In this document: piece after piece, positions 1 to 64,000 of the stretch | How the letters are laid out: every line of letters begins with the position of its first letter | Numbering within the stretch: the stretch's first letter is position 1 | DNA from: a virus | Reading direction: 5' to 3' (one strand) | IMG/VR virus record: IMGVR_UViG_3300032236_000971 | Coordinates: 32,001-96,000 of that record | Length of the DNA stretch: 64,000 nucleotides | Notes under the pieces: model-generated | The model's database searches: none | What the model saw: only the letters and a program-made list of their open reading frames with translations | Told to the model about the DNA's origin: nothing | Translations under genes and position numbers: made by a program

Positions 1-2
1 GT

Positions 3-2057
3 TTCGGTCAACAAACTAGAATCACAACCAAGTATGATGGTGCTCCGTCTATTGTATTCGGCATCAATCCAGAGAACGGTAAGTTCTTCGTAGCTACTAA
101 GTCAGCATTCAATAAGAATCCAAAGCTAAACTATACCGAAAGAGACATTGAAGAGAACCACGGGCATGCACCTGGTCTTGTTGCTAAACTAAAAGAAGCA
201 TTGAAAGAGCTACCTAAAATTATGCCTAGTGGGGGTGGTGTGTTTCAAGGCGACGTTATGTACAGTAAGAGCGATCTTGTTAAAAACAAAAATGGTTCAT
301 ATAGCTTTACACCTAATACGATTACATACACAACAGATAGTCCTGAACAAACACGTAGTGCTGAAGTAGCTAACTTTGGCGTTGTTGTTCACTCACGTTA
401 CGTTGGTAAAAAGCTAGAGGATGCGAAGGTTAGCTTTGATGTTGATCAGAGTCAATTCAAGCGCAATCCTGATGTTCATATGATTAATCCAGAAATATCT
501 GGTGCTAATATTAAGCCGATCGAAAAGAAAAAGTATGAAACTGAACTTCAGCAAGCATTAGATATCTACACTGGAATGGACGATGATATTTTTAACGTTG
601 TAGACGGTCATGATGCTACAATGAAAACGTATATTAATACTTGCGTTAGAGACGGTTCAACGCCTAGCGCAAAAGGGTATCTTGCTTACGTAAAAGGTAG
701 AAACGTAAAAGATATTGAAAAGCTAAAATCACCAGAAGGTAAAGCTAAAAAGAAAACAGCTGCTGATGCTATTGAATCACATATCAAAAATCATATAGAG
801 CAGTTCGATAAATTGTTTAGAATGCATAAGTGTATTCAAAATGCTAAGAATACTCTAACAACGGCATTGTCTAACACTGTTAACACTGGACTAAAAACGA
901 CTATCGGTGGTGAACCGACTAAGCCAGAAGGTTTTGTTGCTATTCGCGGCGGTAGACCAACTAAGTTAGTTGATCGTGCTGAATTCTCTGCTGCTAACTT
1001 TGCTGGTGGTGCATTCCAAAAGGCAGCTAAAGAAGAACAAGCTGCAGCGGAAGATCTTAATCCTGTTGTCACTTCATATGGTAGAATGAACCCACCAACG
1101 TACCACGGACATGGTGCTGTTGTAGGTAAGGTATCAGAGTTAGCCAAAGAATTAAAAGCTCCTTCGGTTATCGCTCTTTCGCGTTCTGTTGATCCAGTGA
1201 AAAATCCACTTACTCCTGAACAAAAGTTAAAGCATGCTAAACGTATGTTCCCTGGCGCAGGTATTGAACTTGCTGATCAGGACGTACCAACTATCATTCA
1301 ACATTTGAAAAAGTTAAACCAAAAAGGTCATAAGCATCTTGTCCTTGTAGTTGGTTCTGATCGTGTTGAAGAAATGAAAAAGATGCTTGAGAATACAAAT
1401 GGAAGAGATTTCCTATTTAAAAAGATCGACGTTGTATCTTCTGGCGAACGTGATACAGATGCTGATGTTGATGAAGAAGATGAAAAGCCAGCTAAGAATG
1501 AAACATCAGAACAGAAGAAAGCTCGTGAAGAAAGAAAGCGTCGTGGTATGTCGGCATCAAAGATGCGCGCTCACGCTATCAGTGGGCGTTATAGCGAGTT
1601 CAAAGCGGGTATGCATCCAGAAGCAGATGAAGAACATACTAAAGAAATGTATCAAGAAGTTCGTCAGGGCATGGATATTAAGATTGGACCAGAGACACCT
1701 ATTAGAGCTTTATTGAATCACGCCAAACGTAAAGACCCAATCGGTGTTAAGGCTCGTAAAGAAGTTGCTCGACGTGAAGCTGTGAAAGAACAAGAAGCGA
1801 GAGTTAAGCAAGCTAAGAAACCTGTAAAGAAACTAGCAGCTAAACCTATTAGGGAAAATACTGTAGCATCTGTATCTGGTTTAGGTTTTAATACTGGTAA
1901 CCCAGCAGTAGATGATGAATACTTAGGTAATTATGTTGCGCAAAATACTGCTGACTCAGATCAAAAAAATAACATCCTTCACCTATGGATGAAGGGTGCT
2001 CAACTTCATAATAAACGTATTGGATTTAAAGAATTCAACCCTAAAAACAAAAAATAA
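3..2057 (+). CDS. 5'-truncated fusion protein: DUF6267-like ligase-fold nucleotidyltransferase domain plus HxGH cytidylyltransferase-like domain
   Basis: Frame is open from nt 3 (FGQQTRITTKYDGAPSIVFG...), upstream of the ORF-track start. Has KYDG, EGFV and KLVDR ligase-type motifs, then GRMNPPTYHGH, VVGSDRV and MSASKMR cytidylyltransferase-like motifs. Confidence 0.75.
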   Translation, partial: FGQQTRITTKYDGAPSIVFGINPENGKFFVATKSAFNKNPKLNYTERDIEENHGHAPGLVAKLKEALKELPKIMPSGGGVFQGDVMYSKSDLVKNKNGSYSFTPNTITYTTDSPEQTRSAEVANFGVVVHSRYVGKKLEDAKVSFDVDQSQFKRNPDVHMINPEISGANIKPIEKKKYETELQQALDIYTGMDDDIFNVVDGHDATMKTYINTCVRDGSTPSAKGYLAYVKGRNVKDIEKLKSPEGKAKKKTAADAIESHIKNHIEQFDKLFRMHKCIQNAKNTLTTALSNTVNTGLKTTIGGEPTKPEGFVAIRGGRPTKLVDRAEFSAANFAGGAFQKAAKEEQAAAEDLNPVVTSYGRMNPPTYHGHGAVVGKVSELAKELKAPSVIALSRSVDPVKNPLTPEQKLKHAKRMFPGAGIELADQDVPTIIQHLKKLNQKGHKHLVLVVGSDRVEEMKKMLENTNGRDFLFKKIDVVSSGERDTDADVDEEDEKPAKNETSEQKKAREERKRRGMSASKMRAHAISGRYSEFKAGMHPEADEEHTKEMYQEVRQGMDIKIGPETPIRALLNHAKRKDPIGVKARKEVARREAVKEQEARVKQAKKPVKKLAAKPIRENTVASVSGLGFNTGNPAVDDEYLGNYVAQNTADSDQKNNILHLWMKGAQLHNKRIGFKEFNPKNKK

Positions 2058-2064
2058 CTAAATA
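2057..2064 (+). promoter_or_regulatory. T4-type late promoter variant ACTAAATA
   Basis: Near-match to TATAAATA in the intergenic gap after the first ORF. Confidence 0.5.
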
Positions 2065-2075
2065 ACAATGTCCGC

Positions 2076-2204
2076 AGAAAGCTACGGCAATCCTGCAGTT
2101 GTTCTTGGTTAAGCCTAAGGGAAACACCAATGTTAAAAGATACAAGTCTCCACTCTAGTCCTCAGCTAGCTCTTGTAGAGCAACAAGGGGTTGCCGTAGT
2201 TCTT
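2076..2204 (+). ncRNA. Candidate structured RNA or cis-regulatory leader
   Basis: 2081-2094 pairs with 2187-2200 (14 bp with GU pairs); 2098-2105 pairs with 2177-2184; internal hairpins present. Confidence 0.45.
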
Positions 2205-2810
2205 ACCCCTAAGCAGGTCATATCATTATACAAAAAATCACAGTATTCTGAAATCCCTTTTGATACTTTAAAAGAAGTATATCAGAGGGGATATGCGGAA
2301 AGCTTATCCGAACAAGCAGCATTCAATAGAGTCAACTCATTCATCTATGGTGGTAAAGCAGCTGAGTTAGATGAAGACTTAAATGAAAAGCGTGGATTGT
2401 GGGATAATATCTGGGCAAAACGTCGTCGTATCGCCCATGGTTCTGGCGAGCATATGCGTAAGCCAGGTTCTAAAGGTGCACCGACCGCAGACGCATTAAA
2501 AAAATCGCAATCTGAAGAATATACAGGCGCTGAAAAAGTATCAAAGAATCCAAACGATGCATCAAATCGTTTTGTTGGAACAGATTCACTAACTGATACA
2601 TACAAGAAAATGACGCCAGGTTATACAAATACAGTAAAACGAGTTGTTAAAGAAATGACAGTTCGTGGGGTTACTGGTAAACTTGTTCCAATTAAAAAAG
2701 AAGTTTCACGTGGAGTTAATATGAAACTCCATAAAACATATCCAGGCAAAAGCTCCAGCTCCGGTGGAGGAGGTGGTGGCGGTGGTTCAGGAGGAGGCGC
2801 TGGTGATTAA
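2130..2810 (+). CDS. Hypothetical protein, DUF5824-like N-terminal part, probable internal head protein
   Basis: LKEVYQRG...AFNRVNSF and GLWDNIWAKRRRIAHGSGEHMRKPGSKGAPT modules; Gly-rich tail; start uncertain. Confidence 0.6.
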   Translation: MLKDTSLHSSPQLALVEQQGVAVVLTPKQVISLYKKSQYSEIPFDTLKEVYQRGYAESLSEQAAFNRVNSFIYGGKAAELDEDLNEKRGLWDNIWAKRRRIAHGSGEHMRKPGSKGAPTADALKKSQSEEYTGAEKVSKNPNDASNRFVGTDSLTDTYKKMTPGYTNTVKRVVKEMTVRGVTGKLVPIKKEVSRGVNMKLHKTYPGKSSSSGGGGGGGGSGGGAGD

Positions 2811-3099
2811 GTTTAGAGATTTTATTGTCGAAGATTGGTCGGCTGCGAAGTATAAGAATCCAAATGGTGGGTTGACTCAAGCTGGTGTTAATGCATATCG
2901 CCGTGAACATCCAGGTAGTAAGTTAAAAACTGCCGTTACAACTAAGCCATCAAAACTTAAAAAAGGTTCAAAGGCAGCTAATCGCCGTAAGTCATTCTGC
3001 GCTCGTATGAGTGGTATGAAAAAGCGTTTGACATCAGCTAAAACAGCTCATGATCCAGATTCACGTATTAATAAGTCACTACGTAAGTGGCATTGCTGA
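2803..3099 (+). CDS. DUF6321-like basic protein
   Basis: GTG start after GGAGGAGG; KNPNGGLT...RRKSFCARM...SLRKWHC motif. Confidence 0.7.
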   Translation: MIKFRDFIVEDWSAAKYKNPNGGLTQAGVNAYRREHPGSKLKTAVTTKPSKLKKGSKAANRRKSFCARMSGMKKRLTSAKTAHDPDSRINKSLRKWHC

Positions 3100-3100
3100 A

Positions 3101-3108
3101 TATAAATA
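3101..3108 (+). promoter_or_regulatory. T4-type late promoter TATAAATA
   Basis: Exact consensus, intergenic. Confidence 0.75.
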
Positions 3109-3148
3109 TATCATCATTAACTATGATAAACACTGAAGGAGAAATATA

Positions 3149-3550
3149 ATGGAAGGTATTATTGGATTAGCCCTGTTGGCTTTGGTTGGATACGCAATTA
3201 TTAAGATGACAAGAAAAACACAAGCTGAACCGGAAGTGGTTCCTGAACCAGTTGTTGCTAAGGTTGAAGAAATTAAGCCTGCGCCAGTTGCTTCATTAGA
3301 ACCAGTTGTTAGTGTAGCTAGAGAAGAAGTCAAGGCTAATATCGACGCTAAGATTGAAGAAGCTTTTTTTAAGTCAATTCAAGAAGAAATTAAAAAGGTT
3401 GAAGTTATAGCTGAACCAGTTGTTGAAGAAGTTAAGGTGGCTACAAAAAAGGTTCGCGCTAAGGCAAAGGCTATTGAAGCTGCAGTTGAAGAAAAAGTTG
3501 AACAGTTAGAAGTAGCAGTAAAGAAAACAAGAGCAAAGAAAGCAAAGTAA
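3149..3550 (+). CDS. Hypothetical membrane-anchored Glu/Val/Lys-rich protein
   Basis: AAGGAG RBS; N-terminal transmembrane helix. Confidence 0.7.
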   Translation: MEGIIGLALLALVGYAIIKMTRKTQAEPEVVPEPVVAKVEEIKPAPVASLEPVVSVAREEVKANIDAKIEEAFFKSIQEEIKKVEVIAEPVVEEVKVATKKVRAKAKAIEAAVEEKVEQLEVAVKKTRAKKAK

Positions 3551-3988
3551 ATGGATGAACTAATCGAACAAATGAAGGTGTCTCTTGCTAGCACCTTTGC
3601 TTTTTACTTAAAGGCTCATGGATTTCATTGGAACGTAGAAGGCGCAAACTTTCCACAGTATCATGAATTCCTCGGTGATCTTTGGGAAGAGACATTTGGC
3701 GCAGTTGACCCATTGGCGGAACACCTTCGCACTTTGAATTCATATGCACCAGCTTCATTTGCTCGATACGCAGATTTGTCTATCGTTAAGGATGAATTGA
3801 ATATTCCTCCTGCTATGTCTATGATGGTTAAGTTGACAGCAGATAATCAAGCTGTTATCGACCAGTTAACTAAAACACAGGCGCTAGCTGAATCAAACAA
3901 GAAAATGGGTTTAGCTAATTTCCTACAAGACCGCATCGACGCCCATGAGAAACATGGCTGGATGCTTCGTTCAATCACAAAGGCATAA
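3551..3988 (+). CDS. dps: Dps family ferritin-like DNA-protection protein
   Basis: HGFHWNVEG..F..YH, D..AE and HEKHGWML Dps motifs; 145 aa. Confidence 0.92.
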   Translation: MDELIEQMKVSLASTFAFYLKAHGFHWNVEGANFPQYHEFLGDLWEETFGAVDPLAEHLRTLNSYAPASFARYADLSIVKDELNIPPAMSMMVKLTADNQAVIDQLTKTQALAESNKKMGLANFLQDRIDAHEKHGWMLRSITKA

Positions 3989-3992
3989 AGAA

Positions 3993-5126
3993 ATGGAATA
4001 CCGTAGCTTAGAACATAAAATTAGAGATCTTTGGATTGCTGAAGCGAATCGCAATACTGAAATTCGCCGTAAGGTTAAGAACGTTGGTCGTCCAAAAGAT
4101 AACGTCAAGGATGAAACTTCTAAGCTAGGTAAGCAGGGCGAGATCAAGACTAAGATTATCGATGAAGCTGCTGATGGTGACGTTGGTAACAAAGAGTCAG
4201 ATAAGAAAGCTAAAAAAGATGCTGAAATGGATGACATGGAAGCAAAGACTATCAAGGGCGGTAAAACAGAAGTAGATATTAACCCTAAGACAGATGATAG
4301 CACAGAGAATTCAACTGACGAAGATAAGAAGTCAAAGAAAGCTGCTAACAAAGAAAACAAACAAATTGGCGCCAAAGGTGTAAAGGAAGAAACAATGAAT
4401 AGTAAGCTAACTCTTGGCTCACCTGAGAGCCTAATCAATTCAATCGCAGAAGCAATGAAGTCTATGAAGGGTATTTGCCCTAAGTGTAAAAAAGCTAAGT
4501 GCATTTGTGAAGGCTGGAAGGAAGAAACAGAGCTTGAAGAAAAGCTTGTTGGTAAGCAGCATAAGATCGATGCTAATCATAACGGTAAGATAGACGCGCA
4601 GGACTTCAAGATTCTTAAGGGTAAAAAGAAGATGGAAGAAGAAGTCGAACAGATCGACGAACTTGATCGTGAAGGTATGGTAAAAAGATATGCTGATAAG
4701 GCTAGAAGGAAAGTAGAAACCGGCGAAGAATCACCTGAGAAGAGAGCTGCTGGTAGACTTATGGCTGGTAAAAAGCGTTGGGGCGGCACTGGCGGTATTC
4801 CAGCTGCTAAGGTTCCTGCTGTACAGAGAGAAGAAGTTGAACTGTCAGCAGACGAACTATCTCGCATCGAAGAAATTGCAAACAACCTTGATGAAGTAGT
4901 AACAGCACGTAAGCTTACTGCAGCTGATAAAGCTGCAAGAGCAAAGTATCTTGAAGGTCATAAGGCTAAAGTAGCTTCTTATGCTCCGCACGAAGTTAAA
5001 GCTTCAGCAAAGTCATTCAAAGATCGCAATACTGAAGTTGGTGATTATTCAAAAGAACCAAGCACGATGCATAAAACTGGTTTGATAAACACTTTATCAA
5101 AGCAAGATACTAAAGTTACAAAATGA
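3993..5126 (+). CDS. Highly charged hypothetical protein with EF-hand-like motif, probable internal head protein
   Basis: HKIDANHNGKIDAQDF motif; several L/I-x-E sites. Confidence 0.65.
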   Translation: MEYRSLEHKIRDLWIAEANRNTEIRRKVKNVGRPKDNVKDETSKLGKQGEIKTKIIDEAADGDVGNKESDKKAKKDAEMDDMEAKTIKGGKTEVDINPKTDDSTENSTDEDKKSKKAANKENKQIGAKGVKEETMNSKLTLGSPESLINSIAEAMKSMKGICPKCKKAKCICEGWKEETELEEKLVGKQHKIDANHNGKIDAQDFKILKGKKKMEEEVEQIDELDREGMVKRYADKARRKVETGEESPEKRAAGRLMAGKKRWGGTGGIPAAKVPAVQREEVELSADELSRIEEIANNLDEVVTARKLTAADKAARAKYLEGHKAKVASYAPHEVKASAKSFKDRNTEVGDYSKEPSTMHKTGLINTLSKQDTKVTK

Positions 5127-5791
5127 AAAATTTCCGTAATTGGCTAGAAGAAAAAAAGAAAAGTAGTAGACAGCCAATGCCTACTACACCTACTTCTGCG
5201 CCATTACGTGGACAGAATCAAGATTATTCTGGTTGTAATTGTAAAAACAATGTAGCTGATTATACTATTTCAGATGAGACTGTTCCTGATAGTTGGGAAC
5301 AAAATACTCCAGCGAAGCGTATTAAAACAGTTAAAGATTTAATTAAGCTTAACACTCGTCATGGTGCTGTTCATATGCCTCATTCTGCTATTAAAGAAGA
5401 AGAGATTAATGAACTATCACCGGAGCTTGTAGGTAAAGTTAATAAAGCTCGTACAGTTGGTGGTAAGCCAAGCAAGACAGATGTAGCTAAAAGAACGTTA
5501 CAGAAAGCTGTAAACAAAGCTTGGGTTAAAACTAAAGTTGGTGTAGTAAAAGAAATGATTGCTGGTGTTGGTGCTAATCGTATTAAACCAGTTAATATGG
5601 GTCAAACTACAGGTGGCCAGAAAAAAGAACCTAATGCGCCTTCAAATGTAAATAGATTACAAGCAGCTGCTAATTCTAGAGTTTCTGCTTTAGATCAGGC
5701 TGCTCAAAAGCAAAAAGAATTACAACAGAAAAACAAAGAAGACGAAATTAAAAGGCGTCAGGCAGCTGCTAAGAAAAATCAGAGTGAGTAA
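5123..5791 (+). CDS. Hypothetical protein, probable internal head protein
   Basis: N-terminus MKNFRNWLEE resembles the T4 capsid-targeting sequence; ATGA overlap. Confidence 0.6.
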   Translation: MKNFRNWLEEKKKSSRQPMPTTPTSAPLRGQNQDYSGCNCKNNVADYTISDETVPDSWEQNTPAKRIKTVKDLIKLNTRHGAVHMPHSAIKEEEINELSPELVGKVNKARTVGGKPSKTDVAKRTLQKAVNKAWVKTKVGVVKEMIAGVGANRIKPVNMGQTTGGQKKEPNAPSNVNRLQAAANSRVSALDQAAQKQKELQQKNKEDEIKRRQAAAKKNQSE

Positions 5792-5982
5792 TGACTGAAG
5801 AAGAAAAACTAGCTGCAGCAATTAGACCTATAATTAAAAATACCGGTAATCCACAACCGGAGCCAGAAATAGTTCCTATACCGTCAAAGCCAAAGGTTGT
5901 AGTTGTAAACCAAGACATTTTACCTAAACATAAAATCGTCCGTCGTTCGCAATATATGCGCGATATGTTGACTGTTGAATAA
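5791..5982 (+). CDS. Hypothetical protein
   Basis: TAATG-coupled ORF. Confidence 0.55.
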   Translation: MTEEEKLAAAIRPIIKNTGNPQPEPEIVPIPSKPKVVVVNQDILPKHKIVRRSQYMRDMLTVE

Positions 5983-6023
5983 TAATAAATAAGAAAAAAG
6001 ACTTTCCTAGGAGGATTAAACTA

Positions 6024-6728
6024 ATGGCACAATGGGGTAGAAACGACAAGTCTGTTACTGTTACAACCAGTACGACTAAAGAGACATCAAACGGCGCACC
6101 AATGGGAACTTATACGCTCGTTAAGGGCGGTGGCGGAGCTAATGCTCACTTAGGTAACACATCTGGTACTCGCGCATTTACAGACCTTCGTATGTTTGGA
6201 AATACAACTCAGAGCGCATTTATTCCTGGTAAAGCAGTTGGTGTATTCGGTGTTGATCCAGTTGAAATGGAAGTGCTTGTTGCTGATGCTGCTAATAAGC
6301 CAGCTCATGCTGGTTGGGTTCTTCGTAACGTAGGTAGTGGCGGTATTGTTAATGCAAGTTATACAGGAACTGCAACTGGTTATAATAATACAGACGTTGT
6401 AACTGTAAGCTCTATTTTTGGTACTAATGCAACTATTCATTTTACAACAAATGCTACTGGCGGCGCTCTTAAATTAACAATCACTGAACAAGGTTCTGGT
6501 TTTGTAACTGTCGATAATCCAGGTACAATAACTATCGCAAATTCTACTGGCGGTTCTACATCTGGTTCTGGTGCAACTTTCCATGCAAAAGCTGGTGGAC
6601 GTGCAGGACGTATTCAGTATGAAACACTTGTAGCAATGGGTTCACTTGGTCAAACAGATGGTAAGTATGGTACACCTGCTACAACACCAGACGCTTCAGA
6701 CGACGCAATTCTTCCAGATTCAGTTTAA
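6024..6728 (+). CDS. Virion structural protein (T4-like, beta-rich)
   Basis: AGGAGG RBS; MAQWG...VFGVD...HAGWV...GR..YETLVAM pattern; AATAAATA upstream. Confidence 0.7.
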   Translation: MAQWGRNDKSVTVTTSTTKETSNGAPMGTYTLVKGGGGANAHLGNTSGTRAFTDLRMFGNTTQSAFIPGKAVGVFGVDPVEMEVLVADAANKPAHAGWVLRNVGSGGIVNASYTGTATGYNNTDVVTVSSIFGTNATIHFTTNATGGALKLTITEQGSGFVTVDNPGTITIANSTGGSTSGSGATFHAKAGGRAGRIQYETLVAMGSLGQTDGKYGTPATTPDASDDAILPDSV

Positions 6729-6746
6729 AAATTAGGAGCTATTTAA

Positions 6747-7715
6747 ATGACAACCTCAAATAAAACATTTAGAGTATTCGTAGACAAGCTTGGCGGAACA
6801 CATGCCGATTCATATAAGGCTGATGCTGGTGAACTTTTCTATGATCCAGAATCAACTACCCTTCGTATTGGTGATGGCAACGCTGGCGGTATGGTTATCA
6901 GCCAACCAACGTACGTTAACGAAGTAGCAATTGGCGCTTACGCTGGTCAAACTGATCAAGCAGGTTACGCTATCGCTATTGGTAAATACGCCGGGCAGCA
7001 AAATCAAAATGAATATGCTGTTGCTATTGGCTATAACGCTCAAAATCAGGGTCGTACAGGCGGCGGTCAGGGTTCTGAAACAATTGCTATCGGCATTGAA
7101 GCTGGTTACGAACAGCAGAAGTATCACGCTATTGCTATCGGCGCTCAGGCTGGTTACAATACTCAGGGTTGGGATTCTATTGCTATCGGTAGAGCAGCTG
7201 GTTATTATAACCAGGGTTATAACTCAGTGGCTATCGGTCACCAGGCTGGCGACGAATACCAGGGCAATCAAGCAGTTTCTCTTGGCTATCAGGCTGGTTA
7301 TGTAGGTCAAGGAAATCAGGGTGTTGCTGTTGGTGCAGAAGCTGGTGCTTATTTGCAAAATTATCAAGCTGTAGCTATTGGATATCAGGCTGGTAATGAT
7401 ACTCAAGGTGCACATACTGTCGCAGTTGGTAAGCAAGCTGGATACACTCTTCAAAGCGAATATGGCGTTGCTATCGGTTATTACGCAGGTCATACAAACC
7501 AGGGCGTTGACTCTATCGCAATTGGTAGATATGCTGGTCAAACTAACCAACATGACCGCACAATCGTTATTGGCGCTGGTGGCGGAGAAATTAATACTGT
7601 TCAGGCAGATTCATTCTACGTAAATCCAGTTCGTAGCGTGTCAGAAATTACTGGTGATATGAGAACACTTCATTATAACGTTGTCACCAAAGAAATCGTA
7701 TACTACAACCCATAA
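6747..7715 (+). CDS. Tail fibre or adhesin with YadA-head-like 14-aa repeats
   Basis: About 16 repeats of Q-x3-A/S-I/V-A-I-G-x2-A-G; N-terminal GELFYD..LRIGDG motif. Confidence 0.75.
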   Translation: MTTSNKTFRVFVDKLGGTHADSYKADAGELFYDPESTTLRIGDGNAGGMVISQPTYVNEVAIGAYAGQTDQAGYAIAIGKYAGQQNQNEYAVAIGYNAQNQGRTGGGQGSETIAIGIEAGYEQQKYHAIAIGAQAGYNTQGWDSIAIGRAAGYYNQGYNSVAIGHQAGDEYQGNQAVSLGYQAGYVGQGNQGVAVGAEAGAYLQNYQAVAIGYQAGNDTQGAHTVAVGKQAGYTLQSEYGVAIGYYAGHTNQGVDSIAIGRYAGQTNQHDRTIVIGAGGGEINTVQADSFYVNPVRSVSEITGDMRTLHYNVVTKEIVYYNP

Positions 7716-7732
7716 GATTGTAAGGAAGTAAA

Positions 7733-7933
7733 ATGCCACATTTTAATATCACTGCTACTTCAGAAAAAGCAAATACTACTGTAACTAACACTGATCCAAA
7801 GAGATTTAAATCTCCAGCTGAATTTGAAACTCAGGCTGATGCCGACAAAGAAGCAAAGAAGTATGCTTCTTCTCTAAACAAGGGCGATCACGTTGAAGTA
7901 TGGGACTGGGTAGGTAAGGCTACTCCGGTTTAA
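7733..7933 (+). CDS. Hypothetical protein
   Basis: AAGGA RBS; fits between neighbours. Confidence 0.6.
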   Translation: MPHFNITATSEKANTTVTNTDPKRFKSPAEFETQADADKEAKKYASSLNKGDHVEVWDWVGKATPV

Positions 7934-7934
7934 T

Positions 7935-9059
7935 ATGTCAAACGACGCAAAAAGGATATCACAATTAGTACAAGCTACCTCCCTAGTCGCAACAGACAGG
8001 GTGGTAGTTCTGTCGAATATTGTTGAATCCGTAAACGTTAATACAATTACACTTCCTAATTTTGGCGCTTCTTTGGCTAATAATATGCCTATCGCCAATA
8101 CAACTCAGCTTGGTGTAATTAAAATTGGTGCTGGACTAGCTGTTGCCGCTAATGGAACGGTTACAGCACCACTTCCTGTTGCTAATGATACTGCACTTGG
8201 CGTTGTACAAATTGGAAGTGGGATAAATTTTAACGAAGATGGCGTTATCAGTGTCCCTGGTATTTCTAATACTGATGGGTCTATCGGTAGACTATATATG
8301 TCTAATGCTGATGGCGTTGGTAGTTGGAAAGCGTTCAGCGGTGTTCATCATTTAACAACAGTAAAGAATTCTGGTGCATCAATTTATCCAGTTGCTGCTA
8401 ATGATTCTGTTATATTTGTTAACCCAACAGCCGTTGGGGCAGACGTTAAAGTTATCCTTCCAATAACAGACGGTATTCTTGGTCAAGAAATCACAGTTAA
8501 AAATATCGACTCAGCAGCAACACCGACTCATAAAGTTACTGTTGTAACGGATCGCGAAACGTTTTCTTATCTACAAAACCCAATCGATGGTGTTTTCAAG
8601 CCAAGTTATATATTACCTAAAAACGAATCACAAACTTGGATTTTTGATTCAGATAGTTTATACAGTCATGTTGGAACAAATGCTCAGGGTTTAAAAACCA
8701 CTAGTGTTGATGTAAATTCTTCAACTATTGCTAATAGTATTAATTATCAGGTAGAAGCTACTCTATTATCATTAGAAACAAAAGTTCAAAAACTAGGTAC
8801 GGGTGGTGTAAATCAGCCCCATCATTATTATCTTCCTAATGGAAAAGATGGACAGTTAATGTATATAACTACAAAAACAGGCGATATGTCAGAAGATAAT
8901 ATTTTGATTTGGATGGATAATTTGCGTTTACCTTCCGGTGTAGTCATTGCTAATAGTTATTGGACATTTAATAGCGGTGGATGGGGGCGTTCGTTAGCTT
9001 CAACAATGTTTATTGACGGCGCTTGGAATATTGATGGTGGAAGCTGGGGTCCAGTATAA
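7935..9059 (+). CDS. Tail-fibre-like structural protein
   Basis: KRISQL N-terminus and two A..T.LGV..IG.G repeats typical of fibre proteins. Confidence 0.65.
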   Translation: MSNDAKRISQLVQATSLVATDRVVVLSNIVESVNVNTITLPNFGASLANNMPIANTTQLGVIKIGAGLAVAANGTVTAPLPVANDTALGVVQIGSGINFNEDGVISVPGISNTDGSIGRLYMSNADGVGSWKAFSGVHHLTTVKNSGASIYPVAANDSVIFVNPTAVGADVKVILPITDGILGQEITVKNIDSAATPTHKVTVVTDRETFSYLQNPIDGVFKPSYILPKNESQTWIFDSDSLYSHVGTNAQGLKTTSVDVNSSTIANSINYQVEATLLSLETKVQKLGTGGVNQPHHYYLPNGKDGQLMYITTKTGDMSEDNILIWMDNLRLPSGVVIANSYWTFNSGGWGRSLASTMFIDGAWNIDGGSWGPV

Positions 9060-9069
9060 AGTAAAATAA

Positions 9070-9471
9070 ATGATTTTTGAAAATTTGACTGATGAGAATT
9101 TTTTAATTTATTGTGCGAAACATTATGATAATCCTCAATGTCAATCGACAGAAGAGTTTTTAGAAGACCTACAACGCATAAAGTATATTAAGAAGTTGAT
9201 AACAAGATATGTAGAGAGTGGTGATTTGAAAGAGAGATTAATTCTCAATCATATCATCATTCTCTCAAATGTTTTTGGAGCTGATCATTTATCACGTATA
9301 TTATACCTTAAAATGAAGCCACAATACAAGTATATAAAACCATTCCTTGTACTATTAAATATGATGCCAGAGAGGTTGTTAAATATAAAAGATGAAAAGC
9401 TTATTGATACAAATATAATATCAATGGACGAAACGATTATTAAACAGCTAAGAAAATTGACTAATGGATAA
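9070..9471 (+). CDS. Conserved T4-like phage protein upstream of primase
   Basis: YCAKHYDNP...F.EDL.RIKYIK.L...LKERLILNH motif. Confidence 0.75.
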   Translation: MIFENLTDENFLIYCAKHYDNPQCQSTEEFLEDLQRIKYIKKLITRYVESGDLKERLILNHIIILSNVFGADHLSRILYLKMKPQYKYIKPFLVLLNMMPERLLNIKDEKLIDTNIISMDETIIKQLRKLTNG

Positions 9472-9976
9472 TCAAAAGTTAAAACAGTTTATTAAGTTTG
9501 CTGCGCATCAGTTAGGTCTCGAAAAGATTCCTGATGTACATTTCGTTGGTCATGAAGAAGATAAACATAATGCTTTTGGTCATTTTCAGCATTCAGATGA
9601 TGCTATTAAAGTTAGAACAATAGACCGTCACCCATTAGATGTCATGAGAACAGTTGCTCATGAAATGGCGCATTATAAGTGGAGACTCGAAGGTAAGGTT
9701 GGCGACAACGTTGCCGGTGGTGAATCAGAAAATTACGCACATGCTCGTGCGGGAGAAATAATGCGTAAATATGACAACTCACATCCATCAGAATTTAAAG
9801 ATAAACCACTAAAAGAAGATGGAGCAGTGGCGGTAAACGCTATGGGAACTTCAAGTTCAACAGCTGGTACTGGCGGTATTGATACTTTCGATCCTTTATT
9901 ACAGAAGCCAAAGAAAAAGCTTCGTGATGTTCTTTCACGTAAACTACCAGTTGGTTTAAATGGCTCCCGCAAGTGA
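9464..9976 (+). CDS. Putative zinc metallopeptidase
   Basis: RTVAHEMAHY (HEXXH) plus downstream E..A. Confidence 0.65.
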   Translation: MDNQKLKQFIKFAAHQLGLEKIPDVHFVGHEEDKHNAFGHFQHSDDAIKVRTIDRHPLDVMRTVAHEMAHYKWRLEGKVGDNVAGGESENYAHARAGEIMRKYDNSHPSEFKDKPLKEDGAVAVNAMGTSSSTAGTGGIDTFDPLLQKPKKKLRDVLSRKLPVGLNGSRK

Positions 9977-10340
9977 TCGTATAGAAGCAGCAATAGAAAA
10001 ATTAACTAACGTTTCGGTAGAGTTGAAACAGATGTTGGCTGTTCATGAACAACGTATTACTCAGCAAGAAAAAAACTCAAATGATCTTCATGACATTGTT
10101 GAAAAACGTAGAGATGAATTGGACATTAAATTGAAAGATGTTTATAATACAATGCGCGATCAAGATAAAAGTATCGTCGAAGAAATAGCAAAGCTACGTA
10201 AAGAATCAACAGATCAACATAATATACTTCATTCAAAAATAAATCAACTCGAACGTTATATTTACCTAGCGATTGGTGGCGGTATAGTGATTACCTGGAT
10301 TCTAACCAACGCAGCAAATTATCTAAAAATCCTTCACTAA
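9960..10340 (+). CDS. Coiled-coil protein with C-terminal transmembrane helix
   Basis: LAVHEQRI coiled coil and hydrophobic C-terminus. Confidence 0.65.
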   Translation: MAPASDRIEAAIEKLTNVSVELKQMLAVHEQRITQQEKNSNDLHDIVEKRRDELDIKLKDVYNTMRDQDKSIVEEIAKLRKESTDQHNILHSKINQLERYIYLAIGGGIVITWILTNAANYLKILH

Positions 10341-10345
10341 TTCAT

Positions 10346-10373
10346 TTGACTTTTTCGCTAAATCAGGTATAAT
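10346..10373 (+). promoter_or_regulatory. Sigma70-like promoter for primase
   Basis: TTGACT-N16-TATAAT. Confidence 0.7.
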
Positions 10374-10401
10374 ATTACTGTGATTACGATGGAGGTTATT
10401 A

Positions 10402-11430
10402 ATGCTTTGGTTAGAACACAAATATGTTGGTTTGATTTCCAGTCACCTACGCAACTTCAAACGTAAATCCTCTGGTCTTTATAACTTTTCCTGCCCTATC
10501 TGCGGGGATAGTAACACCATAAAGAACAAAGCTAGAGGTTATATCTATGACAAGAAGGGTAAGATGCTCTTTCATTGTCATAACTGTAACGCCACTATGG
10601 CTGTTCCAAACTTCATCAAGATGGTCGATCAGAACCTCTATAACGAGTTTGTTATGGAGAAGTTAAAGGATAACAAGACACCTGAACAGGTAGAGCTTGA
10701 ATCATTCGTTGATAAGATGAAGAAGCCGATCTTTCTGAAGGAAGGTCCGTTGAAGGGGTTGAAGAAGGTTTCTCAGCTATCACCAGATCATCGAGTGAAG
10801 AAGCTTGTCGATTCAAGAAAGATACCTACTCCCTATCACGCCAAGCTTTTCAGCTGCCCGAACTTCAAAAAGTTTACGAACGATTTGGTTCCTCATAAGT
10901 TTACAGAGGAATCGTTGGCGCATGATGAGACTAGGCTTCTTATTCCCTTCATTGATTCTACTAAAAAAGTACATGCATTTCAAGGACGAGCTTTGGGCGA
11001 ATCAAAGGTTAAGTACATCACTATCATACTTGATGAGTCAGTTCCAAAGGTGTATGGTCTAGATACAGTCAACTTCAACAGACCAGTTTATGTGACGGAG
11101 GGTCCAATTGATTCTATGTTTATCGATAATAGTATTGCTACTGCTGGCGGTGATCTTGTCTCTGCTCTTGGTCCTCTTCAGTCCTACAAATCTTCTATGG
11201 TGATCGTTTATGATAATGAACCAAGGTCGCGTGAGACAATAAAAAAGCTTGATAAAGCGATCATGCAGGGGTATAATATTGTAATATGGCCAGAGAACCT
11301 AGAGCATAAAGACATCAACGATATGGTTCTCGCAGGTATGAGTTCCGAGTTTATTACGCATATCCTGAAGACAAATACCTACCGAGATCTAGCTGCAAAA
11401 CTGGCACTGACTAAATGGAGCAAATTGTGA
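10402..11430 (+). CDS. gp61: DNA primase
   Basis: CPICGDS...CHNC zinc finger; EGPIDS, YDNE and KDIND TOPRIM motifs. Confidence 0.95.
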   Translation: MLWLEHKYVGLISSHLRNFKRKSSGLYNFSCPICGDSNTIKNKARGYIYDKKGKMLFHCHNCNATMAVPNFIKMVDQNLYNEFVMEKLKDNKTPEQVELESFVDKMKKPIFLKEGPLKGLKKVSQLSPDHRVKKLVDSRKIPTPYHAKLFSCPNFKKFTNDLVPHKFTEESLAHDETRLLIPFIDSTKKVHAFQGRALGESKVKYITIILDESVPKVYGLDTVNFNRPVYVTEGPIDSMFIDNSIATAGGDLVSALGPLQSYKSSMVIVYDNEPRSRETIKKLDKAIMQGYNIVIWPENLEHKDINDMVLAGMSSEFITHILKTNTYRDLAAKLALTKWSKL

Positions 11431-11660
11431 TGGAAGAGCGAATTAAACAACTTGCTGAAGAAGCTGGTTTTCTCACCGAGAATGGTAAATTCTACGCTGA
11501 TTCTTTTGATGCAATCAATAACGAGGTTGAAGAATTTGCCAAGTTGATTATCGAAAAATGTATGGAAATTGCTGATATGGCATTTACAGAGCAGTATGAT
11601 TTATTTCTACCATCAGAGTTAATTGCTAAACATTTTGGCATGGAGGTTGAATATGAATGA
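11430..11660 (+). CDS. Hypothetical protein
   Basis: TGATG-coupled ORF. Confidence 0.6.
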   Translation: MEERIKQLAEEAGFLTENGKFYADSFDAINNEVEEFAKLIIEKCMEIADMAFTEQYDLFLPSELIAKHFGMEVEYE

Positions 11661-12060
11661 TGACATCGTTCAACGTATTGATAAGCTGATACTCGGCTGG
11701 GAACGCGAGTATGGTATCACCAACAAGACGATGGTCGATGCTATGCTAACAATCATTGATTTGCGTTCAAAGATGCCTGGATATGATGATCTTCATACGA
11801 TTATTAAAAAACAAGAAGAAGAGATTCATATGCTTCGTGCTCAGTGTCTTATTCGTAAAGATATGATTGAGAAACTAAAGTCTGGTCCTGGTGGTATTAT
11901 GGAAATGAAGCAGACTATTGCTAATTTAGAAAAGTACCGTGATCTTGTAGAGTATATCAATAGCGACTATGTCGAGTTAAGTTACGAGAAAGCGCAATGG
12001 CAACGTGATGATTGGCGCAAACGTTGTACTAAACTTATTATTGAGGATCATACTAAATGA
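11653..12060 (+). CDS. Hypothetical protein
   Basis: GGAGG RBS; coupled to neighbours. Confidence 0.6.
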   Translation: MNDDIVQRIDKLILGWEREYGITNKTMVDAMLTIIDLRSKMPGYDDLHTIIKKQEEEIHMLRAQCLIRKDMIEKLKSGPGGIMEMKQTIANLEKYRDLVEYINSDYVELSYEKAQWQRDDWRKRCTKLIIEDHTK

Positions 12061-12338
12061 CTGGGTATCAATCAAAGAAGTTGATGGCTGAAATGCGATT
12101 TGAAAACGAAGATCCTAATATGTTCTACAACCTACGTCACCTGAAGCAGTTTCAGGAACGTACCAACTCGGACAAAACAAAATGGTTTTGTTCTTGGGAT
12201 AAAGAAAATATCATTATCTACGATAACAAAAACAATATCATTTGTAAGCTTGACGATATTGTTTTAGCCGAGTATATTACAAGCCTACATAATATGTCTA
12301 TTAGAATGATCAAAGAAGTGGAATCAAAATATGAATAA
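12057..12338 (+). CDS. Hypothetical protein
   Basis: GAGG RBS; ATGA overlap. Confidence 0.6.
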   Translation: MTGYQSKKLMAEMRFENEDPNMFYNLRHLKQFQERTNSDKTKWFCSWDKENIIIYDNKNNIICKLDDIVLAEYITSLHNMSIRMIKEVESKYE

Positions 12339-13047
12339 TGCTAAAATTATTGCTATCACACAACCATTGTTGCATAAAGGTGGTGATGTTATCTATGACG
12401 AATCTGGATTTATTATTGGCGAGGCTGATGGACCAAAACTTACTGTAGATGAGTTTATTGCTTATGTTGCTCGTGTATCTAATCCATCAAACCAAAACAA
12501 CACATTGACTGCACCAAAGCTGCTTCGTTATCTAGCCAAGCATAAGCACTGGTCGCCATTTGAGATGGTCAATGTGGTTATGGAAATAAATACTACTAGA
12601 GACATTGGTCGTCAGATCCTTCGTCACCGTTCCTTTACCTTTCAGGAGTTTAGTCAGCGCTATGCGGATCCAACCAAAGATATGGGTTTCGTCACTCGTG
12701 CCGCCCGTTTGCAAGATACAGCCAATCGCCAGAATTCCATCGAAACTACCGATGAAATACTACAGCAAAAGTGGACTGAGTATCAAGACTTCTTGTCGCA
12801 ACACTCACAGCAAGTTTACCAGTGGGCTATCAATAACGGTATAGCAAAGGAGCAAGCACGTGCGGTATTACCTGAAGGACTTATTCTTAGCCGCATGTAT
12901 ATGGCTGGCAGTCTTCGCTCTTGGATTCATTATTGCCAACTGAGGTCTGGCGTTGAGACTCAGAAAGAGCATCGCGAGATTGCTATTGATGCTTGGTATC
13001 AGATTATCGAGCATTTCCCATCTCTTAAAGATGCCCTCGATCTATAA
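12331..13047 (+). CDS. thyX: Flavin-dependent thymidylate synthase
   Basis: HWSPFE and RHRSFTFQEFSQRY ThyX motifs. Confidence 0.95.
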   Translation: MNNAKIIAITQPLLHKGGDVIYDESGFIIGEADGPKLTVDEFIAYVARVSNPSNQNNTLTAPKLLRYLAKHKHWSPFEMVNVVMEINTTRDIGRQILRHRSFTFQEFSQRYADPTKDMGFVTRAARLQDTANRQNSIETTDEILQQKWTEYQDFLSQHSQQVYQWAINNGIAKEQARAVLPEGLILSRMYMAGSLRSWIHYCQLRSGVETQKEHREIAIDAWYQIIEHFPSLKDALDL

Positions 13048-13050
13048 ATA
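13043..13050 (+). promoter_or_regulatory. T4-type late promoter for the curli/cyclase operon
   Basis: TATAAATA 20 nt upstream of the csgF start. Confidence 0.75.
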
Positions 13051-13070
13051 GCGGGTAATGGAGATTAAAG

Positions 13071-13508
13071 ATGAAGAAATTAGCGTTTATACTATGCCTA
13101 ATTTCTTCTGCTTCTTTTGCTACTGAAGTTCAATTTGGGTTTAAGAGTCCGTCGTTTAACGGTAATGGTTACTCTTCTCATGTACTTACTATTGAGAATC
13201 TCGAAGCAACAAGAAAACAGAAGATATTAGACGACGCAAAGGCAGCGGCTGAGAAGGCAGCTTCCGATGCTAAGAACACGAACCTTGCTAAGTTTTTAAA
13301 CAACTTAGAGAGCCGTATTTACGCTACTATTTCTCAGAACATTGCTTCAGAGCTATTTAAGTCTGGTGGAGCTACTACGGGAGCGTTTGATATTCAGGGT
13401 AATCATTTACAGTGGGTATCAGACGGTTCAACTATAACATTAAACATTACAGATCCGGGTGGAAGTGTGACGCAGGTGGTTGTTCCTTATGGGAGTTTAG
13501 CATGGTAA
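13071..13508 (+). CDS. csgF: Curli assembly protein CsgF-like
   Basis: Signal peptide, then F.FKSPSF.G.G..S.....EN and F..NLESRIY motifs; directly before csgG. Confidence 0.8.
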   Translation: MKKLAFILCLISSASFATEVQFGFKSPSFNGNGYSSHVLTIENLEATRKQKILDDAKAAAEKAASDAKNTNLAKFLNNLESRIYATISQNIASELFKSGGATTGAFDIQGNHLQWVSDGSTITLNITDPGGSVTQVVVPYGSLAW

Positions 13509-14311
13509 AGTATGCGGCATTAGCATTAGCATTGTTACTTGGTGGGTGCACGGGTAAGCAGGTAACTCAGGCTGAGATTGAAAAGCAGATTGACGAGCCA
13601 GAGATCATTACGCACAAGCGTTTTAATGAGATAGTAAACATCACCCCTCCAGCCGAAGATCCTATTCCTATTGCTGTTTATCGCTTTCAGGATCTAACAG
13701 GTCAACGTAAGCCTAATAATAATTATGCTTCACTTAGCTCGGCAGTAACACAGGGCGCTGAAGTATTCCTTATTAAGGCATTAAAGGATGCAGGTAACGG
13801 TAAGTGGTTCCTTCCAGTTGAGCGTGTAGGACTTGAAAACCTAGTAAAGGAACGTCAGCTTATCCGTTCACAAAGAGAAACATATGAAAAGGATCAGGCA
13901 AAGCCTCTAGTTCCTTTAATTGTAGCAGGGAGTATGATTGATGGCGGTATTGTGGGATATGATACTGATATTGGGACTGGTGGTATTGGCGCTCGTTTTC
14001 TTGGTATTGGAGCCGATCAACAGTATAGAAAAGACGAAATCACGGTCATGGTCCGATTGATATCTGTAAATACAGGTGAAATACTACTATCTACAGGGGC
14101 TACTAAAACAATTTATTCTACTGGTACTAATTTAAATGTATTGAAGTTTGTTGATGCTGGTACTAAGTCAGTAGAGTTTGAAGCTGGTTCGTCTATTAAT
14201 GAACCTACTACCTATGCTGTAAGAATTGCTATTGAAGCAGCGATTGTTGATATGATTAAAGAGGGCGCAAAGAAGAAAATATGGTCGTTTAAAAAGGAAA
14301 AAAAGAAATGA
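13502..14311 (+). CDS. csgG: Curli secretion channel lipoprotein CsgG
   Basis: Lipobox LLGGC; AVY.F.DLTGQRK, S.AVTQG and ERVGL.NL.KERQLIR CsgG motifs. Confidence 0.92.
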   Translation: MVKYAALALALLLGGCTGKQVTQAEIEKQIDEPEIITHKRFNEIVNITPPAEDPIPIAVYRFQDLTGQRKPNNNYASLSSAVTQGAEVFLIKALKDAGNGKWFLPVERVGLENLVKERQLIRSQRETYEKDQAKPLVPLIVAGSMIDGGIVGYDTDIGTGGIGARFLGIGADQQYRKDEITVMVRLISVNTGEILLSTGATKTIYSTGTNLNVLKFVDAGTKSVEFEAGSSINEPTTYAVRIAIEAAIVDMIKEGAKKKIWSFKKEKKK

Positions 14312-14985
14312 AACTAGTAGCAAGGATGATCGCGTTTTTGACATTCTTGGTTATGATTCAGTATGCGCATGCGGGAAGTAATAATAGTATCTATATTGAT
14401 CAAATTGGTGATGGTTCTAATATAACTTTGACGCAAACTGGTAGTGGAAACGGAATCGGTTCATCATCAAATCGATCTTCGTTTAATGGCAATAACTTAA
14501 CGGTAACAGTATCTCAAATAGGTAATCAAAATAACCAACTAATCAACGTGGTTGGTGATGGTGTAACATTGAATTCAACTATCACTGGAAATACGAACCA
14601 GGTTGATATTGATTGTACATCTTGTACGGCTTCGTCTATAACTAGTTCGGTAACAGGTAGCAGTAACCTTGTTACTATAACTAATGAGAATTTAAACAAT
14701 ACAGCTTTAACAATTGAATCTGATAATAACACTGTAACATTAACTAATAATTCCACAGCGGTTGCTGGCGTGAATAATGTCATCAATATCTCTGGGGGTA
14801 ACGGTAACCAATTGATTTTAAGTCAGACTGGTCCAGCTGGCGCTCTTGGTCACAAAGTTGATTTAGCAGTAACTGGTGCACTTAATAATGTTCAAATAGG
14901 ACAAGGTGGATCAGTTGACTCAGTCGTTAATAGTACGATCACTGGCTCTAGCAACACTCTTATTATTAAGTCTAACCACAACTAA
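14308..14985 (+). CDS. Curlin-like (CsgA/CsgB-type repeat) secreted protein
   Basis: Signal peptide; N/S/G/T-rich Q.G..N repeats. Confidence 0.75.
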   Translation: MKLVARMIAFLTFLVMIQYAHAGSNNSIYIDQIGDGSNITLTQTGSGNGIGSSSNRSSFNGNNLTVTVSQIGNQNNQLINVVGDGVTLNSTITGNTNQVDIDCTSCTASSITSSVTGSSNLVTITNENLNNTALTIESDNNTVTLTNNSTAVAGVNNVINISGGNGNQLILSQTGPAGALGHKVDLAVTGALNNVQIGQGGSVDSVVNSTITGSSNTLIIKSNHN

Positions 14986-16021
14986 CGCTGAGGTTGGCAA
15001 GGTCACAGAGCAATCTGGACCTACTGAAATACGCAGAGATAAGAATTCTTTACCTAGCTCTATCTCTTCTGAGGTGGAGATGAACGACGTTATAACTACA
15101 GCTAATGCAAAAGCTGGTATTACGTTTAAAGACGATACAAAGGTACAGATAACCGAGCAGAGTAAACTTGTTATTGATACGTTTGTTTATGATGGTGAAA
15201 AGAAAACGGGTAAGCTCGGTATAAAAATGGCGCTTGGCACTATTAAGTACGCCAGTGGCCAAATAGCAAAGAATGATCCAACTCAGGTTATGGTTGAAAC
15301 GCCAACAGCAACGATTGGTGTAAGAGGCACAGATTTTTCAGGAACTGTAGATGAAACAGGAAGATCAACTATTATATTGCTACCTTCTTGCCCAAGCGGC
15401 TGGAAGAATATTGATCGCGATTGTGTCACTGGGAATATTAGCGTTACTACTATCATGGGTACTGTCTGGTTAACTAAACCGTTTGAGTCAGTTACAGTTA
15501 ATACAACTATCGCTCAACCTAAGTCAGCTATACTAAATCTTAGTTTAGATCAAATCAATAATATGCTGATCGTTACGCCGCCTAAAGAAGTAAGGGAAGA
15601 AAGAACTAGAACACAAACTAAAGCATTTAACTTCCTCGATCAAAACTTTCTTGATAAAGATTTATTAAAATATGATGGCCTTGATAATAATGCGTTGGAT
15701 AAACCGAATGTATTAGATAGAAACGCATTAGATAGTGATTACCTAATGAACGCATTAGACGTTATAGCTAATCAGTTTCTTAGTAACGAGCTTGATCAAT
15801 ATAACGCACTGCTGCCTAAATACGATAAATCAACTGGTTTGAAATTTACTGTTGATAGTGAAGTTTTAAATTTATATCGTGAAACAGTAAGTAACTACTA
15901 TGATATCAATTTAAATATCTATAGAAGTTTAACACTGAATCTTACTCAAGATAATTTGACAATTAAACAATTAGTAAATGGACCTGGTACTACTACGATA
16001 ACAATAAAGCAGGGCAACTGA
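14906..16021 (+). CDS. FecR-domain periplasmic protein
   Basis: Signal peptide; F.DDT.V...EQS.L.ID and TPTATIGVRGTDF FecR motifs; start overlaps the curlin gene. Confidence 0.85.
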   Translation: MDQLTQSLIVRSLALATLLLLSLTTTNAEVGKVTEQSGPTEIRRDKNSLPSSISSEVEMNDVITTANAKAGITFKDDTKVQITEQSKLVIDTFVYDGEKKTGKLGIKMALGTIKYASGQIAKNDPTQVMVETPTATIGVRGTDFSGTVDETGRSTIILLPSCPSGWKNIDRDCVTGNISVTTIMGTVWLTKPFESVTVNTTIAQPKSAILNLSLDQINNMLIVTPPKEVREERTRTQTKAFNFLDQNFLDKDLLKYDGLDNNALDKPNVLDRNALDSDYLMNALDVIANQFLSNELDQYNALLPKYDKSTGLKFTVDSEVLNLYRETVSNYYDINLNIYRSLTLNLTQDNLTIKQLVNGPGTTTITIKQGN

Positions 16022-16284
16022 TGAAAACATTACTCGCACTTCTATTAATGACAACACCTGCTTTCTCGCAGACAGTAAATAATGCAACCGTGAATTTACA
16101 AGGAGCTAATCAAAGTGTTAGTATTACTCAGTTTGGCAGTGATAAATCTGCTACCGTTACTTTTAATGGGTATGGGCTTAATGCAATTATCAGTCAATCG
16201 GGTTCTAATCCTCAGTCTTTTTCTTTATCTGTTACTTGTACTAGCTCTTGTCCTACTTCACCTTACATCATTAACCAATACTGA
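16021..16284 (+). CDS. Small secreted curlin-repeat-like protein
   Basis: Signal peptide; Q.G repeats; C-x3-C as in the larger curlin. Confidence 0.6.
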   Translation: MKTLLALLLMTTPAFSQTVNNATVNLQGANQSVSITQFGSDKSATVTFNGYGLNAIISQSGSNPQSFSLSVTCTSSCPTSPYIINQY

Positions 16285-18341
16285 TGGAAACGCTAGGCAA
16301 ATATCTTACAAGCACATGGGCAGCTGCTATCAGCGCCTGTCTCCTGTTGATATTGTATGTAATCAATCCAAGCTTCATCCAAACACTACAATTGAAGACA
16401 TTCGATTACCTGATAACTTCGCTTGACAAAAAGCAATCAGAAGAGATTGTAATTGTTAACTTTGGCGAAAAGTCAGTAAAGCAATTTGGTCAGTGGCCAT
16501 TTGATCGCCGAGATATTGCTAAGACAATTGAAAAGCTTAAAGAACACGAAGCAGCCGTTATAGTTGCTCCTATATTATTTTCTGAAAAAGACAGAGCAGG
16601 TGGTGATGATGAATTGGCTAATAGTCTCGGAGGTGTTGTTATTGCTCAAACACCTACTACGCAAAATGTTCCACCTGACGCTGTACGTCGTGGGTTTGCT
16701 GCTATTGGTCCTGTTGATCCTATCAGCTATGTCTATCGTTGGAATGGTGGATTACGCCCTATTAATAAGCTGGCAGAATCTGCTGAAGGAGTCGGCGTTC
16801 TCGCCACTATCCCTGAAATCGATGGCGTTGTCCGTCGTGTCCCTCTACTTGTTAATATTGCAGGTAATCTTTATCCATCATTACCTCTTGAAACCCTTCG
16901 TGTCGCTGCTGGTGATCCTTCCTATCAAATTAAAACAGGTGATGCTGGGCTTGAGTTTGTGCGCATACCTGCTTTTCCTGCTGTTCCTGTCGACGAAAGA
17001 GGGCGTGTTTGGGCAACATGGAATACAAAGTTCGAAGAGGTAGAAGCAACGGAAATTGATGACAGAGTCAAAGGTAAGATAGTAGTTCTTGGCTTGACTA
17101 TTGAAGGCGTTGGCGGTATAATCAGTACTGCAATGGGTGAAAAATGGGCGCATTCGATACAGGCTAGTACGCTTCAAACACTTATTGATGGAACTTCTAT
17201 TTCTCGCCTATCCGTAGCAAGGCTATTAGAAGGAATACTAATACTAGGAATACTGCTCCTATTTCTGTATAGCGTTCCAAAAGTGTCTGTAAAGATGACA
17301 GTTCCATTTTATGCTCTCTTTATTGCGAGTATATCTTATGGCTCGTATTATTTATTTCAAACCCAGCTTCAGCTGTGGGATCCTAGCTATCTAATTCTAT
17401 CTGGATCAATACTATTTGCTCACCTAATATTCAATAACTTTGCTCGTGAGTTTAGATTAAAGCAACAGATCAAGAAGCAATTTGGTACATACTTATCGCC
17501 AGCATTAGTTGAAAAACTTCAAAAGAACCCTGAATTACTTAAATTGGGAGGAGAGACCCGTGAGTTATCGATCATGTTCACAGACGTTCGCGGCTTTACT
17601 AATATTAGTGAGCATTATGGAGCTGACGTACAAGGTCTTACTCAAATAATGAATCGCTATATGACAGCGATGACTGCTAAGATTATTCAGAACGAGGGCA
17701 CACTAGATAAGTATATCGGTGACGCTCAGATGGCATTTTGGAATGCGCCACTTGATGATAAAGAACACGCTAAACATGCAGTTAAAACAGCATTGGAGAT
17801 GTTAGATGACCTCAAAAGATTTAACACCGAGATTTTGGCTGAAGGTATCCCTGCCTTTGGTATGGGTCTTGGCATTAATACAGGTAGTGTCGTTGTGGGG
17901 AACATGGGATCTTCTCAGCGTTTTGATTACACCTGTCTTGGCGATTCTGTTAACCTGGCAAGTCGTTTGGAAGGACAATCAAAACCATACCATGTGAAAA
18001 TGGTTATTGGTCCTGAAACATATGAGTATGTTAAGGATGAATATCTATGCTTAGAGCTTGATTGTCTCGCTGTTAAGGGTAAGGCAATAGGTGTTAAAAT
18101 ATACACTATTGTTAATAAGAATGGTTTGAATATTGCAGCTTCGCGTTCGCATGCACAGTTTTTAGAATACTATCGTCAGATGGCATGGGGTAAAGCTCTT
18201 GAGTATATTCCTTACATAGAAAGAGCTTTTGAAGGTGAAATGAAAGAATACTATAAGATGATGGCTGAACGTATTGAAGAGTATAAAGTTAATCCGTTAC
18301 CAAAAGATTGGGATGGCGTATATAGGACAAACTCAAAATGA
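16284..18341 (+). CDS. CHASE2-domain class III adenylate cyclase
   Basis: GQWPF.R and DGVVRRVP CHASE2 motifs; 3 TM helices; FTDVRGFT, DKYIGDA and YTCLGDSVNLASRLE catalytic motifs. Confidence 0.93.
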   Translation: METLGKYLTSTWAAAISACLLLILYVINPSFIQTLQLKTFDYLITSLDKKQSEEIVIVNFGEKSVKQFGQWPFDRRDIAKTIEKLKEHEAAVIVAPILFSEKDRAGGDDELANSLGGVVIAQTPTTQNVPPDAVRRGFAAIGPVDPISYVYRWNGGLRPINKLAESAEGVGVLATIPEIDGVVRRVPLLVNIAGNLYPSLPLETLRVAAGDPSYQIKTGDAGLEFVRIPAFPAVPVDERGRVWATWNTKFEEVEATEIDDRVKGKIVVLGLTIEGVGGIISTAMGEKWAHSIQASTLQTLIDGTSISRLSVARLLEGILILGILLLFLYSVPKVSVKMTVPFYALFIASISYGSYYLFQTQLQLWDPSYLILSGSILFAHLIFNNFAREFRLKQQIKKQFGTYLSPALVEKLQKNPELLKLGGETRELSIMFTDVRGFTNISEHYGADVQGLTQIMNRYMTAMTAKIIQNEGTLDKYIGDAQMAFWNAPLDDKEHAKHAVKTALEMLDDLKRFNTEILAEGIPAFGMGLGINTGSVVVGNMGSSQRFDYTCLGDSVNLASRLEGQSKPYHVKMVIGPETYEYVKDEYLCLELDCLAVKGKAIGVKIYTIVNKNGLNIAASRSHAQFLEYYRQMAWGKALEYIPYIERAFEGEMKEYYKMMAERIEEYKVNPLPKDWDGVYRTNSK

Positions 18342-19039
18342 TTTCATTTGTAATACCTTGCTATAACGAAGAAGCACATATTAAAGATTGTATTCGCTCT
18401 ATCAGAAAACATATATGGTATATACCTTATGAAATTATTGTAGTTGATAATAACTGTACAGATAGAACTGCTGAAATTGCGGAAGAAGAGCTTGCGAAAG
18501 TTGTTAAAGAAACACGTAAGGGTGTTGTATTTGCAAGACAAGCTGGTTACGAAGCTGCAACTGGTTGGCTGATTGCTAATATCGATGCTGATTCTAAGAT
18601 AACCGATGGATGGGTTTGGGAAGCAATGAGTATGTTATCAAACCATGATACTGTCGCAGTAACTGGTCCATTAGAATACGAAGGTGCTGGTTTAGGTTTA
18701 CGTATAATGACGAAGCTGTATTACCTGCTTGCTAAGTTTAGTAACGATCATATTGGCGTGTTTCTTCAAGGAGGCAACTGCATGATCAAGAAGAAAGCTT
18801 TAGATGAAGTTGGTGGTTACGATGGTACTATTATTTTCTACGGCGAAGATACGATGACTGCAAAACGCATACAGCACCTCGGTAAAGTTGTATTCAATAT
18901 GTATATGGTAACAACAACGTCACCAAGAAGGCTTAAAGAGCAAGGCGTCATAAAAACTACATGGTTATATCTTACTAATTATTTTTCTGTGACTTTCAAA
19001 AATAAATCTACAACTAACGACTATAAGGATTTTAGATGA
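18338..19039 (+). CDS. Family 2 glycosyltransferase
   Basis: IPCYNEE, VVDNN.TD, DAD, GED and SPRR motifs. Confidence 0.88.
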   Translation: MISFVIPCYNEEAHIKDCIRSIRKHIWYIPYEIIVVDNNCTDRTAEIAEEELAKVVKETRKGVVFARQAGYEAATGWLIANIDADSKITDGWVWEAMSMLSNHDTVAVTGPLEYEGAGLGLRIMTKLYYLLAKFSNDHIGVFLQGGNCMIKKKALDEVGGYDGTIIFYGEDTMTAKRIQHLGKVVFNMYMVTTTSPRRLKEQGVIKTTWLYLTNYFSVTFKNKSTTNDYKDFR

Positions 19040-19764
19040 AGTCATACAAAACAGTATTCATATCAGATTTACATCTGGGTACAAAAATGAGTCAAGCAAA
19101 TAAGCTGCTTGATTTTATGAAAACATTCGAATGTGAAAAGATATATCTAGTAGGCGATATTGTTGATTGTTGGGCTATGTCAAGAAAAATGATATGGTCT
19201 CAATTTCATAATGACGTAATTCAAAAGCTACTCCGTAGAGCTAGAAAAGGTACTGAAATTGTTTATATTCCCGGAAATCACGATGACGTTATGCGCAACT
19301 ATTGTGATAACGAATTTGGTCATATTATCATGGTTAGGGAAGCCGTACATGTGGGAGTCGATGGCAGGATATATCTTGTTACTCATGGTGATCAGTTTGA
19401 TGTTGTAATTCGTAATGCCGAATGGCTTGCTCACCTTGGCGGCTGGGCATATGACCTTAGTATAAACATGAGTCGTTTCATCAATAAAATTAGGACCGTG
19501 TTTGGTTTAAAATACTGGTCATTGTCAGCTTATCTAAAGAACACAGTAAAAGAATCTGTAAACTTTATCGGTAATTATGAAGAAACACTATCGAAGTATG
19601 TGAAAGGTAAGAAGCTAGATGGAATTATATGCGGTCATATTCATCATGCTAACATTCGTGATATTGGCGGTATTAGATATATGAACTGCGGCGATTGGGT
19701 AGAGTCATGTACCGCCTTAGTAGAAAACCATGACGGTACATTTGAAATAGTTAAGTGGGTATAA
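19036..19764 (+). CDS. PlcP/LpxH2-like metallophosphoesterase
   Basis: SDLHLG, GDIVD, GNHD, HGD, GHIH and NCGDWVESCTAL motifs. Confidence 0.85.
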   Translation: MKSYKTVFISDLHLGTKMSQANKLLDFMKTFECEKIYLVGDIVDCWAMSRKMIWSQFHNDVIQKLLRRARKGTEIVYIPGNHDDVMRNYCDNEFGHIIMVREAVHVGVDGRIYLVTHGDQFDVVIRNAEWLAHLGGWAYDLSINMSRFINKIRTVFGLKYWSLSAYLKNTVKESVNFIGNYEETLSKYVKGKKLDGIICGHIHHANIRDIGGIRYMNCGDWVESCTALVENHDGTFEIVKWV

Positions 19765-20118
19765 TTACTTGTGTTTGCTGGCTAGTTCTTCAGCAGCCTT
19801 AACTTGTTTATCAGCAGCTTCAAGTTCGCGTTGTTGAGCTTTGGCTGCTGTTTCTACGTCATGTAAATGACGCTCTGATTCAATTTCTTTACCACGTAGC
19901 TGTAGTACAATATTAATTTTTTGATTAAGACGGATTAAATCATTGTCAAGCATGCGAATACGATCTATAAGAGCAATAAGTACCGTACTAGCTTCGCTGG
20001 TGACTGGTTTGATTTCTTTGGTTGCCCATGTCCATACATAATAAATCATATACCCCATACCGCCAGCGGCTACAATAGGGAATCCGTATTTGTTAATAAG
20101 TTCTGCTAACCCACCCAT
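19765..20118 (-). CDS. YvrJ-like membrane and coiled-coil protein
   Basis: LINKYGFPIVAA transmembrane helix followed by coiled coil. Confidence 0.65.
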   Translation of the reverse strand: MGGLAELINKYGFPIVAAGGMGYMIYYVWTWATKEIKPVTSEASTVLIALIDRIRMLDNDLIRLNQKINIVLQLRGKEIESERHLHDVETAAKAQQRELEAADKQVKAAEELASKHK

Positions 20119-20399
20119 TAGTCTCTCCTTGCATCATTTTTGCCGTCAGCTCGGGCAATTCTATCAACGTCTGGCTTTACACCAAGCGCATTTGAAACTA
20201 ATGTGTCAATACGAATAACGTCATGATTCATTGTCTTCACACGATTATCAAGAGCAGTAATGATACCAGAAAGACTTTTAACAGAGCTCATAACACCAGC
20301 AAGGATAAACTTCATTGTAAGAAACACGAAATATCCACCAGCACACGCAGCTGCAATAGGGAAACCTACTTCTGCGACTAATTTAAACCATTCATCCAT
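20118..20399 (-). CDS. YvrJ-like membrane and coiled-coil protein (paralogue of neighbour)
   Basis: LVAEVGFPIAAA transmembrane helix; AL.NR...M.HD.IR similar to neighbour. Confidence 0.65.
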   Translation of the reverse strand: MDEWFKLVAEVGFPIAAACAGGYFVFLTMKFILAGVMSSVKSLSGIITALDNRVKTMNHDVIRIDTLVSNALGVKPDVDRIARADGKNDARRD

Positions 20400-20416
20400 A
20401 GTAACACCTTTTTAGT

Positions 20417-20445
20417 TTGACTAATTAGTAAAAATATAGTATATT
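20417..20445 (+). promoter_or_regulatory. Sigma70-like promoter for nrdA
   Basis: TTGACT-N17-TATATT. Confidence 0.6.
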
Positions 20446-20449
20446 TATA
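20442..20449 (-). promoter_or_regulatory. Late promoter for the minus-strand membrane gene pair
   Basis: TATAAATA on the minus strand. Confidence 0.7.
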
Positions 20450-20468
20450 ATCAAGAGGAGAGATAACA

Positions 20469-22760
20469 ATGATGGCAAGTATTAATGTAACAAAGCGTAA
20501 CGGTAGCAGAGAACCTCTTGATCTGAATAAATTTCATAAAGTTGTAGCTTGGGCTTGTGAAGGGTTGAATTCTGTTTCAGAATCTGAAATTGAAATCAAG
20601 TCGCATATTCAGTTTTATGACGGTATCAAGACAACCGACATTCAAGAAACCTTGATCAAGGCGGCTGCTGATTTGATTAGCGAAGATTACCCTGCGTATC
20701 AGTATGTTGCTGGTCGCCTTATCAACTATCATCTAAGAAAGCAAGTTTATGGTGACTATAACATTCCTACTCTCGTTGCTCATATTGATCGTGTTATTGA
20801 TGCAGGATATTACGACAAGGATATTAAAGAATGGTATTCTGTTGACGATATGGTTATTCTTAATTCTTATATTGATCACAAGCGAGACTTTTCAATCGCT
20901 TATGTTGGTATGGAGCAGTTTCGCGGCAAATATCTAATTAAGAACAGAGCTACTGGTAAAATCTACGAAACACCTCAGTTTGCGTACATGCTTATAGCGA
21001 TGGTTCTCTTCCGCAATTATCCAAAAGAAACAAGACTAAAATGGGTAAAGGACTTATATGACGCAACTTCTACTTTTGAAATTTCGCTGCCGACTCCTAT
21101 TATGGCAGGTCTCCGCTCGCCTCAGAAGCAATTCTCTTCGTGCGTCCTTATCGAAACAGATGACAGCCTTGATTCAATTAATGCTACAGCTTCCGCAATC
21201 GTTAAGTATGTTTCTCAAAAAGCTGGTATCGGTATTAATGCTGGGCGTATTCGTGCTCTCGGCTCTCCTATTCGCGCTGGCGATACTACACATACTGGTG
21301 TTATTCCTTTCTACAAGCACTTTCAGTCTGCGGTTAAATCGTGCTCACAAGGCGGTGTCAGAGGCGGTGCAGCTACTCTTTACTACCCTATCTGGCATTT
21401 GGAAGTCGAAGATCTACTGGTACTAAAGAATAACAAGGGCACAGAAGATAATCGTATCCGTGGTCTTGACTATGGTGTTCAATTTAATAAGGTGATGTAT
21501 GAACGACTACTTTGCGGAGGTAATATCAGCCTCTTTTCGCCAAATGACGTTCCTGCTCTTTATGATGCTTTCTTTGTGGACGTGGATAAGTTTCGAACTC
21601 TTTACTTGGCAGCAGAAGCAGACCCAACAATCAGAAGAAAGTCAATCCCAGCCGTTGACCTCTTTTCAGCTTTTATGCAAGAGAGAAAAGACACAGGACG
21701 AATTTATCTGCAAAATGTAGATCACGCAAACGACCATGGAGCGTTCATCAAAGAACTAGCTCCTATTCATCAGTCTAATCTTTGCTGTGAGATTGATCTT
21801 CCTACAAAGCCACTAAATGATATTAATGATGAGAATGGAGAAATTTCACTATGCACACTAGCTGCCATCAACTGGGGGAAGATTCGTGAAACTTCTGATT
21901 TCGAGCGTCCTTGCACTCTTGCCGTACGTGCTTTGGATGAGTTACTTGACTATCAAGACTACCCAGTCCTCGCCGCAAAAAACTCCACAATGGCAAGGCG
22001 TCCTCTTGGCGTGGGTATTATTAATTTGGCTTATTGGCTTGCTCGTAATGATCTGAGTTACCAAGATATCGATCACGATGGGTTGAGTAAGCTTCATTCG
22101 TTTGCGGAGGCTTGGTCTTATTATCTTATCAAAGCATCAGTCGATCTAGCGGAGGAAAAAGGTGCGTGCCCGAAAAGTAATGAAACAAAATACAGCCAAG
22201 GTGCGTTCCCCATACACACCTACAAGAGAGAACTGGACGAAATCGTATCGCCTACGTATCGGATGGACTGGGTTTCGTTGGGCAATAAAGTTCAGCTTCA
22301 CGGCATCAGAAACTCAACGCTCATGGCTCTTATGCCATCAGAAACATCAGCACAGATTAGCAACGCAACGAATGGTATTGAACCGCCAAGATCGCTTGTA
22401 TCTGTTAAACAGAGTAAGGATGGAGTCCTTAAGCAAGTTGTACCCGAAGTTCGCAAACTTAAGAAAAAGTATGATCTTCTTTGGGATCAACAATCGCCAG
22501 AAGGATATCTTAAAATATGTGCCGTACTTCAGAAGTTCATCGATCAAGGAATATCCGTTAACACCTCGTACAACCCTAAGTTCTACGAAGATGAAAAGAT
22601 ACCGATGAGTGATATGATTGGGCATCTGTTGATGTTCTATAAGTATGGTGGAAAGCAGCTATACTACTTCAACACCAATGATGGTGCTGGAGAATATGAA
22701 GAAGCACCTTTGGCTGCTGGTGTTGTTGAAGATGAGGATTGCGAGTCATGCAAAATTTAA
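20469..22760 (+). CDS. nrdA: Ribonucleotide reductase class Ia alpha subunit
   Basis: ATP cone (VTKRNG); QFSSC, SNLCCE, LMPSETS, LYY and C-terminal CESC motifs. Confidence 0.97.
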   Translation: MMASINVTKRNGSREPLDLNKFHKVVAWACEGLNSVSESEIEIKSHIQFYDGIKTTDIQETLIKAAADLISEDYPAYQYVAGRLINYHLRKQVYGDYNIPTLVAHIDRVIDAGYYDKDIKEWYSVDDMVILNSYIDHKRDFSIAYVGMEQFRGKYLIKNRATGKIYETPQFAYMLIAMVLFRNYPKETRLKWVKDLYDATSTFEISLPTPIMAGLRSPQKQFSSCVLIETDDSLDSINATASAIVKYVSQKAGIGINAGRIRALGSPIRAGDTTHTGVIPFYKHFQSAVKSCSQGGVRGGAATLYYPIWHLEVEDLLVLKNNKGTEDNRIRGLDYGVQFNKVMYERLLCGGNISLFSPNDVPALYDAFFVDVDKFRTLYLAAEADPTIRRKSIPAVDLFSAFMQERKDTGRIYLQNVDHANDHGAFIKELAPIHQSNLCCEIDLPTKPLNDINDENGEISLCTLAAINWGKIRETSDFERPCTLAVRALDELLDYQDYPVLAAKNSTMARRPLGVGIINLAYWLARNDLSYQDIDHDGLSKLHSFAEAWSYYLIKASVDLAEEKGACPKSNETKYSQGAFPIHTYKRELDEIVSPTYRMDWVSLGNKVQLHGIRNSTLMALMPSETSAQISNATNGIEPPRSLVSVKQSKDGVLKQVVPEVRKLKKKYDLLWDQQSPEGYLKICAVLQKFIDQGISVNTSYNPKFYEDEKIPMSDMIGHLLMFYKYGGKQLYYFNTNDGAGEYEEAPLAAGVVEDEDCESCKI

Positions 22761-22900
22761 TTGAGAAATATGCAATCATTATGGCTCTTGGTAATAATGG
22801 TGGTGAATGGGCTACTCATTATACTGAGGAACAGAAAAATGTTTGGCGCAAACGTGTTGAACAACTTATTGAAGATATCAAGTTAGAGTTGGTTAAATGA
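22748..22900 (+). CDS. Small hypothetical protein (50 aa, not in ORF track)
   Basis: MQNLIEKYAIIMALGNNGGEWATHY...; GAGG RBS; stop overlaps the next ATG. Confidence 0.55.
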   Translation: MQNLIEKYAIIMALGNNGGEWATHYTEEQKNVWRKRVEQLIEDIKLELVK

Positions 22901-23085
22901 AAGCTAAGAAAATGAAGTTGACTTTTGAAGAAATTTTCAGTAAGATAGAAAAATGCGAGTTTGTTATTGTGCATACAAAAGAGGAGATGAAACCTTACCT
23001 CCTCAATGCCAACGATAACACAATTTATACGATGCCAGAAGGATACCTTGAATATGACAAAAGGTTTTACTATCGCAAGTATTGA
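22897..23085 (+). CDS. Hypothetical protein
   Basis: ATGA-coupled ORF. Confidence 0.5.
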   Translation: MKAKKMKLTFEEIFSKIEKCEFVIVHTKEEMKPYLLNANDNTIYTMPEGYLEYDKRFYYRKY

Positions 23086-23269
23086 TGGTCTAGGAATTGG
23101 TAAAAACGATAGAATCTATCACGATATGACAACTATGATAGATTCAAAATACAACGATAAGTATTTTGTTCATAGAGTGATTAGGTTTCTTCGCGATTAT
23201 CCTGAAAGAGCGCCAGACTATATAGATTTCGTGCCAGATTGGGAAACAAGGAATATAGATGACGTATAG
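23054..23269 (+). CDS. Hypothetical protein
   Basis: Fills the gap before nrdB. Confidence 0.5.
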   Translation: MTKGFTIASIDGLGIGKNDRIYHDMTTMIDSKYNDKYFVHRVIRFLRDYPERAPDYIDFVPDWETRNIDDV

Positions 23270-24377
23270 TGTATTCGATTCAAATAACAAGAAAGATGCA
23301 ACACAGGTAAGAGCATTCTTCGATGATGCTCCTACAATCGCACGTTATGATAAGCAGAAGTATGCTTGGATTGAAAAGCTTACAGATAAGCAGCTGGGTT
23401 TCTTCTGGCGACCTGAAGAGGTTGATATCTATAAAGATGCTAAAGATTTTAAGGATTTAACAGTTCATGAACAACACATATTCACATCAAACCTCAAGCG
23501 TCAGATACTCCTTGATTCTGTACAAGGAAGAGCACCAACAGCGGCATTTGGACCTATTTGTTCATTACCTGAACTCGAAACCTGGATCACAACTTGGGCT
23601 TTTTCAGAAACCATACACTCTAGATCATATACACACATCATACGAAACATATATCCCAACCCTTCTAAGATTTTCGACGAAATTACTGACATCCCAGAGA
23701 TCGTAGAATGTGCTGGTGATATCAGTAAGTATTATGATAATCTTATTTGGTGTAATACTAACTACAAGTACTCCGATGAATATGGTACTGGTCTACAGAA
23801 TGATTTGACTAGATATAATCATAAGAAAGCTCTCTGGCTCGCCTTAATGTCTGTTAATGTTCTTGAAGGAGTTAGGTTCTATGTATCTTTTGCATGCTCA
23901 TGGGCATTTGCGGAGGTCAAGAGGATGGAAGGTAATGCGAAAATCATTAAGTTTATCGCTCGTGACGAAAACTTGCATCTCGCTGGAACACAACAGCTAC
24001 TCAAGGCGCTACCGAAAGAAGATGCAGACTTCGCTAGAATTGCAGAAGAAACAAAAGATGGATGCATCAGTCTATTTGTGGGCGCTGTTGAACAAGAAAA
24101 GGCATGGGCAAGTTATCTATTCAGGGACGGGTCGATGGTTGGTCTCAACCAAGTCCTACTCTCAGAATACATCGAGTGGATCGCCAATAAGCGAATGACC
24201 GCTGTTGGATTGCCAACTACATATAAGGGTGGATCTAATCCATTGCCTTGGACGCAAAAGTGGATTTCTGGTGCAGAAGTTCAGGTAGCGCCGCAGGAAA
24301 CTGAAATTACCAGCTATGTTAATGGTGGTGTTAAGAAGGATGTTAATGGTGATACATTTAAGGGGTTCTCGCTATGA
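23259..24377 (+). CDS. nrdB: Ribonucleotide reductase class Ia beta subunit
   Basis: FFWRPEE, ETIHSRSY, EGVRFYVSF, DENLH and QVAPQE motifs. Confidence 0.97.
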   Translation: MTYSVFDSNNKKDATQVRAFFDDAPTIARYDKQKYAWIEKLTDKQLGFFWRPEEVDIYKDAKDFKDLTVHEQHIFTSNLKRQILLDSVQGRAPTAAFGPICSLPELETWITTWAFSETIHSRSYTHIIRNIYPNPSKIFDEITDIPEIVECAGDISKYYDNLIWCNTNYKYSDEYGTGLQNDLTRYNHKKALWLALMSVNVLEGVRFYVSFACSWAFAEVKRMEGNAKIIKFIARDENLHLAGTQQLLKALPKEDADFARIAEETKDGCISLFVGAVEQEKAWASYLFRDGSMVGLNQVLLSEYIEWIANKRMTAVGLPTTYKGGSNPLPWTQKWISGAEVQVAPQETEITSYVNGGVKKDVNGDTFKGFSL

Positions 24378-24661
24378 GTGATGTAAGAAATGATGCAAAA
24401 ATGGCTCTTGCCAGATATGAGTCATCTTATGCTGCGTTCGGTGCAGAAGCTTGCTTTACACTGAAAGGTTTACGTGATGTGCAAAGATACATCGAAAAGC
24501 TGGAGGCGGCGCTGCGGGAGATTGAAGGCAAACTAAACGTCCTGCGCGACAACATAATAGATGATTACGAGCCTAAGTATCCGTACACCATAAGGTACGC
24601 CCAAAACACAGAGAGATGCGCAAAGATCGCCCGCAAAGCACTGGAGGGGAAAGATGACTGA
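24374..24661 (+). CDS. Hypothetical protein
   Basis: ATGA-coupled; IEKLEAALREI...IARKALEGK. Confidence 0.6.
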   Translation: MSDVRNDAKMALARYESSYAAFGAEACFTLKGLRDVQRYIEKLEAALREIEGKLNVLRDNIIDDYEPKYPYTIRYAQNTERCAKIARKALEGKDD

Positions 24662-25019
24662 AGATTACAAACATAAGTATGATGCGCTTATGGAGCGTTG
24701 TGCTAAATTTATGTCAGAGTTTGCGCCACCATCACCTTATGAACTTGGTTTCAAAGCTGGTTGGGAAGCAGCAAAGCAAGAGTTTCATAAAGATAACACT
24801 TACGTTCCTGACACAACCAAGCCAGCAAAAACAATGGATATTCAATGGCCAAGAGATTACCCAAATACAACTAATCCTTGGCCACCACAAACCGTAGTTT
24901 ATCAAGCTTGCGGGGTTTGTGGTATAGGTGGTGATATAAATAAGGCAATGGCGTATGTCTGTAACAACCCACAATGTCCAACAAGAGTGACTTGTACAAC
25001 AACAGGAACAGCAACATGA
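24654..25019 (+). CDS. Hypothetical protein with C-terminal zinc finger
   Basis: CGVC...C..PQCP. Confidence 0.6.
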   Translation: MTEDYKHKYDALMERCAKFMSEFAPPSPYELGFKAGWEAAKQEFHKDNTYVPDTTKPAKTMDIQWPRDYPNTTNPWPPQTVVYQACGVCGIGGDINKAMAYVCNNPQCPTRVTCTTTGTAT

Positions 25020-25174
25020 GCAAAAAGTACGATATAGTTTGTGAAGAGTGCGATGCAAATTTTGATGTAATGTCTGACCTTATTGAGAGGGTTGATTATT
25101 GCCCGTTCTGTGGTGAGTTTATCCCTCTTGAAGAAGATGGATGGGATGACGAAGAGGCTGGTTTCGACGAGTAA
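25016..25174 (+). CDS. Small zinc-ribbon protein
   Basis: CEEC...CPFCG and acidic tail. Confidence 0.7.
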   Translation: MSKKYDIVCEECDANFDVMSDLIERVDYCPFCGEFIPLEEDGWDDEEAGFDE

Positions 25175-25202
25175 TAAATATGGGGAGGAGGACTCCCCAT
25201 GT
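25173..25202 (+). promoter_or_regulatory. Late promoter variant plus RBS-sequestering hairpin
   Basis: AATAAATA followed by ATGGGGAG-GAGGA-CTCCCCAT, which covers the SD and the start codon. Confidence 0.7.
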
Positions 25203-25609
25203 GGTTTTATAATGGTGAATATATTGACAAACCAGGCGATTACGTTGGGTTTGTATACATAATAACAAATCAGCTTACAAACCGAAAATATATCGGTAAA
25301 AAGAACTTTTACTTTTCAAGGTCAAAGCAAGTCAAGGGAAAAAAGAAACGTTTTAAGGTTGAGTCGGATTGGCTTGATTACTACGGTTCGAACAAAGAGC
25401 TACAACAAGACGTAGAAAAACTCGGTAAAGAAAACTTTAAACGGGAAATCGTCAGACTCTGTAAAACAAAAGCTGAGTTCGGCTACTATGAAGCCAAGCT
25501 ACAGTTTGATAATAACGTACTAGAATCAGATGACTGGTACAATACATGGATAATGTGCAGAGTGCATAAAAAACACTTGACTTTCCTCCGAAATGAGCGT
25601 AGTATATAA
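25199..25609 (+). CDS. GIY-YIG endonuclease (EndoII/DenA-like)
   Basis: GFVYII...KYIGKK and W..YYGS motifs; 136 aa. Confidence 0.85.
   Translation: MWFYNGEYIDKPGDYVGFVYIITNQLTNRKYIGKKNFYFSRSKQVKGKKKRFKVESDWLDYYGSNKELQQDVEKLGKENFKREIVRLCKTKAEFGYYEAKLQFDNNVLESDDWYNTWIMCRVHKKHLTFLRNERSI
25577..25605 (+). promoter_or_regulatory. Sigma70-like promoter for tRNA-Leu
   Basis: TTGACT-N17-TAGTAT. Confidence 0.6.
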
Positions 25610-25614
25610 CTATT

Positions 25615-25692
25615 GCCCCAGTAGGCCAACAGGTTAGAGTCAACGGACTTAAAATCCGTACAGTGTCGGTTCGAATCCGACTTGGGGCACCA
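25615..25692 (+). tRNA. tRNA-Leu(TAA) with short variable loop
   Basis: GCCCCAG/TTGGGGC acceptor; ACGGA-CTTAAAA-TCCGT anticodon arm; TTCGAAT T-loop; encoded CCA. Confidence 0.9.
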
Positions 25693-25711
25693 AACAACAA
25701 ATAGGTGAAAT

Positions 25712-26185
25712 ATGTCAAGAGAGTTTAATCTCGATGAAGTTAAAGAATTTATCCGTAGCACTTCAGATTCATCCAATATTTACATTGGAGCCGATTCTGA
25801 GCGGTATCGTGGTCGCGATAACCAGTGGTATGCTGACTACACAGTTGCTGTCGTTATTCATATTGATGGCTCACGTGGATGTAAGGTATTCGGACAAGTC
25901 ACTACTGAGCGCGATTATGACAAAAGGCATGACCGCCCAGCGTATCGCCTAATGAATGAAGTCTATAAAGCATCTCAGATGTACATTGACTTGTTCGAGG
26001 ATATCGGTGATCGTCATTGTGAAGTTCATCTTGACATTAACCCTGACGAAATGCACGGATCTTCTTGCGTTATTCAACAGGCAACTGGCTATATTCGTGG
26101 TATGTGTGGGTTTGCTCCCAAAGTGAAGCCAGAAGCTTTTGCAGCATCATACGCTGCTGATAGACTCAAGGAAATCCTTGCTTAA
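25712..26185 (+). CDS. YkuK-family RNase H-like protein
   Basis: IYIGADS, RL.NEV, EVHLDIN and KP.AFAASYAAD motifs. Confidence 0.85.
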   Translation: MSREFNLDEVKEFIRSTSDSSNIYIGADSERYRGRDNQWYADYTVAVVIHIDGSRGCKVFGQVTTERDYDKRHDRPAYRLMNEVYKASQMYIDLFEDIGDRHCEVHLDINPDEMHGSSCVIQQATGYIRGMCGFAPKVKPEAFAASYAADRLKEILA

Positions 26186-26187
26186 AG

Positions 26188-26391
26188 ATGAAAGAAAATA
26201 CCCTCATCTTAGTTAAAACTATAACGTATAGGGTAACATCTAGCCTAGCAACGTTTATCATTGCTTGGTTAGCTACTGGTTCATATACAACTGGTGGTAT
26301 TGTAGCGATTTCTCGTGGATTGTTTGGTACTGTTTGGTACGCAGTTCACGAGAAAATTTGGTCAGTGATTAAAAAGAATAAGTGCTGGTAG
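26188..26391 (+). CDS. DUF2061-like small membrane protein
   Basis: KTITYR...WYAVHEKIW; stop codon lies inside the tRNA 5' end. Confidence 0.7.
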   Translation: MKENTLILVKTITYRVTSSLATFIIAWLATGSYTTGGIVAISRGLFGTVWYAVHEKIWSVIKKNKCW

Positions 26392-26457
26392 CTTAGTGGC
26401 CAAAGCCGACCGCTCATAACGGTCCTATCGGGGGTTCGAGTCCCTCCCGGCACACCA
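26382..26457 (+). tRNA. tRNA with CAT anticodon (Ile2-like or elongator Met)
   Basis: GTGCTGG/CCGGCAC acceptor; GACCG-CTCATAA-CGGTC anticodon arm; encoded CCA; no initiator features. Confidence 0.9.
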
Positions 26458-26473
26458 CTTTCTGAGGTGTATA

Positions 26474-26680
26474 ATGGAAGATATCGAAAAACATTTTGAT
26501 AGAATGGAAGAGTTGTTTCAACCAATTGAACAACAAATATTAATGACTGACGATAAGAATGACCTTTTACTTCTATCAACAATTATGTTAACGACTGCTA
26601 AGAGAATATTTGAAGAACAATATGGTGAACAAGTTGGTCATATATTGATTGACAGAATCCTAAACACAAGGAGTACATAA
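26474..26680 (+). CDS. Hypothetical protein
   Basis: GAGGT RBS. Confidence 0.65.
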   Translation: MEDIEKHFDRMEELFQPIEQQILMTDDKNDLLLLSTIMLTTAKRIFEEQYGEQVGHILIDRILNTRST

Positions 26681-26769
26681 TGGCACATCCGCATAAGAAT
26701 CGCCCTCGTAAGGGTCGTCGTAAGCTTGGTTCTAAGAAGCGTAAGCAGAGAAATAAGCGTAAGAAGTGA
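26680..26769 (+). CDS. 29-aa Arg/Lys-rich peptide (not in ORF track)
   Basis: AAGGAG RBS; MAHPHKNRPRKGRRKLGSKKRKQRNKRKK; coupled at both ends. Confidence 0.65.
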   Translation: MAHPHKNRPRKGRRKLGSKKRKQRNKRKK

Positions 26770-27113
26770 GACTACTAGTAACCTTGTTTGCCCTGATACT
26801 TTCCACCAGTGCTATTGCTGATGATAAGTATCAGGGCAAAGCGTCTTGGTACAAAGGCGGAAAGAAAACAGCTCAGGGTAAAAAATTCGATCCAACTAAA
26901 TATTCAGTAGCACATCGTACTCTTCCTTTCGGTACGATGTTAAGATTAACGAATGTAAAAAACGGTAACACAATCGAAGCCGTTGTAAACGATAGAGGAC
27001 CATTCGTTAGAACAAGAGAACTCGATGTTTCGAGTAGTGCAGCGCAAGCATTAGGTTTTTTTCATAGCGGCACAGCGAAACTAGTAATCGAAGTTCTTGA
27101 CGGGAGAAAATAA
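26766..27113 (+). CDS. rlpA: RlpA-like lytic transglycosylase (DPBB fold)
   Basis: Signal peptide; G.ASWY, AHRTLPFGT, VNDRGPF and D.S..AA..LG motifs. Confidence 0.9.
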   Translation: MRLLVTLFALILSTSAIADDKYQGKASWYKGGKKTAQGKKFDPTKYSVAHRTLPFGTMLRLTNVKNGNTIEAVVNDRGPFVRTRELDVSSSAAQALGFFHSGTAKLVIEVLDGRK

Positions 27114-27114
27114 A

Positions 27115-27912
27115 ATGTATAGATTTATTCTAGCTTTTATAGTTGCGTTAGGCATTATGGTTCCAGCTGCTTCTATAGCAGCACCAACTACCGAACAAAC
27201 TGTTCAGGTTAAGAAACAAACAGTCAAGAAGCATAAACGAAAGAGAACAAAGAAAAAACCTGTTAAGGTTGAAGAAGCTCGTAATCCTTTTGTTCGTTGT
27301 GAAAATGCTGACTGTAGCCCAAAGCCTGTTGTTACAGCTACGAATAATACTCAAGAGCAATCAGCTGCTGAGTTTTTTAGAGAAGATCAAGCTCGTACGC
27401 TTCAGCAGAAACTTATTCATAGCCCACTTCAATTAACACGTGATGAAAAGCGTCAACAGGTAGCCAGAGGATGCTCATGGTTTTCTTGTGATAATAAAGT
27501 TGTAATGGAAGCAAAACAATGGGAAGGTAAAACAGCAAAGAACGACCGTAAAGAGCTACGGAACTTATTCGCTAACGGTAATATGCCTCCTATTGATCCA
27601 GTAAGAACACCTTGGTGCGCTGCGTTTGCTAATGCTATTCTTTCGCGTAGTGGATACGAAACAACCAATAGCTTAATGGCTCGTTCATTTCTTTCTTGGG
27701 GCGTGAAGACAAAAGATCCTAAAGAAGGTGATATTGTTGTTCTAAAGCGTGGACGTGGTGGTACATTCGGTCATGTTGGTTTCTTTCAAGGATATGAAGT
27801 TATCGATGGCATAACGTATGTAAAGGTTCTTGGCGGTAATACAGATCATGCTGTCCAAGTAGGTTACTATCCAATTCAGAAAGTATTAGGTTTTAGAACA
27901 GCGGTAGTATAA
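27115..27912 (+). CDS. TIGR02594-family (NlpC/CHAP-like) secreted peptidoglycan hydrolase
   Basis: Signal peptide; PWCAAF.N, ARSFL.WG, GHVGF and VLGGN motifs. Confidence 0.85.
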   Translation: MYRFILAFIVALGIMVPAASIAAPTTEQTVQVKKQTVKKHKRKRTKKKPVKVEEARNPFVRCENADCSPKPVVTATNNTQEQSAAEFFREDQARTLQQKLIHSPLQLTRDEKRQQVARGCSWFSCDNKVVMEAKQWEGKTAKNDRKELRNLFANGNMPPIDPVRTPWCAAFANAILSRSGYETTNSLMARSFLSWGVKTKDPKEGDIVVLKRGRGGTFGHVGFFQGYEVIDGITYVKVLGGNTDHAVQVGYYPIQKVLGFRTAVV

Positions 27913-28067
27913 TGTGGAGATTATGGGCTAAGGCGCTTGGTGAAAAATTTGGTAATACGAATGAAGAAGCTGATAAAATTGCTTGTATTCGCACCATTAT
28001 TGTAGTATCATATATAATAACAAATTTGTTCATAGTTGCAGGTGTAATACGTCATTGGAACAGCTAA
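27912..28067 (+). CDS. Small membrane protein (51 aa, not in ORF track)
   Basis: MWRLWAKALGEK...EADKIA.IRT...IVAGVIRHW; TAATG coupling. Confidence 0.7.
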   Translation: MWRLWAKALGEKFGNTNEEADKIACIRTIIVVSYIITNLFIVAGVIRHWNS

Positions 28068-28078
28068 AGGAGAAAAGT

Positions 28079-28189
28079 ATGAGTGATATATACTTAGAAG
28101 ATATGATTATGGCTGATATGATTATCAACGGCTATGATCCAACAGACCCACTAGATATTGAAACTTACTGGGATATGAGGTTGTCATGA
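28079..28189 (+). CDS. Small acidic hypothetical protein
   Basis: AAGGAG RBS; MSDIYLEDMI... Confidence 0.55.
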   Translation: MSDIYLEDMIMADMIINGYDPTDPLDIETYWDMRLS

Positions 28190-28458
28190 TTGGTCACGTA
28201 GAAATCTGGTCTAAGCCAGACTGTCCTTATTGCTCTAGAGCAAAGAACGTATTGCGTTCGAATAATATCAATTTCACGGAAAAGATGTTGAACCGTGACT
28301 TTACGAGAGAAATTCTTCAGGAAACATACCCATCCGCCAAAACGTTTCCTGTTGTAGTAGTTGATGGTTTTTATATTGGCGGATACACACAACTAGCTGA
28401 AAAGCTAAACCAGCAAAACAACTCAACTCAACAACTTCTAAATGAACAGGTGATGTAA
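28186..28458 (+). CDS. Glutaredoxin
   Basis: CPYC active site; TFP and IGGY motifs. Confidence 0.92.
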   Translation: MIGHVEIWSKPDCPYCSRAKNVLRSNNINFTEKMLNRDFTREILQETYPSAKTFPVVVVDGFYIGGYTQLAEKLNQQNNSTQQLLNEQVM

Positions 28459-28733
28459 TGTTATATGATCGCGCAACACTAATGGAAGACCTTCGGCATT
28501 CGGTCGCTGAAGTAACATTCACTAAGGTAAATGGCGAACGCCGTATTATGCGTTGTACTCTTGACCCTCGTTATCTTCCTAAGATGACAACTGAACAAAC
28601 GGATCATTTGGAAGAACAACACAAGCGTGTAGAAAATCAGGAAGTTATCGCTTGTTGGGATCTTCAGGCTAATGGTTGGCGTTCTTTCAGAGTTGATTCG
28701 GTTCAATACGTTCAGCAAATCGACGGATACTAA
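28458..28733 (+). CDS. SH3 beta-barrel (DUF2693/WYL-like) protein
   Basis: VTFTKVNGERR.M.CTL...WDL...GWRSFR. Confidence 0.8.
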   Translation: MLYDRATLMEDLRHSVAEVTFTKVNGERRIMRCTLDPRYLPKMTTEQTDHLEEQHKRVENQEVIACWDLQANGWRSFRVDSVQYVQQIDGY

Positions 28734-28734
28734 A

Positions 28735-29043
28735 ATGAAAAAGCTTGTTATGGTTGACTGTCTCTCGCAGTTTCGTATTCGTTACTGTGTTGAGGTAGAA
28801 GATGATATTGATCATGCTCTTGATGAGATCGTTTGTAACTATGGTGAAATGGAGTTTCATGAGTTTTCACAAGAACATTTACTTCCTAGTCCTATCTTTA
28901 TCTCGCATAGAGAGATAACCAAGGAAGAGTATCTTCGTATGTTTGATGAAGATAACAACTACCTAAAGGATTGGACTGAAGAACAAAAGTTGAAGTTCAT
29001 CAATAAAGTAAACTATGAAAAGCCAGAACTCGCTGGCGGTTGA
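28735..29043 (+). CDS. Hypothetical protein
   Basis: SQFRIRY.VE and EFSQEHL pattern. Confidence 0.65.
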   Translation: MKKLVMVDCLSQFRIRYCVEVEDDIDHALDEIVCNYGEMEFHEFSQEHLLPSPIFISHREITKEEYLRMFDEDNNYLKDWTEEQKLKFINKVNYEKPELAGG

Positions 29044-29054
29044 AGGGATATACA

Positions 29055-29870
29055 ATGGGTGTGACATACACTATTATCGAACATGAAGAAAATAACGAAA
29101 ATGCTTTTTGGACAGAAACCAAAAAGAAGTTGATGGCTGAAACTGATTTGTCAGTTTTTAAAACTTGGGCTACTGTTCGTAGTATTCCTATCTATAATCC
29201 AAATGAGTTTTTTGAAAATTATTGCCCTGAAGTCGAAGCTTTGATTGATGGGCGTACTGATGTTGACCTTTGGAAATCTATTCTCAAGGAACCTTTCTAT
29301 GGTCATACTGAAGAAAGTTATGAGGAAGCTAAACAGTTCTCGTTTGAGGGAACGGTTGAATGCACCCCTTGGACCCTTAAGTCGGCTCATCATATACTTA
29401 CATTTGAGAAGATTATGGGTAAAAGCATTCTTGATTACGATCAGATTGTAGACTTTGGTTCAGGTATCGGCGAAACAGCAAGAATGATCCTTGACTTAGG
29501 CTTCAAAGGGGAGTATTATTTGTATGACCTTCCCGAGACAGTTCGTATTCCGTTAGCATATTTGAAGAACTATTCAAATGTTAAAGCTGTAGAAAATTAT
29601 GATGATATTCCTTGGGGTAAAAAGACTCTGTTCATCGGTACTTGGAGTCTATCAGAAGTTCCTTACAAGTATCGCGCAGAGATTGCTAAATATTTTGCTG
29701 GTCAAGATTTTCTAATTATCTTTCAGAACCAGGTATTCAAGTACAACAACCTAAACTACTTCCTGTTCGATTTTCCAATCGAGTCAGAAACGTTCATTCG
29801 CCTTGAGCAGATTAAGTGGCATGGCGGCGGTAACGGAAACTTCTATCTAATCGGCACTAAGCCATACTGA
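29055..29870 (+). CDS. Putative SAM-dependent sugar O-methyltransferase
   Basis: IVDFGSGIG, YDLP and TWSLSE motifs. Confidence 0.7.
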   Translation: MGVTYTIIEHEENNENAFWTETKKKLMAETDLSVFKTWATVRSIPIYNPNEFFENYCPEVEALIDGRTDVDLWKSILKEPFYGHTEESYEEAKQFSFEGTVECTPWTLKSAHHILTFEKIMGKSILDYDQIVDFGSGIGETARMILDLGFKGEYYLYDLPETVRIPLAYLKNYSNVKAVENYDDIPWGKKTLFIGTWSLSEVPYKYRAEIAKYFAGQDFLIIFQNQVFKYNNLNYFLFDFPIESETFIRLEQIKWHGGGNGNFYLIGTKPY

Positions 29871-29882
29871 GGAGAATATAGA

Positions 29883-30248
29883 ATGGCATACTGGGGTTTT
29901 CATCTAATGCTTGATTGCGCTGAACTTGATCATGCGTGTATCACTAGCGAAAATACTATCTACAACTTCGTGAAGCGTCTTGTTGCTGATATCGACATGG
30001 TCGCTTATGGAGAACCGCAGATTGTAAACTTTGGGTCTGGCAATAAGGCTGGCTACACTCTTGTCCAGCTCATTGAAACATCTAACATCTGCGCTCACTT
30101 TGTGCCTGATGATGGAATGGGCGGCAACGCTATGTATCTCGATGTGTTTTCTTGTAAGGAATATGATGATCAAGTAGTCATCAAGCTTGTCAAGGAATTC
30201 TTTGGTGCTAAGTACATTCGTCCTAACTATCTAACTCGACAGGCTTAA
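29883..30248 (+). CDS. speD: S-adenosylmethionine decarboxylase proenzyme
   Basis: G.HL.LD, LIETSNI..H cleavage region and YLDVFSCK. Confidence 0.88.
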   Translation: MAYWGFHLMLDCAELDHACITSENTIYNFVKRLVADIDMVAYGEPQIVNFGSGNKAGYTLVQLIETSNICAHFVPDDGMGGNAMYLDVFSCKEYDDQVVIKLVKEFFGAKYIRPNYLTRQA

Positions 30249-30252
30249 TACA

Positions 30253-30834
30253 ATGATTAATTATGTAAGTTCAGCAACGTTCGTTGGAGCTGCGGTTCCT
30301 TTCGTGACGTTTAAGACTCGTGTTCGTGATGACTCTATTGGTGGTCCTAATCCCTATCGCTGGCAGGATGTAACCACTGACGATTACTTTCATGGCAAGC
30401 GAGTAATTCTTTTCTCGCTTCCTGGCGCTTTCACTCCTACTTGTTCAACGTTTCAGCTTCCTGGCTTTGAAGAAATGTTTAATGAGTTTCAAGAAATTCA
30501 TGGGATCGACGAAATTTACTGTATGTCAGTAAATGATGCGTTTGTTATGAATGCCTGGGCAAAGCAGCAGGAAATCAAGAACATCAAGGTTATTCCTGAC
30601 GGTAACGGTCAGTTCACCATGGCGATGGGTATGCTTGTGAACAAGTACAACCTTGGTTTCGGTCGTCGTTCTTGGCGTTATGCTGCGGTTGTTAATGATG
30701 GATTGATTGAAGCTTGGTTTGAAGAGCCAGGTTATGTTGATAACGCAGAAGATGATCCATATGGTGTTTCTTCTCCAGAAAATATTATGGCGTACCTTAA
30801 CGCAAAGGCGACTGAACAGGAGCGTGGTCAGTGA
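30253..30834 (+). CDS. Peroxiredoxin (Prx5-like)
   Basis: PGAFTPTCS, SVNDAFVM and RSWRYA motifs. Confidence 0.93.
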   Translation: MINYVSSATFVGAAVPFVTFKTRVRDDSIGGPNPYRWQDVTTDDYFHGKRVILFSLPGAFTPTCSTFQLPGFEEMFNEFQEIHGIDEIYCMSVNDAFVMNAWAKQQEIKNIKVIPDGNGQFTMAMGMLVNKYNLGFGRRSWRYAAVVNDGLIEAWFEEPGYVDNAEDDPYGVSSPENIMAYLNAKATEQERGQ

Positions 30835-31826
30835 GTGGTTTTGAAGAGAACGAAATCTCTATTAACTCTAATGGCGGTACTGAGCTATCAAAGCGCAGTA
30901 TCGCCGCTAATATTCCTGAAGAGCTTTCTAATGAGTTTCAGGTTGTTGCTTCTAGAATGCGTGACCTTCAAGAAGATAAGATTCGTGTCTATTGGATTCA
31001 TGATCTTGCTGAAGACCCAGAGCTTTCTCACCTCAAGGATGAAAACAGCCGTAACAGATTTCATAAGATTGTTTTCGTTTCTCACTGGCAGATGAATGAG
31101 TTCATCACGAAGCTTGGTATTCCTTGGTCTGATCAGCTCTGTGTAATCGAAAATCCAATCGATCCTTTTCCAACACATGAAAAGCCAACGGATAAGATCA
31201 ACCTCATCTATTTTTCAACTCCTCAGCGTGGGTTGGAATTGCTTGTTCCTACTTTCGAAGCTCTTGCTAATAAGTACGATAACATTCACTTGAATGTATA
31301 CTCAAGCTTTAAAATTTATGGCTGGGCGGAAGCTGATCAGCATTTTGAACCTCTTTATGAAAAGATTCGTAATCACCCTCAGATGACGTATCATGGATTT
31401 GCTGCTCAGAAAGAACTACGTCAAGCTGTTATTGATTCTCATATCCTAGCGTACCCATCAATGTGGGCTGAAACTTCCTGTAGAGTTTTGATGGAATCTA
31501 TGTCGGGCGGTCTTATGTGTGTTCATTCGAACCTTGCTGCTCTTCCAGAAACATCTGGTGGCTTGACTACAATGTATCAATTTAACAAGGATCCGCAGAT
31601 TCATGTTAATACATTCTATCAGTATTTGGAACATGCTATTAAAACTGTAGGAAATCCTGAGTCAAAGAACTACTTTAATTTTGTAAAATCCTACGCAGAT
31701 ACTAGATACAATACAACCAAGATCAGCAACCATTGGGAGATCCTTATGAAAGAGCTCCTACAGAAATATCCAACAGCTGAGTCACGTAAAATTCCAGCGA
31801 AACAATTCATTTACAGAACGTCATAA
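30831..31826 (+). CDS. GT-B (family 4-like) glycosyltransferase
   Basis: GGTE, STPQRGL and YPS.W.ETSC...E motifs. Confidence 0.85.
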   Translation: MSGFEENEISINSNGGTELSKRSIAANIPEELSNEFQVVASRMRDLQEDKIRVYWIHDLAEDPELSHLKDENSRNRFHKIVFVSHWQMNEFITKLGIPWSDQLCVIENPIDPFPTHEKPTDKINLIYFSTPQRGLELLVPTFEALANKYDNIHLNVYSSFKIYGWAEADQHFEPLYEKIRNHPQMTYHGFAAQKELRQAVIDSHILAYPSMWAETSCRVLMESMSGGLMCVHSNLAALPETSGGLTTMYQFNKDPQIHVNTFYQYLEHAIKTVGNPESKNYFNFVKSYADTRYNTTKISNHWEILMKELLQKYPTAESRKIPAKQFIYRTS

Positions 31827-31867
31827 ATAGTTTGACTAATTTGTAATTTTAAGGTATAGTTATCTTT

Positions 31868-32251
31868 ATGAAAAAACAGTCTGATAACGTCATTATGTTC
31901 CCGTCAAGAGGTAATCCGCCTCAACAAGTTTCCAATGAAAAAATCAAAGTTGATATGAAAATGGTTAAGTTCAACCATATCAACGAAGCGTTGGAAACAA
32001 TCATCCCTATGCTGTTCAACAATATCACGATAGCTGGGTTTGATATCCTTCCTGAAGACGAGGAAGAAGACGAGAACATCAAGGACAATGCTTTGATTGT
32101 TGAATCGATTCGCTCTATCCTCTGTAAGTATTATGGGCTGAATCACCCTCTGCAGGAAGTCGCAGAGGATTTTTTCGTTCGTAAAGAGGAAGGCGTGTTA
32201 TCTGTAACTAGGCACCTAGAACTAGACCTGAGCCACTACGACAAAGAGTGA
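31868..32251 (+). CDS. Hypothetical protein
   Basis: NVIMFP N-terminus; TTGACT-N17-TATAGT upstream. Confidence 0.65.
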   Translation: MKKQSDNVIMFPSRGNPPQQVSNEKIKVDMKMVKFNHINEALETIIPMLFNNITIAGFDILPEDEEEDENIKDNALIVESIRSILCKYYGLNHPLQEVAEDFFVRKEEGVLSVTRHLELDLSHYDKE

Positions 32252-32257
32252 AACATT

Positions 32258-33130
32258 ATGATTATCGTTGACTTGTCACAAGTTATGCTTTCCAACCTCA
32301 TGATGCAGATTGGAAATCATACGAATGCTAAGATCGAAGAGAATATGGTTCGTCATATGGTATTGAACTCTCTTCGCTCGTACAACTCAAAATTCTCCGA
32401 AGAGTTCGGTGAAATGGTTATTGCCTGCGACAATACTAATTACTGGCGTAAGCAACTGTTTCCTTACTACAAGGCAAACCGCAAAAAAAACCAAGAAAAG
32501 TCGGAAATGGATTGGAAGGCGGTGTTTGAATGCCTTAACAAGATCCGTGCCGAGCTTAAAGAGTTCTTTCCTTATCGTGTAATTGATATTGAAACTGCCG
32601 AGGCAGATGATATCATTGCTACATTGGTTGTTAATCACCCTGCTTCTATTGAAAGTTTTATCGATGCGTCCGACGACGTATTGATTCTTTCTGGTGATAA
32701 GGACTTCATTCAGCTCCACAAGCATTCATATGTAAAGCAGTATGATCCTGTACACAAGAAGTGGATCACTCACGAAGATCCAAAGCGTTACCTAGCAGAA
32801 CATATTCTTAAAGGGGATAGCGGTGATGGCGTTCCTAACATACTTTCTCCTGACAATTGTTTTGTTATTGGCGAACGTCAGAAGCCGATGACACAAAAGA
32901 AAATCGATGCGTTGATTGAACTTGGTTTGGAAGGTAAGTTTGATCACCCTATGGCTCGTAACTACTACCGCAATAAACAATTGATTGACCTAAGTATGAT
33001 ACCTAACGAAGTGAAAGAAAAGATATTAGAGTCATATGAGGCTCAGGCAAACAAGGGTCGGGATAAGATGTTCAACTATTTTATCTCAAACAAACTTAAA
33101 AATTTGATGGAACATTTAGGAGATTTTTAA
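32258..33130 (+). CDS. rnh: T4-type RNase H (5'-3' exonuclease)
   Basis: YWR...FPYYK..R, EADD, SGDKDF.QL and GDSGDGVPN motifs. Confidence 0.93.
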   Translation: MIIVDLSQVMLSNLMMQIGNHTNAKIEENMVRHMVLNSLRSYNSKFSEEFGEMVIACDNTNYWRKQLFPYYKANRKKNQEKSEMDWKAVFECLNKIRAELKEFFPYRVIDIETAEADDIIATLVVNHPASIESFIDASDDVLILSGDKDFIQLHKHSYVKQYDPVHKKWITHEDPKRYLAEHILKGDSGDGVPNILSPDNCFVIGERQKPMTQKKIDALIELGLEGKFDHPMARNYYRNKQLIDLSMIPNEVKEKILESYEAQANKGRDKMFNYFISNKLKNLMEHLGDF

Positions 33131-33567
33131 TGGGTATGCGAATCGGTATTGCTGAGTTCCTTGAAAAGGTCAGCAAGCTAAAGAAGAAAGAAGATAAGGT
33201 TGAAGCATTGAAAATGAATGATAGCTACGTATTGCGTACTATCCTTCAGGGAGCTTTTGATCCCCGTATTGTATGGGCTATCCCGCCAGGCGTTCCCCCA
33301 TATAAGGTCAACCAGCTTGTTGATCAAGAAAACGTTTTGATCAAGGACGCACGTAAGCTAGTTTATTTTGTTGAGGGCGCAGGATATGATTTGAAGCCAC
33401 TCAAGCGTGAAACGATGTTTATCGAGTTTCTTGAATCGCTCGCTCCAGCAGACGCTGAGATGATTTGTACTATTAAAGAAAAGAAATTACCTTGGAAGGG
33501 CATCACCATTGACATTATCAACGAAGCTTTTCCTAACTTTATTCCAGTAGAGGAGAAGACGGAATAA
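33130..33567 (+). CDS. Conserved T4-like protein (DUF6433-like)
   Basis: PPG.PPY and KRE.MFI..LE.L..AE motifs; follows rnh. Confidence 0.7.
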   Translation: MGMRIGIAEFLEKVSKLKKKEDKVEALKMNDSYVLRTILQGAFDPRIVWAIPPGVPPYKVNQLVDQENVLIKDARKLVYFVEGAGYDLKPLKRETMFIEFLESLAPADAEMICTIKEKKLPWKGITIDIINEAFPNFIPVEEKTE

Positions 33568-33568
33568 C

Positions 33569-33799
33569 ATGAATAAAAATAGATATTATCTCGAGGATAG
33601 AGATTATATTGACGGTGCTGAAGTTGATGCTCGAAAGCAGAAGAACAAGCATAAGGAAAAGCGTTTTGAACGTGCGCTGAAAACAAAAGATATATCAGCT
33701 TTGCTTGAAGACGAGGAAAGCGATTACGCCTATGATAGTATCTATGATGAAATGGCTGACGAGGACAGTTGGCCAGATGAACGTGAGGAATACCGATAA
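33569..33799 (+). CDS. Hypothetical protein
   Basis: Coupled ORF. Confidence 0.6.
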   Translation: MNKNRYYLEDRDYIDGAEVDARKQKNKHKEKRFERALKTKDISALLEDEESDYAYDSIYDEMADEDSWPDEREEYR

Positions 33800-34041
33800 T
33801 GCCAACGTATAATTTCATAAATAATGATACTGGTGAAGAGTTCACTGAGTTCATGAGCATCTCAGCTCTTGATCAGTACCTAAAAGATAACCCTAACGTA
33901 ACTCAACTCGTTAGCGGTGCTCCGCTTATTCATTCTGGTAGGGGTCTGGGCAAGCCAGATCAAGGTTTCCGCGATCTACTAAAAGATATGAAGAAAAAGC
34001 ATTCACAGGGGTTTACTAGGAGTACCATTAACACACATTAG
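33799..34041 (+). CDS. FmdB-like small protein
   Basis: MPTY.F...TGE...YL..NP and GFRD.L motifs; upstream of phoH. Confidence 0.65.
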   Translation: MPTYNFINNDTGEEFTEFMSISALDQYLKDNPNVTQLVSGAPLIHSGRGLGKPDQGFRDLLKDMKKKHSQGFTRSTINTH

Positions 34042-34055
34042 TAAGAAAGTATTAA

Positions 34056-34793
34056 ATGAGCGAACAGAGACTGACTAGAAAACAAAGAAGACAAAGACAG
34101 AATCTCAAGCCAGAGGAAACAAATTTAAGATTAAATTTCAAACTAAAAAACGTTGAACCTTTAACTGAAAATCAAAAGTTAACATTTGAGCAATATGACC
34201 AAGGAAAAAACCTCCTACTACACGGTATTGCAGGAACTGGCAAATCTTTTTTGTCCATCTATCTTTCCCTCAAAACCATCCTCCAAGACAATTGTAGATA
34301 TAAGAAGCTGGTCATCGTACGCTCCGTCGTCCCTACCAGAGATATGGGATTCCTCCCTGGAAACAACAAAGAAAAAGCCAAGGTCTACGAAGCCCCATAC
34401 CTAGCTATCTTTTCTGAGTTGTTCGAACGTGGTGATGCTTATGACTACCTCAAAAATAAAAATATTGTTGAATTCATCAGTACTAGTTTCATACGTGGCA
34501 TTACTATTAACGATTCTATTATCGTTGTAGATGAAATAGCCAATATGACCCTACACGAACTTGATTCAGTTATCACTCGTGTTGGTAAAAATTGTAAGAT
34601 CATTTTTTGCGGTGATTTCCGCCAGTCTGATTTTACAAAAGAACACGAGAAAAACGGTTTGACAGATTTCATGCGAATTATCGAACGTATGAAATCATTT
34701 TCCTTTGTGGACTTTACCGAACAGGATATCGTTCGCTCATCAATGGTGAAAGAGTATATTATCATGAAAGATAGGTTGAAAATTGTCGCGTAA
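34056..34793 (+). CDS. phoH: PhoH family ATPase
   Basis: GIAGTGKS, GFLPG, RG.T, DE and GD..QSD motifs. Confidence 0.93.
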   Translation: MSEQRLTRKQRRQRQNLKPEETNLRLNFKLKNVEPLTENQKLTFEQYDQGKNLLLHGIAGTGKSFLSIYLSLKTILQDNCRYKKLVIVRSVVPTRDMGFLPGNNKEKAKVYEAPYLAIFSELFERGDAYDYLKNKNIVEFISTSFIRGITINDSIIVVDEIANMTLHELDSVITRVGKNCKIIFCGDFRQSDFTKEHEKNGLTDFMRIIERMKSFSFVDFTEQDIVRSSMVKEYIIMKDRLKIVA

Positions 34794-35436
34794 AATATTC
34801 GAACATTCTTTCTTTCCAAAAATTCAATTGGAGAGGGTGAACATTAACGGTGCCCGACATTATGCTACACCCGAAGGGAAAAAGTATAAGTCGGTCACCA
34901 CTATCATAAGCGAACGTACTGATAAGACGCATTTGCTTGAATGGCGCAAACGAGTTGGCGAGGCTGAGGCTACAAAGATATCGGTTCAAGCAGCCAACCG
35001 TGGTACAGCCATTCATAATATCGCCGAGCATTACCTTCTAAACGAACCAAACTACCCAAAGGGTGTGATGCCAGCGAACGTTGATACGTTCAAAAAGCTG
35101 AGACCAATCATCGACGACAACATTGGCACGATATATGGGTTGGAGCATTTTATGTACTCTGACTTGTTACAGACCGCTGGTGCTACTGACTGTATCGCTG
35201 AGTTCAACGGCGTGATGTCGGTTGTTGACTTCAAAACGTCAACAAAGCTCAAAAAGGAAGAGTGGATTCAAAACTATTTCCTACAGGCTACAGCCTATGC
35301 GCTTATGGCGGAAGAGCGTCATGGCGTTGAAGTTCCTCAAATTGCTATTTTGATCGCCGTTGATCACGAAGAGCCTCAAGTGTTTGTCAAGCCCAAGTAC
35401 CTTTATGTTGATGAAGTTCGTGAACTTTTTGCTTGA
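34783..35436 (+). CDS. PD-(D/E)XK (Cas4-like) exonuclease
   Basis: SVTT, RGT.IH, AG.TDC, DFKTS and Q..AY motifs. Confidence 0.88.
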   Translation: MSRKIFEHSFFPKIQLERVNINGARHYATPEGKKYKSVTTIISERTDKTHLLEWRKRVGEAEATKISVQAANRGTAIHNIAEHYLLNEPNYPKGVMPANVDTFKKLRPIIDDNIGTIYGLEHFMYSDLLQTAGATDCIAEFNGVMSVVDFKTSTKLKKEEWIQNYFLQATAYALMAEERHGVEVPQIAILIAVDHEEPQVFVKPKYLYVDEVRELFA

Positions 35437-35461
35437 CTTTTTTTAAAAACTAGGGTAGAAT
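35433..35461 (+). promoter_or_regulatory. Early sigma70-like promoter
   Basis: TTGACT-N17-TAGAAT followed by a TGGTTGAACAGGAG leader. Confidence 0.75.
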
Positions 35462-35490
35462 ATAGGTCTTGGTTGAACAGGAGCTATGAA

Positions 35491-35775
35491 ATGTCTAAGC
35501 TTTCTATACTCGTGAAACGCTACACTTCTACTTCTAAAACTAAAGGTTTCTCGGCTTATGATGAAATAGACGCTTCTAAAAAGTGGGCTGAATATAGTGT
35601 AGATGAATATAAAATTCGCCAGCTTATGCAAGGTGTTGATTTTACTGAGAAATTCGACGCTGAGAAAGCTTTAACTATAGTTCGTCGAAAAATAGAGTGG
35701 ATGTATAAGCACCGGAACTTCGACGTCTCTGAAGCGACTCTCTACTATAAAAAACTGAAACGTCTAGTCGGTTGA
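35491..35775 (+). CDS. Early hypothetical protein
   Basis: AGGAG RBS; followed by a terminator. Confidence 0.65.
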   Translation: MSKLSILVKRYTSTSKTKGFSAYDEIDASKKWAEYSVDEYKIRQLMQGVDFTEKFDAEKALTIVRRKIEWMYKHRNFDVSEATLYYKKLKRLVG

Positions 35776-35780
35776 AATTT

Positions 35781-35809
35781 AAGGGGAACTTCGGTTCCTC
35801 TTTTTTTTT
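35781..35809 (+). terminator. Rho-independent terminator
   Basis: AGGGGAAC-TTCG-GTTCCTCT plus T-tract. Confidence 0.85.
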
Positions 35810-35814
35810 GAAAA

Positions 35815-35870
35815 AATTTGTTGTCTAGCTACGAAAGCTGGTTGACTTATTTTAAAAGCAAGCGTATACT
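35815..35870 (+). repeat. 34-bp direct repeat copy 1 with early promoter
   Basis: AATTTGTTGTCTAGCTACGAAAGCTGGTTGACTT (35815-35848); TTGACT-N17-TATACT. Confidence 0.85.
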
Positions 35871-35902
35871 ATATGTATGGTTGGTTGAACAGGAGAACTA
35901 GA

Positions 35903-36076
35903 ATGGACTACACGAACTTAACAATAGGCGTCCAGTTAGCTATTGCTAACCTTAAGGACCAGGCGATCGCGCTTGGGTTTGATTTTCCGAATCAGGATAT
36001 TGCTAAGGTTGAGCCGAAGGTACTTTATGACTTTTACCTTGAGCTAGAGAATTACGTTGAAAATAATTCAAAATAA
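35903..36076 (+). CDS. Early hypothetical protein
   Basis: AGGAG RBS; lies between the repeat copies. Confidence 0.6.
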   Translation: MDYTNLTIGVQLAIANLKDQAIALGFDFPNQDIAKVEPKVLYDFYLELENYVENNSK

Positions 36077-36130
36077 TTTGTTGTCTAGCTACGAAAGCTG
36101 GTTGACTTGTTTCTGAATCGGGCGTATACT
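36075..36130 (+). repeat. 34-bp direct repeat copy 2 with early promoter
   Basis: Identical 34-mer at 36075-36108; TTGACT-N17-TATACT. Confidence 0.85.
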
Positions 36131-36187
36131 AATAGCATGGTTGAGAAGGGGAATGGTCCCCGAAGTGAAAAAGGAAGAGGTTATAAA

Positions 36188-36745
36188 ATGGCTACTCAGG
36201 TTGCTCTCGCTCTCGAAATCTACACCGCTAACCCCTCTATCGGTCACGAGGACTTCGTGGCTTCGTTCTTGAAGGTTTTCCCCGCGCAGTCGCCTAAGAT
36301 TGCTGCGCTCTACTGGCAGAATAAAGCTCGTCGGGCTTCTTTCGGTCTCGCCCCGGTCGCTCTCCCGGCGATCTATAAGGACTCTACCTCGGCTAAGGAG
36401 CCGAAGGCAGTAAAGGCAACGGTCAAGCGTATGGCTAAGGAAGTCGTTTCTAAGGTCAAGCTTGAAAAGTCGGTTCGTTCGATTAATGCAGCCCACAAAG
36501 CTAAGGTTGAGTTGAACGTCGACGAGATTGCTAAGATCAAGGAAGCGAACCTGGCTCGCATGAAGGAAGTTTCTTCTAAGCTTAAGCCTAAGAATGTTCG
36601 TGACTTCGGCGGTCGCGTCGCTAACCCTGAAGGCGAGGGTGTGACTGACTTTGATCCTACCTTGGCTCGCGAGGAAGTCCAGGCTATCCTCCGTGACGAG
36701 CGTCTGATCGACGTTTGCCCCAAGTTCGTCCGTGAGGATATTTGA
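36188..36745 (+). CDS. Early Lys/Ala-rich hypothetical protein
   Basis: GAGGT RBS; GC-richer codon usage. Confidence 0.7.
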   Translation: MATQVALALEIYTANPSIGHEDFVASFLKVFPAQSPKIAALYWQNKARRASFGLAPVALPAIYKDSTSAKEPKAVKATVKRMAKEVVSKVKLEKSVRSINAAHKAKVELNVDEIAKIKEANLARMKEVSSKLKPKNVRDFGGRVANPEGEGVTDFDPTLAREEVQAILRDERLIDVCPKFVREDI

Positions 36746-36825
36746 TAAGTTTGGGTTCGGACCTACGGGTCCGTTCCTTTCAAGCTGATTACGGTCGGCT
36801 TCAACGGAACGGTTTCTAGGAGATT

Positions 36826-37011
36826 ATGATGACTTCACTTGATGAACGTATGAACGAGGGTATTGATAGGCTGATTGCTCAGCTTGAAGCTATCAAAGCA
36901 CAAGAAGGTGGCTATAGCAAGAAAGTTATAGCTGTCGATAAAGTGGCTGAGGAAGCCAAGAACTACGCTGATTTTTGGGACTACAAGCTTACCGATTGGG
37001 CTAACGACTGA
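36826..37011 (+). CDS. Early hypothetical protein
   Basis: AGGAG RBS. Confidence 0.65.
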   Translation: MMTSLDERMNEGIDRLIAQLEAIKAQEGGYSKKVIAVDKVAEEAKNYADFWDYKLTDWAND

Positions 37012-37016
37012 GGAGA

Positions 37017-37187
37017 ATGTTGATGAATCCGGAAAAAGAAGCTTTGAAAGCGGTAGTGGAAATCTTGATTGGGCTTGGTAGCTTGATCGCTGGTATCACG
37101 TTGATCAGCTTAGGTACCAATCTGTATATCGGGTTGGGCGTGTTCTTCCTGATCATGTACTACAACTCAACTCGTGGAGAAAAATGA
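37017..37187 (+). CDS. Small 2-TM membrane protein (not in ORF track)
   Basis: GAGGAG RBS; hydrophobic 56 aa; ATGA overlap with next gene. Confidence 0.6.
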   Translation: MLMNPEKEALKAVVEILIGLGSLIAGITLISLGTNLYIGLGVFFLIMYYNSTRGEK

Positions 37188-37450
37188 TGGTTATCAACCC
37201 TATCGATATCGCTGGCGCAAGCCAAACTGGTCGCCTCTATGATATTAACGTTGATACGATCAATGAGGTGCTCGGCTTCGGACCTAACATTGATGATGAT
37301 CCAGCCAAGGTAGTCAACTCTTGGGGCTTTGAAATCGACGGCAAACGGTTCGGTATCTGGGACTATAAGGGTTCTCACCATCTCGGACAGTTTTCAACCT
37401 ACGGTGACAGTGATGTGTTGTCAAAACTTTTCCCCGCACACTATGTGTGA
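37184..37450 (+). CDS. Early hypothetical protein
   Basis: GGAG RBS; KV...W.F...IWDYK pattern. Confidence 0.65.
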   Translation: MMVINPIDIAGASQTGRLYDINVDTINEVLGFGPNIDDDPAKVVNSWGFEIDGKRFGIWDYKGSHHLGQFSTYGDSDVLSKLFPAHYV

Positions 37451-37484
37451 GCTGGTTGACTTTGTGACAACTCTGCGCTATAAT
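37450..37484 (+). promoter_or_regulatory. Early promoter sharing AGCTGGTTGACTT with the 34-bp repeat
   Basis: TTGACT-N17-TATAAT. Confidence 0.8.
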
Positions 37485-37514
37485 TAACTATAGATTGAAA
37501 GAAGGAAGCAAACA

Positions 37515-38474
37515 ATGGCACACAATATCGAGTTCGTTAACGGTAAAGCTCAAATGGCTTATGCAGGCGATACGCCTTGGCATGGGCTTGGTGTAAAGGT
37601 TCCCGCTGATTTGACCCCTACTCAAATGCTTGAGGCTGCTGGGCTTGATTGGACGGTTTCGAAGGCTCCTGCCTTTGCTATGGTTGCCGACGAGCCTGTA
37701 GCTATCGGTCAGTCGGCTCTTGTTCGCTCTATGGATAATGCTATCCTAGACGTTGTTTCTGATGACTGGAATCCTGTCCAAAACGAAGAGGCTTTTGACT
37801 TCTTCAACGAGTTTGTAGCGGCTGGTGATATGGAAATGCATACCGCTGGTTCACTTCAAGACGGTAAGATCGTCTGGGGCTTGGCGAAGATCAAGGAAAG
37901 CTTTGAGCTCTTTAAGGGTGATAAGATTGATTCCTACCTGCTGTTCTCCAACTTTCACAAGTACGGTCACTCAACTGATGTGCGCTTCACGCCCATCCGC
38001 GTAGTGTGTAACAATACGCTTACGCTCTCACTCAACTCTAAGGTTGAGCGTATGGCGAAGATCAGCCATCGTAAGGTGTTTGAGCCGACCGCTGTGAAGG
38101 AAATGCTCGGTATTGCTACCGACAAACTTGCTAAGTACAAGGATATGGCTTCGTTCCTTGGCTCTAAGAAGGCTAAGGAAGAGAACATCGTCGAGTACTT
38201 TACTCGCGTCTTCCCTGTTTCTGGTTCTAATGAAACCAAGAAGAAGGAAGTGTCGAAGAGCGCACAGCTCGCTATGGATATTCTTCACACTCAGCCTGGT
38301 GCTGAATTCGCTGAGGGTACTTGGTGGCAGCCATTCAACGCTGTTACCTTCTTGACCGATCACCTTGCTGGTCGTTCAGCTGACTCTCGCCTTACCTCTG
38401 CTTGGTACGGTTCTAACAAGGGTGTAAAGACCCGTGCGCTTGAACTCGCAATCGAAATGGCGGAGGCTGCGTGA
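37515..38474 (+). CDS. DUF932 (TIGR03299-like) protein
   Basis: PWHGLG, AGLDW.V, TAGSL..G and TPIRVVCNNTL motifs. Confidence 0.9.
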   Translation: MAHNIEFVNGKAQMAYAGDTPWHGLGVKVPADLTPTQMLEAAGLDWTVSKAPAFAMVADEPVAIGQSALVRSMDNAILDVVSDDWNPVQNEEAFDFFNEFVAAGDMEMHTAGSLQDGKIVWGLAKIKESFELFKGDKIDSYLLFSNFHKYGHSTDVRFTPIRVVCNNTLTLSLNSKVERMAKISHRKVFEPTAVKEMLGIATDKLAKYKDMASFLGSKKAKEENIVEYFTRVFPVSGSNETKKKEVSKSAQLAMDILHTQPGAEFAEGTWWQPFNAVTFLTDHLAGRSADSRLTSAWYGSNKGVKTRALELAIEMAEAA

Positions 38475-39016
38475 TGTCGAAGAACGAAGTTGAATCGTTG
38501 ATCAAGTCCCGGATTGATTGGATGCGTTTAGATACGATCTTTCCGGGGCGTATGGATGACATTATCGAAGAACACGGAACGATTGGCGTATATCAAGTCG
38601 TCAAAACAGAAAACAAAACTGACGACTTGATATCAAAAGATATCGGTTATATCGGTAAAAGTCGTTCTATCTTCGGTCGTGTTTGGTGTTTGAGAGCTAA
38701 CAAGCACAATGCTTGTAATTATATCAAGCACAACAATATTGCTTACTCTGATATTTGGGTTCGGTTTCTATTTACCGATCTCGAAAATCGAAGCAAGCTT
38801 GAAAGAATCCTTCATAGCCAAATGAAGGAAAAGTATGGTTACACATTTCAATGGCGCGAAGCTTCGGCTGGCACTGATGGCTCTATGTTACGCCTCTACG
38901 AAATGATAGATAAGCTATCAACAAGAGAAGACGCCGAGAACATTTACATCTATGCGAGAGAGCGTTGTGTTCAGCTCTATCTAGAGACTCTTGGTAACGA
39001 AACAGAAAAGGACTAA
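38471..39016 (+). CDS. Putative GIY-YIG-like protein
   Basis: GVYQ...GYIGKS...R and later LE. Confidence 0.5.
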   Translation: MMSKNEVESLIKSRIDWMRLDTIFPGRMDDIIEEHGTIGVYQVVKTENKTDDLISKDIGYIGKSRSIFGRVWCLRANKHNACNYIKHNNIAYSDIWVRFLFTDLENRSKLERILHSQMKEKYGYTFQWREASAGTDGSMLRLYEMIDKLSTREDAENIYIYARERCVQLYLETLGNETEKD

Positions 39017-39019
39017 TGT

Positions 39020-40150
39020 ATGGCTCGTCGTGCAGCACTTATAGCTAAGAAGCAGAAGACGGTTCGCATCTCACGTAGCGAATCCTATCTGGTCAACCGT
39101 AAGTATATGGGCGACGAGCCAGAGTTCCTTGGAGCAATGACTGACGGCGAATATGGGGTGGCGCTCAACTGGTACAACACAATGTGTGATACAACGGATG
39201 CCCGTCAGTACATCACTGATTACCTAGTCAAACGCAACCGTAAAGCAGAGGCCAAGCTGTTAGCGAAGCTAGACAATTGCTGGGTTCCAACAACTGTAGC
39301 TTGGCGTTGTCGTATGCTAGACCGTGGCTATGAAGTACCGCCAGAGGGAGGCTTTCTAGAGGCTAAACTTGCCGAGGCGCTAGGGCGAGTCACCCGAGCC
39401 GACGAGCAGCCGTTAGAGGGAGCCCTCTCGCCCTCTAAACGGTCAATCCAAGACCGTATGAGGGAGCGCCAGAGCGATATCATCGGCGACATCGAAGAGC
39501 TACTAGACCAAAACAATAACGAGCTAGAGCTTTACGATTGGTTGAAGGCGAACGCTATACCCGCTACCTACTGTCAAGCTATAGTTGATTATTACGCTCC
39601 TTGCCTAGACGAGCTGATTCAGGCGTACGAAGGGTCAGACCCGCAACTCAAGGAAGCCTATAAGCATATGAGCCGTAAAGAGCTCAAAGAGCGAGTTGTA
39701 TTCTTTAACAAGCTGATTGATGACGTACAACGTTACGGCAACGTCACGAAGAAGGTTCGTAAACCGAGCAAGCCACGAACAGTCTCAGTTGAGAAGAAGC
39801 TTAAGAATTTTAAGTACCAGAAAGAGAACAACGAGTTCAAGATCGCCTCTATCAATCCTGAAAAGATTATCGGGGCACAAGAGCTTTGGACGTTCAATAC
39901 AAAGTACAAGATCCTAACGGTGTTTCGTGCTATTGATCGTGGTGGGCTTCAAGTTAAGGGTACGAGTATCATAGGTTATGATGAGGCTAGTAGCTTGAGT
40001 AAGGGAGTTGGACGTAAGCCAGAGTTAGTGCTTGACAAATTACAGAAATCAGGTAAAATAATATTAAAGAAGTTGATGGATGAATTGAAGACGGATAAGC
40101 CTCTTCAAGTTCGTATAAACGAGAACACCGTACTGATGAAGGTGACATGA
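39020..40150 (+). CDS. Conserved hypothetical protein of T4-like phages
   Basis: ALNWYN, QLKEAY, SINP.KIIGA.ELW.FNTK and RINE motifs. Confidence 0.75.
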   Translation: MARRAALIAKKQKTVRISRSESYLVNRKYMGDEPEFLGAMTDGEYGVALNWYNTMCDTTDARQYITDYLVKRNRKAEAKLLAKLDNCWVPTTVAWRCRMLDRGYEVPPEGGFLEAKLAEALGRVTRADEQPLEGALSPSKRSIQDRMRERQSDIIGDIEELLDQNNNELELYDWLKANAIPATYCQAIVDYYAPCLDELIQAYEGSDPQLKEAYKHMSRKELKERVVFFNKLIDDVQRYGNVTKKVRKPSKPRTVSVEKKLKNFKYQKENNEFKIASINPEKIIGAQELWTFNTKYKILTVFRAIDRGGLQVKGTSIIGYDEASSLSKGVGRKPELVLDKLQKSGKIILKKLMDELKTDKPLQVRINENTVLMKVT

Positions 40151-40299
40151 TGGAAATGGATGATAAAGATCAGCTGATCGAGTTTCTTGAAGACAAGATC
40201 GAGGATATGGCAATCACGATCTTTGATCTTAGGTTAGAGGTCAAGATCCTTACAGACGTTGTTCGTGATTTGGAAAATGAACTGAGGGCTAAAGAATGA
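40147..40299 (+). CDS. Small coiled-coil protein (not in ORF track)
   Basis: ATGA overlaps at both ends. Confidence 0.55.
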   Translation: MMEMDDKDQLIEFLEDKIEDMAITIFDLRLEVKILTDVVRDLENELRAKE

Positions 40300-40739
40300 T
40301 TGATTGTTGGATCTTTGATATGGATGGCACGCTATGTAATAGCGATCACAGGATGCATTACCTCGCCAACGGTAAACGAGACTGGGCTGGATGGTTCAAA
40401 GATATTCATCTTGATCCACCTCATCTAGATGTAGTGCAGTTTTATCATTATGCTGTAGAGAAAAACATTCCTGTGTTTATTTGTACTGGGCGTGATGATA
40501 GTTCTAGACCAGCTTCTCAAAAGTGGCTTGATGATCACGGGGTCACTGAAATCGAAGCATTGTATATGCGTCACACAGGTGATACACGTGATGATTCTAT
40601 TGCGAAGAAAGAAATGCTTGAACAAATCCGTGCACTAGGGTATAATCCAGTGTTGGCTTTTGATGATCGTGATCGAGTAGTAAAAATGTGGCGTGAGAAT
40701 GGTGTGCGTTGCTTTCAGGTAGCTCCAGGAGATTTCTGA
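40296..40739 (+). CDS. HAD-family phosphatase (PseT 3'-phosphatase-like domain)
   Basis: DMDGT, TGR, MR...D.R.D...K and DDR motifs; no kinase domain. Confidence 0.88.
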   Translation: MIDCWIFDMDGTLCNSDHRMHYLANGKRDWAGWFKDIHLDPPHLDVVQFYHYAVEKNIPVFICTGRDDSSRPASQKWLDDHGVTEIEALYMRHTGDTRDDSIAKKEMLEQIRALGYNPVLAFDDRDRVVKMWRENGVRCFQVAPGDF

Positions 40740-40969
40740 TGACACCAAGTATAGAAGAACGTCAAGCCTATGTAGAAGGCTATTCGGCTGTTAATCATTA
40801 CAACCTTAAATCTAATAAGTTCCTTCCTAATCCATATGCTATGTTCACTGAGCCATTACTTTGGGAAGCTTGGGAAGTTGGTTTTAATGATGCTTTCGAC
40901 GACGAAATACAGGTACTCTCTATCATAGAGGAATTGACTAATGGCCAAGAAAACAGTAATGATGATTGA
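40739..40969 (+). CDS. Hypothetical protein
   Basis: AY.EGY...NPY...W..GF pattern (RMF-like motif). Confidence 0.55.
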   Translation: MTPSIEERQAYVEGYSAVNHYNLKSNKFLPNPYAMFTEPLLWEAWEVGFNDAFDDEIQVLSIIEELTNGQENSNDD

Positions 40970-41141
40970 TCCACCTTCGGGTTGGAAGTATGGATTCCCT
41001 ATGCCGATTGACCTCAAAGAGTCACAGGGTCGTGTACTTGAGTGGTTGGTTGAACATGGGTATCCTCAAAAAGAAATTGATGCTTGCGGCGGGTATTTCT
41101 ATTGCCGCTACTATGAACAGGAGATTGAAGATGCAGATTGA
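40941..41141 (+). CDS. Hypothetical protein
   Basis: IDPPSGWKYGFP...WLVE.GYP motif; GAGG RBS. Confidence 0.7.
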   Translation: MAKKTVMMIDPPSGWKYGFPMPIDLKESQGRVLEWLVEHGYPQKEIDACGGYFYCRYYEQEIEDAD

Positions 41142-41367
41142 AATTGATGACACACTTCTTGATAAGCTTATTGTTGATACGCTGAAGCGAGATTATATCT
41201 CACAACAGAACGATATCAATCGTTTATTAAGTAAAGGCGAACTCCGCGATTTTGAACGTGAAGATCTTTGGATGCATAAGGAAACTGCTGAAGGTCTTGC
41301 GACCGTTCTTAGGTACTACATGTATCGTCCTGATGCTGATGCTTTCATTGCGGAGCATACTGTATGA
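41131..41367 (+). CDS. Hypothetical protein
   Basis: AGGAG RBS. Confidence 0.6.
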   Translation: MQIEIDDTLLDKLIVDTLKRDYISQQNDINRLLSKGELRDFEREDLWMHKETAEGLATVLRYYMYRPDADAFIAEHTV

Positions 41368-41783
41368 ACCGTAGAGCATTCTTTGGTTTGCTACCTGCAG
41401 CTCCTATCGGTATGGTGATGGCTGCTGAGGCTATGGCAAAAGCACCGCCAGCGTCAATGGCTCCTGATAAGGCGTTGATGACTATGGCTGCTCATAAGCC
41501 TCCGCCACCTCCTCCCCCACCACCGAAGTATCCGCAGTGGGGATCATTTACTGTATATGATAAGGGTGATCAAGAGTGGTATAAAGATATTGTATCAAAG
41601 CATCGATCAACCAACTTTGTTACGACTACTCAACCATCTAATATCATCCTTGGTGAGGGATTCAAGGTTGAATCAGCGCCCGGCCAATTTGATAGTGAAA
41701 TAAAAGTTGATATGTCTGTCGGTAAAGACGGTCATCTTTGGCTGAAGATTAATGATGAGTGGAAGCGGATTGTCACCGAATAA
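41364..41783 (+). CDS. Pro-rich protein with twin-arginine (Tat) signal
   Basis: MNRRAFFGLL...AEAMA followed by a poly-Pro tract. Confidence 0.65.
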   Translation: MNRRAFFGLLPAAPIGMVMAAEAMAKAPPASMAPDKALMTMAAHKPPPPPPPPPKYPQWGSFTVYDKGDQEWYKDIVSKHRSTNFVTTTQPSNIILGEGFKVESAPGQFDSEIKVDMSVGKDGHLWLKINDEWKRIVTE

Positions 41784-41785
41784 AC

Positions 41786-41814
41786 TTGACTTTCAGTAGA
41801 TGTTCCGCTATACT
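41786..41814 (+). promoter_or_regulatory. Promoter for tmRNA
   Basis: TTGACT-N17-TATACT with overlapping ACTAAATA. Confidence 0.75.
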
Positions 41815-41820
41815 AAATAT

Positions 41821-42090
41821 ATTGCTTGGTTGTTGAGGCGTTAGGAATAAACGATCCAGACTGGGGGGCAGTACCCCACGCCTCCACCATAAGCAGATTG
41901 TGTCACACTTTATTGAGGTTGACGACCTCAAGTCTGCTTTTGATGGGGGCGAAATAGGCTCGATGGGTTGTAGTAAAGTTACGATTAGACTAAGTAAACT
42001 CGTAAATGCAAACGATAACAATGCATCTCGTTTGGCTCTAGCAGCCTAACATGAGTCCGGTGGGAACTTGGAAACAGAATCCCACCACCT
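41821..42090 (+). ncRNA. ssrA: Permuted two-piece tmRNA (alphaproteobacterial type)
   Basis: Acceptor piece ends GGGGGGCAGTACCCCACGCCTCCACCA (41889); coding piece starts GGGGGCGAAATAGGCTCGA (41945); G3.U pair; tag ANDNNASRLALAA* at 42008-42049. Confidence 0.93.
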
Positions 42091-42096
42091 TTCCAT

Positions 42097-42173
42097 GGTT
42101 CCTTAGCTCAGCTGGATAGAGCATCAGACTTCTAATCTGAGGGTCGTTGGTTCGAGTCCAACAGGAATCGCCA
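42097..42173 (+). tRNA. tRNA-Arg(TCT)
   Basis: GGTTCCT/AGGAATC acceptor; TCAGA-CTTCTAA-TCTGA anticodon arm; encoded CCA. Confidence 0.95.
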
Positions 42174-42188
42174 TTCTCTGGAGACAAT

Positions 42189-42389
42189 ATGAAGAAGATT
42201 AAAGATGTTCCTGTGGGCGTTTTAATACTTGTCCTTTCCCAATTTGTCTTCTATGGTGTAATATATCTGACCAAGTTTCCTCCTTTCTGGGAACTAGCTG
42301 GTATTGTATTTTGTACGCTTATAGCAAGCGATATGGTTCATTTTGGTATTAGATTAATCAAAGGTTATGAATATGATCCCGACGAATAA
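42189..42389 (+). CDS. Small membrane protein
   Basis: GGAG RBS; two hydrophobic segments. Confidence 0.6.
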   Translation: MKKIKDVPVGVLILVLSQFVFYGVIYLTKFPPFWELAGIVFCTLIASDMVHFGIRLIKGYEYDPDE

Positions 42390-42591
42390 TGCGATTGAAG
42401 CCATTGAGAACCTTCGTTTCACAAAGAACATTGACTACATTGATGCAGTTGTTTTATGGTGCGAGACAAATAAAATTGAAATTGAATTTATTGCTGCTCT
42501 AATTAAAAAAGATCCAGTAATGAAGTCAAAGCTTCAGGTTGAGGCTGAGAATTTAAATATCCTCAAGAGAGGAGCTCGGCTTCCCATATAA
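42367..42591 (+). CDS. gp33: Late transcription coactivator
   Basis: YIDAV...CE...IE....K.K...EAE.LN..K...LP motif; near gp59 and gp32. Confidence 0.85.
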   Translation: MNMIPTNNAIEAIENLRFTKNIDYIDAVVLWCETNKIEIEFIAALIKKDPVMKSKLQVEAENLNILKRGARLPI

Positions 42592-42594
42592 ATA
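42587..42594 (+). promoter_or_regulatory. Late promoter TATAAATA
   Basis: Exact consensus, within an RBS-occluding hairpin. Confidence 0.75.
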
Positions 42595-42619
42595 TTATTG
42601 GACAAGATGGGAGAACTGT

Positions 42620-43072
42620 ATGCTATTAAAGACAGCAGGTAAACCCAAGAAGGTACCAATAAAATTATGTAAAGAAGCTGTTAAGTGGTACGGTAGATAC
42701 CTTCTCGGAGACAGGCTTTATCACAAAGTCGAAGTATTAATTGAGTTCGACGACTCAGATTTAAACACAAACGTATATGGCTTTTGCGATTGGAATGATA
42801 CCAATGATCGCGCCAGAGATTTCACCATAACAGTTGATCCTAACTTAGGCAAGCGTAACATGTTACTTGTGCTTGCTCATGAAATGGTTCACATCAAACA
42901 GTACGCAAAAGGTGAACTAAAAGATTATGTGCGTGTAAACAAAGTCAAATGGAAAGGCAAAGTTTACAATGATAGCAAAATTGATTACTGGGAACAGCCA
43001 TGGGAAATTGAAGCGCATGGTCGAGAAAAAGGTTTGTACTACAAGTTCACTGATTATATGAGGAGGTTGTGA
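42620..43072 (+). CDS. SprT-like zinc metalloprotease
   Basis: LAHEMVHIKQY and Y...PWEIEA motifs. Confidence 0.82.
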   Translation: MLLKTAGKPKKVPIKLCKEAVKWYGRYLLGDRLYHKVEVLIEFDDSDLNTNVYGFCDWNDTNDRARDFTITVDPNLGKRNMLLVLAHEMVHIKQYAKGELKDYVRVNKVKWKGKVYNDSKIDYWEQPWEIEAHGREKGLYYKFTDYMRRL

Positions 43073-43338
43073 TGGGTTATAGTACAAGAAGAACTGCTTG
43101 CGTTGAGGTTGATGTTGATTTTGACCTCGATGATTTCGCCGAAGATGATTTGATTGACTATCTCGAAGATAAAGGCTATACCGTCGTCGAAGGTAAAGTC
43201 GATAACAAAGATATGAAAGAAGTTGACGCTATGATTTGGGAGCTTTACCAAACATGGAAACTTCCTTGCAATGAAATGGATTTTTGGAGAGCAATGCATA
43301 AATTTTTCTCCGATTACTACAACAAAGTTAGTGCATGA
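43069..43338 (+). CDS. Acidic hypothetical protein
   Basis: GAGGAGG RBS; VEVDVDFDLDDF. Confidence 0.65.
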   Translation: MMGYSTRRTACVEVDVDFDLDDFAEDDLIDYLEDKGYTVVEGKVDNKDMKEVDAMIWELYQTWKLPCNEMDFWRAMHKFFSDYYNKVSA

Positions 43339-43916
43339 TGTCTGCTTTTGAATGCTACAAAGAGTATATTGCTCTTAAGAATCATTTCACCAAACCTTCA
43401 TATAATTATTTCAAATACAATGGCAAGAGCAAGCTGAACATCAGTTCGTTTGATGCTAGAAAAGATAAGCTATACTTTATGAAGGTGGCCAAACACCCCG
43501 ATCCACGAAACTATATTTTATCAAATTTGGTTAAAAACCCCAAAATTTGGATAAAGGAAATTGCATATTCCCAGAGCTCTGAAGGGGTTTATAGGGATTG
43601 GGCTAAACGTCAGCAGTCGTTGATGTACCTGTTTAAAGAAGAATTGTCCAAGTTGAATGCGGATTTTGATTCCAATTTCAAAGTGCTGGACCAAACGCAT
43701 CCATACGTTATAAAGCTTTTCATCCGCGAGGAGATTAGTCTTGAAACGTTGGTACTCCTCGTTGACCTTGTTAAATGTTCTGCTTACTGGGCAAAGAGGT
43801 TTGAATATGATCCTACAGTCGAAGATGTCTTGAACAAGATTATGAAGTACCGACCATTTATACAATATGACCGTGAGAAGGTAAAAAATATTGTACTTGA
43901 CAAATTCGGCTCGTAG
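43335..43916 (+). CDS. gp59: Helicase loader
   Basis: Y.ALKNHF...Y.YFKY.GK, F..RKD..F and ISLET motifs; directly before gp32. Confidence 0.88.
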   Translation: MMSAFECYKEYIALKNHFTKPSYNYFKYNGKSKLNISSFDARKDKLYFMKVAKHPDPRNYILSNLVKNPKIWIKEIAYSQSSEGVYRDWAKRQQSLMYLFKEELSKLNADFDSNFKVLDQTHPYVIKLFIREEISLETLVLLVDLVKCSAYWAKRFEYDPTVEDVLNKIMKYRPFIQYDREKVKNIVLDKFGS

Positions 43917-43925
43917 GGTTATACT
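43897..43925 (+). promoter_or_regulatory. Promoter for gp32
   Basis: TTGACA-N17-TATACT with overlapping ACTAAATA. Confidence 0.75.
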
Positions 43926-44002
43926 AAATAATGTTGGAGCGTTTCTTTGATTCGCTCTTCATACAAACAATACTATTAATACTAACAATACGGAGAATAC
44001 AT

Positions 44003-44905
44003 ATGGTAGATTTTGCTAAACTTAAGGCTAATTCAGGTAAGAAGTCACTTGAAGCCCTCACCGCTGAACTCACAAAGATCTCAGGCGGACAATTCGATAA
44101 CTCCAAAGATGACAGGCAGTGGTATCCAAACGTCGACAAGGCGGGTAATGGTTACGCTGTTATTCGTTTTCTCCCTGCTCCTGGTGATGAAGACATGCCG
44201 TTCATTCGCATGTTCAATCATGGGTTCAAAGGTCCGACTGGTTCTTGGTTGATTGAGAATTGCCCTACTTCAAAGGGTCAGTCGCATAAGTGCCCTGTCT
44301 GTGAAGCTAACTCTGAACTTTGGAACAGTGGTCTTGAATCAGATAAGACAATCGCACGTGAACGTAAGCGCAAGCTAACTTTCATTTCAAACGTGTATGT
44401 GATTACTGATCAGCAGAATCCAGAAAACGAAGGTAAGGTGTTCTTGTTCAAGTATGGCAAGAAGATCTTTGATAAGCTTAACGAGGCTATGAATCCTCAG
44501 TTTGCTGATGAAGACGCTATGAACCCATTTGATCTTTGGGCTGGTGCTAACTTCAAGCTTAAGATTCGTAATGTCGAAGGCTATCGCAACTATGATAAGT
44601 CAGAGTTTGCTAAGTCTGGTCCTATGCTTGATGATGATTCTGAAATGGAATCAATCTGGAAGCAGGCTCATTCTCTTCAGGAGTTCCTTGCTCCTTCTAA
44701 CTTCAAGTCATATGATGAACTGAAGGGTAAGATGGTTAAGGTTCTTGCTTCTGGTTCGGCTGCAGCTGCTCGTGCTACAGCAGCTGTTGAGGAAGATGAA
44801 GCCCCATGGGAAGCTCCTGCGCCAAAACTTAAGGCAGCAGCTGCTCCTAAGTTTGATGAAGACGATGACGATATGGACAGCTTCTTCGATAAGCTTAAGG
44901 CATAA
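44003..44905 (+). CDS. gp32: Single-stranded DNA-binding protein
   Basis: DKAGNGYAVIRFLP, CPVCE, KYGKKIF and GANFKLK motifs; acidic tail. Confidence 0.97.
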   Translation: MVDFAKLKANSGKKSLEALTAELTKISGGQFDNSKDDRQWYPNVDKAGNGYAVIRFLPAPGDEDMPFIRMFNHGFKGPTGSWLIENCPTSKGQSHKCPVCEANSELWNSGLESDKTIARERKRKLTFISNVYVITDQQNPENEGKVFLFKYGKKIFDKLNEAMNPQFADEDAMNPFDLWAGANFKLKIRNVEGYRNYDKSEFAKSGPMLDDDSEMESIWKQAHSLQEFLAPSNFKSYDELKGKMVKVLASGSAAAARATAAVEEDEAPWEAPAPKLKAAAAPKFDEDDDDMDSFFDKLKA

Positions 44906-44907
44906 GA

Positions 44908-44935
44908 TTAAGGGGGCGAAAGCCCCCTTTTTTAT
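44908..44935. terminator. Terminator between convergent genes
   Basis: AAGGGGGC-GAAA-GCCCCCTT plus T-tract. Confidence 0.88.
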
Positions 44936-45417
44936 TGCTTGCTCTGTACTTTTTCTTGCGTACGACCATAAGCAGTAACGCCGAGAATAGCACCAAATGA
45001 TAGGTGAATCAATCCACCATTTGATAACGTTAGTGATTGCCAAGCGACATATGGCATCTTAGTTATAATTGGTATAAAGATTGATATGATTGGGAACGCG
45101 ACAAAGTCGCAAAAACACATAATCATATATAACCAACCCATTGCTGGACGCCAGTATGCTTTCATCCAGTGTTCTTCTTCTTTTTTCTCAGCTGGCTCTT
45201 GAACAGTGAACGTAACTTCTGGTTGCGGTGCAGGAGTAGGAGTTACTGGAGCTGGTGGCGGAGGAGGCGGAGGTTGAACTGTCTGTGCTACAGGTGCTGG
45301 TTGAGGGGTAGGTGGCGGAGCAATTTTAGAAAGCTCTGCCATCATTGCTTTTGGAGCTACTCTTTCTACAGGAGGAGCAATATCGTCATCATCAGTTGGT
45401 TTTGCAAATTTAGCCAT
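44932..45417 (-). CDS. 3TM holin-like protein with Pro-rich N-terminus
   Basis: WRPAMGW...H..FGAILG..AYGRT.EK motif. Confidence 0.7.
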   Translation of the reverse strand: MAKFAKPTDDDDIAPPVERVAPKAMMAELSKIAPPPTPQPAPVAQTVQPPPPPPPAPVTPTPAPQPEVTFTVQEPAEKKEEEHWMKAYWRPAMGWLYMIMCFCDFVAFPIISIFIPIITKMPYVAWQSLTLSNGGLIHLSFGAILGVTAYGRTQEKVQSKQ

Positions 45418-45431
45418 TGTTATTCCTTTTC

Positions 45432-48284
45432 TTATGCAGCTACTGTTAAATATGCTTTTAACAATTCATTTGATGGAGCGCCAAGCGACCCAGGGTTACT
45501 TAGTCCTGGATTGTTTACACCTTTTGGTCTTGGGCTAGGATTAGGACTTTGAGTTGGAGTACTTGTCTGTTTAGGAGCAGACGGTGTATCGGTAGCTGGT
45601 GTTAAGTTTTCAGCAACTTGTTTGGGGGCTGTATTTTCTTGTTCAGCCGTTTGATTTGATGGCGCTGATGGCGTTTCACCAGCTGGTTTATTTTCAGCTA
45701 CAGCTTCTCTTTGTTTTTCAAGATACTGTTGATATGGGTTATTTGTGCCTAATGCAACTCTTTGACCATCTTTACCTTCTTGTTCAATAGCATGATAGTT
45801 TGATGCATTCTTTTCACCAAAACCTTGACCAGCTGGATATGTTTTTAATCTTGGTCCGCCAGAGCCAGTATATTGTTCCCAAACTTGCATTCCAGTAATT
45901 TTACCATCTTTATCTTTTACATAACCAGCAACGGTAGCGGCATGAGTTGTCATAGTCCCTGGTGAACCAGTACCACCAGCATCATATCTTTCAGAAGCTC
46001 CGCCTTGTCTATTCATAAATGTAGCAACTGGGGTGCCAACAGGTAATTCATTCTCAGTTGCATTAGCTCCTTTACGCCAAGTTGTAACACTATCAGTGCT
46101 ACCTACTGCGGCTTTTGCTAATGTAACACACTGCTGGTTTTTAAGATGCGGTGCTACTGATTTAATACGGTTAGCAAGCTCTTGTTGAGTTTCACCTTGT
46201 ATCGGCGGAACAGAAGGTAAAGCTGAACCAGAAGCTCCAGCAGGGGTTGCTTGAGGCGTAGTACCTGGGCTTGTTATAGCCCCATTACTTTGTTGTTCGG
46301 CAGCAGGTGTTGGTGCGTTTTGTCTACCGTTTGATGGAGTATACGTTGGCGCTACAGTTGGCGTATTAGAAGTAACTCCTGCGCTGCTTTGATAATTAGC
46401 TAATCCAGCACCAGTAGTTGACGGCGCTTGACTCATATCTGTTTTTGTAGCGTCAGCTTTCGCTGGTTGAGCTCCGCCAGCTGGAGCAGCGCCGCCTTGT
46501 ACCTCACCTGCTGCTATACTACCTCTTTTAATATCAAAGCTACCTTGTTCAGCTTTTGCGGCTGAGAAGTGCATTGGATCTTTTACAGATTTCCAATTCA
46601 TACCCCACCCAAGACCGTGAGCAGCTGCTATAGTGCCTGTTTGTGGAGGTAAATCTGTCTTAGTTGACTTATTAGGATTGCTTCCTGGGTTGATATCAAT
46701 AGCAGCACCCATAGCATGGAAGCTCTTTACGCTTGGATTATTGACATTAGCACGATCAGCATATCCACCGATGCTGTTAATTTTATATCCAGTTGCTTCA
46801 AGGTCATTAATGAAGCCTTGGAAATTAGAAGCGTAAGCAGCACCGACTTTAGTTGACTTACCGCTTTTAGTTTTAACTTCAGTTAATCCACCTGCTGCTG
46901 CTTTATCCCCGCCCGCCTCTGCCGCTGTCGCGCCTGCTGGCGGCGCTCCCGCTGGTGCTGATGGAGTTGGTGTTGCTTGAGGAGTCGCTCCTGCTGCTGA
47001 AGGGGTAACACCAAGAACCTGCGCACCATTTGATGTAGGAACTCCATTAACTTTAAGCTCTTCTGTTTTAATAGTCATTTCTTTAGCAGAGAATAAAATT
47101 TCTCTTGCTTTAAATTCTATTATTTGAGCAGTTGTTTCTTTCTGACCTGTTTGTATTTTTTCTTTAACAGGATTACCATTCCCCCCATCGGCACTATCAA
47201 CTCCTGTGGGTGAAGGTGTATCTGATTTTTTATCTTCTTTCTCAGCGTCTTTATTGAGACCAGGCACATTACTGTAAACATAATCTTTTACTGCTTCTGC
47301 GACCTTTTTTAAATTTTCAACAGATTCAGGATCATCATCAGGAAGCTTGCCGTAAACTGCCTGATAAACATCTCTTGCTAACAATCCAGCTTGAATTGCT
47401 ACAGAACCAGCTGATGCTGCTACAGCTGCTGGCGTTCCAATACCTAATGTACCTGCTGCAGCTGCGCCACCAGCCGCACTTAATGCGCCGCTGGTTACTT
47501 CTGCGGCTGCGCCTTTAAAGTCTCCCTCCATTGCTCTCCAAATACCGAAACCAATACCTGTAACCAATCCAACACCAGGTACTGCGGCTGCTGCTATTTT
47601 AGGTAGCTTTGGACCAACAATTTTTACTATAGCTTCTTTAATTGCTTTCTCACCGACAGCAACGCCAGCACCAACTACTGCGCCTTCGGCTGCTCCTGCT
47701 GCTATTTGTCCAGCATTACCGCCACCAGCAGCCGCTAATCCTCCTCCAACAAGAGCGCCAACTTTACCAGCACCTTTTGCCTCACTATGAGGTGTTTCAA
47801 CAATAGGAGCTTTTTTCTCAGCAACTGCGTCAATTTTAGCTTTTGCTTCCTTTGATGTCATCTCAGGATTTTTAGCTTTTTCTTCAGCAATCTTTTTAGC
47901 TTTTTCTTTTAAAGCTGCTTTACGTTCTTCTTCTGTTTGTGCTTTCTTAGGCTCTTCTTTAGATTTGTTTTTGTTTTCGGTATTTAAATTTCTATCTAAT
48001 ATATCATTTGATGAAGATTTGTTCTTATCAGTAAGTAATTTTAATATCTTATCAAGAATAATATTCTGTTCTTTTTGAATATCAATTGACTGAGATAGAA
48101 GTTCGTTGTTTTGAATTATACCTGCGCCAAATGTACCGAACTCACCACTTTCAGGTTTTACATTAGATAATGGTTTGTTCGCGGTTCTTTTTTTATCACC
48201 GCTGAACATTCCTGAAAATACACTTTTGATTGCTTCTTTGCCGAGCTTTCCTGCACCAGAAGCTATTGTTCCTGCTATACCCAT
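45432..48284 (-). CDS. Baseplate hub or tape-measure-like protein with M15-like peptidase and BPSL0067/Tae2-like amidase domains
   Basis: SFHAMGAAIDIN...WG..W...DPMHF; QCV.L.K...TWRKG...GT.VATF...HAA; Gly/Ala hydrophobic helices. Confidence 0.7.
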   Translation of the reverse strand: MGIAGTIASGAGKLGKEAIKSVFSGMFSGDKKRTANKPLSNVKPESGEFGTFGAGIIQNNELLSQSIDIQKEQNIILDKILKLLTDKNKSSSNDILDRNLNTENKNKSKEEPKKAQTEEERKAALKEKAKKIAEEKAKNPEMTSKEAKAKIDAVAEKKAPIVETPHSEAKGAGKVGALVGGGLAAAGGGNAGQIAAGAAEGAVVGAGVAVGEKAIKEAIVKIVGPKLPKIAAAAVPGVGLVTGIGFGIWRAMEGDFKGAAAEVTSGALSAAGGAAAAGTLGIGTPAAVAASAGSVAIQAGLLARDVYQAVYGKLPDDDPESVENLKKVAEAVKDYVYSNVPGLNKDAEKEDKKSDTPSPTGVDSADGGNGNPVKEKIQTGQKETTAQIIEFKAREILFSAKEMTIKTEELKVNGVPTSNGAQVLGVTPSAAGATPQATPTPSAPAGAPPAGATAAEAGGDKAAAGGLTEVKTKSGKSTKVGAAYASNFQGFINDLEATGYKINSIGGYADRANVNNPSVKSFHAMGAAIDINPGSNPNKSTKTDLPPQTGTIAAAHGLGWGMNWKSVKDPMHFSAAKAEQGSFDIKRGSIAAGEVQGGAAPAGGAQPAKADATKTDMSQAPSTTGAGLANYQSSAGVTSNTPTVAPTYTPSNGRQNAPTPAAEQQSNGAITSPGTTPQATPAGASGSALPSVPPIQGETQQELANRIKSVAPHLKNQQCVTLAKAAVGSTDSVTTWRKGANATENELPVGTPVATFMNRQGGASERYDAGGTGSPGTMTTHAATVAGYVKDKDGKITGMQVWEQYTGSGGPRLKTYPAGQGFGEKNASNYHAIEQEGKDGQRVALGTNNPYQQYLEKQREAVAENKPAGETPSAPSNQTAEQENTAPKQVAENLTPATDTPSAPKQTSTPTQSPNPSPRPKGVNNPGLSNPGSLGAPSNELLKAYLTVAA

Positions 48285-51200
48285 TAGCGTCTAGCCTTCA
48301 AATGTTGATTTTGAGAGTGTAGTGCTTGTTGCTGTCCTGTAATAACAGCCATAGCAAGATACGGTAATGTTTTAGCAAGCTTGCCAATAAATTCTTCACC
48401 AGCAGTATTTGGTTTATGCGCAGGTCTATCTTGTGATACTTTAGATGTATCTGAACCACTAGTTTTAGCTGCTGGCGCTGGCGCTGCTGCTTGCGTTGAT
48501 TCTGCTGTTGGTGAAGTAAGTTCAGCTGGCTTTGTTGGAGGCATAGGTATTGACTCAGCGACAGGTTGTAAATCCTGAGACCCTGTTCCTACATCAAACG
48601 ACGTTTCATACCCAGCTATTTCACTTGATGCTAAAGCAGCTGCTGACTCTTCTTTTTCTACAGTGTTAGAAACATTCATCATATTAGCAGAACGAATATC
48701 TCTATCTTTTAATCCTTCGTCCCCGCCAGGAAGTTTAGTTGCATCTGGTTCTGGTTTAGTTAAATCTTCACCAGCAAGAGCTTTTTTATCTTCTTCAGTC
48801 ATTGCTGGTCTAGCATTTCCACCAGCAGCTATAATAATAGGAGGAGTGGATAGTTGTTTTGCTGCTCTTGTTTGTTCAGTTCCTGATGTAGCAGCTACAG
48901 CAACTTTCGCTTTAGCTGCTGGAGTTTCCGTTTGAGCATCTAATTTTTTAGCAACCTCTGGCGGTGGCGCTGGTGGCGTTTGATTAGGTGTAGTTTTAGA
49001 AGCTTTGGTTGCCTCAGCTTGTTGTTGCTGAACAACTGCGGGAGCAGAAGTGGTTCCTGCAGGTTCAACAGATTCTTTTTTCTCTGCGTCTTTTTGAGCA
49101 ACCTGAGCCTTTGCTTCTTCAGTTGTTTTTTTCTTTTCAGCTTCATCCGTTGCTTTTACAGCCTGGTTAGCATATTTAATTCTGCTATCCATATGCTTAA
49201 TTCCAGCAGCTTCATAATGCTTTTCAACAGCTACAGTAGCATCAGTAACATTATTTGTTTTCTTTACAGCAGCAATCGTACTCTTATGAGTTGTTTCTAA
49301 CTCTTTCTTTAAGAAGCCATAGTTAGCATTTGGATCAGTTGCTTCTTGTCCTGTTTCTTTTAAATACTTTTCAAACTCTTTTCTACGAGGGCCAGTCCAC
49401 TGCGCCCATCCAAGCCCACCACGACCTTGTTTTACACCTTTTTCCTGAATACCTGCTTGTAACCCTGCTGACTCGTGACCTAAGTTACCAACAACACCAG
49501 CTGCTTGTTCTTTTGATAAGCCAAAGTCTTTCTGAAGTTTCGCCATAACATCTGGCGCTTGTTCAGTAAATGATTTACCGCCAGCTAATGGTTTATTGCT
49601 ACCTGATGATGGCGCTGCCTCTGGTGATGCTTCTGGTGCTGCGCTAGGAGCATTTTGTCTACCATTTGATGGCGCATATGTTGGGGCTTGTTGTTGTGTA
49701 GACGAAGTAACACCAGGACCGCCAGTATAATTTGGCATTCCAGCGCCAGCACTAGGAGCAGCTTGTTGACCAGCTGGACCAGCTACACTTGGTGCGCCAG
49801 TTTGTGCTGCTTGAGGTACTCCAGGAGCTCCACCAGGACTTTCACCAGTTCCTCCGGAACCTCCAGTACCAGTCCCGCCAGTAGATGGCGCTGCTGCGGA
49901 GGGTCCGCCTTCATTACCCCCAGTAGCACCAACTTGCTGACCAGTGGTTGGTTTCATTTCTACATTTAATGACTGAACTTCAAATGTTAGTTTATCAGCA
50001 TTAAATTTAATCTGATCAGCTTTATAAGAAATAAGTTCTGGCGTTACTGTTGCTTCCGGACCTCTATTTCTAGCCTCTTCAATATTAGAAGTTTCAGCTT
50101 TCTGTGCTAAACTTTCACCAGTTGTTGCTGGCGGCGGAGCAGATGGAGTTGCTTGTGGTGTAGTTGGAGCTGGAGTTGCGATTGCTTGAACTGGAGCCGT
50201 AGGAATAGGAGGACGATTTTGTTCCTCTTTAGTTTCTTTCTTTTTTTCAACAACAGGAACAGTAGCTTCTTGTGGAGTTGTATACTTTGACAATGGATCG
50301 GGATTACCCATATCCATAGCCATTTTTCTAGCTGCTTGAACTTTAGGATCTTTCAACGCTTCAGGTATAACTTGCCCATTGCGTTCAACTACTACGCCAC
50401 CAACTTTAACTTCTTCATTTTCATCTTCAAGTTTTTTCTTTTCGGGCTTATCTGGATTAAGGAATGTATCAACATTATCTTTATCAATAGTTGGGAGAGC
50501 CATCAAAGCAGATGCTGTACCTAATACACCTCTACCTTTACCTAATAGTTTCTTCCAGTCATAACCTTTATTACCACCAGTATCATTACCTGTTGTAGTA
50601 TCACCCTTACCTATCTTAGCAGCGATCTGAGATAATAATTCAGATGAACGTTCTTGAATAGAGATAACATCACGTAATAGATCAGCGTTATCTTTTAAGC
50701 TATCTTCTACTCTTGTATATTGGAAACGCTTTTCAGTAGCTTGGCGCTTTTGTTCTGACTTTTCGTTTTGTTCTTTATCATCACCCTTCCAAAGCTTTTT
50801 GACTGCTTCTGTTTTATCATAAATGCCAGGAAGAGTGCTTTTAAGCGCAGCTTTGCCGAACCTAGCAAGTCTACCAGGCTCTTTGTTTTTACCTTCTACA
50901 GGTTCTTTAGTATTGTCTTCTGTTTTTAATGGCTTGTAGTTAAATGGATTGACGCTAAGATCTTTTCTATCTTTACCAGTCCATAACTCACGAAAGCTTT
51001 CTGCCTTCTCATAAAGACCAGGAAATGAATCTTTAAGAATAGCTCTACTGAATCTACCTAATCTAGTAGTTTTTTCTTTTGGCTCTTCTTCTTTTTTCTT
51101 TCTGCCTCTTTTCTTTGGCTTCTTTTCAGCTTCAGCTTGCTCAGGCGTAGGTTTAGCATCGTCAGTTGATACTTTAGCTTTCTTTTTTGGCTTCTTTTCA

Positions 51201-51376
51201 AGCTCTACAGGCGCAACAATAGGATACTGCTCGTTGATAATTTGATTAAACTTATCACCGGCATAATTACCTTCTTCGTTCGTGATCTTTCCTTGATCAT
51301 CACGAAACCACTCTGTACCGAGCCATTCACAGACAAAAGCATGACCAAACTTATTTTGTTTTCTTTTCTTAGCCAT
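48284..51376 (-). CDS. Baseplate hub or tape-measure-like protein with phage tail lysozyme domain
   Basis: QAAGVVGNLGHES...G.GWAQWTG.R motif; gp29 position after gp26/gp51. Confidence 0.72.
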   Translation of the reverse strand: MAKKRKQNKFGHAFVCEWLGTEWFRDDQGKITNEEGNYAGDKFNQIINEQYPIVAPVELEKKPKKKAKVSTDDAKPTPEQAEAEKKPKKRGRKKKEEEPKEKTTRLGRFSRAILKDSFPGLYEKAESFRELWTGKDRKDLSVNPFNYKPLKTEDNTKEPVEGKNKEPGRLARFGKAALKSTLPGIYDKTEAVKKLWKGDDKEQNEKSEQKRQATEKRFQYTRVEDSLKDNADLLRDVISIQERSSELLSQIAAKIGKGDTTTGNDTGGNKGYDWKKLLGKGRGVLGTASALMALPTIDKDNVDTFLNPDKPEKKKLEDENEEVKVGGVVVERNGQVIPEALKDPKVQAARKMAMDMGNPDPLSKYTTPQEATVPVVEKKKETKEEQNRPPIPTAPVQAIATPAPTTPQATPSAPPPATTGESLAQKAETSNIEEARNRGPEATVTPELISYKADQIKFNADKLTFEVQSLNVEMKPTTGQQVGATGGNEGGPSAAAPSTGGTGTGGSGGTGESPGGAPGVPQAAQTGAPSVAGPAGQQAAPSAGAGMPNYTGGPGVTSSTQQQAPTYAPSNGRQNAPSAAPEASPEAAPSSGSNKPLAGGKSFTEQAPDVMAKLQKDFGLSKEQAAGVVGNLGHESAGLQAGIQEKGVKQGRGGLGWAQWTGPRRKEFEKYLKETGQEATDPNANYGFLKKELETTHKSTIAAVKKTNNVTDATVAVEKHYEAAGIKHMDSRIKYANQAVKATDEAEKKKTTEEAKAQVAQKDAEKKESVEPAGTTSAPAVVQQQQAEATKASKTTPNQTPPAPPPEVAKKLDAQTETPAAKAKVAVAATSGTEQTRAAKQLSTPPIIIAAGGNARPAMTEEDKKALAGEDLTKPEPDATKLPGGDEGLKDRDIRSANMMNVSNTVEKEESAAALASSEIAGYETSFDVGTGSQDLQPVAESIPMPPTKPAELTSPTAESTQAAAPAPAAKTSGSDTSKVSQDRPAHKPNTAGEEFIGKLAKTLPYLAMAVITGQQQALHSQNQHLKARR

Positions 51377-51570
51377 TACCCAGCCTGTTGTTGACGCCTC
51401 TTTTCTTCTAACTCTTTCAAATATGCTATAAGCATTTCTACATAGATATCACGCTCGAAGATTATCCAGTTTTCTATCTCGGATATTGAATATTTATGAT
51501 GCTGAGCCAGAGAAAAATTAGTTTGATAATAATTCTCTAGATTATTGTGACTCAGCGCAAGGTAAAAAAA
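51376..51570 (-). CDS. gp51: Baseplate hub assembly protein gp51; no canonical start, probably reached by -1 frameshift from gp26
   Basis: LENYYQTNFSLAQHHKYSISEIENWIIFERDIYVEML motif; frame opens only at a T7 run. Confidence 0.8.
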   Translation of the reverse strand, partial: FFYLALSHNNLENYYQTNFSLAQHHKYSISEIENWIIFERDIYVEMLIAYLKELEEKRRQQQAG

Positions 51571-52277
51571 TCAGAGAGTGATTTCAACTCAATGGTTCTT
51601 TTATTCTTCATAGCATTAGTATATTCAATTTTATAATATAGAGTTGGCATATTGCTCATGAAGTTTCTAACCTTATCGAAGCTAGGAATATCTAGAAATT
51701 CTAGGAACTCAAGAATAGCTTCCTCTTCGAAATCTTTACCTTCATATACCGCATCAGCATCATAGATCTGATCAATACAACGCACAACCAACTTATAAAA
51801 TGTTTCTTCGCCCTCTGCTTTGAGAAATGACTTATCATCATAGATAGATGCAGGTGGATACTTCATTACAATTCCAGACTTATCTGTTACCTTGATAAGC
51901 TTTTCAACATTCTCAGGATATTTAATCTCGATCTTAGGTAGCTCGATAGTAAAAGTGTAGCTCTTATTGTCTTCTAGATCGCGATATGAAACTTCAATCT
52001 CGTTACCGATAGAGTTACCACGCAACTGAACAAACAAATACTCAAGAGCATAGATAGGCAACTTATCAATATCAAGTGTTTGATCCAAACAGCAGTTGTT
52101 TACAACTTGTTTGATAGCCTGTAGGATATCTGTTTCTTCTTCGCTCTGCTTTGCCATAAGAAGAAGCTTTTCCTCTTTAACAAGCATTGGGCGAAACATA
52201 TATTGCTTCTTGTCTGGGGGGATAGAAAGATTCAAAATAGGGTAATCAATTTTAGGTAGTGCCATGTTATACTCCAA
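51552..52277 (-). CDS. gp26: Baseplate hub assembly chaperone
   Basis: MALPK, FRP.LVKEEK.LL.A, EY.F..LR..S.G and C-terminal DFF motifs. Confidence 0.9.
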   Translation of the reverse strand: MEYNMALPKIDYPILNLSIPPDKKQYMFRPMLVKEEKLLLMAKQSEEETDILQAIKQVVNNCCLDQTLDIDKLPIYALEYLFVQLRGNSIGNEIEVSYRDLEDNKSYTFTIELPKIEIKYPENVEKLIKVTDKSGIVMKYPPASIYDDKSFLKAEGEETFYKLVVRCIDQIYDADAVYEGKDFEEEAILEFLEFLDIPSFDKVRNFMSNMPTLYYKIEYTNAMKNKRTIELKSLSDFFTLR

Positions 52278-52288
52278 TGGTTATCATA

Positions 52289-52975
52289 TTATTTAAGTGT
52301 GAGTGGTGTTTCCGGTGTTCCGTAGACCCATTCTCTAAACGTAACGGTAGTTGTCAACTTAATCAAACTATTATTATCTGTCCAGTTCAAAGCAATATCG
52401 TTTATAGATATAGGATATGCCTTAACTAATGTTGCAACGATTTGTGGTTTGCCTGTTGTATCATATACAGTTATAGTGATATCAGCAGCGTAATTATCTT
52501 TATACTCTGCAGTATAGAACGAACGGTATTGATCGCCTCTATTTAATACGTAATTGTTATCTGCTACGTTATAATTTCCATAGATATTATTTACGTTCTC
52601 TTCGCCATTCGTACCAAATACGAAATTAATCCATGAATACCAGAACTTATAAACGTCGCCAGTGCGATCCATTAAAAAGGTTAATGTAACGTCTGTATAG
52701 TTTCCGGTGAATGGCATCTTTTCAGATATACCGATGCCGTAACGATTGATATCAGCTGTTCTTAAAGCAATACCAGGTAATGAAGCACTAATACAACGGT
52801 ATTGTAGGTCTCTTGTATTGCTTATAGCATTACCGATATTACTATCATTTGTTGTTATAGTTTTTGTAGCAAATGGAGAATTTGTCGGAAACGAAATCAA
52901 TACGTCGTACTTGTTTGACTGAAGTACGCCTTTTTTACTGATATTAGTTCTAAATTCTTCTATATTTAATGCCAT
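52289..52975 (-). CDS. gp54: Baseplate tail-tube initiator
   Basis: N.Y.V, C....LPG, Y.D.Y, AYP and V.F..R.W motifs; synteny. Confidence 0.75.
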   Translation of the reverse strand: MALNIEEFRTNISKKGVLQSNKYDVLISFPTNSPFATKTITTNDSNIGNAISNTRDLQYRCISASLPGIALRTADINRYGIGISEKMPFTGNYTDVTLTFLMDRTGDVYKFWYSWINFVFGTNGEENVNNIYGNYNVADNNYVLNRGDQYRSFYTAEYKDNYAADITITVYDTTGKPQIVATLVKAYPISINDIALNWTDNNSLIKLTTTVTFREWVYGTPETPLTLK

Positions 52976-52977
52976 TT

Positions 52978-53574
52978 TTATATCTTTGTTAAAGAGTCTT
53001 TGAACACTTGTTGCTTTGTTGCGCCTTGGAATCGTTCAGTTGGTAACATCAAAGCAAAGTCCCACTCGTCTGGCGCTATATAAATGAACTGCGAACCTAC
53101 ATGAGTAAACAGATACTTGTGAATGCATGGTTTGAAATACTTAAATCTAGATGCGCTCGCTAGTATATTATATGCTATTCTTAACTTTGTTGTCTTATCA
53201 TACTTCTTGTTATTTATTGTCCCATACAGAGCGTCCATAAGCTTTGCTCTAAGTACAGGAGATAGATAGTGAAGGTTGATACCCAAGAATGAATCGCCAT
53301 AGAACTCAATAGGGAATATCAATGGAAACGTATCATAGAATGGAAGAGTGTCTTTATGCTTAGGATCATAGACAAACATATACATCTTGCCGATAGAGTT
53401 AGGTGAAAGCATCTGTAAACGTCTAAATGGTTCTGATGTCTGAGTTATCTTATTATCTTGAACACGTCTAACGGATAGAGCTTTTGTACGAAACCAATCG
53501 CGTGCTTCCCTTGAACCTGGTTTAAGTTTATCAGGCGGTGATTTCTTTAGATAATCTGAAAATATTGTTGCCAT
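52978..53574 (-). CDS. gp2: DNA end protector protein
   Basis: YDPKHK..LPFYD.FP, GINLHYL and PC.H.YL..HV motifs. Confidence 0.92.
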   Translation of the reverse strand: MATIFSDYLKKSPPDKLKPGSREARDWFRTKALSVRRVQDNKITQTSEPFRRLQMLSPNSIGKMYMFVYDPKHKDTLPFYDTFPLIFPIEFYGDSFLGINLHYLSPVLRAKLMDALYGTINNKKYDKTTKLRIAYNILASASRFKYFKPCIHKYLFTHVGSQFIYIAPDEWDFALMLPTERFQGATKQQVFKDSLTKI

Positions 53575-54020
53575 TAAAACTTAATATCCAGTTCTTTCTC
53601 AGTAAATATTAGAAACTTCCATTTACGATCATTACAATATTCTGTTGCTGCTTTCCACTTTGCTTCATTCACACCCCAAGTCATAACCTCTTGGATATAT
53701 CTATTTTTCTTTTTGTTTTCAGTAAGCACTGGCGGTCTAGTTTGAGCAGCTGGTTTCACTTCAATCAACGAAGTTTCTCTGATACCATCTTTATTTATAG
53801 TTGTAACAATAAAGTCAACAAAGTATCTATGCATTCTATTGTCGATTGGAGAGCGATAAGGTATTACAACTTCTTCTGATCCCCAACTAATAACATCAGA
53901 GCGATTATCTAAATAGTTCATTAGCTTGAGTTCCCAACGAGACCGATAAATAATATTCGTTGGGTCTCCTCTATATTTTTTTGGGTTTCTTGGTTTGAAA
54001 TAACCTTTGTATGTTTTCAT
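53574..54020 (-). CDS. gp4: Head completion nuclease
   Basis: KY.GD...I.YRS.WE, W.SEE..IPY, HRYF.DF, EVKP and N.AKW motifs; start moved to MKTYKG. Confidence 0.92.
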   Translation of the reverse strand: MKTYKGYFKPRNPKKYRGDPTNIIYRSRWELKLMNYLDNRSDVISWGSEEVVIPYRSPIDNRMHRYFVDFIVTTINKDGIRETSLIEVKPAAQTRPPVLTENKKKNRYIQEVMTWGVNEAKWKAATEYCNDRKWKFLIFTEKELDIKF

Positions 54021-54028
54021 AGAGCACT

Positions 54029-54053
54029 CATAAATAATAAAAAGATATTTATA
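54029..54053. promoter_or_regulatory. Divergent late promoters
   Basis: CATAAATA (+, 54029-54036) and TATAAATA (-, 54046-54053) between gp4 and gp48. Confidence 0.7.
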
Positions 54054-54066
54054 AAAGGCATAATAG

Positions 54067-54870
54067 ATGGCACTTACTAGTTCGGCTGGCCAATATACAA
54101 TAGGTTCTGTAGCAGGAGCTGCGTTTAATAACAAAAACGGTAGTTTGATATTTCCGCTCGACTTAGTAAAGCAGCCATTTTGGATGTCGTTTTCGTTTTA
54201 CGAATACAAAATGCCTTCGCCTTTAATGAATCAGCAAAACGAATATTATATAGACAAAGGAACGATTAGATTACCTTTGCCGAATTCTATGGTTGATGAT
54301 CAGCATGTTCAGTTTAGTCCTGATTCAGTAGTTCCTAGTGTTGCGTTAGGTGGAATGGCAACAGCTGCTGGTAAAGCTGTAGGAGCATTGACCGGAACAG
54401 CAATGAACCCTATGTTGACGGTAATGTTTAAACAACCAACGTTCAAGCAACATTCATTAGAATGGAAGTTAACGCCATCAAATCAAAATGAATCACAGAC
54501 GCTTAATTCTATAGTAAACAGCTTTAAGTATAATATGTTACCTGACAGCGCTGGTGCGGGAGTATTATTATCTTATCCAAACATTGTACAGATTAGAGTT
54601 AGCGCAGCTGATCCTGATTTTTTCACTTATGTATTTAAGCCAGCAGTGATTGAATCGTTTAGCGTTAACTATACACCATCAGGAACACCTTCATTCTTTG
54701 GCACTACAAAAGCGCCAACGGAAGTTCAGATTCGTTTAGGGCTTATGGAAATTGAATACTGGCTTGCAAGTCATTATGGTTCGCCAAGAGATAGTGTTTT
54801 AGATAGCACCAAGAACGCTGCTACAGCTATTTTAAATGGAGTCAAAGGTTATTTCGGGTTAGGCGGTTAA
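54067..54870 (+). CDS. gp48: Baseplate tail-tube cap
   Basis: I.LP.P, NP....F..P.F, L.P....E and VNYTP motifs; synteny. Confidence 0.82.
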   Translation: MALTSSAGQYTIGSVAGAAFNNKNGSLIFPLDLVKQPFWMSFSFYEYKMPSPLMNQQNEYYIDKGTIRLPLPNSMVDDQHVQFSPDSVVPSVALGGMATAAGKAVGALTGTAMNPMLTVMFKQPTFKQHSLEWKLTPSNQNESQTLNSIVNSFKYNMLPDSAGAGVLLSYPNIVQIRVSAADPDFFTYVFKPAVIESFSVNYTPSGTPSFFGTTKAPTEVQIRLGLMEIEYWLASHYGSPRDSVLDSTKNAATAILNGVKGYFGLGG

Positions 54871-54871
54871 A

Positions 54872-55786
54872 ATGGCAATGGAAACGTATTTTAAAAACTT
54901 TAACAAGATACAATATGGTGGCGACACGGTAATTGATATTACAGAGCGTGTTGTTACGTTGAGCAACGTTCAGAAGAACCCTATTGCGTATTATCCTTAT
55001 GATATATCAATGGGCGACCGTCCAGATCAAATTGCATATGATTTATACAAAGACCCATACACAAGCTGGATTCTTTATCTATCCAACGACATATTAGACC
55101 CGTATTATGATTGGTATTTGAGTCAGGAGCAGTTTAATCAGTTTATTGTTTTCAAATATGGATCATTATCAAACGCAACTCAAAAGATAGCATATTGGAG
55201 AAACGATTGGGTAGACAAGCCTAATATTTCTACATTAGAATATGATTCAGAGATAGTAAACAATCCAGCAAGATTAAAGTATTGGACACCAAACTATAAC
55301 GCATACAACGGTATTATAGATTACTCTAGAGTAAAAGAGGATTGGGTATCTAATACAAACAGAACGGTTGAGTATAATATAGTTTCAGCAAACCCTAATT
55401 TTATACTTGGCGAGTTTGTTGATATTGCGTTCAATGATGAGGATCAAAATACAGGCAGAGGCCAGATTGTTGCGTTTAGCGATTCTGTAGTTACTATAAA
55501 TCAAACTATTGGTCATGTTGTTCCAGGAATGGAAGGCACATTACAGTTTTATGAAGGTATTCCATTTTCTACTCTAATAGGCAGGGAAAGCGGAGCCTTC
55601 TCTAGAATTATGTCTGGTCAAGTAACAATGACTAATATATCAAATGATGAAATAGCTTATTGGAAGCCAGTGTCTTATTATGATATGGAGAATGAAAAGA
55701 ATGAAGGTAATAAGTTTATTCAGACTCTACAACCTCAGTTTGCACCAAAGTATGTTAAGAATGTTAAAGATCTGTTGAGATTATAA
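54872..55786 (+). CDS. gp53: Baseplate wedge protein
   Basis: YF..F..I.Y, RPD.IA...Y, W.....N...DP..DW and E..KNE motifs. Confidence 0.85.
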   Translation: MAMETYFKNFNKIQYGGDTVIDITERVVTLSNVQKNPIAYYPYDISMGDRPDQIAYDLYKDPYTSWILYLSNDILDPYYDWYLSQEQFNQFIVFKYGSLSNATQKIAYWRNDWVDKPNISTLEYDSEIVNNPARLKYWTPNYNAYNGIIDYSRVKEDWVSNTNRTVEYNIVSANPNFILGEFVDIAFNDEDQNTGRGQIVAFSDSVVTINQTIGHVVPGMEGTLQFYEGIPFSTLIGRESGAFSRIMSGQVTMTNISNDEIAYWKPVSYYDMENEKNEGNKFIQTLQPQFAPKYVKNVKDLLRL

Positions 55787-55787
55787 A

Positions 55788-57014
55788 ATGACTTCGTTTA
55801 ATCCGGGTGATGTTGAAATACAAGACTTAACTATCAGCTCTCCAAGAAATGGATCTTGGCAGGCAGCATTTAATTGTCTAACAGTAGATATCTTTGAGTC
55901 TATTTTTGCTCCTACTGTTATGGCTACTATAGTTATCTTTGATGATCTAGATAATATAGGACGAATGCAAATAGCAGGTGATGAAACGGTTAGCCTATAC
56001 ATATACAATCCTAATGGAGAATCGTTCGGATATGAATTCCATTTAAATAGCGTAAAAAATATTGAATCCAAAGGAGCATTGAAGTCAAAACAATACTCTA
56101 TCGAATGTGTTTCTCGTGAAGCATTGACTGGACAGAGCAATCAAGTTCAAAAAGCATATAATGATACTGTTGATGGAATTGTTGCTGATCTTCATTATAG
56201 TTATAGTAACAGCAATCTACCTATATTCACTGAGACAACAAAGGGTGTTCGTAACTATGTTGTAACCAGTCAGCCATCATTTCATGCTATTGAAACGCTA
56301 AGACAAGAAGCTGTATCTGAACAAAACAAAGGTTCTAACTATATGTTTTGGCAGACTTGGAGAGGCTTTTATTTCCAATCGTTAGAATATATGATTACTC
56401 AGGGTGACGTTAGAGAATTTACACAAGACAACACAGTTGGAAGTTCGTTATCTAAATCTCCTTACAATAATATAATTAACTGGGACGTAAAACAAAGCAT
56501 GGACGCCACTAATCGAATTCATGCTGGTGTTCTTAATCAGCGTGTAACGTCATATGATCCTCATACACATAAGTATGTCTCTCAAGATTTTAAACTAGGC
56601 GATAGTGATACTTCTTCGCTTGGTGCTAGTGTTACAGCTTCATCAACGTTTGCTGCTTTATTTCCTGATGCTGTACGTACAATACATAGAGTAAACAATC
56701 CAAGTGCTACAATTAATGTTGGAAAGGCGTATGTAGCAGCTGCTATTCCTTACAAGCAACTCAATCTAGCTCAGATGCAAGAACAGTTAATGAATATGAC
56801 TGTTATTGGAGACCCTAATTTAGAGCCAGGTAAGACTGTTAATAATGTTGTATATAAGATTACTGCTGAAACAGACTCTATGGAATTAGATTCTAGAATA
56901 AGTGGACGTTGGTTAATTGCTAAAACGCATCATCAAATACAAATGATGGATGTTAAGCCAAGATATATTTGTCAATTGGAATGTTTAAAGGGTGGATATG
57001 AGGAATCAGTATAA
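55788..57014 (+). CDS. Baseplate hub protein (gp27-like)
   Basis: IFESIF, G.E, F.SLE, GD....PG and SG.WLI...H motifs; lies between gp53 and gp5. Confidence 0.7.
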   Translation: MTSFNPGDVEIQDLTISSPRNGSWQAAFNCLTVDIFESIFAPTVMATIVIFDDLDNIGRMQIAGDETVSLYIYNPNGESFGYEFHLNSVKNIESKGALKSKQYSIECVSREALTGQSNQVQKAYNDTVDGIVADLHYSYSNSNLPIFTETTKGVRNYVVTSQPSFHAIETLRQEAVSEQNKGSNYMFWQTWRGFYFQSLEYMITQGDVREFTQDNTVGSSLSKSPYNNIINWDVKQSMDATNRIHAGVLNQRVTSYDPHTHKYVSQDFKLGDSDTSSLGASVTASSTFAALFPDAVRTIHRVNNPSATINVGKAYVAAAIPYKQLNLAQMQEQLMNMTVIGDPNLEPGKTVNNVVYKITAETDSMELDSRISGRWLIAKTHHQIQMMDVKPRYICQLECLKGGYEESV

Positions 57015-57328
57015 TGACTAATAGTTCGCTTGGTTCAAATATGGAATACTTTGTTGCTGAGGTTAGGGACATTCGTGACCCTGACGAGGGCGGCGGTAAA
57101 ATAAAGATTATTGTTCACGGTCAACACAATGCTGGTGAAGAACGTATTGAAGACGATAAACTTCCATGGGCGCATTGCTTAATGAATAATACGCCATCAT
57201 TAAACGGCGTTGGTGATTCAGTTAATTATCTAGCAGGTAGCACTGTTATTGGGTTCTGGTTAGATCCAAAAACAAAACAAATACCAATTATTATTGGTTC
57301 ACTTCATCGTTCAGCACTTCCAAAATAG
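57014..57328 (+). CDS. gp5 N-terminal OB-fold domain (stand-alone)
   Basis: V.D..DP...G.I.I...G.H, LPWA and GS.V.GF.LD...Q.P.I.G motifs. Confidence 0.8.
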   Translation: MTNSSLGSNMEYFVAEVRDIRDPDEGGGKIKIIVHGQHNAGEERIEDDKLPWAHCLMNNTPSLNGVGDSVNYLAGSTVIGFWLDPKTKQIPIIIGSLHRSALPK

Positions 57329-57337
57329 AGATAAAAT

Positions 57338-58882
57338 ATGGCAGGTCAACCAGATAACGTAGAAGGCGAAGGCGATTGGACAGCAAACCCATCTAGATTT
57401 GGGTTTATGGGTTCTGCTAAAAGCGCATCTGTAATGAACGATGACGGTAGTCCGGTAAAGCCTCCTGCTGTTAGCGGCGCATTAACTTTTAAAACAGATA
57501 CAAACTGGGGAACCAACCCAGAAATAGCTCGTGAGAAAACATCTGAAGTAAGTAAAGAAGCTAGTGCTGTTGATCATTCTAGAAAAGTAAAGAAAGAACA
57601 GTCTAACGGTAAGTTAGATCCGGATCATCCGTCAGCTGTATCTCAAGATCAATCTATGAGCATTCTTGACGCAGGTATGGCAGCTAACCCAGCAGCATTA
57701 GGTAACGTGCTTCAAAAAGCAATGCAATCTATGGTTATGCTAAAGATGATGGACAAGCTTACAAGTCCAGCTGGTATTTTATCTATGGCTTCTGGTGGTA
57801 TGGGAGGCGCATTACAGGGATTAGCTGGTTCCGTTGGTCTTGGCTCTATGCTTGGCGCTTTAAATCAAGTTATGCCAAAGCTATCTACATCTGGATTATT
57901 AAATGGTTCAGCAACAGATATGCTTCATACTGGAATGATGGGTATGATGAACAACGTTGCTGTTGGTGCATTGGCTGCTCATGAAGTTGCGGCTGCTCAT
58001 TCAAGAGCTTCAACTATTAAAGGAGCAATGACTGCTATTCATTCGGCTAACGGTATTGACGCAATTGATGCGGTATTAGATTTTGGTGGTCCGGCATTCG
58101 GTTTAACACCAGGATCATTAGCATCTAAAATAGCAGTTACATTACCTAATAATACTCTTAGAACAAGTGGTGTTTATAAAGGCGTTAGAGTTGATACTAC
58201 TATAGTAGCTTCACCTAATCCTCATTCAACTGCTAGAATTCCTAAGCTTACAGGATTAGAGCACGTAGAGATAGCAACAACTGCGGTAAGTAATATAACG
58301 GGCGACCTTAGTCATACATTAGGCGTTAATACAACTATTGGTGGAGCATTAGGTTCAATCAGTGATATTACTTCTGGCGTTTCGTCAGGTATTGGCGGCG
58401 CATTAACAAAGCTATCTGCGTTTAGTCATACAGACCTTGGTGGTATTGTTAATGGGGGTATGGCGGGAGTTGCTAGTGGCGGTATACAGAAAATCCTTGG
58501 CTTTTCGATGGACAGTTTATTAAGTAACGCAACTTCTTTATTACCTGGTATTGGTGGAAGCATTACAAGCACACTAGCGGCATTACCTGCGGCGGGAGCT
58601 AATGCTGGCAATCTAACTAAAGGATTAACAAACGCGACTAAGGCGTTAGGATTATCAAAGGCAGCTCATAACGTAGCGTCAAATATATTTGGTCAGGCAA
58701 GATCAGAAGCTGTTGCGAGCGCAGTTGATTCTACAGCCAATTTAGCAGCGGCTGTTAATGGACCAATCACTATGGTTACGGCGTTTGGGGATAGAATAAC
58801 ATCAGCACCAGTAACCAATAAGCTTAAATCAGCGATTCAGGTTGGCGCTCAACATATTATTGGTAGTGGACAGAGGATATAA
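57338..58882 (+). CDS. Gly/Ala/Ser-rich baseplate-associated protein between the gp5 halves
   Basis: 514-aa ORF with low-charge amphipathic segments. Confidence 0.7.
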   Translation: MAGQPDNVEGEGDWTANPSRFGFMGSAKSASVMNDDGSPVKPPAVSGALTFKTDTNWGTNPEIAREKTSEVSKEASAVDHSRKVKKEQSNGKLDPDHPSAVSQDQSMSILDAGMAANPAALGNVLQKAMQSMVMLKMMDKLTSPAGILSMASGGMGGALQGLAGSVGLGSMLGALNQVMPKLSTSGLLNGSATDMLHTGMMGMMNNVAVGALAAHEVAAAHSRASTIKGAMTAIHSANGIDAIDAVLDFGGPAFGLTPGSLASKIAVTLPNNTLRTSGVYKGVRVDTTIVASPNPHSTARIPKLTGLEHVEIATTAVSNITGDLSHTLGVNTTIGGALGSISDITSGVSSGIGGALTKLSAFSHTDLGGIVNGGMAGVASGGIQKILGFSMDSLLSNATSLLPGIGGSITSTLAALPAAGANAGNLTKGLTNATKALGLSKAAHNVASNIFGQARSEAVASAVDSTANLAAAVNGPITMVTAFGDRITSAPVTNKLKSAIQVGAQHIIGSGQRI

Positions 58883-59607
58883 TGGCAGCTCCTAAGACAG
58901 AAAACAAAGCGATAGATAAACAGCCTAATTCGGGTAGCAATCATGCGGTACAGACAAAGGTAACGCTTTCTACATTTGAGGCTTTATCTCATGATCCAGA
59001 TAATTTAGGTATACTTCGTGGTACTATGAATGGCGATGGGTCTTGGTCAACGGTACATATAGATCATAACGGTAATCAGACGGCGATTACTCATGGAGCT
59101 AATAAGGCAGCAGCACAAGCTTCTCATAGAGATGTTTCTGGTGGGCATGACGTTGAGCGTGTAGCTGGTGGGTCTCATAGTCAAAAAGCTAACGGAAGCA
59201 ACGAGGAGAATGGCGAAGCAGACACTAAGAGTGTTGATGGACCGAATATAAAGGGAGCATCAGCTTCCGATAAGATATATTCTAAGGGTGGCGACGGAAA
59301 CTTTCATCATAAGGGCGATATGACTATGATGGTCGAGGAGGGCGGATTACATTACAGTTGCGCTCAGGATTTCACTGTTGCTGCATTAGGCAGTTTAATT
59401 AAGCTTACTGCGCAGGGCGACGTAGCGGTAGAGTCAAAAGGTTCTAACATCACAGCAACATCACCGACTCAGATTAAGATGACGTGTGGCGCTGCTATTA
59501 TTCAAATGACGCCAACTATGATTAAAGCATCGGTTGGCGGATCTTATATATTGATTGAGGGCGGTAAGATAACTATTCAGGCAGGAAGAGTGGACATCAA
59601 TCCATGA
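58882..59607 (+). CDS. gp5 C-terminal beta-helix spike-like protein
   Basis: Beta-strand repeats ending ITIQAGRVDINP; upstream of PAAR. Confidence 0.7.
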   Translation: MAAPKTENKAIDKQPNSGSNHAVQTKVTLSTFEALSHDPDNLGILRGTMNGDGSWSTVHIDHNGNQTAITHGANKAAAQASHRDVSGGHDVERVAGGSHSQKANGSNEENGEADTKSVDGPNIKGASASDKIYSKGGDGNFHHKGDMTMMVEEGGLHYSCAQDFTVAALGSLIKLTAQGDVAVESKGSNITATSPTQIKMTCGAAIIQMTPTMIKASVGGSYILIEGGKITIQAGRVDINP

Positions 59608-59801
59608 GTCATAAGTTTGTTATATTAAATAAAGGTATTTTAGAAACTTACACTAAATATGAAGATATACCTGAATCTTTTGACAATGTAATAGAGTTTT
59701 TACCTGAGATTCCTGATGGTCCACACGCTGATGATGAGCATGATATAATTGATCAGTGGAACGATAAGTTAAGGGAGCTTATGAAGAGGGAAACGAATTG
59801 A
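59604..59801 (+). CDS. Small conserved protein near PAAR
   Basis: YEDIP..FD.VI.F.P..P..PH...H motif. Confidence 0.7.
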   Translation: MSHKFVILNKGILETYTKYEDIPESFDNVIEFLPEIPDGPHADDEHDIIDQWNDKLRELMKRETN

Positions 59802-60256
59802 TTACATTATCTCCTACGACATTATCTGCTATTAGAAGAAACACTTCTTTCAGCACTGTTATAACGATAACACCAGAAGAAGGCGAGACGATAAACACTA
59901 TATCAGTAACACCTTCAGTTGTTGACAATCATATAACAATAACGACATCAGCCGAAGATTCTACAGTAACTTTAAGTGGCATGTATGTTAGTGGGTTTCA
60001 TGATACAGCAAAGTATGTAAGCAAGGGCAGTAGCAACAGATTAGAAGTACCAACAGTTGTTACTAGTTTAGATTTATTACCGCCGCATAAGGATTTATTT
60101 GAGTTTAATCAGGATGGAGCGTCAAGTATAACGATAGATTATGTTATTAGTGTAAAGTATGATTCTGAGGTGATTGATACAGAGACTATATCACAGACAG
60201 TTCAAAACAGCCCAACATTAGGGTATAACATATTAAATAGTTATTTCGGGAGTTAG
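59798..60256 (+). CDS. Hypothetical structural protein
   Basis: TTG start overlapping the previous stop; Thr/Ser-rich. Confidence 0.6.
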   Translation: MITLSPTTLSAIRRNTSFSTVITITPEEGETINTISVTPSVVDNHITITTSAEDSTVTLSGMYVSGFHDTAKYVSKGSSNRLEVPTVVTSLDLLPPHKDLFEFNQDGASSITIDYVISVKYDSEVIDTETISQTVQNSPTLGYNILNSYFGS

Positions 60257-60257
60257 A

Positions 60258-60551
60258 ATGCCAGCAGCAACAAGAATAGGCGACGCAGATATACCGCATT
60301 GTTCCGGAATGTGTAGAGCACAGGGCTCTGGTAACGTATTTGTAAACGGTCGTCCGTGGAGTTTACAGGGACACAACAACACAGTTCATTTGAAGCCAGG
60401 CGGCAGATTTTGTATTGCTCATTCGGCAGCTATAACAACAGGATCAACATCAGTGTTTGTTAATGGCGTAGGGGCAGGAAGAGTTGGAGACGCTATTTCT
60501 GGTTGCACTTCAGTAGCAGCTGGTTCTCCAAACGTATTTGCAGGCGGATAA
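60258..60551 (+). CDS. PAAR-repeat spike tip protein (gp5.4-like)
   Basis: MPAATRIGD...GS..VFVNG...RVGD...GS.NVF. Confidence 0.9.
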   Translation: MPAATRIGDADIPHCSGMCRAQGSGNVFVNGRPWSLQGHNNTVHLKPGGRFCIAHSAAITTGSTSVFVNGVGAGRVGDAISGCTSVAAGSPNVFAGG

Positions 60552-60556
60552 AGTAA

Positions 60557-60979
60557 ATGGTAACAAGAGCAGACACAATAACAGAACTAGCAACTAAGGT
60601 AGAGACATATTCTGATTTCTCCAACAGTTTCGCCAAGCATCCAATAACTTATGAGTTAGTAACATTAAAGAACGAAGACAGCGTCAAACAGGCATTAAAG
60701 AACCTTATACTAACAAACATAGGCGAAAGACCATTCAATCCATTCTTTGGTTCTAATGTAAGAAGAACTCTATTCGAAAACTTCTCTGTATTTACAAGAG
60801 AAGATATCGTTCGTTATGTTCAAATGGCTGCTCGTCAGTTCGAACGTAGAATTAATCTAAAAGATATTACTGTTATTGATGATGTTGATAAACAGGGTGT
60901 AAAAGTAAACGTCACTTTCTCCCTAATAAATAGACCAGAGCCTATTAATTTAAATATATTCCTTAAGAGAGTCAGATAA
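60557..60979 (+). CDS. gp25: Baseplate wedge subunit
   Basis: YSD, VKQ..KNL..T..GERPF.P.FG and FE.R motifs. Confidence 0.92.
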   Translation: MVTRADTITELATKVETYSDFSNSFAKHPITYELVTLKNEDSVKQALKNLILTNIGERPFNPFFGSNVRRTLFENFSVFTREDIVRYVQMAARQFERRINLKDITVIDDVDKQGVKVNVTFSLINRPEPINLNIFLKRVR

Positions 60980-62973
60980 TGGCAAATACTTCACTATCAT
61001 TAACAGCACTAGATTTTGATAGTTTAAAAGCAAATTTTAAAAACTATTTGACGTCTCAATCGATCTTTAAAGATTATAACTTTGAAGGTTCGAATATGAA
61101 TGTGCTGCTTGATGTGATGTCATATAATACCCATTTAAATGCCTTTTATTTAAATATGCTCGCATCGGAAATGTTTCTAGATTCTGCGCAGAAATATGAT
61201 TCTGTCGTATCGCATGCTAAAGAATTGAATTATGTTCCTAAATCAGCAAAGTCATCGTCTGCAACTGTGAGTATTAATGTAGAATATGATGGTGGTTCAC
61301 CGTTATCTATTCTAAAAGGAACAAGATTCACTGGTCAAAATTCAAATGGTTCATTCACATTCACCACTGATACTAATCAAAACTTCGTTTCCGCAAACAA
61401 CACTTATTCAAATTGCGTATTAAAGATATACGAAGGCGATTATTTCAACGATACATTCGTTATGGACTATACTCAAACCAGTCAGAAATTTATTCTATCC
61501 AATCCCAATATCGATACAGATAGTTTATCAATAACCGTTATTGAAAACGGTGTTAATACTCATTTTACCCCTACAGTATCTCTATTTGAAACCACAAGTT
61601 CATCGAATGTATATTTTCTACAGGCAGCGCAAAAGGGTCAATATGAAATAGTATTTGGTGATGGATTGCTAGGTAGAATTCCAAATAACCTTGCTACTAT
61701 TGTTGCTAACTATAGAATAACTAATGGCGATAGATCTCTAGGTATTTCAAAGTTTGTTTTATCTTCCGCTATAGGTAATCCAAGAACAGTCGTTGGGCCA
61801 ACAACAACAATAACATCAGCTATTGGTGGTTTGCCTGTCGAAGGTATTGAATCTATACGCAAGCTAGCTCCTAAGTCATTTTCGACTCAGCAAAGAGCTG
61901 TAGCATCTGACGATTATTCTTCGCTTATACTTGATCAGTTTAGAGGTCAGGTTGAGGCTGTTAACGTATATGGCGGCGAACTATTAAATCCAAAGCAGTA
62001 TGGTAGAGTTGCGGTATGTATTAAGCCTTCTGGTGGTACTATTGCTCCTAACTATATTAAGAATCAAGTATCTCTTTATCTTCAAAAGTATATTGCGTTA
62101 CCTACAAGAGTTATCATTACTGATCCTGATTATTTGTACATCGGTATTAACTCAGAGGTTCAGTATAACGTAACTGGAACTACAAAGTATGCCTATCAGA
62201 TCGAAGGTTTAATTAACGATACAATTAAACAGTATAGCAAGGCGCATCTAGAAACATTCCAAGGTGATTTCCGTTATAGTCAGTTTGTAGCACACATCGA
62301 CGAAACAGATACTAGTATAACAAGTAATAACACTAAAATCGTGATGATCAAAAGAATCACGCCTCTATTGAATTACGCTTCATCATTCGTCCTTGACTAT
62401 AATAACCCTACGGAAGCGGAAGGTTCAGCTAGCGATAACAATATATCTGCTGGATCATTCATTACTGGCGTTACTTACATAATTGTTACTGTAGGTACAA
62501 CTAACTATAGATTGATCGGCGCTGATTCAAATACAGTAGGTACAATATTCACTGCTACAGGACCAGGCGCAGGTACAGGAACTGCTAGCGTATATAATAG
62601 CGGTATTTCTAAATCCGGCTATACTAAGGGTGTAAGATTCTATGACGAGCCAATGGTTACTTCGTCAGCATTTACTTACGTTGACTCGAAAGGTGCAAAG
62701 TACGAAAACTGCTACATGCGCGACGATAACTACGGTATTATTGTAGTCTATCAAATTATCGACAGTAAATTTATTATTATTCAAGATGCTATAGGTAGCA
62801 TAGACTACAACTTAGGTATAGTTACATTAACTAACTTTGTAACATCATATTATGGAAATTATATTGCTATTCAGGTTGAGCCTAAGAATAAAGATATCAT
62901 CGTAAGTAGAGATAAAATATTGTTGATTGACCTAGCCGACGTCAACATTAATATGATACCAACTCAGAAGTAG
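60979..62973 (+). CDS. gp6: Baseplate wedge subunit
   Basis: LDFD..K, DYNFEGS, E.FLDSA, FGDG..G and Q.RAV...DY motifs. Confidence 0.95.
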   Translation: MANTSLSLTALDFDSLKANFKNYLTSQSIFKDYNFEGSNMNVLLDVMSYNTHLNAFYLNMLASEMFLDSAQKYDSVVSHAKELNYVPKSAKSSSATVSINVEYDGGSPLSILKGTRFTGQNSNGSFTFTTDTNQNFVSANNTYSNCVLKIYEGDYFNDTFVMDYTQTSQKFILSNPNIDTDSLSITVIENGVNTHFTPTVSLFETTSSSNVYFLQAAQKGQYEIVFGDGLLGRIPNNLATIVANYRITNGDRSLGISKFVLSSAIGNPRTVVGPTTTITSAIGGLPVEGIESIRKLAPKSFSTQQRAVASDDYSSLILDQFRGQVEAVNVYGGELLNPKQYGRVAVCIKPSGGTIAPNYIKNQVSLYLQKYIALPTRVIITDPDYLYIGINSEVQYNVTGTTKYAYQIEGLINDTIKQYSKAHLETFQGDFRYSQFVAHIDETDTSITSNNTKIVMIKRITPLLNYASSFVLDYNNPTEAEGSASDNNISAGSFITGVTYIIVTVGTTNYRLIGADSNTVGTIFTATGPGAGTGTASVYNSGISKSGYTKGVRFYDEPMVTSSAFTYVDSKGAKYENCYMRDDNYGIIVVYQIIDSKFIIIQDAIGSIDYNLGIVTLTNFVTSYYGNYIAIQVEPKNKDIIVSRDKILLIDLADVNINMIPTQK

Positions 62974-62977
62974 TAAT

Positions 62978-64000
62978 ATGGAATTTTCAGTAGAAAAGAA
63001 AATATCTAATTTCATCTCGGATCAATTTCCACAGTTCTACTTGGAAGAAGGTGAAAACTTCGTTCTATTCGTCAAGGCGTATTACGAATGGATGGAAAGT
63101 GGTTATGCTGTTAGTAAAGCAAATAATTCAGTTATTTCCACTAATGATTATACTGCATTATCAGCCGATGATCAAGCAAAATATGACCTTCAGCTGAATC
63201 CAATATATCAGGCTCGTAGAATTTTCGATTTACGTGATCTAGATAATACACTGGAAAGCTTTCTTGAGCATTTCCAGCAGAAGTATTTGTACGGTATTCC
63301 ATTCAACGTTATTATCAATAAACGTTTCTTGCTTAAGCATATTCTTGACGTATATCGCTCTAAGGGGAATATACAGTGTTTTAAACTACTCTTCAAGTTA
63401 ATCTATAATCAAAACGTAGAAGTATACTTACCAGGCATCGATATACTAAAACCATCCGACGGCTCATGGGTAGAAAACCGTTATATCGAAGTAACCGGAA
63501 ATACAACACTTCAAAGTATAGTAGGTAAAAGTATTGTTGGCGTTTCATCTAATACACACGCTATTGTTGAAAGCTATATTACCGAAGCGATCAATCAAAA
63601 TATTATTTCTTCATTGTTCATCAGTCATATCAATCCAAGAGGCGGTGAGTTTTTAACTGGTGAAAAAATAGTTACACTTAGCGATCAGGCTAACTCTCAG
63701 GCTATATTGAATGCTCCGACAGTATATGGCTCCGTAGATAAACTTCATATTCTAAACGGCGGTCAAGACTTTAAAGTCGGCGATATTATTAAGCTTACTC
63801 ATAGAGATATTATAACGAACGAGCTCGTTTCTAAGGGTGTGAATTCAAAGCTTAAAGTAACAGGAACTACATCAGTTACTGGTACAATTGATTTTAATAT
63901 TGAAAGAGGTGGCTTTGGTTACTTGGCTAATGCTCAAGTATACATGTATAGAGGCGAAGGTGATACAACTGGTCAAGATGCGTTTTTTCAAGTAGATCAG
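62978..64000 (+). CDS. gp7: Baseplate wedge subunit, 3'-truncated (not in ORF track)
   Basis: MEFSVEKKISNFISDQFPQFY...FV.FVKAYYEW, Y.SKG...FKLLF..Y and PSDG.W motifs; runs off the window. Confidence 0.8.
   Translation, partial: MEFSVEKKISNFISDQFPQFYLEEGENFVLFVKAYYEWMESGYAVSKANNSVISTNDYTALSADDQAKYDLQLNPIYQARRIFDLRDLDNTLESFLEHFQQKYLYGIPFNVIINKRFLLKHILDVYRSKGNIQCFKLLFKLIYNQNVEVYLPGIDILKPSDGSWVENRYIEVTGNTTLQSIVGKSIVGVSSNTHAIVESYITEAINQNIISSLFISHINPRGGEFLTGEKIVTLSDQANSQAILNAPTVYGSVDKLHILNGGQDFKVGDIIKLTHRDIITNELVSKGVNSKLKVTGTTSVTGTIDFNIERGGFGYLANAQVYMYRGEGDTTGQDAFFQVDQ

Follow-up and report, generated by a model that had tools for sequence, protein, structure and literature searches.

Why would a phage carry, in a single gene cluster, the parts for exporting curli fibres together with a membrane-bound adenylate cyclase? 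The question is raised by an uncultured, T4-like phage (IMG/VR record IMGVR_UViG_3300032236_000971), in which a CsgF-CsgG-curlin-FecR-mini-curlin-CHASE2 cyclase cassette lies in a Kyanoviridae-type context adjoining thyX. A preliminary description of the window (the whole stretch analysed, 64,000 nucleotides) had proposed a relay from an envelope sensor to cAMP rather than simply amyloid export, and had treated the cassette as a candidate novelty. The features of the locus, in window coordinates, are the following.

13043..13050, + strand, T4-type late-promoter-like TATAAATA, overlapping the thyX stop codon, 21 nt 5' of csgF
13071..13508, + strand, CsgF with signal peptide (Pfam PF10614, 6e-15; phrog_35372)
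13502..14311, + strand, CsgG outer-membrane lipoprotein channel (PF03783, 1e-50; lipobox LLGGC)
14308..14985, + strand, major curlin, a secreted CsgA-like beta-solenoid of ~18 strands (Curlin_rpt 21.7 bits, cut-off 20.7)
14906..16021, + strand, exported FecR-domain protein (PF04773, 1.5e-11; start GTG 14906 or TTG 14915)
16021..16284, + strand, mini-curlin of 87 aa with signal peptide and 2-3 QxG strands, ending IINQY
16284..18341, + strand, inner-membrane CHASE2 class IIIb adenylate cyclase (CHASE2 PF05226, 1.2e-38; Guanylate_cyc, 5.9e-21)
18338..19039, + strand, GT2 glycosyltransferase (Pfam, 3.5e-26), coupled by ATGA to the cyclase stop
19036..19764, + strand, LpxH-family metallophosphoesterase, ATGA-coupled

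All six ORFs from csgF to the cyclase are intact and translationally coupled, at the positions where the preliminary description had seen six overlapping or abutting genes, and the identities it gave them are borne out by ORFs, Pfam matches and junctions, the mini-curlin only below the cut-off. The successive junctions are ATGGTAA, ATGA, an 80-nt overlap, TGATG and TGATG. Given that ATGA coupling continues from the cyclase to GT2 and from GT2 to the LpxH-like phosphoesterase, the unit comprises eight genes and not six, forming an operon at 13071-19764. The GT2 gene, which occurs in few relatives only, is accessory cargo. The phosphoesterase is found again directly 3' of the cyclase in several relatives, and no homologue of it adjoining cellular cyclases was found; its best matches speak against a CpdA-type cAMP phosphodiesterase.

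The cassette had also been described as late-expressed. The late-promoter-like motif is indeed present, and HTVC008M shows the same motif 13 nt upstream of csgF, but the window holds 7 copies against 5.45 expected, which is no enrichment, and among 55 related loci only 15 have the motif before csgF, mostly at a distance of ~27 nt. Since it is neither enriched nor kept before csgF in most relatives, late timing is something that we infer: judging from the motif, the cassette is probably transcribed late. A proposed RBS-masking hairpin was not significant (z -1.12).

Three components of a type VIII secretion unit are encoded, namely a CsgG channel, a CsgF with the CsgG-binding peptide and a secreted subunit with curlin repeats. 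CsgG aligns with E. coli CsgG (PDB 3x2r) at 6.5e-47, the E. coli constriction residues Y51, N55 and F56 being replaced by N, S and L in the phage protein. In CsgF the N-terminal FxF(K/R)xPxFxGN motif, which inserts into the CsgG barrel, is kept, reading FGFKSPSFNGN where E. coli CsgF (6l7a) has FQFRNPNFGGN in the alignment. The CsgE gate/adaptor and the CsgD regulator of E. coli-type operons are missing: neither CsgE (PF10627) nor a CsgD-type protein (GerE) gave a match in the 108-kb record, so that the earlier statement that both are absent from the window extends to the whole record. Outside Gammaproteobacteria, CsgE and CsgD are not universal (PMC9599517). No CsgC was found alongside the phage curli genes.

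In the major curlin, the Q, G and N columns of the Q-x-G-x-x-N repeats are invariant in 32 homologues, and its AF2 model is a solenoid (pLDDT 87, pTM 0.81). When this model was compared with 48,161 PDB representatives, the best match was P. korlensis CsgA (8c50, Z 19.4), with 8enq at Z 12.7; the profile of the curlin family retrieved only CsgA chains from the PDB (4.8e-7 and 1.2e-3). The mini-curlin reaches 18.5 bits with Curlin_rpt, under the cut-off, and is recognised solely by its QxG repeats and by weak family-HMM links to larger second curlins. Indeed, the second-curlin slot varies among relatives, where it is absent, 87 aa long or about 340-480 aa long. Fibre export is the better-founded half of the cassette, the fibres themselves being predicted from repeats and model.

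The cyclase is laid out as TM1, a periplasmic CHASE2 domain, a TM cluster from about residue 306, a cytoplasmic catalytic domain at 426-609 and a conserved C-terminal tail. The CHASE2 Pfam match covers residues 20-327, and hydropathy places hydrophobic segments at 7-37 and from 306, which is the architecture of a CHASE2 sensor. Alignment with P. aeruginosa CyaB (3r5g, 2.2e-33) matches D434, K476, D480, T533, R546, N557 and R561, in agreement with the earlier reading of intact class IIIb catalytic residues (two Asp, a Lys/Thr pair, Asn/Arg). Across 41 viral and cellular homologues, each of the seven is either invariant or conserved to at least 90%; the Melnitz cyclase has Ser at the catalytic Asn position. 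From its sequence the protein is predicted to be a membrane enzyme that makes cAMP. The 108-kb record, ~65% of the genome, yielded no cAMP-binding protein.

Between the two halves stands the FecR-domain protein, whose relatives at E<=1e-10 number about 5,000 among 90%-identity cluster representatives. In the AF2 model a signal peptide is followed by a FecR/PupR-like beta domain (28-220), a disordered Leu/Asp-rich linker (221-281), a helix and a small C-terminal beta domain ending ITIKQGN. The first beta domain matches the PupR cell-surface-signalling domain (CCSSD; 6ovk Z 15.3, 4m0n Z 14.8), and residues 27-121 superpose on RIN (5ix9; Z 10.3, rmsd 2.1 A, 73 of 76 residues), the periplasmic plug domain of the adhesin MpIBP (PMC5550230). 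A C-terminal motif, phi-x-phi-x-Q-x(0-3), occurs in 60 of 80 phage FecR proteins and in 98 of 135 curlins as against 2 of 736 other ORFs, and it is absent from the cellular FecR neighbours of cyclases. On the other side, the match of the FecR C-terminus to the curlin profile spans only 16 residues, at 14% probability. The phage protein is a hybrid: its periplasmic domain is PupR/RIN-like, a disordered linker follows, and the C-terminal strand is of the curlin type.

Two further identities were considered for this protein. That of a FecR anti-sigma factor was rejected, because the FecR domain directly follows the signal peptide without a cytoplasmic anti-sigma domain or TM helix, and neither an ECF sigma factor (Sigma70_r2) nor a TonB-dependent receptor gave a match in the record; it is called a FecR-domain protein only. 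A retention module of the LapA type was also rejected. The likeness to the retained adhesins LapA and MpIBP (RIN 5ix9; PMC5550230) is one of fold and of layout only, with a periplasmic folded domain, a linker and an exported part, whereas the phage has no T1SS, RTX repeats, LapG/LapD or BTLCP protein, and export would use CsgG and not TolC.

The cassette itself is already in the literature, contrary to its earlier presentation as a candidate novelty. The earliest account of the viral curli region is that of Zaragoza-Solas et al. 2020 (PMC7029224), the order CsgF-CsgG-CsgA/B-FecR-(second CsgA/B)-adenylate cyclase in pelagiphages was given by Wittmers et al. 2022 (PMC9599517), and Methylophilales phage Melnitz (MZ577097) carries a version as well (PMC9004378). 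HTVC008M (KC465899) and Melnitz share with our phage the same genes in the same order and the T4-like context next to thyX. However, this copy belongs to a divergent clade, its cyclase being 41-44% and its FecR protein 36-38% identical to those of the cultured phages. It differs moreover from the published pelagiphage-type region in its GC content of ~40%, in a second curlin shrunk to 87 aa and in the GT2 and LpxH-like phosphoesterase genes coupled at its 3' end. Published podophage versions come with a histidine kinase, which was not found with this phage cassette, and they often have no cyclase (PMC9599517).

Linkage was examined in two sets of IMG/VR loci, one anchored on the cyclase and one on FecR, in which informative loci were counted; in IMG/VR as a whole the cyclase occurs on more than 550 contigs. 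CsgF-CsgG-curlin-FecR was present in all 46 cyclase-anchored loci, while among the 46 FecR-anchored loci CsgG was found in every one and the cyclase in 44. Free reassortment of csg and cyclase genes, which the preliminary description had named as counting against its proposal, is not seen in phages in this neighbourhood survey. Where relatives have no second curlin, the stop codon of FecR overlaps the start of the cyclase gene. In the FecR-anchored loci the interval between FecR and the cyclase is a hot spot for insertions (0-5.4 kb), and in some loci the cyclase lies inverted; taken with the podophage versions, this indicates that the curli part does not require the cyclase.

In bacteria the two halves have separate origins. 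None of 70 cellular CHASE2-cyclase loci has curli genes, while a FecR-domain neighbour is found in 34 of them, adjacent in 23, and in 14 loci FecR lies directly upstream with its stop overlapping the cyclase start. Conversely, five of five alphaproteobacterial csgF-csgG-curlin loci are without FecR and without cyclase. FecR and the CHASE2 cyclase are a real, recurrent cellular pair, and in the phage only the 87-aa curlin lies between the two genes. The pair belongs to a known FecR/CHASE2-cyclase/PDE/TPR cluster in Campylobacterota (PMC9239204), and in S. meliloti the FecR protein SMc02177 adjoins cyaD1, although SMc02177 is dispensable for signal perception (PMC5498481). CHASE2 cyclases of S. 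meliloti are activated via an outer-membrane beta-barrel protein, in a relay from NsrA through the CHASE2 cyclase to Clr (PMC13001267). A relay from outer membrane to cAMP thus has a precedent.

The phage shares with these cellular clusters the domain pair itself, for which gene order and translational coupling often agree as well. It also shares FecR proteins whose N-terminal FecR domain follows a signal peptide and leads to a variable C-terminal extension, and cyclases alike over their full length (CHASE2, TM, class III and C-terminal tail). The cellular clusters differ in having no curli genes and FecR proteins without a curlin-type C-terminus, and the phage has no PDE, TPR or BTLCP gene. 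In the closest cellular homologues (Bradyrhizobium type, 36% identity) a giant FecR-Ig-RTX protein is paired with a LapG-like BTLCP protease. Set against the curli systems of E. coli and Alphaproteobacteria, the phage has clear homologues of CsgG and CsgF and a curlin whose repeats and fold are of the CsgA type, and its gene order csgF-csgG-curlin recurs in the five alphaproteobacterial loci. Here, however, CsgE, CsgC and CsgD are lacking, the CsgG constriction is changed, and FecR and the cyclase are embedded.

The reading that we favour, at roughly even confidence, combines fibre export and a FecR/CHASE2 cAMP sensor in one coupled operon, the FecR protein being what likely connects them. CsgG and CsgF would form the outer-membrane channel of a type VIII (curli) secretion unit, through which the CsgA-like curlin and the small second curlin would be exported to polymerise into surface amyloid fibres. 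The inner-membrane cyclase and its periplasmic FecR-domain partner would constitute an envelope sensor of bacterial origin. The folded FecR/PupR-like domain would stay in the periplasm, where cellular homologues accompany CHASE2 cyclases, and would contact the CHASE2 domain, while the disordered linker and curlin-type C-terminal strand may interact with the fibre or with the CsgG channel. In that case cAMP synthesis would either report the state of secretion, fibre or surface or be a response to it, presumably acting on host cAMP receptors. A relay from sensor to cAMP is a plausible idea, and the recurrent FecR-CHASE2 pair, the S. meliloti precedent and the csg-cyclase linkage speak for that part of the preliminary description. 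Its further step, a relay in place of amyloid export, was not borne out, as the invariant curlin repeats, the CsgA-like solenoid model and the conserved CsgG-binding motif of CsgF leave the export machine in place. A more specific and rather unlikely form would make the FecR protein a trans-envelope tether, its C-terminal strand threaded through CsgG or lodged in the fibre base as a CsgB-like anchor/nucleator and its RIN/PupR-like domain gating the cyclase, such that fibre assembly, load or cell contact would be converted into cAMP.

The alternative that deserves most attention, a possibility to which we give little more than a quarter of our confidence, is that two independent cargo modules lie side by side: the curli fibres would serve aggregation, 'sibling capture' or superinfection shielding, and the cyclase with FecR would raise host cAMP to reprogramme metabolism, without any coupling. 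The separateness of the halves in bacteria, the variable FecR-cyclase spacing with an occasionally inverted cyclase, and the podophage versions without cyclase (PMC9599517) are all in keeping with it. However, phages inherit the two halves together almost without exception, even where divergence is deep (identity down to 35-50%), FecR is invariably on the curli side, and the curlin-type C-terminal motif of phage FecR, absent in cellular partners, would be difficult to account for in a protein that worked for the cyclase only.

There is a slim chance that the CsgG/CsgF pore has been repurposed as a gated channel for lysis timing, pinholin- or secretin-like, the curlin-like proteins forming no fibres, as was proposed for Melnitz (PMC9004378). 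[quoted passage not shown] Furthermore, the Melnitz paper assumed that curlins were absent, whereas curlins are present, their amyloid repeat positions invariant and their fold CsgA-like, and the N-terminal CsgG-binding motif of CsgF is conserved. Slimmer still is the chance of an uptake device, raised in PMC9599517 and PMC7029224, in which a CsgG pore left ungated in the absence of CsgE would admit cofactors or iron chelates and the FecR domain would act as in ferric-citrate signalling; against it, a true FecR has a cytoplasmic anti-sigma domain and a TM helix, both missing from this protein, the record has no ECF sigma factor or TonB-dependent receptor, and the conserved curlins and cyclase are left unexplained.

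What is new here is the comparative detail and a sharper hypothesis, the discovery of the cassette not being new. Should the tether reading be true, it would extend to the widespread cellular FecR-CHASE2 pairs, which would then sense how surface-anchored proteins are displayed; some of these pairs involve a giant RTX adhesin-like FecR protein and a LapG-like protease. With its eight genes, two fused cellular modules and a FecR protein with a curlin-type tail, the compact phage version offers a tractable model for CHASE2 sensors and their FecR partners. Cassette-bearing phages are extremely common in aquatic metagenomes and infect hosts that rank among the most abundant bacteria known; the published hosts themselves lack curli genes. 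Amyloid fibres and a cAMP signal, if infected cells do produce them, would have consequences for aggregation, particle formation and the spread of phages in the ocean.

The six genes named in the preliminary description were all found intact by ORF and Pfam calls, all on the plus strand at 13071-18341, in an IMG/VR virus record of 108 kb that is about 65% complete. The phage is T4-like, the region is flanked by primase, thyX and nrdA, and megablast against a phage collection returned no match. The genes are, in order:

From 13071, plus strand: CsgF (Pfam 6e-15)
Plus strand: CsgG, lipobox LLGGC (Pfam 1e-50)
Plus strand: curlin, 225 aa (Curlin_rpt barely over the cut-off)
Plus strand: FecR-domain protein, 371 aa (Pfam 1.5e-11)
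Plus strand: curlin-like mini-protein, 87 aa (under the Pfam cut-off)
To 18341, plus strand: CHASE2 and class III cyclase protein, 685 aa (Pfam 1.2e-38 for CHASE2, 5.9e-21 for the cyclase)
18338-19764: GT2 glycosyltransferase and LpxH-family metallophosphoesterase, joined to the cyclase 3' end by ATGA overlaps

The junctions of the six genes are successively ATGGTAA, ATGA, an 80-nt overlap, TGATG and TGATG, and since ATGA coupling runs on into the GT2 and phosphoesterase genes, the coupled unit comprises 8 genes (13071-19764). A signal peptide or lipobox is present in 5 cassette proteins. The absence of a CsgE or CsgD-type gene, described earlier for the window, extends to the whole 108-kb record. 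Identification of the phosphoesterase as a cAMP phosphodiesterase, as in Campylobacterota clusters, was rejected because its best matches are LpxH, that is UDP-2,3-diacylglucosamine hydrolases, under equivalog cut-offs, and because no homologue lies beside cellular cyclases; with GT2 it fits a PlcP-like lipid-remodelling pair instead. Among related loci the phosphoesterase is again directly 3' of the cyclase in several (L012, L016, L019, L035), and in L017 and L023 it comes after GT2. Between the operon end and nrdA (19765-20399, minus strand) are two neighbouring small paralogous membrane proteins of 117 and 93 aa, which could be a holin-like pair, and a minus-strand TATAAATA lies near them at 20442-20449.

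The T4-type late-promoter-like motif TATAAATA is indeed present ahead of csgF (13043-13050), as it also is in the cultured phage HTVC008M. The case for a late promoter is weaker than first stated, given that the motif is not enriched in the window (7 copies for 5.45 expected) and stands ahead of csgF in just 15 of 55 related loci. Late expression of the cassette is a reasonable inference and not a finding. Transcripts of the viral curli block have been detected in metatranscriptomes (Wittmers et al. 2022, PMC9599517). An RBS-masking hairpin proposed for the window was rejected, being no better than shuffled sequence.

In the curlin family, the Q, G and N columns that recur with the repeat spacing are invariant, and the family profile matches only the two CsgA sequences in PDB. 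The curlin model is a confidently predicted solenoid of about 18 strands (pLDDT 87, pTM 0.81). Foldseek gave no significant match for this model in PDB, CsgA topping the list only in a full scan of 48,161 PDB representatives; there the best match was P. korlensis CsgA (Z 19.4), with E. coli CsgA also listed and generic beta-helices scoring high too (Z 12-16). CsgF retains its N-terminal CsgG-plugging peptide. The phage CsgG constriction residues are changed compared with E. coli CsgG. Hence the curlin repeats, the CsgA-like model and the conserved plug peptide do not bear out the earlier view of the cassette as a relay rather than an amyloid export machine, and, as judged from sequence and modelling, the fibre half of the operon appears real.

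In the cyclase, a TM helix lies at the N-terminus and a TM cluster follows the CHASE2 domain. Its cyclase domain aligns best with the class IIIb P. aeruginosa CyaB (3r5g, 2.2e-33), and the catalytic set is intact as previously read, both metal-binding Asp, the Lys/Thr pair, the Asn and the Arg aligning with 3r5g; in an alignment of 41 viral and cellular homologues, each of these positions is either invariant or conserved to at least 90%. The cyclase of the cultured phage Melnitz (L001) carries Ser in place of the transition-state Asn (N557 here) and keeps all remaining catalytic residues. Neither a cNMP-binding gene nor histidine-kinase or BTLCP genes were found in the record (about 65% complete). 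With no cAMP receptor found in the DNA of this record, the predicted cyclase output would need a host readout.

The FecR protein model consists of a signal helix, a well predicted beta domain (28-220), a disordered Leu/Asp-rich linker (221-281), a helix and a small beta domain of lower confidence. Residues 58-223 resemble PupR, an anti-sigma regulator, in its periplasmic signalling domain (Z 15.3), and residues 27-121 resemble RIN (Z 10.3, rmsd 2.1 Å, 73 of 76 residues), a periplasmic plug by which MpIBP, an adhesin, is held in its pore in the outer membrane (PMC5550230). The cytoplasmic anti-sigma domain is lacking, and neither an ECF sigma factor nor a TonB-dependent receptor was found in the record (about 65% complete); the protein is a FecR-domain protein and no FecR regulator in the strict sense. 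The protein ends in ITIKQGN, which matches the motif phi-x-phi-x-Q-x(0-3)-COOH. This motif is carried by 60 of 80 phage FecR proteins and 98 of 135 curlin-family ORFs, against 2 of the 736 remaining ORFs (120 aa or longer) in these loci and none of the cellular cyclase-adjacent FecR proteins. The idea that the C-terminal domain is itself a curlin repeat was dropped, as hhalign against the curlin family aligned the last 16 residues only (14% probability); so FecR and curlin share a terminal motif, not a domain. On its model and motif, the FecR protein is thus described as a predicted hybrid. Many public gene calls in this FecR family (312-314 aa) begin at the internal Met59 (window 14906-15080) and thereby lose the signal peptide together with the three initial strands of the conserved domain. 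An upstream GTG/TTG start, with an overlap of about 80 nt with the curlin gene, is supported by conservation and by the model.

The cassette is already published and the present copy is an intact additional case. Curli genes were first reported by Zaragoza-Solas et al. 2020 (PMC7029224); a lysis pore was put forward by Buchholz et al. 2022 (PMC9004378), who overlooked the curlins, FecR and cyclase; the complete block (CsgF, CsgG, CsgA/B, FecR, second CsgA/B, adenylate cyclase) is documented for myo- and podophages by Wittmers et al. 2022 (PMC9599517), who termed FecR and cyclase putatively regulatory. HTVC008M (cultured on Pelagibacter) and Melnitz (on OM43) carry six genes identical in kind and order to those found here. 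The present phage falls in a divergent clade: its cyclase shares 41-44% identity with the cyclases of the cultured phages and about 80% with its nearest IMG/VR relatives. As for linkage, 80 cyclase-anchored IMG/VR loci included 46 informative ones with at least 6.5 kb upstream, all of which (46/46) have CsgF, CsgG, curlin and FecR in that order. In a more divergent FecR-anchored sample (contigs of up to 364 kb; 46 informative loci with both flanks), CsgG is upstream in 46/46 and the cyclase downstream in 44/46. The csg genes and the cyclase therefore stay linked in both samples and do not reassort freely. The slot between FecR and cyclase varies: it may contain nothing, so that the stop codon of FecR overlaps the start of the cyclase gene, or hold the 87-aa mini-curlin (here), a second curlin of 340-480 aa or other genes spanning as much as 5.4 kb; the cyclase is inverted in 4 loci. 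On four IMG/VR contigs (L216, L219, L285, L268) the cassette lies on viral sequences of 264-364 kb, so its range exceeds pelagimyophage-sized genomes (about 140-170 kb). Ten whole-cassette contigs (L084-L092, L106) are binned in MAGs of Chitinophagales, Bacteroidetes, Flavobacteriaceae, Legionellales, Rhodobacteraceae and Pirellulales; they probably represent phage contigs assigned to the wrong bins through coverage or composition, and their MAG labels could serve as host hints.

Bacterial counterparts were sought in 70 cellular loci with full-length relatives of the cyclase (Bradyrhizobium, Rhodospirillales, Desulfobacterales, Sulfurimonadaceae, Myxococcaceae, Omnitrophota and others). Curli genes occur within 10 kb of the CHASE2 cyclase in 0/70. 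A FecR-domain ORF is found in the flank of 34/70, adjacent in 23 and directly upstream on the same strand in 14; CsgG is absent genome-wide in three such genomes. Conversely, FecR or cyclase lies within about 9 kb of csgF-csgG-curlin in 0/5 bona fide alphaproteobacterial loci. Curli and FecR/cyclase, two cellular modules with no linkage in the sampled bacteria, are thus fused in the phage cassette. The FecR/CHASE2 pairing was previously known from Campylobacterota (PMC9239204) and S. meliloti smc02177-cyaD1 (PMC5498481), and in S. meliloti a protein signal from outside the cell activates CHASE2 cyclases by way of NsrA, an outer-membrane protein (PMC13001267). The Bradyrhizobium-type FecR protein of the closest cellular relatives is an Ig/RTX adhesin-like protein of 1,600 aa. 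Six loci (L094-L097, L099, L101) keep the order LapG-like BTLCP peptidase (C93), giant FecR-Ig-RTX protein with N-terminal FecR domain, and CHASE2 adenylate cyclase. An adhesin-like FecR protein beside a LapG-like BTLCP and a cyclase ties this FecR subfamily to retained surface proteins, and the arrangement resembles a Lap-type system for adhesin retention that is coupled to cAMP in place of c-di-GMP.

The main rival explanation is that the fibre and cAMP modules act independently, and the variable FecR-cyclase spacing, the published podophage versions without cyclase (PMC9599517) and the dispensability of the FecR neighbour for signal perception in S. meliloti (PMC5498481) all speak for it. 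Complex prediction for the CHASE2 periplasmic domain (28-312) and the FecR domain (28-220), with 41-row alignments each, gave no answer (score 0.00) and so weighs neither for nor against a contact. The recurrence of the FecR/CHASE2 pair in bacteria and the curlin-type FecR tail favour a connection, and we consider it most likely that the operon does both jobs: the curli genes would export amyloid fibres from the infected cell, and FecR with the CHASE2 cyclase would be an installed cAMP sensor. If the halves are physically linked, the FecR protein is the likeliest connector, its periplasmic domain possibly facing CHASE2 and its curlin-type tail CsgG or the fibre. The relay proposed earlier is therefore supported in part, without its exclusion of amyloid export; roles in superinfection or lysis timing are guesses. 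Together, the comparative results provide a concrete model for the predicted function of the cassette, open to experiment.
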